Source of the DNA: Macrostomum lignano
Lineage: Eukaryota
NCBI GenBank assembly: GCA_002269645.1
Contig: NIVC01002259.1
Location: forward strand, 1-64,000
DNA: 64,000 nt
Direction of reading: 5' to 3'
The position numbers and the translations under genes are program-made. Under the pieces are notes generated by a model that ran no database searches, was not told the DNA's origin, and was given only the letters and a program-made list of their open reading frames with translations. Below are positions 1 through 64,000 of the stretch, piece by piece; position 1 is the stretch's first letter; every line of letters begins with the position of its first letter.

Positions 1-2179
1 AGAAGGAATTGGCGCTGTGCTTTCGCAGGTGCAGAAAGATGGGAGTGAAGAAGGTAATAGCTTACGGAAGCAGGACGTTGTCGCGAGAAGAACGGAATTA
101 CTGCACGACACGAGTCGAGTTGCTGGCCGTGGTGTTTTTCGTACAGAAGTTTCGTTATTACCTGATGGCGAGAGTTTCTAGTGCGCACCGATCACAGCAG
201 CTTGAAGTGGCTGCATTCGCTGCGGGACGTAGAAGGACAACTGGCCAGATGGCTGGAACTCTTGGCTCCGTACAGGTATCGCATCGAACATCGTCCGGGA
301 GTGAAACATCAACACGCGGACGCTCTCTCCAGGAAGCCACGTCGGCGCCATAGGAAGCGAGAGTTGTCCTGGATGTGCACAAGAGCAGATCGGCGTGAAC
401 GCGTTGGGATTGCAGAAGTGGACCTCGGAGGAGATCAGAGAGAGCCAGAAGATGGACAGCGACATTCGTCAGGCGATGGAGCTGCTGGCTCACAGCGACG
501 GAGAGATAACCGAAGAGCATTTGCGGCGCATATCACCGACGGCAAGGAGGATTGTCGAAAGACGTCGTGACCTTGAGGTGTCGGACAGTGAGGTGTTGCT
601 GTGTCATACGGCCAGTAGACGTCAGCCGCAAGTGGTGTTGCCACGGAATATGCTGAGAGCGGTGCTGGAAGAAGCTCATGGTGACGGAGTGGAGGGCACG
701 TTGGGATTTTCAAGACCAAGGAGAAGGTGCGGCAATCGTTTTGGTGGCCGGGACTTGGCCGCGAGGTCGAGAGCACGTAAAAGCCTGTTTGGACTGCACC
801 AAGGCCAAAGCTGGCAAGAAACCAATTGCACCGATGGAGCCGATTCCGAGTTCAAGCCCATTCGATATCGTGATGACGGACGTCATCGGGCCGCTGCCAC
901 GGAGCAAGAAAGGAAACTTCTACATCCTCACGGTGCAAGATGCGTTCTCAAAGTGGCCTGACGCTTATGCCATCCGGAACCAGAAGTCGGCAACGATCGC
1001 AAGGGTGCTATTCGAACGCTGGATTGCCAATCACGGGTGCCCCGGGTACTTCACTCAGACCAAGGAAGGAACTTTGAGTCGGGGATCGTCAGGAAGCTGT
1101 GCGAGCTGTTGGGTGTGAAGAAGACCAGGACGAGCGCCTACCACCGAGTGGCAACGGACAGGTGGAACGATTTAACGGGTTCCTGAAGAACAGTTTTGCG
1201 CACGTATCTGGTACAGAAGGGTCAGAACGCCTGGGAGGAGTACCTGCCAAGTGCCTTGATGGCTTATCGATCGACGGTCCAGGCGTCCACCGGTTACACG
1301 CCCTACTACATGCTGCATGGTCAGGAGATGCCGCTGGGATTCGAACCAGAGGACCTTAGGCGAAGACGGACAGCTATCCCTTGTTTGTGCAAGAGATCCA
1401 GCAGAACCTGCTTCATGCCCATGAACGCATTCGAGAAGGACGCGAGACGGTTCAGCGACGGCAGAAAATGAATTACGATCGGAAAGTAAAGGGCAAAGCG
1501 ATTCAGAAGGGCGACTCTGTCTTGCTGTACTATCCGTGCTTGGAGATGGGAGAGAAAAGCAAGTTCCATATCAACTGGCGCGGCCCAGTGAAGGTCCTGG
1601 AGAAGCTGTCAGATGCGTTGTACCGAGTGCAGGATCCGACACAGCCGCAGAAGACCAAGGTGGTGCACTTCAACAATCTCCGGCCGGTTCAGGGCCAGAC
1701 GGAGGCGGCAGACGGTCAAGAGACTAGAGAGGAAATTGGGAGGGCCAGTTCGGGAAAAACCAGGCCGCGACGTGATAATTCCACTGCTGGACGAAGCCGA
1801 AGGCAGAGAGTGCAACGGGGCGAGACCAGAGGTGGACCGCAGCGCGAGGGCCGCAGGACCAGGAATCCGAGCAGGAAGATGAAGAGTTTGAAGATCTTCA
1901 GCTGCGGTTTCAAGATCAAGAGATCACGCTCCACCGGACACCCGAAATCTGGCCGAAGACTGTGAGCCCGGACCTGAGCGTCGAGAAGCAGACGATGACG
2001 AAGAAGAGCACGACGATGAGTCGCGGTACGACGAGGAGCAGGACGAAGAGGATGAGGCAGAGCCGAACGACGCCAACGTACCCGAGCAGGAAGTGAGGAC
2101 GGCACAGGAGGAAGCAGGGCGACCAAGACGTCTGCGGCGACCGCCAGATCGGTTTGGGGTCCCGGTGTACTACTACTGA
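1..2179 (+). pseudogene. pol: Gypsy pol C-terminal part (RNase H, integrase zinc finger, DDE core, GPY/F, acidic tail), broken by about 9 frame switches in this sequence
   Basis: Motifs read across frames: IAYGSRTLSREERNYCTTRVELLAVV, RTDHSSLKWL, ARWLELL, HADALSR (RNase H); EEAH..GHVG..FWWPGL..HVKACLDC (HHCC); TDVIGP, HSDQGRNFES, NGQVERFN (D,D,E); WRGP (GPY/F). It ends ...RRLRRPPDRFGVPVYYY* at TGA 2177-2179. Confidence 0.93.
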
Positions 2180-2278
2180 AGAAGGGTCCGGTGTACGGCG
2201 CTTGGATAGCCAAAGGGGAAGGGAGGTACATGTCGTGCGTGTCTCATTGCTCATCGGAGTTAGGCCGGACTGTTACAG

Positions 2279-3239
2279 ATGGCGGACCTCTACGAGTGTC
2301 TTGGAGTGCAGCTGTGGGCGTCTGCGGCACAGATTCGGAAAGCGTTCTACGGTCGAGCACGCGAACTGCACCCTGACAAGAGCGCAACAGAGGAGACGCG
2401 AAAGAGATTCCAGGAGTGCGAAGAGGCGTACCGAATACTGTCGTGTCCGTTCCTTAGAAAGCTGTACGATATCTTTGGAAATGCTGTTCGTGACCGGGAT
2501 GAGATGCTTCGGCTCGCAGAAGGGATGTTAGAGGATGAAGACATGCCCGACGATCTCGAGAGAAGAGATAGAAAGACTACAAGAGAGCGACCGATTAGCT
2601 GAGGAGGCGTACGAGAGAGAACAGGCGAGGAGGGATGAGGAGCACGTCAAGATGGAGGCAAGTGAGGAGGCCTCAGACGATGAGCAGGACGAAGAGATGA
2701 ACGAGGCGAGTGAGACACTGCCGGAGGAGTACGAGGTCGAGAAGGTCTTAGGAGTACGAGTCACGGAGCGAGGAGCGGAGTATCTGCTGCAGTGGGCCGG
2801 TGTAGAGGAGCTTGAGACGTCATGGGAAGCGGAGGAAGATTGTGCCGGATGTAGAAACCTGATTGAAGAATATCTGCAGAGAGCGTACCGGCTTCAGACA
2901 AGACCGTGCCGACCAGTGACCGTCGCGGAACTGGAGAACGTAGGACCCAGTCGGAAGAAACTGCACCAGGCAATGCGGAAGGGCGACCCGTGGGGCATCT
3001 TTGAGGTGCTGCTAGCCCTGAAGGGGAAGTGCGCCACTGCCTTGGTGGATTTCAAGGAATTCGGTCCGGAGTTGATGCTGCAAATCCTGGGCTACTTGGA
3101 GCGAGACGGTCGCAAGTATCCGGGCACGGAGTTCGTCGGTGGAGTCGCCAAGCGTGTCAGCTGTCTACATGTCGGTGATGGTGGTGTTCCCGCTGTTCGA
3201 CCTGCGACGCCAGGGTTTGGTCCTGGGTGCCCTCCGTAG
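2279..3239 (+). CDS. Retrotransposon accessory ORF (~320 aa when joined): DnaJ J-domain, acidic linker, HP1-type chromodomain, C-terminal domain. One frameshift near 2560-2563.
   Basis: ORF 2279-2602: DLYECLGV..A.AAQIRKAFYGRARELHPDK...RFQECEEAYRILS....RKLYD, with HPD at 2369-2377. ORF 2535-3239: EEYEVEKVLGVRVTERGAEYLLQWAGVEELETSWEAEEDCAGCRNLIEEYLQR (2724-2882). The frames join as LE(R)EEIERLQ if a GA dinucleotide is restored in GAGAGAAGAG or one base is removed. Confidence 0.85.
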
Positions 3240-3825
3240 GCTGTGGGATTCGTGCTCTGACTGAGGCTATGTCTTCCTAGGGACTTTGGGGCTAGGGACT
3301 TTGCAGTGCAGACCAGGGACAGCGGAGCGGAGGTGGACCGGCCTTAACGGGTGCTGACGGAGCGACGCGGCTGTGCAGCAACCGCAGGACTCGACGACCA
3401 GCGCAGAGCGACCAGAGCAACCGGCGACAGTAGCGACAGGGAGACGAGGCACCAGAGCGACGGCCGTACTCGGCGGGATGCAGGGAAGCAGTGCTAGTAT
3501 TACTTGTGAGGGTAAATGTTTGACGGTTTCATTTTTTTGTTTTTTGTGAACATTTAGCGTTTTTTTCGAACTTCAGCGTTTTTGTTAAAGTGAGTTTTTC
3601 CCAAAATTTGCGTATTGCTTCCCAATGATGCGTACTCACTATCCTATGTTTGAAGGTTTCTTCGTCATTTTTAAACGGTATAATCACTGCGGTTTTGTTT
3701 TTTGTTCGAACTAGTTGCCATGCGAGTCCAAAATATTTTTCAAATGCGGTTTGTTCCTCTGTTCAATTTTTTTGTTATAGTAGCATCATTTCAATATTCG
3801 ACTTTTCGAACTCGAACTTTTGTCT

Positions 3826-3837
3826 AGGGGACGGGAG
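3826..3837 (+). other. Polypurine tract (PPT) of the retrotransposon
   Basis: AGGGGACGGGAG lies directly before the TG that opens the LTR and follows a T-rich stretch. Confidence 0.85.
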
Positions 3838-4671
3838 TGTCATGAATGTGTTATTATGACTGTGTGTACTTTGCTACTTTGCTACGCCGGGCCAGTCGGC
3901 CGTCCTCTCCCCCCTCCTTAGATATTTTCTGACTCACCCACCTGCACTTCTGCGCGTGCGTACCCCTCCCCTCCCTGCCTAGACCTTTTCTGTTGAGTCA
4001 AACCCCCCCCATGCTCTGCGTGCGACCCCCCCCTGTGCGACCCCGCCCCATTATTTTGTTAGCTTTGCTGCCCCGCCCCTGTTTGTGATTGGCTGCCAGT
4101 CCCAGTCTGCCGTGCTGCGCCCCGGCGATTGGCTGGTACAGCTCATGCGTTGCCTTGGCTGATGTCTAAGCCCCCTTTTCTGCCTTTATCCCGCGCCCTC
4201 GACCCCCAGTTTGCTGCCTATTTATTCGGCCCCCCTTGAGACCCCATTCTCGTCGTCTTCGTGGCTCCTCGGCGATTGTGCCAGCGTTGGTTGCTGAATT
4301 GCTATTCCTCGCAGAATTGCTAGACAAATATATAAGTAAAGAATATCGAGATCACCACTGCTCTGACGGCGCTGTTTCTTGTACGACTGAAATCGCGGCT
4401 GGTAAGCCTTCCAATTTGTACGTCATTTGGGTCTGCATCTGTACTAGGCACCTTAGAGGGATTAAGTGCGTCGTACGCCGGTCCCACCCCAAGCAGCTCT
4501 GCGTCGTACGCGAGTCTGTAGGCTGTCGTGCGTCGTACGCTCGAGCAGCCTAGTCCCGACGGACACCGCGTCGTACGCGTGTCAGTGGAGGACCGCAGCC
4601 AGGGTCAGTACACGAACCCGGGTCTGGGAAAGGGGCACGAAAGGACCGAGCCCTTGAGCCCCATCATCACA
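3838..4671 (+). repeat. 3' LTR, 834 bp
   Basis: Starts TGTCATGA right after the PPT and ends TCATCACA (7/8 inverted match). Internal TATATAAG and AGTAAA at about 4329-4340. The 5' LTR is not in the window, so LTR identity and the TSD cannot be checked. Confidence 0.8.
4329..4340 (+). promoter_or_regulatory. LTR TATA-like box and overlapping variant polyadenylation signal (AGTAAA)
   Basis: TATATAAGTAAA in the middle of the LTR, where U3/R signals are expected. Confidence 0.55.
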
Positions 4672-4797
4672 GGAGTACCAGGGGTGACAGGGCTACCAGG
4701 GGTGACAGGAGTACCAGGGGTGACAGGAGTAACAGGGGTGACAGGAGTACCAGGGGTGACAGGAGTACCAGGGATGACAGGGCTACCAGAGGTGTCA
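4672..4797 (+). repeat. 18-bp minisatellite (GGAGTACCAGGGGTGACA), about 7 copies, abutting the LTR end
   Basis: Direct tandem periodicity. Confidence 0.9.
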
Positions 4798-5367
4798 ATG
4801 GCGTCGGGACTGTCGATCAAAAAAAGGAAGAAATCCCAATTAAACTCGATCTTTGAAAGCTGACTCCACTACTGTCTCAATTGTACTGTGCCGACTGGGC
4901 CATGGTAGCGAAAGGTGACGCCCTCTGGGCTCTATTGGTCGTGCAACTTCATGTTTACACTTAAAGACAATGCTAATATTCAAACGCGCCGCCTCTGCCG
5001 CCTCCGTCGCCGCCACCGAGTCGCCGCGAAGAAACAGGGAAAAAAGAAACTAAAAAAAAGAGACTTTGAGTGAAAACGATCTATACTGAACCAATTTGAC
5101 ACCTTCCAAGTCTTCAGTTGCGCAAAGGTTTTTGTCTTGTCGAAACGCACTCGTTAACACCTCACTGCTGACCAGTTCTGTGTGCAATGTGTATGCAAAT
5201 TGATCATTAGAAGTGGATTGAGTATCAGAAGTAGCGAGAGCATGCAAGGTGATGATTGCAAGCACGACATGTCGGAGCCATGATTTTTTATTGAAGCAGT
5301 CGCGAGCGCTATAGGAGAGGGGAAGAGTGGGGTGCCAGCAGAAGATGTCAGACAAGGTACCGTAAAG

Positions 5368-5847
5368 GAGGCACCAGCAAGGATGTCAGAGGGGGCACCA
5401 GCTAGCATGTCAGAGGAGACACCAGCAAGGATGTCAGAGGAGGCACCAGCAAGGATGTCAGAGGAGGCACCAGCTAGGATCTCAGAGGAGGCGCTAGCTA
5501 GGATGTCAGAGGAGGCGCTAGCTAGGATCTCAGAGGGAGCGCTAGCTAGAATGTCAGAGGGAGCGCTAGCTAGGATGTCAGAGGAGGCACCAGCTAGCAT
5601 GTCAGAGGGAGCGCTAGCTAGGATGTCAGAGGAGGCACCAGCTAGGATGTCAGAGGGAGCGCTAGCTAGGATGTCAGAGGAGGCACCAGCTAGCATGTCA
5701 GAGGGAGCGCTAGCTAGGATGTCAGAGGGAGCGCTAGCTAGGATGTCAGAGGGAGCGCTAGCTAGGATGTCAGAGGGAGCGCTAGCTAGCATGTCAGAGG
5801 AGGCGCTAGCTAGGATGTCAGAGGAGGCGCCAGCTAGCATGTCAGAG
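5368..5847 (+). repeat. 24-bp minisatellite (GCACCAGCTAGCATGTCAGAGGAG variants), about 20 copies
   Basis: Direct tandem periodicity; translates as 8-aa repeats. Confidence 0.95.
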
Positions 5848-6956
5848 AAATCTCCATTAGAGACGGCCACTGCGTCAAAGCATCGAGTCCGATTGCTAAC
5901 TGTTTTGCCTGCTATTTTCAAGCAGAAATTCAAAGCAACAACAGTCAAAAGAGAGGCAGCCGCCCCGCATCAATAAAACATTGATTAGCTTAGCTTAGCA
6001 TCTGAGAAGACTCAACAAACAGAATAATTCTTGTCCCTACTAGTTTTTGCGCGGCTCTTTTTTGAGGAGAAGCGGGCCGCGGAGACAGCGCGCAGCAGTT
6101 CCCGTCGGCGTCGCAGTGGGGGAAAGCGGGCGGGCGGTGGGAGCGGCTGCCACATGCGCCCCCCCCCGCTCCCCCAATGAGACTCGCCCCGCGCAGCAAT
6201 GCAGGCAGGCAAAGCAGGAAAAAAGTGAAGACTGAAGGAGAGATTTTGAAAGAAATTTTCCAGACTTCTCCGGAGAGAATTATTTCTTGAGCAGTTTTCT
6301 CTCTCCTAATATTAGTCATTTCCCGCCAATTCTCATTTTCGTGGCTTTCGCGATTGCTTAGAAGAGCTGCCTGCAGCACTCAGTCTTCCCTTCTCAAGCT
6401 GGGGAAAGAAATAAAAACTGTTGAGTTAATTTCTTTCAGCAACACACATCCCAGATCCCCACCTGCAATTTCCTGCGCCCCGTGGCAAAGTGGCAACAGA
6501 GTAATGCAGGCTGCTGCAGCGCTCTCTCAGCTCAGGCTATCAAAATTCTCGCAATCCCGAAAACCGGGAAAAGCAATGAAAAACACTAGCGGAGTGCAGC
6601 GATGGTGTTTGGGGAGATTTTTCCCCCAATTGGCAATTCTCCCAGGGCTCTCCTATAGCCCTGCCAGAGCACTCAGCTGTCGGGCAGCCGCAGTTCTGCC
6701 CACAGATCAAAGAGGAGTTAAAAAACCCGGCAGAATGCATCCAATTAACCTGCTCCCTCTTATACCACAAAATGCCCATTCCGCATATTTGACAAGCGGG
6801 GCAATGCAGTCTACACTGTTTGAGTCTAATTGCATGGAAAGACTGTGGAGGGTGCCAAAAACGAATGAAATATTTCCCAATTAAGCTGTGAAGCAGTTAT
6901 TTTGCAGAGGAGTAACTGCTAAATAACCTGCATAAACTCATCAAGGCTCAGCTTCT

Positions 6957-7621
6957 ACTAACAGATTCACAGGCTCTACCAACAGCTTCACAGGCTTTAC
7001 CAACAGATTTACAGGCTCTACCAACAGATTTACAGGCTCTACCAACAGATTTACAGGCTTTACCAACAGCTTCACAGGCTCTACCAACAGCTTCACAGGC
7101 TTTACCAACAGCTTCACAGGCTCTACCAACAGCTTCACAGGCTTTACCAACAGATTTACAGGCTTTACCAACAGCTTCACAGGCTTTACCAACAGATTTA
7201 CAGGCTCTACCAACAGATTTACAGGCTCTACCAACAGATTTACAGGCTTTACCAACAGCTTCACAGGCTCTACCAACAGCTTCACAGGCTCTACCAACAG
7301 CTTCACAGGCTTTACCAACAGATTTACAGGCTTTACCAACAGATTTACAGGCTTTACCAACAGGTTTACAGGCTCTACCAACAGCTTCACAGGCTTTACC
7401 AACAGATTTACAGGCTCTACCAACAGCTTCACAGGCTTTACCAACAGATTTACAGGCTCTACCAACAGATTTACAGGCTTTACCAACAGCTTCACAGGCT
7501 CTACCAACAGCTTCACAGGCTTTACCAACAGATTTACAGGCTTTACCAACAGATTCACAGGCTTTACCAACAGATTTACAGGCTTTACCAACAGCTTCAC
7601 AGGCTCTACCAACAGCTTCAC
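6957..7621 (+). repeat. 21-bp minisatellite (CAGGCTCTACCAACAGATTTA/GCTTCA), about 31 copies
   Basis: Direct tandem periodicity. Confidence 0.95.
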
Positions 7622-9809
7622 AACCTCCACCACAGAAGCTTAAACAAAAAGCCAAAAAGGCCTCAGAAGACAAAAAGCAAGCAGGTACCAGCAAGACAGA
7701 GTCAGTCAGTCCCGTATATATCAGGTAAACTAGCTTGCAGTGAAACAAAGCAAATTACTGTGCAATAGAGGGGGAGGGGAGGCATTGACTGGCAAACGCA
7801 TGATTGAACTTGAAACCGCGACAGACAAAAATTGCGTCACACACACAGCGCAACACAATTGGGCCCAATCTATTTGAAGTTTTCAACCCCCAAAGACCAG
7901 AATAAAGGTTGAATAGGAGCTGAAACTGCCCAGAGGGCGAATTGCTAAAAAGCTATAAGCCAGCAGATACAGTTGTATTGAAACACACAATCCAGTACAG
8001 TTGCCAGCCCAGCAAGTGTTCGCGCCGCTCTCTCATCTCTCGGGTGTCAGCCTGCGAACCTCTTAGAGCGTGCAAAACCTGCCACCCTCCCCTCAGGCAC
8101 AGGGGGATGCCCACCTGCACACACACACACACACACACCTGTAAGGCAGGCCATCAGGGCTCCATGGCTGCGGACTGACAGGACAGAGAAAAGCATAATT
8201 TTAGCTTTATGAGGCGCCGCCTGTCAAAAAGTCATTTATTATTTTTTTATTCTGAGCAGCCAGTTAGCCAGCAGGTGGAGAGTCTCTTAATTGGATAGAA
8301 ATATTGATAATTAATTAACCTCCCAAGTTGTCATTGCTTATTTTATAATTCACCATTATAAAGCATATCAGATCAGCAAACAATGGAGACAATTATATTT
8401 CTTATTTATTTAACCCGATCATTTTTGTTTTAATAGGCCACGCTAATTGTTGTTTTTTAAATATTATCTAAACATATCGGTAGGGTCGATTCATTCTAAA
8501 GTATTTTTGGGTAGAAAAAATCCAAAAAACCTGCAGTATAAAAAATCAATTTTCGATTTGATACAGACATTAAGAAAGCAAACTGAACTGTCAGTAATAT
8601 ACAATACTTATAATAATAAGTATTTAGCCAATAGGTAATAACACATATTTACATGACTATAGCACGGATTATACAGTAACAAATATAACATATCGCGCTA
8701 ACAGGTTTACCGTGTGTGTGCAAGTTTTGATTCGGGGGAAAAAGCAGACTGATTGCTAGGCTGGGCTGACACAGGCAATAAAGCAATAATAAGGTCGGCA
8801 AAACTGCGGCCCTCGGGTCCTTTGAAACATCACAAATAGCGATCCGGCCAGTTCAAGGCTTGTGTCTCTTCTCGGCTCTCTTCTCACCTTTTATCAACTA
8901 TCTATCCTTGCAGCTCCTCTCTCCTCTCATCTTCTCTTACCCTTTTCACCCCTCTCATCTCACTGCTTATCTATTCTCTAATCTGATCTCCCCTCTCTCA
9001 TCTCTGAACTCATCTATTCTCTAATCTCATCTCTCCCTGTCTCATCTCCCAACTTATATATTCTCTAATATCCACATTCCTCCTCTCTCACAGCTCATCT
9101 ATTCTCTAAGCTCTTCTCTCCTCTCTCATCCCACAGCTCATCTATTCTCTAATCTCATCTCTTCCTCTCTCATTTCCTCCTCTCATCTGACCAGCAGCCA
9201 TGCTCTAGATTGTTCATCCCGAGGTTACCAAAGCATGCCGACCCCAACTAGAATGCACAAAGATGCGAAAAAACTCGGAAGATCGGAAACTGTTGATTAT
9301 AACTATTATAGCCAGTGGTATCCGCTGACAAGATTTCATATAATCGCGGGAACAAACTGCATTTTGCACTACTTAAACTAAGAACAGCCCAAGTAGTATA
9401 ATAAGAAAATTAGCACAAGCATATTAGCAAAAGTTAAAATACGAGAACTAACTCGGCGGCTAGGCTAAAATAAACCAGCATGTAAAAATTGAAATCACAA
9501 TAAGCAGCAGGAAGGACCCTTAAAATTCTAATTTTTAGGCATTGTACAACATTTTGCCAGCTAGATTACAGAAAACTTGATTTTCATTTCTATGTATAAC
9601 AGAATTTACTGACAAAAATCGAAGCGGTCCAATCAATAAAATCCGACAGACTAATAAAGTGAATGAACTGCGATGCGGCTTATGAGAAGAATGAGCGGAT
9701 GAAAAGTACAAATGACTAAATCCTGGCATGCACTGCAGGATCATAGATTGTGTGAGGCCGGGTGCGTTTAGCTGGCATTGCGCGAACACAGGGTAGCTAT
9801 TGGCGAGGG

Positions 9810-9925
9810 ACAGACAGACAGACAGACAGAAAGACTTGAGACAGACAGACAGAGAGACAGACAGACAGACAAACAGACAGACACACACTAAGACACTAAG
9901 ACAGACAGACACTAAGACAGACAGG

Positions 9926-9963
<38 letters not shown>

Positions 9964-9998
9964 CACACTAAGACACTAAGTCAGACAGACAGACACTA

Positions 9999-10035
<37 letters not shown>

Positions 10036-10038
10036 CTA

Positions 10039-10075
<37 letters not shown>

Positions 10076-10110
10076 CACACTAAGACACTAAGACGGACAG
10101 ACAGACACTA

Positions 10111-10147
<37 letters not shown>

Positions 10148-10150
10148 CTA

Positions 10151-10187
<37 letters not shown>

Positions 10188-10229
10188 CACACTAAGACAC
10201 TAAGACAGACAGACACTAAGACAGACAGG

Positions 10230-10267
<38 letters not shown>

Positions 10268-10310
10268 CACACTAAGACACTAAGACGGACAGACAGACAG
10301 ACAGACACTA

Positions 10311-10347
<37 letters not shown>

Positions 10348-10389
10348 CACACTAAGACACTAAGACAGACAGACACTAAGACAGACAGG

Positions 10390-10427
<38 letters not shown>

Positions 10428-10470
10428 CACACTAAGACACTAAGACGGACAGACAGACAGACAGACACTA

Positions 10471-10507
<37 letters not shown>

Positions 10508-10549
10508 CACACTAAGACACTAAGACAGACAGACACTAAGACAGACAGG

Positions 10550-10587
<38 letters not shown>

Positions 10588-10638
10588 CACACTAAGACAC
10601 TAAGTCAGACAGACAGACAGACAGACAGACAGACACTA

Positions 10639-10675
<37 letters not shown>

Positions 10676-10718
10676 CACACTAAGACACTAAGACGGACAG
10701 ACAGACAGACAGACACTA

Positions 10719-10755
<37 letters not shown>

Positions 10756-10836
10756 CACACTAAGACACTAAGACGGACAGACAGACAGACAGACACTAAG
10801 ACAGACAGACACTAAGACAGACAGACAGACAGACAA
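9810..10836 (+). repeat. (GACA)n microsatellite interrupted by CACTAAG, with higher-order repetition
   Basis: Direct inspection. Confidence 0.95.
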
Positions 10837-11344
10837 ACAACCAATATGCACACTTTAAGTGCCATAAATACAGAGAACTCAACCAGATCATGCTGTAGAA
10901 TATTGCAAAGCGTATATTCAATTTATGAATATGAGCATACCGTTAAAACAAAAATCAAGACCCAGTCACGAGTGCGATGCGCGAATATTATTGAAAACTG
11001 CGTTGAAAAACTAATACAAGAATATTATACACGTAGGCAAGGCAAAAAAGTTACATGTAAAAGATACAACTGAAGGTCAATGTGGACTGTTAGTTGATAA
11101 AAAAATCCATGAAATTTTCAACATGTCAAACACAAATTTTCAATCAGAACAGTTTTACGCCGAAAATGACATGGCTAAGACAAGAGCTGACGACCAATTG
11201 TTTGGCTTGATTTTATAAGCGAATAACAGCGGGCATATCAAAGCAAAGGGAAATCGTCGTATTTTTACTTATACAAGTACTTATAGTAGCATTGACAGTA
11301 ATTAGTGTAATTTTAAAAATTTGTAAACTTTAACTGATATTTAG

Positions 11345-12510
11345 GGGAAATTGGGGTCATTAGCATCGGGAATTCGGGTCATTACCATCGGGGAATTCGG
11401 GTCATTACCATCGGGGAATTGGGTTCATTACCATCGGGGAATTCGGGTCATTAATATCGGGGAATTCGGGTCATTACTATCGGAAATTGGGGTCATTAGC
11501 ATCGGGAATTCGGGTCATTACCATCGGGGAATTCGGGTCATTACCATCGGGGAATTGGGGTCATTACCATCGGGGAATTCGGGTCATTACTATCGGGGAA
11601 TTCGGGTCATTACTATCGGAAATTGGGGTCATTACTATCGGGGAATTCGGGTCATTACCATCGGGGAATTCGGGTCATTACCATCGGGGAATTCGGGTCA
11701 TTACCATCGGGGAATTCGGGTCATTAATATCGGGGAATTCGGGTCATTACTATCGGGAAATTGGGGTCATTACTATCGAGGAATTGGGGTCATTACTATC
11801 GGGAAATTGGGGTCATTAGCATCGGGAATTCGGGTCATTACCATCGGGGAATTCGGGTCATTACCATCGGGGAATTCGGGTCATTACCATCGGGGAATTC
11901 GGGTCATTAATATCGGGGAATTCGGGTCATTACTATCGGAAATTGGGGTCATTAGCATCGGGAATTCGGGTCATTACCATCGGGGAATTCGGGTCATTAC
12001 CATCGGGGAATTCGGGTCATTACCATCGGGGAATTCGGGTCATTAATATCGGGGAATTCGGGTCATTACTATCGGAAATTGGGGTCATTACTATCGGGGA
12101 ATTCGGGTCATTACCATCGGGGAATTCGGGTCATTACCATCGGGGAATTGGGGTCATTAATATCGGGGAATTGGGGTCATTAATATCGGGGAATTCGGGT
12201 CATTACCATCGGGGAATTGGGGTCATTAATATCGGGGAATTCGGGTCATTACTATCGGGGAATTCGGGTCATTACTATCGGGGAATTCGGGTCATTACTA
12301 TCGGGGAATTCGGGTCATTAACATCGGGGAATTGGGGTCATTAATATCGGGGAATTCGGGTCATTACTATCGGGGAATTGGGGTCATTAATATCGGGGAT
12401 TTCGGGTCATTACTATCGGGGAATTCGGGTCATTACTATCGGGGAATTCGGGTCATTACTAGCGGGAAATTTGGGTCATTAATATCAGGGAATTCGGGTC
12501 ATAAATATGG
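11345..12510 (+). repeat. ~23-bp minisatellite (CGGGGAATTCGGGTCATTACCAT), about 50 copies, downstream of the TBC gene stop
   Basis: Direct tandem periodicity. Confidence 0.95.
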
Positions 12511-12745
12511 GGGAATTGTGGTAGTTATTCGGATAATCTCTATAAGTAAATTGGGGTCATTGTTGCATGCCAAACATGGGTTCAATATAAAAATCAAATC
12601 CATGGATTTCGAATCTACCCAGCGACCTGTCCTGTGTACATCCACGCACGCATAAAAATCATCCCATTGATCAAGAGATTCCTCAAAGCTATTTTCAAAT
12701 CTAATAGCGATTAGTTTCAGAACTCATGCTCACAATATCCTTGGC

Positions 12746-19255
<6,510 letters not shown>

Positions 19256-19344
19256 GGCGGGGCGGACTTCTCTGTCAAATATAGTGCTGCCGATTCTAGC
19301 GGGAGATGGAGGGGCCTAGAATACAACTGTTTGAGATCAAGGGT

Positions 19345-19845
19345 GAGAGGGAGATAGATGTAGATAAAGGGTTTAGGGTGAGAGAAGTAGATGTAAATTA
19401 ATAGATTTAATTAAAAGGGTTTGGGTGAGAGCGGCGGAGATGTAGATAAGGCGTTTAAGGTAAGAGGGGTAAAGATGTAGATAAGGGGTTTATGGTGAGA
19501 GGGGTAGAGATGTAGATAAGGGGTTTAGGGTGAGAGGGGTAGAGAGAGGTAGATAAGGGGTTTATGGTGAGAGGGGTAGAGATGTAGATAAGGCGTTTAA
19601 GGTAAGAGGGGTAAAGATGTAGATAAGGGGTTTAGGGTGAGAGGGGTAGAGATGTAGATAAGGGGTTTAGGGTGAGAGGGGTAGAGAGAGGTAGATAAGG
19701 GGTTTATGGTGAGAGGGGTAGAGATGTAGATAAGGCGTTTAAGGTAAGAGGGGTAAAGATGTAGATAAGGGGTTTAGGGTGAGAGGGGTAGAGAGAGGTA
19801 GATAAGGGGTAGAGAGAGGTAGATAAGGGGTTTACGGTGAGAGGA
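19345..19845 (+). repeat. G-rich ~35-bp minisatellite (GGGGTTTAGGGTGAGAGGGGTAGAGATGTAGATAA) just upstream of the TBC1D10 start
   Basis: Direct tandem periodicity. Confidence 0.9.
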
Positions 19846-20709
19846 ACAGAGAGTAGAGCAGTTATAATGGTAGTTATACAAAGCCTTATGTTACCCAATA
19901 CCACATAGTAGTCGTAAATAACAAGTCGGAACAGTCAATTTCAGCTGTAGGAAAAAAACAGGAAAATGTGAACAATAATTTATTGATTAAGTTTTTTAAT
20001 CGGACACATCTATACTCATAAGATGTCAATCTAAGCACATAAAAAGGCTTCAATACAAGTTTAAAGTGTTTATAAATCAATTAATTATCTGGTGATAGAA
20101 GCAGACTAAAAAATCTGTGCATCGGTCGGTAGTCAGAAGGATAAAAATATTAAAATAAACTATTCACAACACAGTAAATATGATTGCACAAACAACAACT
20201 CATTGGAAGTCTGCGTATAGCTAAGATAAATTAGGAAAGAATCGGAATATATAGAAAATAATATGTCGTTAATATTGCTTTTGAAATTGCATTAAATTGG
20301 CTACATACCCATAAATCCTAGAAATTATACTATCCAAGCCAAACCTTTAGGTTTATTATCAAACTTCACGGAAGCTCCCCTGAGGGCGCAACTGCGCAGA
20401 CAAAATAAGCAATAAAAAACTTAAACTGCGCAAATGCTGCGGGTAAACGGCGGGAGTAAATATAGCATTTTCAAATGCCCAAATACCTCGTCATTTAATT
20501 AGTATTTAAAACCCATGCTACATTATAAGACAGTGTTCAAGCCGGTTCACTGGGGGCAAGCAGTCCTACCCACTTCCAGTGACCCCAGAGCAAGCAAACT
20601 CGCACAGGGTGTACAACGGCAGACTTTCTCAACGTCAGACTACTGTGTCTTGGATGGTTGGCCTACATGAGCGAGAATAGCACCGTCTTAGTGATTTCTT
20701 CAGTTCATC

Positions 20710-21100
20710 TGCCCTCTTCTCTGGTTTATCTCTCTGTCTAGTTCAGTCTTGTTTTTATTCTTATCTCTCCCCCTTCCCTATCAGCCTTCTGATTGGCTCT
20801 TCAATCTGACCCCTTTCCCCAGTCGCGCACCCCAGCTTCTCTTCTCTTCTGTTTACACTGTTTTCTCTCCCTCTCTGTCTAGTTCAGTCTTGTTATTCTT
20901 ATCTCTCTCCCTTCCCTACAGGCCTTCTGATTGGCTCTTCAATCTGACCTCTTTCCCCAGTCGCGCGCTCCACCCCTCGTCTCTGTTTACACTGTTTTCT
21001 TTCCCTCTCTGTCTAGTTCAGTCTCGTTATTCTTCTCTCTCCCTTCCCTATCAGCCTTCTGATTGGCTCTTCAATCTGACCCTTTTCCTCACTCGCACAC
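20710..21100 (+). repeat. Three tandem copies of a ~125-bp pyrimidine-rich unit
   Basis: TCTCTGTCTAGTTCAGTCT...CCTTCTGATTGGCTCTTCAATCTGACC recurs three times. Confidence 0.85.
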
Positions 21101-22755
21101 CCCACCCCTAATTTATTATCAGCACCCACACTAGCCCCCTCAATTAATCTTGATAAATAGAATTTAGTTTGGGCCCTGCGCCCCACTCCCGATCCAAAAG
21201 CACAAGTCGTGGGTTTAAATTAATGATGTCAAACGTGATAACGAACCATAAATGAGACACTTTAGTGTAAGAGCTAGATGGGCTCGTTACCGCTGTACTA
21301 CCCTGAAAATGGTGTCACGCAAAACTCTTCTAGCCAATTTAAACCAAACAAAAGTAATTTTTTATAACATTATAGAATGTTTTTTTCCATATTATTTGCC
21401 ACCAACACAGCTGTTGCCGCTGCCACCACCGCTGCTGCAGCTGTTAAGCCGGGCCATCTGGCTAGTGACATCCTTGAACAACAGTGGACTGCTGCTCTGG
21501 GCCTGATCATGACCGCTGCCAGTGCTAACAAGGCCGATGCCACCGCCGGGTTGAACAACAATTTCGGCTATGGCAGAGGTGGACAGGGCAAACCGGCGGC
21601 CCACCCGGCTGGAGCAGTGGAACCCGTCCAAGGTGAGGGCGTCATTAGATATCACTGAGCAGGCGGTTGCAACATTCCTGATTGTGAGTAGTTTTTGTGT
21701 ACTTTGGTAAAAATCAAAGCTTCATTGATATTTATAACAATTTTAAACAAATACTTAATGATTTTTTATATTTGTTAATCACAAAGACGGACTATCGAAC
21801 AGCTTTGTCGAACTTAATTGCCTTAGCTTCAAACCCTATGGCCTATCATACATGCGCAACTTTGGGAATCACCCGGCATTTCTATTGGCAAAACACACAT
21901 GTAAGTCGCTATTGGCTGAGTGCAGTAACGTGCAGTGACTACTATTCTGTCCACTAGCGACTTACATGTGTGTGTTTCCCATAGAAATCGCCAGGTGGAT
22001 CCCAAGGTTAGGCCCAAGCATGCCTATGCTTCAGTTGGCAAACATATCAACCCAATGCAGGCATATAAAATGAAAAACTGAGTTATTTAAGCATTAAGTC
22101 AGTGCCATCTGGCTCATTCCATATAAGATGGACATATTTGGAAAATAGAAAAAAGTCAATATTTTTGCTTGCCATTGCCTAATTAGCCTATTTTTTTACC
22201 AAATGTTTATATTGTGCAATATATACAATCTAAGAATAAAGGAATGGTAAAATGTTGGATTAGTATGTTATCAATTGGCAAAAAGTCATTTTTGTAAAAA
22301 TTTGGACATTTTTCAAAGCAAAAGACATCATTAAGATTTTGTACCTTTTAAAAACAAATAGAAAGCTTTTGAAGGTTGAAACAAACTATAGATAAAAGTA
22401 TAGTATTTGTATCATCAGATAAAAGCATTGGTGACCAAATAATCTATTATATTTTTAATGTATTAGTACCTCAAAGTTACTGAATTGACAGAAAAAAATA
22501 TGTTACGACCATAATGTTACGACCATAAGGCTGCCTTTTCTTTTGTATCTTTGTTGCCTTTTGAGTTTATATATTCTAATAAAAGAGTATGATTTCTAAA
22601 GATGTTCTTAGTCAAATTTTAAAAATGTATTGCAAAATATCAAAAATGAAAAATGTTATAAGACTTTTACCTTTTAGTTTCTATATGTCAAAAATCCTGT
22701 CGTTACGACCATAAGTGTCATTTAAGGTTTAATAGCATCTATACTAATGATGATA

Positions 22756-23310
22756 TCTATATCCTATATACTAAAAATGAGTTGTCTGTATGTGGGTAGG
22801 TATGCGATAGATTTCGGAAAAAATGGCTCAACCGATTTTCTTCAAACTTGCACCATTCGATCAGAAAATTTCCTGGGACGGTACATGCATCTTGGCTAAG
22901 AAATTGCTCAATTTTAAAGGGATTAAATATTCGAAAAACATGCTTTTTTGCAAAGGTCAAGCAGCTCTTTCGACCTAAAATTCATTGTAAGAATGCTAGA
23001 GAAAAAACTGACTGGCTGAATTCCGATTGTGATAAAGATTGCATCACAACAAGTTGAAAACAGTGCCGAAGAAATGCACACACGACTTGATTTAAATTGC
23101 GTAACCAATATTGCTAACTCAAATTGAGACTGATACTGGCTGACTGAGAAATTGATTATGTCATAACTTTTTACTTCAATTGACTTGCTGTAAGAATTGA
23201 ATTATAAGGGCCACAATTCACGTTCTCCAATTGGAAAGATATAGCCAAGATGCGAACAGACTGGAATGCTAATGTAGCGACCTGGGTTCGAATCTTAGTA
23301 GTGCAAAAAG
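22756..23310 (+). mobile_element. Helitron/DINE-1-like non-autonomous element, 5' end (3' end not defined)
   Basis: A|TCTATATCCTATATACTAAAAATGAGTTGTCTGTATGT...GGCTCAACCGATTTTCTTCAAACTTG matches the general layout of small Helitron-derived repeats. B-box-like GGTTCGAATC near 23285. Confidence 0.45.
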
Positions 23311-23364
23311 ATTTTTTTTATCAAAACACCTTAAAAACACAACAAAACTGCTAAACATAATAGA

Positions 23365-26300
23365 AGCGCAATGTCAAACATAGAAGAGCCACCATGTCGA
23401 ACATTATAGAGCCAACATTTCGAATATAAAAGAGTTACCATGTCAAACATAAAATAAGCACTATGTCAAACATATACGTGACTCCATGTCAACGATTAAA
23501 AAGCCACCATTTCAAACATAGAAGAGCCACTATGTCAAACCTAAACAAGCCACCACGTCTAACATTTAAGAGCCACCATGTCAAACATTTAAGAGCCACC
23601 ATGTCAAACATTAAAGAGCCCCCATGTCAAACATTTAAGAGCCACCATGTCAAACATTTAAGAGCCACCATGTCAAACATATATGTGACTTTATGTCAAA
23701 CTTTAAAGAGCCACCATTTCGAACATCAAATAGCCACTTTGTCGAAAATTAAAGAGCCACCGTGTCAAACATAGAAGAGCCACCATGTTAAACATAGAAG
23801 AGCCACCATGTCAGACATTAAAAAGCCACCGTATCAAACATAAAAGAGTTACCATGTAGAACAAAAAACAGCCACCATGTCGAACATAAAAGAGCCACCA
23901 TGTAGAATATTAAAGAGCCACCATGAAGAACATTAAAGAGCCACCATGAAGAACATTAAAGAGCCACCATGTCAAACATAAAAGAGCCACCATGTCAGAC
24001 ATTAAAAAGCCACCGTATCAAACATAAAAGAGTTACCATGTAGAACATTAAAGAGCCACCATTTCAAACAGTAAAGAGCCACCATGTCAAACATAAAAGA
24101 GCCACCATGTCAAACATTAAAAAGCCACCATGTCAAACATAAAAGAGCCACCATGTAGAATATTAAAGAGCCACCATGAAGAACATTAAAGAGCCACCAT
24201 GTCAAACATTTAAGAGCCACCATGTCAAACATTTAAGAGCCACCATCTCAAACATATATGTGACTTTATGTCAAACTTTAAAGAGCCACAATTTCGAACA
24301 TTAAATAGCCACTTTGTCAAACACTAGAGAGCCGCCGTGTCAAACATAAAAGAGCCACCAGGTTAAACATTAAAGAGCCACCATGTCAGACATTAAAAAG
24401 CCACCGTATCAAACATAAAAGAGTTACCGTGTAGAACATTAAAGAGCCACTATTTCACACAGTAAAGAGCCACCATGTCAAACATAAAAGAGCCACCATG
24501 TCAAACATTAAAAAGCTACCATGTCGAACATAAAAGAGCCACCATGTCAAACATTAAAAAGCTACCATGTCGAACATTAAAGAGCTACCATGTCAAACAT
24601 TAAAGAGCCACCATGTCAAACATTAAAGAGCCACCATGGCGAACATATAAGAGCCACCATGGCGAACATTAAAGAGCCACCATGTCAAACATAAAAGAGC
24701 CACCATGTCAAACATTAAAAGTCACCATGCTAAACATTAAAGAGCCACCATATCAAGCATAAAAGAGGCACCATGTCAAACCTAAAAGAGCCATCATGTC
24801 AAACATAAAAGAGCCAACATGTCAAACATTAAAAAGCTACCATGTCGAACATTAAAGAGCTACCATGTCAAACATTAAAGAGCTATCATGTCGAACACAA
24901 AATAGCCACCATGTCAAACATTGAAGAGACACTATGTCAAACGTATACGTGACTCCATGTCAAACATAAAAGTGCCACCATGTCAAACTTTAAAGAGCCA
25001 CCATGGCGAACATTAAAAAGCCACCATGTCAAACATAAAAGTGCCACTATGTCAAACATTAAAGAGCCACCATGTCGAACATTAAAGAGCCACCACGTCA
25101 AACACTAAAGAGCCACCATGGCGAACATTAAAGAGCCACCATGGCGAACATTAAAGAGCCACCATGTCAAACATAAAAGAGCCACCATGTCAAACATTAA
25201 AAGTCACCATGCTAAACATTAAAGAGCCACCATATCAAGCATAAAAGAGCCACCATGTCAAACCTAAAAGAGCCATCATGTCAAACATAAAAGAGCCAAC
25301 ATGTCAAACATAAAACAGCCAACATGTCAAACATAAAGAGCCACCATGTCAAACATTTAAGAGCCACCATGTCAAACATATATGTGACTTTGTGTCAAAC
25401 ATTAAAGAGCCACCTTTTCGAACATTAAAGAGCCACCATTTCGAACATTAAAGAGCCACCATGTCAAACATGAAAGAGCTATAACATGAATAATATTAAA
25501 GAGCCACCATGTCGAACATTTAAGAGCCACCATGTTAAACCTAAAAGAGCCACCATGTTAAACCTAAAAGAGCCACCATGTTAAACCTAAAAGAGCCACC
25601 ATGTTAAACCTAAAAGAGCCATCATGTTAAACCTAACAGAGCCATCATGTCAAACCTAAAAGAGCCACCATGTCGAACATTTAAGAGCCACAATGTAAAA
25701 TATTAAAGAGCCACCATTTCGAACATATAAGTGACTTTATGTCAAACATTAAAGAGCCACCATGTCAAACATTAAAGAGCCACCATGTTAAACATAAAAG
25801 AGCCACCATGTAGAATATTAAAGAGCCACTATGTTGAACATTAAACAGCCATCATGTCAAACCTAAAAGATCCACCATTTCGAACACTTAAGAGCCACAA
25901 TGTAGAATATTAAAGAGCTACCATGTCAAACATTTAAGAGCCACCATGTAAAACATTAAAGAGCCACCATTTGAAACATTAAAGAGTCACCATGTCAAAC
26001 ATTAAGGAGCCACCATGTCAAACATTTAAGAGCCACCATGTCAAACCTAAAAGAGCCACCATGTCAAACATAAAAGAGCCACCATGTCAAACATAAAAGA
26101 GCCACCATGTCAAACATAAAAGAGCCACCATGAAAAACATTAAAGAGCCACTTTCTCGAACATTAAAGAGCCACCATGTCAAACACATCAAGAGCCACCA
26201 TGTCAATTATATATGTGTCTTTATGTCAAACATTAAAGAGCCACCATTTCGAACATTAAGGAGCCACCATGTCAAACATTTAAAAGCCTCCTTTTGAAAC

Positions 26301-26585
26301 ATTAAATAGCCACTTTGTCGAACATTAAAGAGCCACTGTGTCAAACATAAAAGAGCCACTGTTTCAAACATAAAAGAGCCACCAGGTTAAACATTAAAGA
26401 GCCACCATGTCAAACATAAAAGAGCCACCATGTTAAACATAAAAGAGCCACCATGTCTGACATTTAAAAGCCATCGTTTCAAACATAAAACAGTTGCCAT
26501 GTAGAACATAAAACAGCCACCATGTCAAACATAAAATTTACACAATTTCAAACATAAAAGTAAGCGAATTTTAAAGGAGCCACTA
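23365..26585 (+). repeat. ~23-bp satellite (AAACATTAAAGAGCCACCATGTC), roughly 135 diverged copies, inside the TIR element
   Basis: Direct tandem periodicity. Confidence 0.95.
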
Positions 26586-27899
26586 TAATGCTAAGGAAAT
26601 TGTCGCACTAGCTACTTATTGTCTGGTGGATGCTTGCTATTTGGGGATGCTATCTATGTAGGGGATGCTTGCTATCTGGGGGATGCTTGCTTTCTTGTGA
26701 TGATTTCTTTTTGCATTGCACTTCCTTTGAGTATTTTGTCTGTTTTCTTTGTGAAGGCCTTTTTTGGCTATCTTTTTGTTACTTGTAGAGAACAGAGGTT
26801 CTATACAGATGTCCCCCAAAGGGGGGCGAAGATTGCTAGTGAAACTCTATAAATATATTCTAGACAAAATAAACTTTCATTTAAAATATTGGTTTAGTAT
26901 ATTCTATTATTAGATTTCATTTTATAAGTAAAAATAACCTGTCATGTTACGACCATGCTTATATGGAATGAGCCATCTGGCATTCTAGGTCAAATGCCAG
27001 GATGTCAAATTGAAAACTAGGATGACAGCTACAATTATTCTAAAAAGTTCAAAACCAAATAAAATATTAACATCTCTCTCTACCTTACCTTTAATACCAC
27101 TAAGTCTATCTAACCCGACATACACAAGCAACTGCTGTCTAACCAACCCAACCAATCTAGCCAATGTAAATTGCAGTAGATCAATGATAAGTTTCAAAAT
27201 TAATAACTAAAAAATCTAAATTAAGCCAAAAAGTCAAAATCAATTGCATGGCCAATATAGTTTCAAATGTTGCACATAAATAATACATGACCTACAAAAG
27301 TCACAGAAGTTTATAGACACAATGTTTATAAATTACTTAAATTTGACCATGGGTAAAAGTCTTGAAAATCAAAGAATTCAAGGAAATATAAAATTATATT
27401 ACATTTTAAATCAAGACAATGAAAACTGGTAAAAAATATATGTTAACATAAATATACTTGCACATTTAAAAAATATGTTTTAATATACTTAAAATTGACA
27501 TTGATCACACAGTCTGGCACACATTGCTCAAAGACCTTTGCCTTCTCTAAGGTGAGAGTTGAGTCAGTTCTAAAAATGGAAGTGAGTCACATAATCTTAT
27601 ACACAATGGTGCACTAGGGGATTCCTAGTCAATGAATATGGATCTCTCTCACCTTTTTTTCTACCAATAAGTCTGTTTTCCCAGCTTTCAGTTATATTTC
27701 TGAGTTTCTATTGTAGTTTCCCATCTCTTGTGTATAATTAAGCTATCTGTAATTGGCCTGACTAAACTAAGATTACAAAGCCTACAAGAGACTAACTGAC
27801 ACTGTCCTCCAAACCATCTATTAGCCTAGCAGGATCTGCTGACTAGATGTCTTTGTGCATTGAAGTGCAAATCTGCATAAAGTTCCAAGTTCATTGACT

Positions 27900-30750
27900 T
27901 ATTTCTTTTGTTCTAACAAGCTTACCTCATTGAAGGCTGAGACCTAAAGGAACTAGTAGCAGCACTACCTATGCTAGGCTTCTAATCAGAAAAGGATAGA
28001 GAGCCCTACACAAACTATGCTAATGCAGCCTGAGAGAGAAGCACAAGTACAAAACTGGTTGTAGCAATGGGATACTAAAGGCCTATCAAACCTATCCTAA
28101 GACAACTAACTATAACTATATAAATAAATGTTAATGTCAGTTACCAAAATAACTTGATGGCTATAAGCAACCTAAATTATATTTAAACCTAGCCTTAATT
28201 ACAAGTAATATGTGTACAAATTTAAAACTAAATTCATTTATAGACTAGGCCCTAGTTATAATAGACATAGGCTATATTACAAATTATGGTTAGGACCTAT
28301 GGTAAACAGAATTTTTTACCATTTATAAAAAACCCTATTGCCACATTGGAAAATATTTTATAAATAAACAATTATTAGAAAAACTAGCTACTTTGGTAAT
28401 AGTTTGATAATAGTCACTTTAGTGACATCTATTTTAGTAACAAGTTATTTTAGTACCAATGTGCATAGAACATTTAGTAATATCAATTAAAAGTTTGATT
28501 TATTTTTTTAAGTTAGGATAAATATTTATAAATAATGCTTTATCATTGTTGTATCACTCTTTGAAATATCCTGCTTTTGTTATATTTATAAATTTTAAGT
28601 CTTGTTAATTTTTGTTACATTTTTCTCCTATACTTATTTTCCAAGTCTTACTATCTATGTTTATATCTATTTGTTATTTTTTTGATTTGTTAATTGAGAT
28701 TTGATATTATTCTACATATAACTCACCTGATAGATATACCTGAGAATTGGTATTTCATTCATGCAACAGGTATATTTATATGAGAATGTTCTACATGTAC
28801 ATGGCCATTAATAGGGTGCTGCCAAATTTGTTAATATCTAATCTATCAACACTATTGACCAATTGGTTATCTGACTATTTGCTTATATTATACACTAATG
28901 GATATAGACATTTGTGAAAATTTAAAAAAAAATTGTAACTTTCAAAGTTAAACATTTTCTAGTTTTACAAATGGCACATAAGTAGCTATATAGAAAATAA
29001 TAAGGGCATAAGTTATTAACAGATTACCTAATTTATAAAGCAGATATATACCAGCCCCACACAATGGATGCCAAGTGTAATTGTAAGACAATAAAATATA
29101 CACAGCATATAAGCTTTAAGACCTTAGCAGACTTTGAATATATATCTATATTATATTTGGATACTTTGTGAGTGATGAGGACAGACTGACATTTGTGTCG
29201 GAAAGTTTGGTGATGCAGCAAAGAATTTTTTAAGCTCTTTGTTTCCTGGGCAAATGAATTTAATACTTTAATGTTGCAAGGGAAAGGACATGCTATTATG
29301 TTTGAGGTTGCCAATGAGATGGGGGTTTCAATGTCTGTAGCACTGCCATATGTCACAAAGATTTACTAGCTTAGCTATCAGACAGTGGATAAAAATTGAG
29401 AACTCTTTTCCCCTATATGCAGCAACATTTCGACAATTTCATGAAGATAATGATTTTCCACTTCAGTACCTAGTTCTAGGAAATGACTTTTTAACTGACC
29501 TATGCTCTCTTTTGGACACCTTTAAGCCTTTTGTATAGCTCATGGAGCTTTAACTTCCAGTTTTATCACTGGAAGGCTGCAACATGGGGTAAATGCCTAA
29601 TTTGCTGCATGGAAGCCAGACAGAAGTCCTTGTTGCAAAAACACCTGGCTGACAAACAACTTTGGTTTAAGGGCACTCGTCTATATGAAGGCTAGCATCA
29701 TATTTCTAGCTCTACTAATCAGCAAGGAGCAAGCATGCATGGCAGACCTAAAAATCTGCAGACACACACTTGGGAAGAAAGAACTATAGAGAGAGCTATA
29801 GAAGAATCTGAACTGTTTGCCATAGCTTTGCTAGAGAGCATTATTTCTTGACTTTAACTTGGAACTTCTCAATGCTCAAAGATTGTAGCAGAATCTATGG
29901 ACTTTGAAAAACTTCTTTAGAATCTGTCTGGCAGATGTATAGTATGTGATAATACTGGAGTTGCAAAAAATATTCAAACCTGCTTTGATTTTGAAATATT
30001 TATGGTCATTGGTAAACAGGAATTCATGCAATTCTTTAACTAAGTTGTATCACTACCGCACATTAAAAACACTGCTCAGGCAAGTGATTCAGAAATATCT
30101 CAGCTCATACCTGGTCTTCATGGAGCTGCTTATCTGAAGTTAAAGGTGATTATTGATATTTACATATACCATTATTTCCATTATCCTGTGTACTATGCAA
30201 TATATCCTTATTATTTATCAGACTTGTGTAAATTTCAGGGCACATTTGAGTAGCTTTTTGGGGAGAACTAGCCTCTCTTGGCATATCATGCCTATGCTTC
30301 AAATCAGACAAAAACTACAAGCCAGTAAGAGGACATGTTTTTCATTCTATAGAAATTCAAGATCAGTTTGATTCTGTGCAACCACTTTTCAATGTGTCAA
30401 CAGATGCTAGAGACTTTAAGAGCTGTCTGCTCAATGAACAGAAGCTAATGCAACCTTTCTACATGGAACCTGAAGTTTATGAAAAAGCTGGAATAGAGCT
30501 CTGTACATTATTAGATATAGCAGTGAACACTGGTGGAAGCAAGGCCCTTGCTGAATCATTCTATGGAGTAATAAGATCGCAGCATATGCGTGGCCAGCAA
30601 CAAAGCAAGACTCTGCAGCTGCAAACAAAAATTGATTGGTTGTTGAGGGTAATTTTAATCCGTCCAACCCTTGTATGCCACTCCCCCATTTTATTCCTCG
30701 AAACTCAAGTCTAAGTTGTGTCACTTGCAAAGATTGAAAGATTACCTGCA
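27900..30750 (+). pseudogene. Highly decayed transposase-like remnant, tentatively hAT-related
   Basis: Fragments KGPIKPILRQ (~28075), SQRFTSLAIRQW..PLYAATF (29350-), and GGSKALAESFYGVIRSQ...TKIDWLL (30530-30645), which loosely resembles the hAT C-terminal S.A..ER.FS motif. Many stops; no TIR/TSD confirmed. Confidence 0.35.
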
Positions 30751-31561
30751 CTCTCAAAAGTGGCGACCATAGACCAATAGATGGGATCTTCCATGATGGT
30801 GACTTTTCAATGTTGCTAAGTATTAGCTACATATAGCCATCTGTAACTAGCTATCTGTAGCTACATGTATGATGATCAACGTAATATATATTTGCTTTTA
30901 TCTAAGCATTAAAATAAATTAATTGTCCTTTGTCCTGATGAATTGTTAAATATACTAGTTTTGGTCCAATATTATCTGTTTTCTTAGGTTCAATTTATAT
31001 TACCGTCAAATAGGGCTAAATTTTGTGACCACCTGATTGGTTTACAATTTTGATCTCTAATTTGTACATGTACACTAGTCAATTGATTTGATATCTCCTG
31101 TGATGGCAGTGGGAATTTCGATGTTACTGAGTATTAGCTACAGGCCATTGATAAACTTTGTTAGTCACTTTAAACTACATATGCAGTTACATATATGTAT
31201 TGACCCAATTTTAATACCATTAGTAGCTTTAAAGTCAAGTATATGCAGTATTGGGTATTGTATACTTCTATAAAATGTATCAACCTAAAGGAATACTTTG
31301 ATACCCAAATGATAATCATCGATACTATAATATCAGAGTATTGGACCTATGCCTAATACTGTGTACATTTATGTACATCTATCATTACATGATGTACTCA
31401 TGTAGCCGCTCATGAACATAGCTATTGTGACATTATTATTGTCAGCTTGTGACACTATGAATAGTCATTAAAAAAGCATACTTTGCACATATATTTCAAT
31501 GTGCTTCTTTCCACACTCTGCTTTTTTCATTACTCCATTGTTTGTTACATCTGCATACATA

Positions 31562-32617
31562 CAATTTATTCAAAAAGTCGCATTGAAATGCAGCAAAAAT
31601 TTCACAAGTCGCCAGGTAGATAGAGTCCATCAACGCCAGATAGGCCTCTTTGAATGACGACCCCTAGTCTGGACAACCCAGCATAGCTGTGACCAAAGCC
31701 AATATTGCTGCTGCTAGAGCTCTGGTAGACGAGGATCCAAACATTACCATTGCTGTGATTAGCGAGACTATCAGTATTTCTAATGGCAGTGCGCACACCA
31801 TTCTGCATAGCCACCTGGGCCTCCGCAAGGTCATCGCCCGCTGGGTGCCCCATCTCCTGATAGAAGAGCAGAAGAGGAAGAGGGTGCGGTGCAGCCAGGA
31901 ATTCCTGCACAACTTCAGTCTAGGAGGCAGCTAGAGGCTTTCTAACATTGTTACAGGTGATGAGAAATGGTTTTTTTATTTTCAAATGCCCCAGAAGATG
32001 TAGAACAAGGCCTGGGTGGGCTTGGGAGACGCGAGGCCAACTGTCCTATGGTCCAGCTTTTGGTCCTGGAAGATGTTTGTCATCTTCATCAGCACATCTG
32101 GGCCCGTGGCTGTCATCATGGTGCCTAATGGATAGAATGTGAACGCCAGCTTCTACTCCGGTACGGTTCTGCCACAAGTCATGGCGTCACTTCACGCAAC
32201 TTAGCCCTCATGGCTTCAAGATGGGTGAGTTCACCTGCTACATGACAATGTGTCCAGTCACACAGTGGCCCTGATGACCAACTTTCTGGTAGCCAACAAC
32301 ATCAAGACCATCAGCCATCCACCCTACAGTCCTGATTTGGCTCCCTGCAACTTCTGGGTGTTCGCCAAGCTGACTGAACGGCTGGCAGGATGGAATTTTC
32401 ACCGATGCCAAGACCCAGCTAAGTGCATCAATTCAGAGTTGAAGGACATACCTGCTTCTGAGTACCATGGCGCATTTGAAGCATGGATTTGGTGGCACCA
32501 AAAGTGCATTGAGAGAGGGGGAGACTACATTGAAGGATTGTAACATGTTCAGTTGTTCTTTGCAGTTACTGATTTTTAATAGTTGACCAGTTGCTACAAA
32601 TTTTTGGATGCCCCTCA
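31562..32617 (+). mobile_element. Mariner (Tc1/mariner DD34D-type) transposon remnant, 5'-deleted, transposase inactivated by nonsense codons
   Basis: One frame from 31614 to 32543: SLNDDP*SGQP, RWVPHLL, TGDEKW, LLHDN, HPPYSPDLAPCN (third D changed to N), KCIERGGDYIE. Right TIR-like end ...TTTTTGGATGCCCCTCA|TA at 32617. Left end uncertain. Confidence 0.9.
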
Positions 32618-33659
32618 TAAATATATTACACTTCTCTTGAATGTTGGTATCGTATGACTGCAATTGAGTTGATTACATGCCCTGCTCTGACCATGGATGA
32701 CAAATTAAAATTTAAGAGACTTATTTTTGAGTGGCTGACTGTCTACAGCTGCTCATATAAATTTCATCTATTGCGCTGAGAAATGCAGCATAATTTCATT
32801 TGAAATCTAAAAAAGCTTGTGCATATGCACCCATATACCAACTGCCTAGCCTAGTCCTAGCAAAATCTTTTAAACTTGGTGGCCCTAGATGGGATAAAGC
32901 ATGCTTTATATTGCATTTTCTGAAGCATCTAGCTAATACTTACTGTACTTTCTTATTATATCACATTTAAATAGAAGAAAATGCATTCTTTTGTGTGTGT
33001 TGCCTTGTTATAGTAAAACAAAATTATTGCATTTTAAAGCAGTCACAGAGTACTGCCTACAGAGTAAAGAAAATGATTAAAAACTCTCAGTTTTTACGAA
33101 AACTTTGTATGGAAAAGCCTACAAAAAGTTGCGCATAAAATTTCAGTTCAGTAATCAGTTCAGTTCAGTTCAGTTCAGTTCAGTTCAGTTCAATAATAGG
33201 TTCAGTAGGACCTATTAATAACATATGCAACTTGCATCTAATTAAGAAGTTGGCATATAAGCATTACTTTATTAAATTTTATTCTGATATACACCTGCCA
33301 TAATAGTATGATTTAGACTATAAATATAGTAGTAATATAATATAATATACAAGCTGTTGAAACCTGCGGATTTTGAACCCGGGGAATTCCAATACCCGGA
33401 ACTTTACTTTTGCATATATTCTGAAATCTAAGGCCATACACAAAAAAACTTGTTAATAGTTAGTAGGATAGAGTAGAGGTAGACATAAAATGGAGCACAT
33501 TCGTGTAAAATTAGGATTTGAGGAAAAAATTGATACTGTTGGCTGGGGTACTGCGCAGAATGTCAGGCAAAATGTCTGTCTGACTCTAAAACATGTATTG
33601 GCAAACTCTGGCCTCTCCCTGACTCTCCCTACATCCCTTGGATCCTTTAAAATTTCTAT

Positions 33660-35480
<1,821 letters not shown>

Positions 35481-36149
35481 TATTCCTTCTCCTTTCCACT
35501 CTCATCTGGCCCGCACATAAGCTGGATTCTTTATCTGGCTTTTGAAGTAAAAATCTGCCCATTCCTGCTTGGAAAGCCAGTTTGTGGGACGTAGTACTCT
35601 CATGGCTGTTCTCATGCTTTGATCATGTCATCTTTCTTGCCAATTTGCAGCCCTGAAAGGAATTTGTGTATTTTCAGCTCCACTGCAGTCTGCATCAGTC
35701 TAACAATCGAGGAAATACGCATTTCTTAGGAGGACATTTAAAATTTAAAGTACTTTTAAGAGAAACCTAAAATTTCCATGGTGTGCCTAATTTAGTAGGG
35801 TTGTATTGCATTGCATCGCCTTTTCATAAATCTTTCACTTTCACAAACCATGCCAGATTGCCTTGATTTGCCAATTGCCATCCACTGTTAAACTGCTGCA
35901 GAGTTTGCCAATACAGAGGTGAGGGCAGTGGTTAGAATTTCTCACTAAACTGTTGTGGCTAAACATAGCCTCCATGGGGGTGCAAAGAGGATATAAAGAA
36001 AGCTATTCCAAAACACTGTACATTTGCTATGTACATTCAGTCCTATTGCCTGACCCTTGGTCTGGCTCTGGGGGAATGAGTGAGTGAGTGGCACAAACAA
36101 CAGAAAAAGCAGACAAACTTCACATGCTTACAGTTTCTTTTTCGATTGA

Positions 36150-36667
36150 GTTACAGAGTTGAAACTTTACATTTAGACAGAGAATGGGTCAATGAAGAAT
36201 TGTGTCAAGTTTGAAGTCAATCGCTTTACGTAGAGCAAACTTATGGCAGCTGAAAGTTAGTCAATTTTGAAACCCCTTTTACACATCTGGGCCCAGTTCA
36301 AGAAAGAGAGGCAGGCGGGCGGAGGTTGGGGTGGTTGCTACGCTGAAAAAACAGCCTAACTTTAAAAGTGCACAGCGCCGTTCAGGATTAACTTTGAGAT
36401 TCAAAATTTTACATGATTGTGCCAAAATAGTTAAAGATTATCTGTGTGAAATTTGAAGAGAATCAGTAGAAGTGGAGCGGCACTATGGAGGATTTAGTGA
36501 AAAAATCGCGCATTTTGAGCAGTTTTTTGCACTTTTAGGTAGGAAGACTCAAATTTAGGAAATTTTAAGGTAGCCTAAGACATTCTCCGTAGTAAGTTTA
36601 GGGTGGGTGTAAAGTTTGGTGTCGTTTGGTTGAGTGGTTTGGGAGTCCATAGCGAAGTAATTTGTCC

Positions 36668-36716
<49 letters not shown>

Positions 36717-36739
36717 GTTTTGATTTTTATAGGTAGAGA
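36150..36739 (-). mobile_element. Helitron/DINE-1-like non-autonomous element with (TCTG)n near its 5' end (3' end not defined)
   Basis: Minus strand A|TCTCTACCTATAAAAATCAAAACT(CTGT)n...CTCAACCAAACGACACCAAACTTTACAC; same layout as the element at 22756. Confidence 0.45.
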
Positions 36740-37811
36740 TATACAAATTTGCATAGCCCATAGGCTTAAATTTTCAATCATCTTTAAAAGTAAAAAATAA
36801 ATTAAAACTTTAAATAATACTATAGACATAAAATGCACCATACACATCTGGCACTAAAGTAAACTGTCACCAAAATGGATGTCACCAAAAAAACTATTAT
36901 TCATTACCAGGCTTTTCTTGTAGGTGATGTTGTGTTGTCTAAGACTAAGCCTTATTGAAAATTGTCATAGTATAAGTAAGTAAGCATTATTAGCAAATTC
37001 TGTCACTGGTATAAATAAATTAGTTGCAAAACTATTTACATTAATTTAATTTACCCGTTATCAGCCATAAAAATCCCTGGAAGCTTGGTGGCGTTGATAA
37101 ATGCTATAGATAGTCAGATGATAGATAATATTGATAGGTAAAACGAAATCTAGTAGTCTAGTACTACTACAAGGGATTAGGTTGCTGAACTGAATTCAAC
37201 TTAAACTTGCAGCTGCTGCAAAGCTAAGTTAATTGTAATTTATTTCCAGTTTGATTAGCTTTTTTAACAGCACCTCTTTCTTTAAGTCTGGACTTTTATT
37301 GTTGCAATTTCTGATTTTGTTATCAAAAAATAGTGATTATACGGAAATTCATCTGTTCGCAGACTTTTTAGAAAATTAAAAAACTAACAAACGTACAGAG
37401 CAAGAACAATACTAAAGCACCTCTTTGTCATTAACTATTATTAGTAATTGTTTAAAAATAGAACACATTGTTTTTTATAGTTTTATAATAGAACATTACT
37501 TACTGTAAATGTTGACAGTGTCACTATTAAGTGTTGAAACTTTCGTTGTTTTTTAAGCTCGACGAACAAATTCGATATTGATTGATTGATTGATTCTATA
37601 ATTTCTATCTGAAAATAGACGCTTCAAATTTAGGTTTAGCTTAGCTTGATATGCCAAAGTTAAGAGTTTTACGCAATTAGTTTTGGTTCTTTAGTTATGT
37701 AGAATAATGGTAATATATCTTCTCTTGCATTATATTTGCTATCCGTCTGTTTCTGCTTACTTGACTTAGTTAATTTTCCCCATGGAATGCTGATGTTGTT
37801 TAAGATTCAAA

Positions 37812-38928
37812 ATGTCAAAGAATTACGATTACCTTTTTAAAATTGTGATGATTGGAGACAGTGCTGTAGGAAAAACTAGTGTTTTGACTAGATTTGCCAA
37901 TAACAATTTCAGTCAGTCCTTCATTGCTACAATAGGTAAGAGTTAACTAGCATAGTTTGTCATTTATTTTTTCAATAAAAAATGGTTCAGCCTTTTTATA
38001 CTTTCAAACAGCTAATTTCTGAGTTTTATTTGACAAAAATTAATGAATCTATGCAGAATATTTTTGACTTGATAATTTTAGACCTTCATAAAGACAAAAT
38101 ATCTATTCTTATAACTATCTATATGCAATAGAACAATCATGGAAACAGCCTTTTTAAAATACAGGCCAGTATCTCCCTGCCCTCTGTTAAGTATGAGCTC
38201 AAGGATTTGCTCCCTCACTAAATTTCTAATTTTTGAACTAGCAGATCTTAGGTATTATATGGTATAATCATTATTTTATAATTTATGACTAAATTTTGAT
38301 TAGCCAATAAGTCTTTTTTGCATTTTTTTTCAATTTTAGGGATTGACTTTACAATGCGCACCATTGAGCTCGATGGCAAGAAAGTGAAACTTCAAGTTTG
38401 GTAAGTTCTAATCTTTATGTTTCTTTGTTTATTTATCTAACTTTATTGTTTCATTGAAGTTTCATTACAAACTTTAAGTTTGTTAAAACAAAATTCGCAG
38501 GATAAATGAGTTTAAACGAGTACAGGATATAGGCAGATCAAAACTTTTAATTGTAGGTTCTTCATTCTGAGATAGCCTTTAATAGTATAATCTCCACCTG
38601 TACCACAGGGACACAGCTGGTCAGGAGCGATTTCGAACTATTACCACCGCTTATTATCGTGGAGCAATGGGCATCGTCCTGGTCTATGACGTCACTGACG
38701 CCGAATCATTTGACAACATTCGCACGTGGATTAGCAACATTGATCAGCATGCTAGTAGCGATGTAGAAAAACTGTTGCTAGCAAATAAATGTGACTTGGT
38801 CGATGAGCGAGCTGTCTCAGTGGAGCGCGGGGAGAAAGTACGTTTTCACTTTCTATTTAGATAATAGGTGCCATCTTCTACAACTACTTTTACTACTACT
38901 ACTAGTACTACTACTACTACTACTGCTG

Positions 38929-38960
<32 letters not shown>

Positions 38961-38994
38961 GCTGCTACTACTACTACTACTACTACTACTGCTG

Positions 38995-39026
<32 letters not shown>

Positions 39027-39394
39027 GCTGCTACTACTACTACTACAAATATTACTACTACTACTACTACTACTACTACAAATACTACTACTGCTACTAC
39101 TACTGCTACCCCCAACTCCCGCAGTTCGCCGCGGACAATCAAATGCGATTCTGCGAGTGCAGTGCCAAGACCGGCCAGGGCGTCCAGGAGGCTTTCACGC
39201 AGATCGCTCGCGACATCAAAGCAAAGCTCGACAGACGAAACGACGAATCCGCTGGCGCGAGCGGAGTCGCCGCCGGGGCCGGTCGAGGCGGTGGCAATTC
39301 CTCGAAACGACGATTCTTGATCGGCCGATTGCGGCGTCCTGGAGGCGGCGGTTGCAACGGCGGCGGCCACAAAATCAAGTGCAGCCTGTTGTAG
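37812..39394 (+). CDS. RAB8: Rab8-family small GTPase, 227 aa. Exons 37812-37935, 38340-38400, 38609-38837, 39125-39394.
   Basis: [53 protein letters not shown], and a single-Cys CaaX end CSLL. GT-AG introns give a continuous 684-nt frame. AATAAA near 39520 and 39820. Rab10/Rab13 cannot be fully excluded without a tree. Confidence 0.88.
38880..39110 (+). repeat. (CTA)n/(CTG) trinucleotide microsatellite filling Rab intron 3
   Basis: Direct inspection; this is the source of the poly-L/T/V ORFs in the track. Confidence 0.95.
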
Positions 39395-42302
39395 AGGCGC
39401 TTTAATTTTGCTGTCCTTTTGTCGAATTTAATTGACCTTCATTTTGCGCCAACAAACGCTACATATACTGCTAAAATTAGCAAAACTCAGAAATGCGCAC
39501 AGCATGACAAAAAAAGCTAGAATAAAATTTTTGGACATCATTCCTAGAATCTGATGTTTCTTGCGAGCTGCTTCTATTGATCGAGCACTTTCAATGACAG
39601 TTTTTCTGTATCTCCTGTCTGCATCAGCCTTTTTTCACGGCTGGAGACTGCAGGCATTTCTTTACACAAATTTGTGTGTATTGATATTTAACTTTTTGTA
39701 CTGTGATTTTTTCAAGACTGTAAACTAACTTCTCTAGTCACTGTAAACATTTTCACTGCACCGCTTATTTACCAGCACTTATGAGCTGACCTCGTAGCAG
39801 CAGCTTTGTTAGAAATCTGAATAAATAATTTGATACAGACCTCTGTGTGCTGAGCCAGTATTCACTACTGGCACTACTCGATACATTGAAAAGTTTGAAG
39901 CGTTTGCATTTGATTCGATTCGTATTTGAGTTTGACCTTTGACCCGCTACAGGCAGAGCGGCTCAGCGGTGGACGGGTTGTCTTGGCGGTTCGCACCCAC
40001 GAGGACCAACCCCCAAGGCACAGACAGTGTACATGCCTGAGAGTGTACATGTTTGACGATCAGGAAAGTCAGGGCCGCTGTACACCCTGTGTGAGCGAGT
40101 GTACGAGTGCTGTGCCTACGTACAGCATTGGCGCACTTGTATGTACTTACAAAAGCTCTCCTGCGACCATCTTTGACCCACGCGTCTTTCTGACTCATCT
40201 TGCCGTGTTAGTGAAGACAGTTAAAAAAAGTATGCGCACAACTGAATCCAATGCACTAGCAGACTTACACGACAGGGCAGTTGCTATGGAAACGCCAACT
40301 CTCACAGTGTATCTTGCTGGTTACTTTATTGCTTAAATCAATTTCTAAAATGACACGAATTGAATTGGAAAGCAAGCGCAGAAGACAGGTAGCGGTTATG
40401 CAGGACTGACAGGTAACAAGCATTGGTGAATATAATTTGTACAGGAGCATAATGTTAAAAAAAACGCTTATTAATTCATGCCACGCATTTAGTATGAAAA
40501 TCTGATTTATGACACCATTGATCCATTGGTTGGTTTTTCAGGAAAGGTTTATGAAACACGGCAGCAATGAAAGGAGAGCTGGGCTGGTAGACTGACAGAC
40601 AGACAAACAAGCAAGTTTTTGTCATGATTTCGATAATTTTCCCGTCGAATAGGGTAAACTCGTAATACTACTTATTAACGTGTATGATAGTAGTATCAAA
40701 CGCATTGTTACAGTTGCGGTTTCAACATGCAAAAATAGCATTTTCTAATCGGTTTTGACAGCTGCTTAAATCCTTTATTGAACTAGAACAAAAATGGACA
40801 AAGAAGGTCACTGTAACTGATTACACGGAGATATACATGTTCTTCTGGGACATGAACAGCTTCAGCAATAGCAGGAATCGATAGTTTATTAAAAAAAGAT
40901 AATTGGCAAGATAAAAAAACTGGTTATAATAATTGCATTGATATATGTAGATAATAAATATAGGCTGCAGTTTTGCTGGAGGTAGCTTGTGACAACAATA
41001 AACTCAGGTAGTTACTAAACTTTGTTCCTAATCGCTCTCAAGTATGCGTTGAAAATGTAATTAGAAATCATTTTGAATAGGCGAATAGCTTCTTGTAAGG
41101 GCAGTGTTTTTAATTGGCAGGTGTTTTTGTATCTGCCTAATTTGAAATTTACTCATGTGTCTTCTGAAATCTCTGCTTTCAGCGTCATTAAAATTTCTAA
41201 TACTTGGTTGATTTGACTTGCTTTCCACGAATGGCTCCCGCTTTTTCAGCAGAAACAAATCTCAACAAATTTGCAATAAATTTTCAAGTCCAGAAGGTGA
41301 AATATATTAGTGAATTTTATCTTGCAAAGTGCAGAGCCCTTCTGCTTCATAGCAGACTCCGTGTGCTTTTTCAATACTCCGAGAGTTGCCGTTTTCTTAG
41401 GAGTAGAACGCATTTGCCGCGTTTGAGGATTTGGGTTTTTTAGAGAGCAAAGAAAAGTGGAATGCTTGTCCTCAACTTGAGTCTCTCCCACCCCCCCCCC
41501 CCGGGATTGGCACCACTCAGTCTCGGGCGGCACTCTGTGATGAAGATAAAGCTGAGCTGCCCAGCTGCTGCCGCGCCGCCGCCTTCATGGCGACAGTGAA
41601 GGGGAAGACGCTTAGAGATGCGGGCGGGAGGCTGGGGGAGGCCGACTCAGCTCTGCTCTCCTTTTGTACCGGCTAATCATCTAGCGAAATTCCGCAATAC
41701 ATTTCTTGTCAGCTCTCCGGGTTCATCCGCATATGCATTTTTTTCGCTAAATCCCCTCGACTCAGTTTATCGCCCGCAGCTGGCTAAGTGAGAAAAATCA
41801 GAAACTGCTTAATAACAGCAGAGAGATCAGGGGTTCGACACCGGCCTTAGCATAACACTCGCGCTTACTTTAACTACAAAGGCAGATTAGCGGTTTGTCT
41901 GTCTGCCCTGTCTCTATCTGTCCAATAGGCTGCACCAGCCTGCTCAGCATTGATTGACAGGTGAATTAGGGGGGGGGGATGAGCCGCGGCGGCGCTCAGA
42001 TATGCATTGGCTGGAAGTCGCCAGCCTGTCTGTCTGGCGGAGGCGGCATTGGCAACACTCTGGGGCGAGGGGAGGAGGGGGAGAGAGAGAGAAGGCGGAA
42101 CGAGGCGGGGCTGAGAGAACGATTGAGAGTCCCAAAACTTTTCTCCCAACAAGCCTACATCCCCTTCCCCCCTTAAACCCTAGCAGCCCAAATCCAGTCC
42201 ATCTCTTTCAGGTCTGTAAATTTCGTCTATTATTTGCATTCACAGAGGCGGCTCGGCCGGCGGCAGTGGCGGCCCAGCAGCAGCCTGGATGGCGGGATTT
42301 TG

Positions 42303-56007
<13,705 letters not shown>

Positions 56008-57724
56008 CTAAAATTATACGAATATATAGATAGCTCTTTAAAATATAAGTTATAGTATCAACGAGGAGTTTCCGAGATTTCAGTTCAAGTTTAAAGGTGC
56101 TTGTTTTTCTGTACTTATGCACTCATTTATTAGACATATTTTGGTTCTCTCCCCGGCGGGGGGCTTAGTGGCTGGTCCACATATACTAAATCTGTAAACT
56201 TTGTCTATATCAGTACAGGTCTTCTTTATGCTAGTCCATAGAATCTTGAAACTGTCTGATCGTGTTCTAAATGTCGTTCCTTTAGTGAGGGAGCGTGTCA
56301 AATTAAATTAAAGCCGGAAAATAGGACTGTCCTCTAATAGTGCTTTGTATGCGTAGCGAGGAAATCTGCTTAGGGTATATTTTGTATCTCGCACTCTCCA
56401 GCAGCACCAAGCAACTATGAGCTGCGTAATGCCAGCTGGCTCAATGGGAGCGATGCAGAGAATATCTGGCCGCATAGGCATGTCCAGGGGAAACGCTTTT
56501 GAGTTGTTAGGACAATTTTCCTGTCAATCAATCAGGCTAGTAGTTGTTTCGAATTCTCCCGTATATCAAATTTCATGTCCGGTCTTGTTTCCAACGGTTG
56601 TCCCCCACCCCCAATACATCAAATATTCGTATAGTGGAAGCGCCAGACTTCAATGCACTTCCTTGATTTGAAGGGATGGGAAACTATTTTTCGCTAATAC
56701 TTATTTAGAATCCCAGATTGAAGCCAGAATTTCCGTGACTGAAGTTGGAACGAGCGAATTCAATTGAAAAAACGGGGGGGAGTATAGAGAGAGGAAAGAA
56801 GGGAGGCTACTAATAAATATAGGCAGCAGCAGCTCCTAGCCCCAGGTAATGCTATGGGAGGATGTGAACTTGTCAATCAGCCGCAGCCCGCCCAGTGTCC
56901 GCACGCGAACACCTCGTCCAGAGAAGTCGTTCGGGATAAAAATCGGGTAAGGGAGTTGACTCTTGAAAAGTTAGGCCTCGATGTAGGGGGGGGGCTCTCT
57001 CCCTCCCCTCCAGTCCCACCCTAGGACTAATGAAACCCAATATACTATTCAGTAAAAAATGCTTTGGTCCAGATAGCAACGATAAAATAGATTTGAACGG
57101 TTATTGAGTCGCCACCGAGATTGCGGCCTCTGCTGGGCTTCCGGGATGCGCAGGTTACGAATGGGGGAATCGGGAGGCGGGGAAGCTGCCGCCGTGCTCA
57201 TATTTATTAATGATGTCCAGATGCCTTGAAATCCCAGCGGTGGAGGCTGAGGCTGACATAAAAAACTTACAACCCAAACCCCGCAAGCTCAAAAAACCCC
57301 TAGCCTCATCCCATTCCAGATTTTCTTTATCCCATCGCTTAATTCCCCTATCTCTTATTTATACATATATATTCTTCTATACGCGCGTACATACTTCGGA
57401 GTTATAGGTGTTCACCCGCAAGGCGTCTGTTGACACCCCATTCCGACTGTACTAGCGGCAACTTCAGTCATTCAAGCAGTAAAATTGTTGGGCCATAAAA
57501 ACTGGGTTTTTTTCGGGTTGATAATCTTCTGAGATGGGGTGTGCGTTTTTTCAGGAGCAGCTCTCTCGCTCCTGAATTGGAGAATTTTATGAGCTTCGCT
57601 TTTGCATGCTCAAACATCGTTTGGCTTGACTTGCTCATAGTGTTTTAATAATTCTGAGTGAATATAAAATTGCCACCTCACTACCATGGTATGTGGGATT
57701 GTGCATATGCTGTTTACTACATCC

Positions 57725-59520
57725 CAGTGTTTATCTCAGAGTCTCAGTGCTTATCTCAGTGTCTCAGTGTTTATCTCAGAGTCTCAGTGCTTATCTCAGT
57801 GTCTCGGTGTTTATCTCAGTGTCTCAGTGTTTATCTCAGTGTCTCGGTGCTTATCTCAGTGTCTCAATGTTTATCTCAGTGTCTCAGTGTTTATCTCAGT
57901 GTCTCAGTGTTTATCTCAGTGTCTCAATGTTTATCTCAGTGTCTCAGTGTTTATCTCAGTGTCTCAGTGTTTATATCAGTGTCTCAGTGTTTATCTCAGT
58001 GTCTCAGTGTTTATCTCAGTGTCTCAGTGTTTATATCAGTGTCTCAGTGTTTATATCAGTGTCTCAGTGCTTATCTCAGTGTCTCAGTGTTTATCTCAGA
58101 GTCTCAGTGCTTATCTCAGTGTCTCAGTGTTTATCTCAGTGTCTCAGTGTTTATCTCAGTGTCTCAGTGCTTATCTCAGTGTCTCAGTGTTTATCTCAGA
58201 GTCTCAGTGCTTATCTCAGTGTCTCAGTGTTTATCTCAGAGTCTCAGTGCTTATCTCAGTGTCTCAGTGTTTATCTCAGTGTCTCAGTGCTTATCTCAGT
58301 GTCTCAGTGTTTATCTCAGAGTCTCAGTGCTTATCTCAGTGTCTCAGTGTTTATCTCAGTGTCTCAGTGCTTATCTCAGAGTCTCAGTGTTTATCTTCGT
58401 GTCTCAGTGCTTATCTCAGTGTCTCAGTGTTTATCTCAGAGTCTCAGTGCTTATCTCAGTGTCTCAGTGTTTATATCAGTGTCTCAGTGCTTATCTCAGT
58501 GTCTGTGTTTATCTCAGAGTCTCAGTGCTTATCTCAGTGTCTCAGTGTTTATCTCAGTGTCTCAGTGCTTATCTCAGTGTCTGTGTTTATCTCAGAGTCT
58601 CAGTGCTTATCTCAGTGTCTCAGTGTTTATCTCAGTGTCTCAGTGCTTATCTCAGTGTCTGTGTTTATCTCAGAGTCTCAGTGCTTATCTCAGTGTCTCA
58701 GTGTTTATCTCAGTGTCTCTGTGTTTATCTCAGAGTCTCAGTGCTTATCTCAGTGTCTCAGTGTTTATATCAGTGTCTCAGTGTTTATCTCAGTGTCTCA
58801 GTGCTTATCTCAGTGTCTCAGTGCTTATCTCAGTGTCTCAGTGTTTATCTCAGTGTCTCAGTGTTTATCTCAGTGTCTCAGTGCTTATCTCAGAGTCTCA
58901 GTGTTTATCTCAGTGTCTCGGTGCTTATCTCAGTGTCTCAGTGTTTATCTCAGTGTCTCAGTGTTTATCTCAGAGTCTCAGTGCTTATCTCAGAGTCTCA
59001 GTGTTTATCTCAGTGTCTCAGTGTTTATCTCAGAGTCTCAGTGTTTATCTCAGTGTCTCGGTGTTTATCTCAGTGTCTCAGTGTTTATCTCAGTGTCTCG
59101 GTGCTTATCTCAGTGTCTCAGTGTTTATCTCAGTGTCTCAGTGTTTATCTCAGTGTCTCAGTGTTTATCTCAGTGTCTCGGTGCTTATCTCAGAGTCTCA
59201 GTGTTTATCTCAGTGTCTCGGTGCTTATCTCAGAGTCTCAGTGTTTATCTCAGTGTCTCGGTGCTTATCTCAGTGTCTCAGTGTTTATCTCAGAGTCTCA
59301 GTGCTTATCTCAGTGTCTCAGTGTTTATCTCAGAGTCTCGGTGCTTATTTCAGTGTCTCAGTGTTTATTTCAGAGTCTCGGTGCTTATCTCAGTGTCTCA
59401 GTGTTTATCTCAGAGTCTCGGTGCTTATTTCAGTGTCTCAGTGTTTATTTCAGAGTCTCGGTGCTTATTTCAGTGTCTTGGTGTTTATCTCAGTGTCTTG
59501 GTGTTATTCTTACTGTCTTA
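57725..59520 (+). repeat. 20-bp minisatellite (CTCAGTGTTTATCTCAGTGT), about 90 copies
   Basis: Direct tandem periodicity; explains the three 600-aa ORFs in the track. Confidence 0.97.
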
Positions 59521-61149
59521 GTGTTTACCTGGGTGTGTCTAGGTGTTGCACTATCACCCAAAAGACCACAAAAAACCCACTGAAAGTCAATACTCAGAGC
59601 TCCATTCGACCAAAAGAAGAATTGTCTGACAAAATTACACTGACTGGGCTTCTAAAGCAACATTAAGCTCAAAATTGCTAGCATATAGGTACAAATCCAA
59701 CGGAGGATGAAGCACACAGCGGATTATCCCATAATTATCCGTCCAGGTTAGAACGGGAGCGGCGCTTCAGCTCTGCTTATGTATAACAAAAAAGTCGTTA
59801 GAGTAAAAATAATACAGACAATTGTTAAGAGTTTTAGGTGGGCGTGGCTTGAAATCAGAAGTGGGTTGGTTGAAGCAGAACTTTGGTGACGCAGTTAATA
59901 ACTGGGTTTTTCTCCCAGAGAGAGAGACAGAATGCTCAATGGGTCCCGTTGAGCGGGGGTGAAAGTCTTGTGAAACAAAAAAATGTAAAACAAATTGAAA
60001 TTGCTGCAATAGTTAGTTAAAACCAAAAAAATTGTTAGCCTCTGGCTGAAACACACAATGGGTTTTTGGCTGAGGTAGTCGGGCCCGCACACACGCAAAT
60101 TTGGTCAACTGGGTACCTGCTGGTACCCTTAATAGACAAGGGGGGGCAGCTTTAGCAAGATCCACAGGATTATAGCGGTTGGAACAGACGAATGGGGGAT
60201 AAATACCGCCAGAAATATTCAAATTTGGAGTTTCCCGGCTTCTTTGCCTAATAATTTTATCTCATAAACCTGTTTTTTGTACAAAAAGAAACTGATTCGA
60301 TGTTTTTTTAAATAGTCATTATTTTATCTGGTTGCAAAAGAGACTGATTAGAGGGGAGATAGTAGATAGGAGTGAGTATAAATGAGAGAGTAGATGGGGT
60401 TAGAGTAGATAGAGGAGAGAGTTGAGGGCAGAGACGAGAGTAGGCAGGAGAGAATAGAAGGGGCGAGATTAGAGAGAGGAGAGAGTAGAAGGCAAAGGTG
60501 AACTCCGACCAGATCAGCTGACTTTGGAAGGCCGACCCACAAAACGGACGGGCCTGCAAGATCCAACAGGTAGCAGATCTGACAGGGCAGTCGCAAAGCT
60601 ACTTGGGAGGCTGGCCTGAACAAAAGACATCGCGCATTCCCTAAGAGCTCGCCTCCCATCGCGCTCCAGCGACTTGAGGTGTTGGGTGGAGTGGGAAAAA
60701 TCCAATATAGGATTGCAAAGATTCTCGCTACGCGGTTTCCCTTATCGAATGCTTGGATTTTTTACACAAAAAAGACGACTCGCTACTCAACCTCTTCAAA
60801 GTTGCTGCGCTTTTTTGCTGCTGCTGCTGCTGCTGCTTCTGAAAAGACAGCTGGGGTGGCGTCGGGGTAAAGGGACGCAAATCCGTTTTGAGAAGAAAGA
60901 AGCAGGCAAAGGCAGGGACAGGCGAAGGCTCCCCTCTCCAGCAAAGATCCCGGCAGTCACGCAATGGAAGGCAAAGCTAAAAACAGGGTGACGGGGGAGA
61001 TTTCCCAAACCGATTTCAAGCGGAAACAGTCGGATGTGCTGGTGTAGGCGGGCGAATCAAGGTACCAGTAAGTCTAACAGGCACAAAATTCTCGGTCATT
61101 TCTAAACTAAACTAAACAGATAGAGAACCCAGCGCATCAATGCGGACCA

Positions 61150-61370
61150 GAGGAGGGCAGAGAGGAGAGGGAATAGGGAAGAGAGATAGGAGAAAGGAGA
61201 GGCTAGGGAATTAAGGAGAAGAGGGGAGACGAGAGGAGAAAAGAGATGAATAGGAGAGGAGAGTAGAGGAGAGGAGAGTAGAGGAGAGGAGAGGAGAGGA
61301 GAGGAGAGGAGAGGAGAGGAGAGGAGAGGAGAGGAGAGGATATGAGATTAGACAGAAGAGAGCTGAGAAG
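61150..61370 (+). repeat. AG-rich tract with (GGAGA)n
   Basis: Direct inspection. Confidence 0.85.
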
Positions 61371-63109
61371 AGACACAAACCTCAAGCGGGCCGGATTACT
61401 ATTGTGAAATTTTAAAGGACCCGAGGGCCGGATAGATTCTCAAATCCTTCCAGGGTTTCCTCAGCAGCTTGGCTTAAGGGCCTTGGCGATTGCTCCTGCT
61501 ATTGAAAGCTGTCATGTTTATGATTATGAATAATATGAAAATTGGCATATTTGCCAGTTATTAACAAATACGCTTACCTCCTAATATAGGGAGAATGGTG
61601 CAGAATCCGAGAGAGCATGGCACTCAGCAGCAGTAGCAGTTGGAGAGGACCACTGTCGCAGTGCCGTCTCTCCACTTGATGGCGACAGGCAGCAGACTCC
61701 GAGCGTACCTCCTACAGACTCCCCGCCGACAAGAACCGACCCCCCCACAGAGCGAGAAGCAGTCAAAAGGGCGCCCTGGCGTCATCACCCCCCCCCCCCT
61801 GGTGTAGTCAGCCACTCTGTGCGCATTCTCCGCCATGGATGTCTAATACTCTAGAGATCTGGACCAGGAAACATGGGCTCTACTTGTAACTGTACCATTG
61901 TAATCGTATTTTGTAATCTGTAATTGTAATTGTACCATGGCCTTTTTTGCCTGGCCAGCTAAAACCTGTGCCTGTTAATAGCCATAGACGCATTAATGCT
62001 TGTTAATTACCTGGTAGAGAAAGCAGTTGACAATTAATTAGTTGATACAACAACGAACTGTCTATGGCCGAAGCCCCGTTTTAGGCCATTGACTGTCTAT
62101 TTAGAAATAGTCTATGGTTAGCGGGCAGGGGCTTCTCCCTCAGTCAAAGTGTCCATCTACGCCGCTCCAGATACTCTATCTAGAACTCCTGGCGCTCTCT
62201 GCAGCTGGCGCCTCTGATCAGCTCTACATTTCTCAGCATTATTTCCTGCCCACTCAGTGTCTGCCTGGCTGTCTCGTCTCTGTAGGTCCCTCGCTCCCAT
62301 ATACACATTTTGGGCTAAGGCTGGTAAAGCATACATGTAACGAGTATACGCACCCTAAATAGCATTTACAGAAACTTTCTCGGCTGGTTAAAAGCTTTGT
62401 CATTAAAAAAATCCAATTTAATTATGACTTTCCTTACTAAGTATATAGTGTATTAGAGTTATAGACTACTTTTTTGAGAATAGACAAGCATCAAATTCAG
62501 ACACCACAATTCGACTGTTGATAGCGGCCAATAATAAGCGCGTCATGCCCTGTCAGTTCCAGTTAAACGCTCACCCTACTTCTCAACTTTCAACTTCAAC
62601 AGCAGTCCTCCCCAATTATGCAATGTTGCCAAAAAACACACACAGTCAATTTCTCCTGCACTCTCCGCTCCACTTGTTCTCAACAATTGACTGTCAATTG
62701 TAATCTTGAGTTTTATAATATGCCATTGGAGCAGCGACAGGCCAAATAATATAAATGAAAAATCTGAGAACAAAAAAGGGGGCGGAGCCCTAAGCTGTGT
62801 TGTGTTATTCTTTTGCTGCGGAAACATGATCTATACTCACCTCTGCAGCTCAGAGTCTCATGGCCTATACGAGGCTATGGGAAGAATGAGAGAAAGGGGA
62901 AATTGCAGTGTGGTTTTGCAGGTGTGTTTTTTGGGGAGATTCGAGATTGGCTTCCCAGTTTTGTTCTGCGCATTCTGACAGATCTAACTGGTTTACTCGC
63001 TCTTCTGTCTGTTATACACTAACTCTATCAGATATGAAACTGTAACCTGCTGGTGTGCGTCATTATGCTTTTATCTATTTTCAATGCCCTGCTTTCTGCT
63101 TCCATTCTA

Positions 63110-64000
63110 ACTTCTCACTCTACTCAATCTAGCCGATCTACTTATACTCAATCTACTCAATCTACTCAATCTACTCAATCTACTCAATCTACTCAATCTA
63201 CTCAATCTACTCAATCTACTCATTCTACTCATTCTACTCAATCTACCCAATCTACTCAATATAGCCAATCTACTCAGTCTACTCAATCTACTCAATCTAC
63301 TCAATCTACTCAATCTACTCAATCTACTCATTCTACTCAATCTACCCAATCTACTCAATATAGCCAATCTACTCAGTCTACTCAATCTACTCAATCTACT
63401 CAATCTACTCAATCTACTCAATCTACTCAATCTACTCAATCTAGCCAATCTACTCAATCTACTCAATCTACTCAATCTACTCAATCTACTCAATCTAGCC
63501 GATCTACTTAATCTACTCAGTCTACTCAATCTAGCTAATCTACTCAATCTAGCCAATCTACTCAATCTAGCCAATCTACTCAATCTACTCAATCTACTTA
63601 TTCTACTTAATCAAGCTACTCAATCTACTCAATCTACTCAATCTAGCCAATCTACTCAATCTACTCAATCTACTCAATCTACTCAATCTACTCAATCTAC
63701 TCAATCTACTCATTCTACTCATTCTACTCAATCTACCCAATCTACTCAATATAGCCAATCTACTCAGTCTACTCAATCTACTCAATCTACTCAATCTACT
63801 CAATCTACTCAATCTACTCATTCTACTCAATCTACCCAATCTACTCAATATAGCCAATCTACTCAGTCTACTCAATCTACTCAATCTACTCAATCTACTC
63901 AATCTACTCAATCTACTCAATCTACTCAATCTACTCAATCTAGCCAATCTACTCAATCTACTCAATCTACTCAATCTACTCAATCTACTCAATCTAGCCG
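63110..64000 (+). repeat. 9-bp minisatellite (CTACTCAAT), running off the window end
   Basis: Direct tandem periodicity. Confidence 0.97.

What the first reader, a model, noticed from the sequence alone, without database searches (positions are those of the whole stretch)
2279..3239. Gypsy retrotransposon carries an extra gene fusing an Hsp70-recruiting J-domain to an HP1-like chromodomain
Seen: between the pol stop (2179) and the PPT/LTR (3826) is a separate sense-strand ORF, in the slot where env-like genes sit. It has a complete J-domain with intact HPD (2369-2377), a ~60-aa Glu/Asp-rich linker, and a chromodomain that aligns almost residue for residue with HP1 (EEYEVEKVL..R...EYLLQWAG...SWEAEEDC..C.NLIEEYLQ). 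One frameshift near 2561 lies in a GA run. Known: chromoviruses fuse a chromodomain to integrase for targeting; J-domains stimulate Hsp70 ATPase via HPD and are used by polyomavirus T antigens; host DNAJC9 and DNAJC2 act on chromatin. I know of no LTR retrotransposon with a stand-alone J-domain-chromodomain gene. Inference: the protein could bring Hsp70 to methylated heterochromatin to strip HP1 or remodel nucleosomes (anti-silencing), or chaperone and tether the integration complex. That would be an undescribed TE-encoded chromatin-chaperone system.
Basis: partly seen in the sequence, partly recalled or inferred. Interest (0 to 1): 0.9.

Follow-up and report, generated by a model that had tools for sequence, protein, structure and literature searches.

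The report
Flatworm retrotransposons carry a chaperone-recruiting gene
A group of jumping genes in a free-living flatworm carries an extra, well-conserved gene that joins an Hsp70-recruiting part to a chromatin-reading part, probably to act on the host's silencing machinery; what it does has not been tested.

Summary
The genome is Macrostomum lignano. The window holds the 3' half of a young Ty3/gypsy element. Its third gene is broken here, probably by assembly error: 20 of 25 near-full matches have J-domain and chromodomain in one frame, and 17 of 25 encode a whole 326-328 aa protein.

J-domain, acidic linker and CTD form the core, shared by at least seven related element lineages. The chromodomain occurs in one lineage only; two others add a TatD-like domain. 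All parts are under purifying selection (dN/dS about 0.1-0.3), and the gene appears to have been exchanged between subfamilies.

The chromodomain is 50% identical to mouse HP1-beta but lacks one of three cage aromatics. Chromodomain-less relatives often carry a SUMO-binding-like motif. Best reading: an element-encoded Hsp70 adaptor aimed at silenced chromatin (about 45%); particle or integration chaperone is the main rival. No transposon J-protein turned up in five literature searches. Function is untested.

The parts
1..2179 (+). 3' part of pol (RNase H end, integrase, acidic tail); 11 frame breaks in this copy
   Evidence: Pfam RT_RNaseH, rve, Integrase_p58_C; break count
2180..2278 (+). Spacer with three stops in the pol frame (counting the pol stop) and an acceptor-like AG directly before the ATG
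   Evidence: splicing is inferred and was not observed
2279..3264 (+). ORF3: 328 aa in intact natural copies; frame breaks here near 2558, 3121 and 3158
2285..2470 (+). J-domain, HPD at 2369-2377, with the clade's LSCPF-type motif
   Evidence: Pfam DnaJ 2.4e-16; PDB J-domain hits; alignment
2495..2723 (+). Helices after the J-domain, then Glu/Asp-rich linker
   Evidence: model, residues 73-131 helical; 33% acidic over residues 68-220
2724..2885 (+). HP1/Swi6-like chromodomain, cage Y151/W172/V175
   Evidence: Pfam Chromo 4.4e-13; best PDB hits Swi6 and HP1-beta; cage residues
2916..3264 (+). Five-helix C-terminal domain with a basic G-x-G-x-R-R-W loop, shared across the clade, no known family (approximate start)
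   Evidence: alignments; pLDDT 85.6; no significant match
3826..3837 (+). Polypurine tract
3838..4671 (+). 3' LTR (TG...CA); holds a donor-like CTG|GTAAG at 4401/4402, whose 5' LTR twin lies upstream of the window

Best explanation
Shown by sequence (about 90% sure): ORF3 is a selected accessory gene of a clade of Macrostomum Ty3/gypsy elements. Its core is J-domain + acidic linker + helical CTD, with lineage-specific add-ons (a chromodomain in the window's lineage, a TatD-like domain in two others). Inferred (about 45%): it is a class-C-type Hsp70 adaptor working in the nucleus against silencing. Step 1, inferred: it is made from a spliced subgenomic RNA (LTR donor to the AG before the ATG). 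Step 2, inferred: the chromodomain, or in sister lineages a SUMO-binding-like motif, docks it on silenced chromatin, and the basic CTD loop may add specificity for the element's own RNA or DNA. Step 3, from known J-protein chemistry: HPD triggers host Hsp70 to pull apart the bound complex. Step 4, inferred: the element's copies are de-repressed.
For: In frame in 20 of 25 matches. Purifying selection: chromodomain dN/dS 0.21, CTD 0.20, J-domain dS saturated with dN 0.35 between subfamilies A and A2; 0.10-0.29 in three other subfamily pairs; 23 synonymous vs 9 non-synonymous changes among 14 intact copies. HPD is kept in A, A2, B, C, D, E and F. Two different lineage-specific features point to silenced chromatin: an HP1-like chromodomain, and a hydrophobic-core-plus-Ser/acid motif in 7 of 11 chromodomain-less linkers against about 1.2 expected from shuffles, like the PML motif described in PMC12295420 (passages). 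SUMO is needed for piRNA-guided silencing in flies (10.1101/533091, abstract). Host J-proteins act on chromatin: DNAJC9 (PMC8221569, abstract) and SILENZIO with Hsp70 (PMC8616336, section 2.11). ORF3 is far more diverged than RT within subfamily pairs (dS above 1 vs 0.18), as expected of an exchanged accessory module.
Against: No function was tested. The third cage aromatic is Val here and Leu in the 76%-identical P0002, and Phe only in subfamily A2, so methyl-lysine binding may be weak or absent. The SUMO-like pattern was defined after seeing the sequences, related rows are not independent, 4 of 11 miss, and neither family-A linker has it. Family H (L126) has lost HPD yet keeps a 571-aa open frame, so Hsp70 recruitment is not universal. 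The closest host precedent, SILENZIO, silences rather than activates. No splice joint was seen in four runs' contigs. Whether M. lignano silences these elements through SUMO and H3K9 methylation was not checked.
Confidence: 0.45

Rival explanations
1. Replication or integration chaperone: ORF3 brings Hsp70 to the element's own Gag, Pol or pre-integration complex to assemble or uncoat it, and the chromodomain steers integration in trans.
For: Viral J-proteins are common (one search lists giant-virus, baculovirus and phage J-proteins). Chromodomains on integrases are known (PMC13524379, passages) and occur on other multi-copy integrases in this genome. In a first sample, chromodomain-family flanks were richer in tandem repeats (0.41 vs 0.10, 13 vs 13 copies, P 0.009).
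Against: The flank signal weakened with more copies: 7 of 16 vs 7 of 31 3' flanks over 30% repeat, P 0.07 (rank) and 0.18 (Fisher), with 9 of 60 loci skipped and 4 removed as duplicates. One chromodomain lineage against four others confounds ORF3 with the integrase. Five RT relatives at 50-54% identity show no ORF3 at all.
Confidence: 0.27
2. Chaperone decoy: ORF3 diverts Hsp70/Hsp90 from loading small-RNA effectors, or disturbs heat-shock control, lowering defence genome-wide.
For: Argonaute and Piwi loading needs Hsp70/Hsp90 (recalled, no call). Some M. lignano LTR families exploit the heat-shock response (PMC12801592, parts 1-2 read). The TatD-like add-on could act on nucleic acids.
Against: It does not explain the chromodomain. 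No canonical heat-shock element was found in the LTRs of five ORF3 families.
Confidence: 0.12
3. Self-limiting repressor: like SILENZIO, it reinforces silencing of the element in some cells to cap copy number.
For: SILENZIO is a J-protein that silences through a methyl reader and binds Hsp70; HP1-like readers usually repress.
Against: The family is young and multi-copy (LTR pairs 98.5-99.9% identical); exchange of the module among lineages fits a benefit to the element.
Confidence: 0.1
4. Neutral captured host fragment, nested insertion or assembly artefact.
For: The window copy itself is broken.
Against: Same position inside matched LTRs in many copies; dN/dS far below 1; short-read contigs of two studies cover ORF3 without gaps against an intact copy; no introns; TE chromodomains form their own clade, 98/98.
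Confidence: 0.03

Closest known systems
Non-env ORF3s of LTR retrotransposons (rotifer DEDDy exonuclease and GDSL esterase; orchid AlkB-type demethylase)
   Same: Extra captured gene in a Ty3/gypsy element, family-specific and modular (PMC5408684, passages; PMC9289625, abstract).
   Different: Cargo here is an Hsp70 co-chaperone with an unknown helical domain; 'DnaJ' does not occur in the main text of PMC5408684.
Chromoviruses and other chromodomain-bearing integrases
   Same: A retrotransposon-borne chromodomain.
   Different: Here it sits in a separate gene behind three stops, between a J-domain and the CTD; pol has no chromodomain.
Arabidopsis MBD5/MBD6-SILENZIO and human DNAJC9
   Same: J-domain linked to a chromatin reader or binder, with Hsp70.
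   Different: Host-encoded; SILENZIO represses and needs a separate reader; no sequence or fold link of the CTD to DNAJC9's histone-binding part was found.
VANC21 of VANDAL21 transposons
   Same: Transposon-encoded factor acting on silencing of its own family (PMC8616336, passage).
   Different: DNA transposon, DNA demethylation, no J-domain reported in that passage; the same role is only inferred here.
Viral J-proteins (polyomavirus T antigen, recalled; baculovirus and giant-virus J-proteins)
   Same: Mobile element supplies its own J-domain to use host Hsp70.
   Different: Likeness is limited to the J-domain; none matched the CTD.

Membership tests
Ty3/gypsy LTR retrotransposon | Paired LTRs with TG...CA ends, short target duplication, PBS and PPT | tested here: met
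   13 of 16 family loci show an LTR pair of 600 bp or more; 4-bp duplications readable at L034, L039, L050; PBS and PPT
Ty3/gypsy LTR retrotransposon | gag with zinc knuckle; pol order protease-RT-RNase H-integrase | tested here: met
   Pfam on L040 gag and pol
Gmr1/Osvaldo cluster of M. lignano | RT groups with reference members | not tested
   No reference RT was in hand; the tree holds only this genome's loci
Chromovirus | Chromodomain fused to the integrase C-terminus | tested here: not met
   No Chromo hit in the 1408-aa pol; three in-frame stops before ORF3
Chromovirus | RT in the chromovirus clade | not tested
   No reference RT
env-carrying gypsy (errantivirus) | ORF3 is a membrane fusion glycoprotein | tested here: not met
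   Pfam gives DnaJ and Chromo, no envelope family; helical model; no dedicated transmembrane predictor was run
J-domain co-chaperone | Full J-domain with HPD | tested here: met
J-domain co-chaperone | Stimulates Hsp70 ATPase | not testable with these tools
   needs biochemistry
HP1 family | Chromodomain with three-aromatic cage | tested here: not met
   Y151/W172/V175 in the window's family; F/W/F in subfamily A2
HP1 family | C-terminal chromoshadow domain | tested here: not met
   CTD is a five-helix model with no Pfam hit
DNAJC9-like histone co-chaperone | Histone H3-H4 binding domain | tested here: inconclusive
   Not listed in fold searches; the TE J-domain does not group with the host row I read as DNAJC9 (L091) in a poorly resolved tree

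The most novel reading that the evidence does not exclude
A whole clade of animal LTR retrotransposons encodes its own Hsp70 adaptor that dismantles silencing complexes on the element's copies, reaching them by interchangeable address modules (an H3K9-methyl-type chromodomain or a SUMO-binding motif) that the elements trade by recombination. It would be a chaperone-powered counter-silencing system with a domain of no known family at its core.
Probability: 0.35. Interest if true: 0.9.

Novelty: new variant of a known kind. Interest (0 to 1): 0.72.

Why it matters
Few counter-defence genes of animal retrotransposons are known. This one is intact, selected, spread over many lineages, and sits in an animal with transgenesis (PMC12801592) and, from my own knowledge, RNAi. 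That makes it directly testable whether a transposon can turn Hsp70 against heterochromatin. Natural variants (with or without chromodomain, without HPD, with TatD-like domain) supply built-in comparisons. Copies are annotated as host 'J domain-containing proteins', so J-protein counts for this species are probably inflated.

Tried and rejected
Expression: no RNA holder listed; the runs used are only guessed to be RNA, so transcription is not shown.

Splicing: no LTR-to-ORF3 joint in 4 of 4 runs, and contigs of three runs pass through the acceptor unbroken; contigs drop rare forms.

CTD identity: nothing from Pfam, PDB sequences (designed helical proteins only), Foldseek PDB and viral (0 matches at E 0.001), VIA-align (best Z 7.7, rmsd 2.5, 80 aligned, four-helix caps of B12-binding proteins, within the background range) or the ESM Atlas. 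This shows no new fold.

A CTD-integrase complex prediction gave no verdict, so that question is open.

Wider range: a profile search was swamped by ordinary DnaJ; a CTD search of longer proteins gave 4 hits, three named M. lignano and P0002; two metagenome scans found nothing. P0002, P0032 and P0034 are relatives without context.

P0100 (J + chromo, 263 aa) lacks the CTD, and its J-domain does not group with the TE rows; set aside.

Read-through from pol: rejected, three stops. Heat-shock elements: 0 of 5 LTRs. Tandem-repeat insertion bias: inconclusive. Donors of the J-domain and chromodomain: unresolved. The lower frame-break rate in ORF3 than in pol (2 vs 37 in 14 copies) is not used, since those copies were picked for good ORF3 matches.

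Earlier findings of this scan: three look-ups, nothing.

Literature: searches found no transposon-encoded J-protein or TatD by listing and abstract starts. PMC12801592 has no 'DnaJ', 'chromo' or 'ORF' in its main text; the 'DnaJ domain' rows of its supplement 2 are transcript annotations. The earlier M. lignano LTR classification it cites, Repbase entries and subscription journals were not seen, so a prior note cannot be excluded.

Full report
Observation. The window starts inside the pol gene of an LTR retrotransposon. Pol stops at 2179, an ATG follows at 2279, and the PPT and 3' LTR lie at 3826-3837 and 3838-4671. Pfam finds a full J-domain (E 2.4e-16) and a full chromodomain (E 4.4e-13) in different frames. 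Against an intact natural copy, the window's gene has three frame breaks, near 2558, 3121 and 3158, and ends at 3264. The intact protein is in NCBI as a hypothetical Macrostomum lignano protein, which names the genome.

The breaks are probably assembly errors. A DNA search gave 35 matches, 25 near full length. Of these 25, 20 have J and chromodomain in one frame and 17 encode 326-328 aa; some are redundant haplotype copies. The window copy also has 11 breaks in 2.2 kb of pol. L031 shares the window's first 20 bases of 3' flank (173 of 241 positions ungapped, in a tandem repeat) and has ORF3 whole. Short-read contigs from two studies span ORF3 with no gap against an intact copy.

The element. 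Of 16 family loci fetched, 13 show LTR pairs of 600 bp or more at 98.5-99.9% identity, around gag, pol and ORF3. Ends are TG...CA with 4-bp target duplications where readable. Pol has the Ty3/gypsy order and no chromodomain. Three in-frame stops separate pol from ORF3, so this is not a chromovirus-type fusion.

The gene is clade-wide and modular. A protein search of the genome and follow-up loci show the same third gene in lineages I label A (window), B, C, D, E, F and H, with decayed subfamilies A2, B2, C2 and D2. All share a J-domain, an acidic linker (less acidic in H) and a C-terminal domain of about 110 aa (H by profile, E 8e-5). The chromodomain is in A and A2 only, and in P0002, an unnamed protein 76% identical to P0001. 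F and H add a TatD-like domain; H has lost HPD. Of 12 further RT neighbours, one had J + CTD, two had fragments that I read by eye, two were interrupted or broken, two (L124, L125) had no hit, and the five most distant had none. The RT tree leaves the deep order open, so monophyly is not shown. P0032 and P0034 are unnamed J + CTD proteins at about 29% identity with no context.

Selection. Pairwise Nei-Gojobori counts on natural copies: A vs A2, chromodomain 0.21 (P 3e-5), CTD 0.20, J-domain dS saturated with dN 0.35; B vs B2, 0.10 and 0.21; C vs C2, 0.10 and 0.18; D vs D2, 0.16 to 0.29; one F pair was too close to tell. High dS makes these ratios rough. Among 14 ungapped intact A copies there are 23 synonymous and 9 non-synonymous changes (ratio 0.12). 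In A/A2 and B/B2, RT dS is about 0.18 while most of ORF3 has dS above 1. I read this as exchange of the gene by recombination.

The parts. The chromodomain's best solved relatives are Swi6 and HP1-beta (26 of 52 identical to the latter by my count), more than to this genome's HP1-like domains (17-20 identities). Its third cage position is Val, Leu in P0002 and Phe in A2. TE chromodomains form one clade (98/98), apart from the genome's integrase chromodomains; the donor is unresolved. The CTD folds as five helices with mean pLDDT 85.6 and has a basic loop. Chromodomain-less linkers often carry a hydrophobic core followed by Ser and acidic residues: 7 of 11 against about 1.2 by shuffling, with a pattern chosen after the fact. 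It resembles the PML SUMO-binding motif as described in PMC12295420 (passages). Family A lacks it.

Expression. An AG ends within about one base of the start codon in 7 of 9 family rows and within 16 bases in all 9. All five families' LTRs examined hold a GTAAG donor-like site at position 480-585. Rotifer ORF3s are said to be expressed from spliced messages (PMC5408684, passage). The joint was not seen here, so this step is inference.

Mechanism. J-proteins pair a client-binding part with HPD to set Hsp70 on that client (established knowledge). Here two different add-ons point to silenced chromatin, SUMO is part of piRNA-guided silencing in flies, and host J-proteins work on chromatin. I put counter-silencing at 0.45, replication or integration chaperone at 0.27, chaperone decoy at 0.12, self-repression at 0.10 and passenger at 0.03. 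The test for insertion bias gave P 0.009 in a first sample of 13 vs 13 copies and P 0.07-0.18 in a larger 3'-flank sample of 16 vs 31: inconclusive.

Known systems and novelty. Extra non-env genes in gypsy elements, retrotransposon chromodomains, viral J-proteins and transposon anti-silencing factors are each known. A retrotransposon J-protein did not appear, nor in the M. lignano LTR paper (PMC12801592: parts 1-2 of 6 read, term search of the main text, supplements searched by term). PMC13524379 was seen as passages only and PMC9289625 as abstract only. Repbase and subscription papers were not searched. Verdict: a real, selected, apparently undescribed accessory gene; a new variant of a known kind; interest 0.72.

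Noticed in passing
L089:975-2330 (-), L126:3310-5022 (+), L123:3086-3629 (oriented): Sister lineages add a degenerate TatD-like domain after J + CTD (Pfam 1.1e-7 above cut-off; 9.4e-5 below; L123 by eye only). L126's J-domain lacks HPD; its RT family has about 15 matches.
   Followed up: partly
L041 vs L034: Subfamily A2 is about 94% identical in gag-pol and 91% at the ORF3 3' end, but only about 55% in protein over J, chromodomain and the first half of the CTD: a recombination mosaic. L041 and L042 also have a roughly 640-bp insertion inside ORF3 without GT at its start.
   Followed up: partly
L043:3967-7481; L121; L147-L150: Gene sets that look to me like Polinton/adintovirus capsid, ATPase and minor capsid genes (Pfam did not confirm those of L043). 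L147 and L149 have integrase-chromodomain fusions; the L147 type has about 25 matches.
   Followed up: partly
L087, L040, L007/L027: Tandem or inverted rearrangements that duplicate ORF3 or part of the element.
   Followed up: no
L099:1861-5160 (-): A deletion copy fuses RT-RNase H in frame to the J-domain and CTD (1099 aa); probably the source of NCBI's fused model P0273.
   Followed up: no
L124, L125 after the pol stop: Close RT relatives of the TatD lineages with no J or CTD hit in the ORF3 position; the content there is unexplained.
   Followed up: no
window 4672-64000: The element sits in a short tandem repeat; the rest of the window is about 34% tandem repeats, including a 23-bp array at 23371-26536. 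Repeat-derived long frames at 5284-5976 and 6916-7768 are probably not genes.
   Followed up: partly
L002, L031, L035, L036, L040, L081, L086: ORF3 lies in the same frame as pol in families A, B and D despite intervening stops; may be chance.
   Followed up: no
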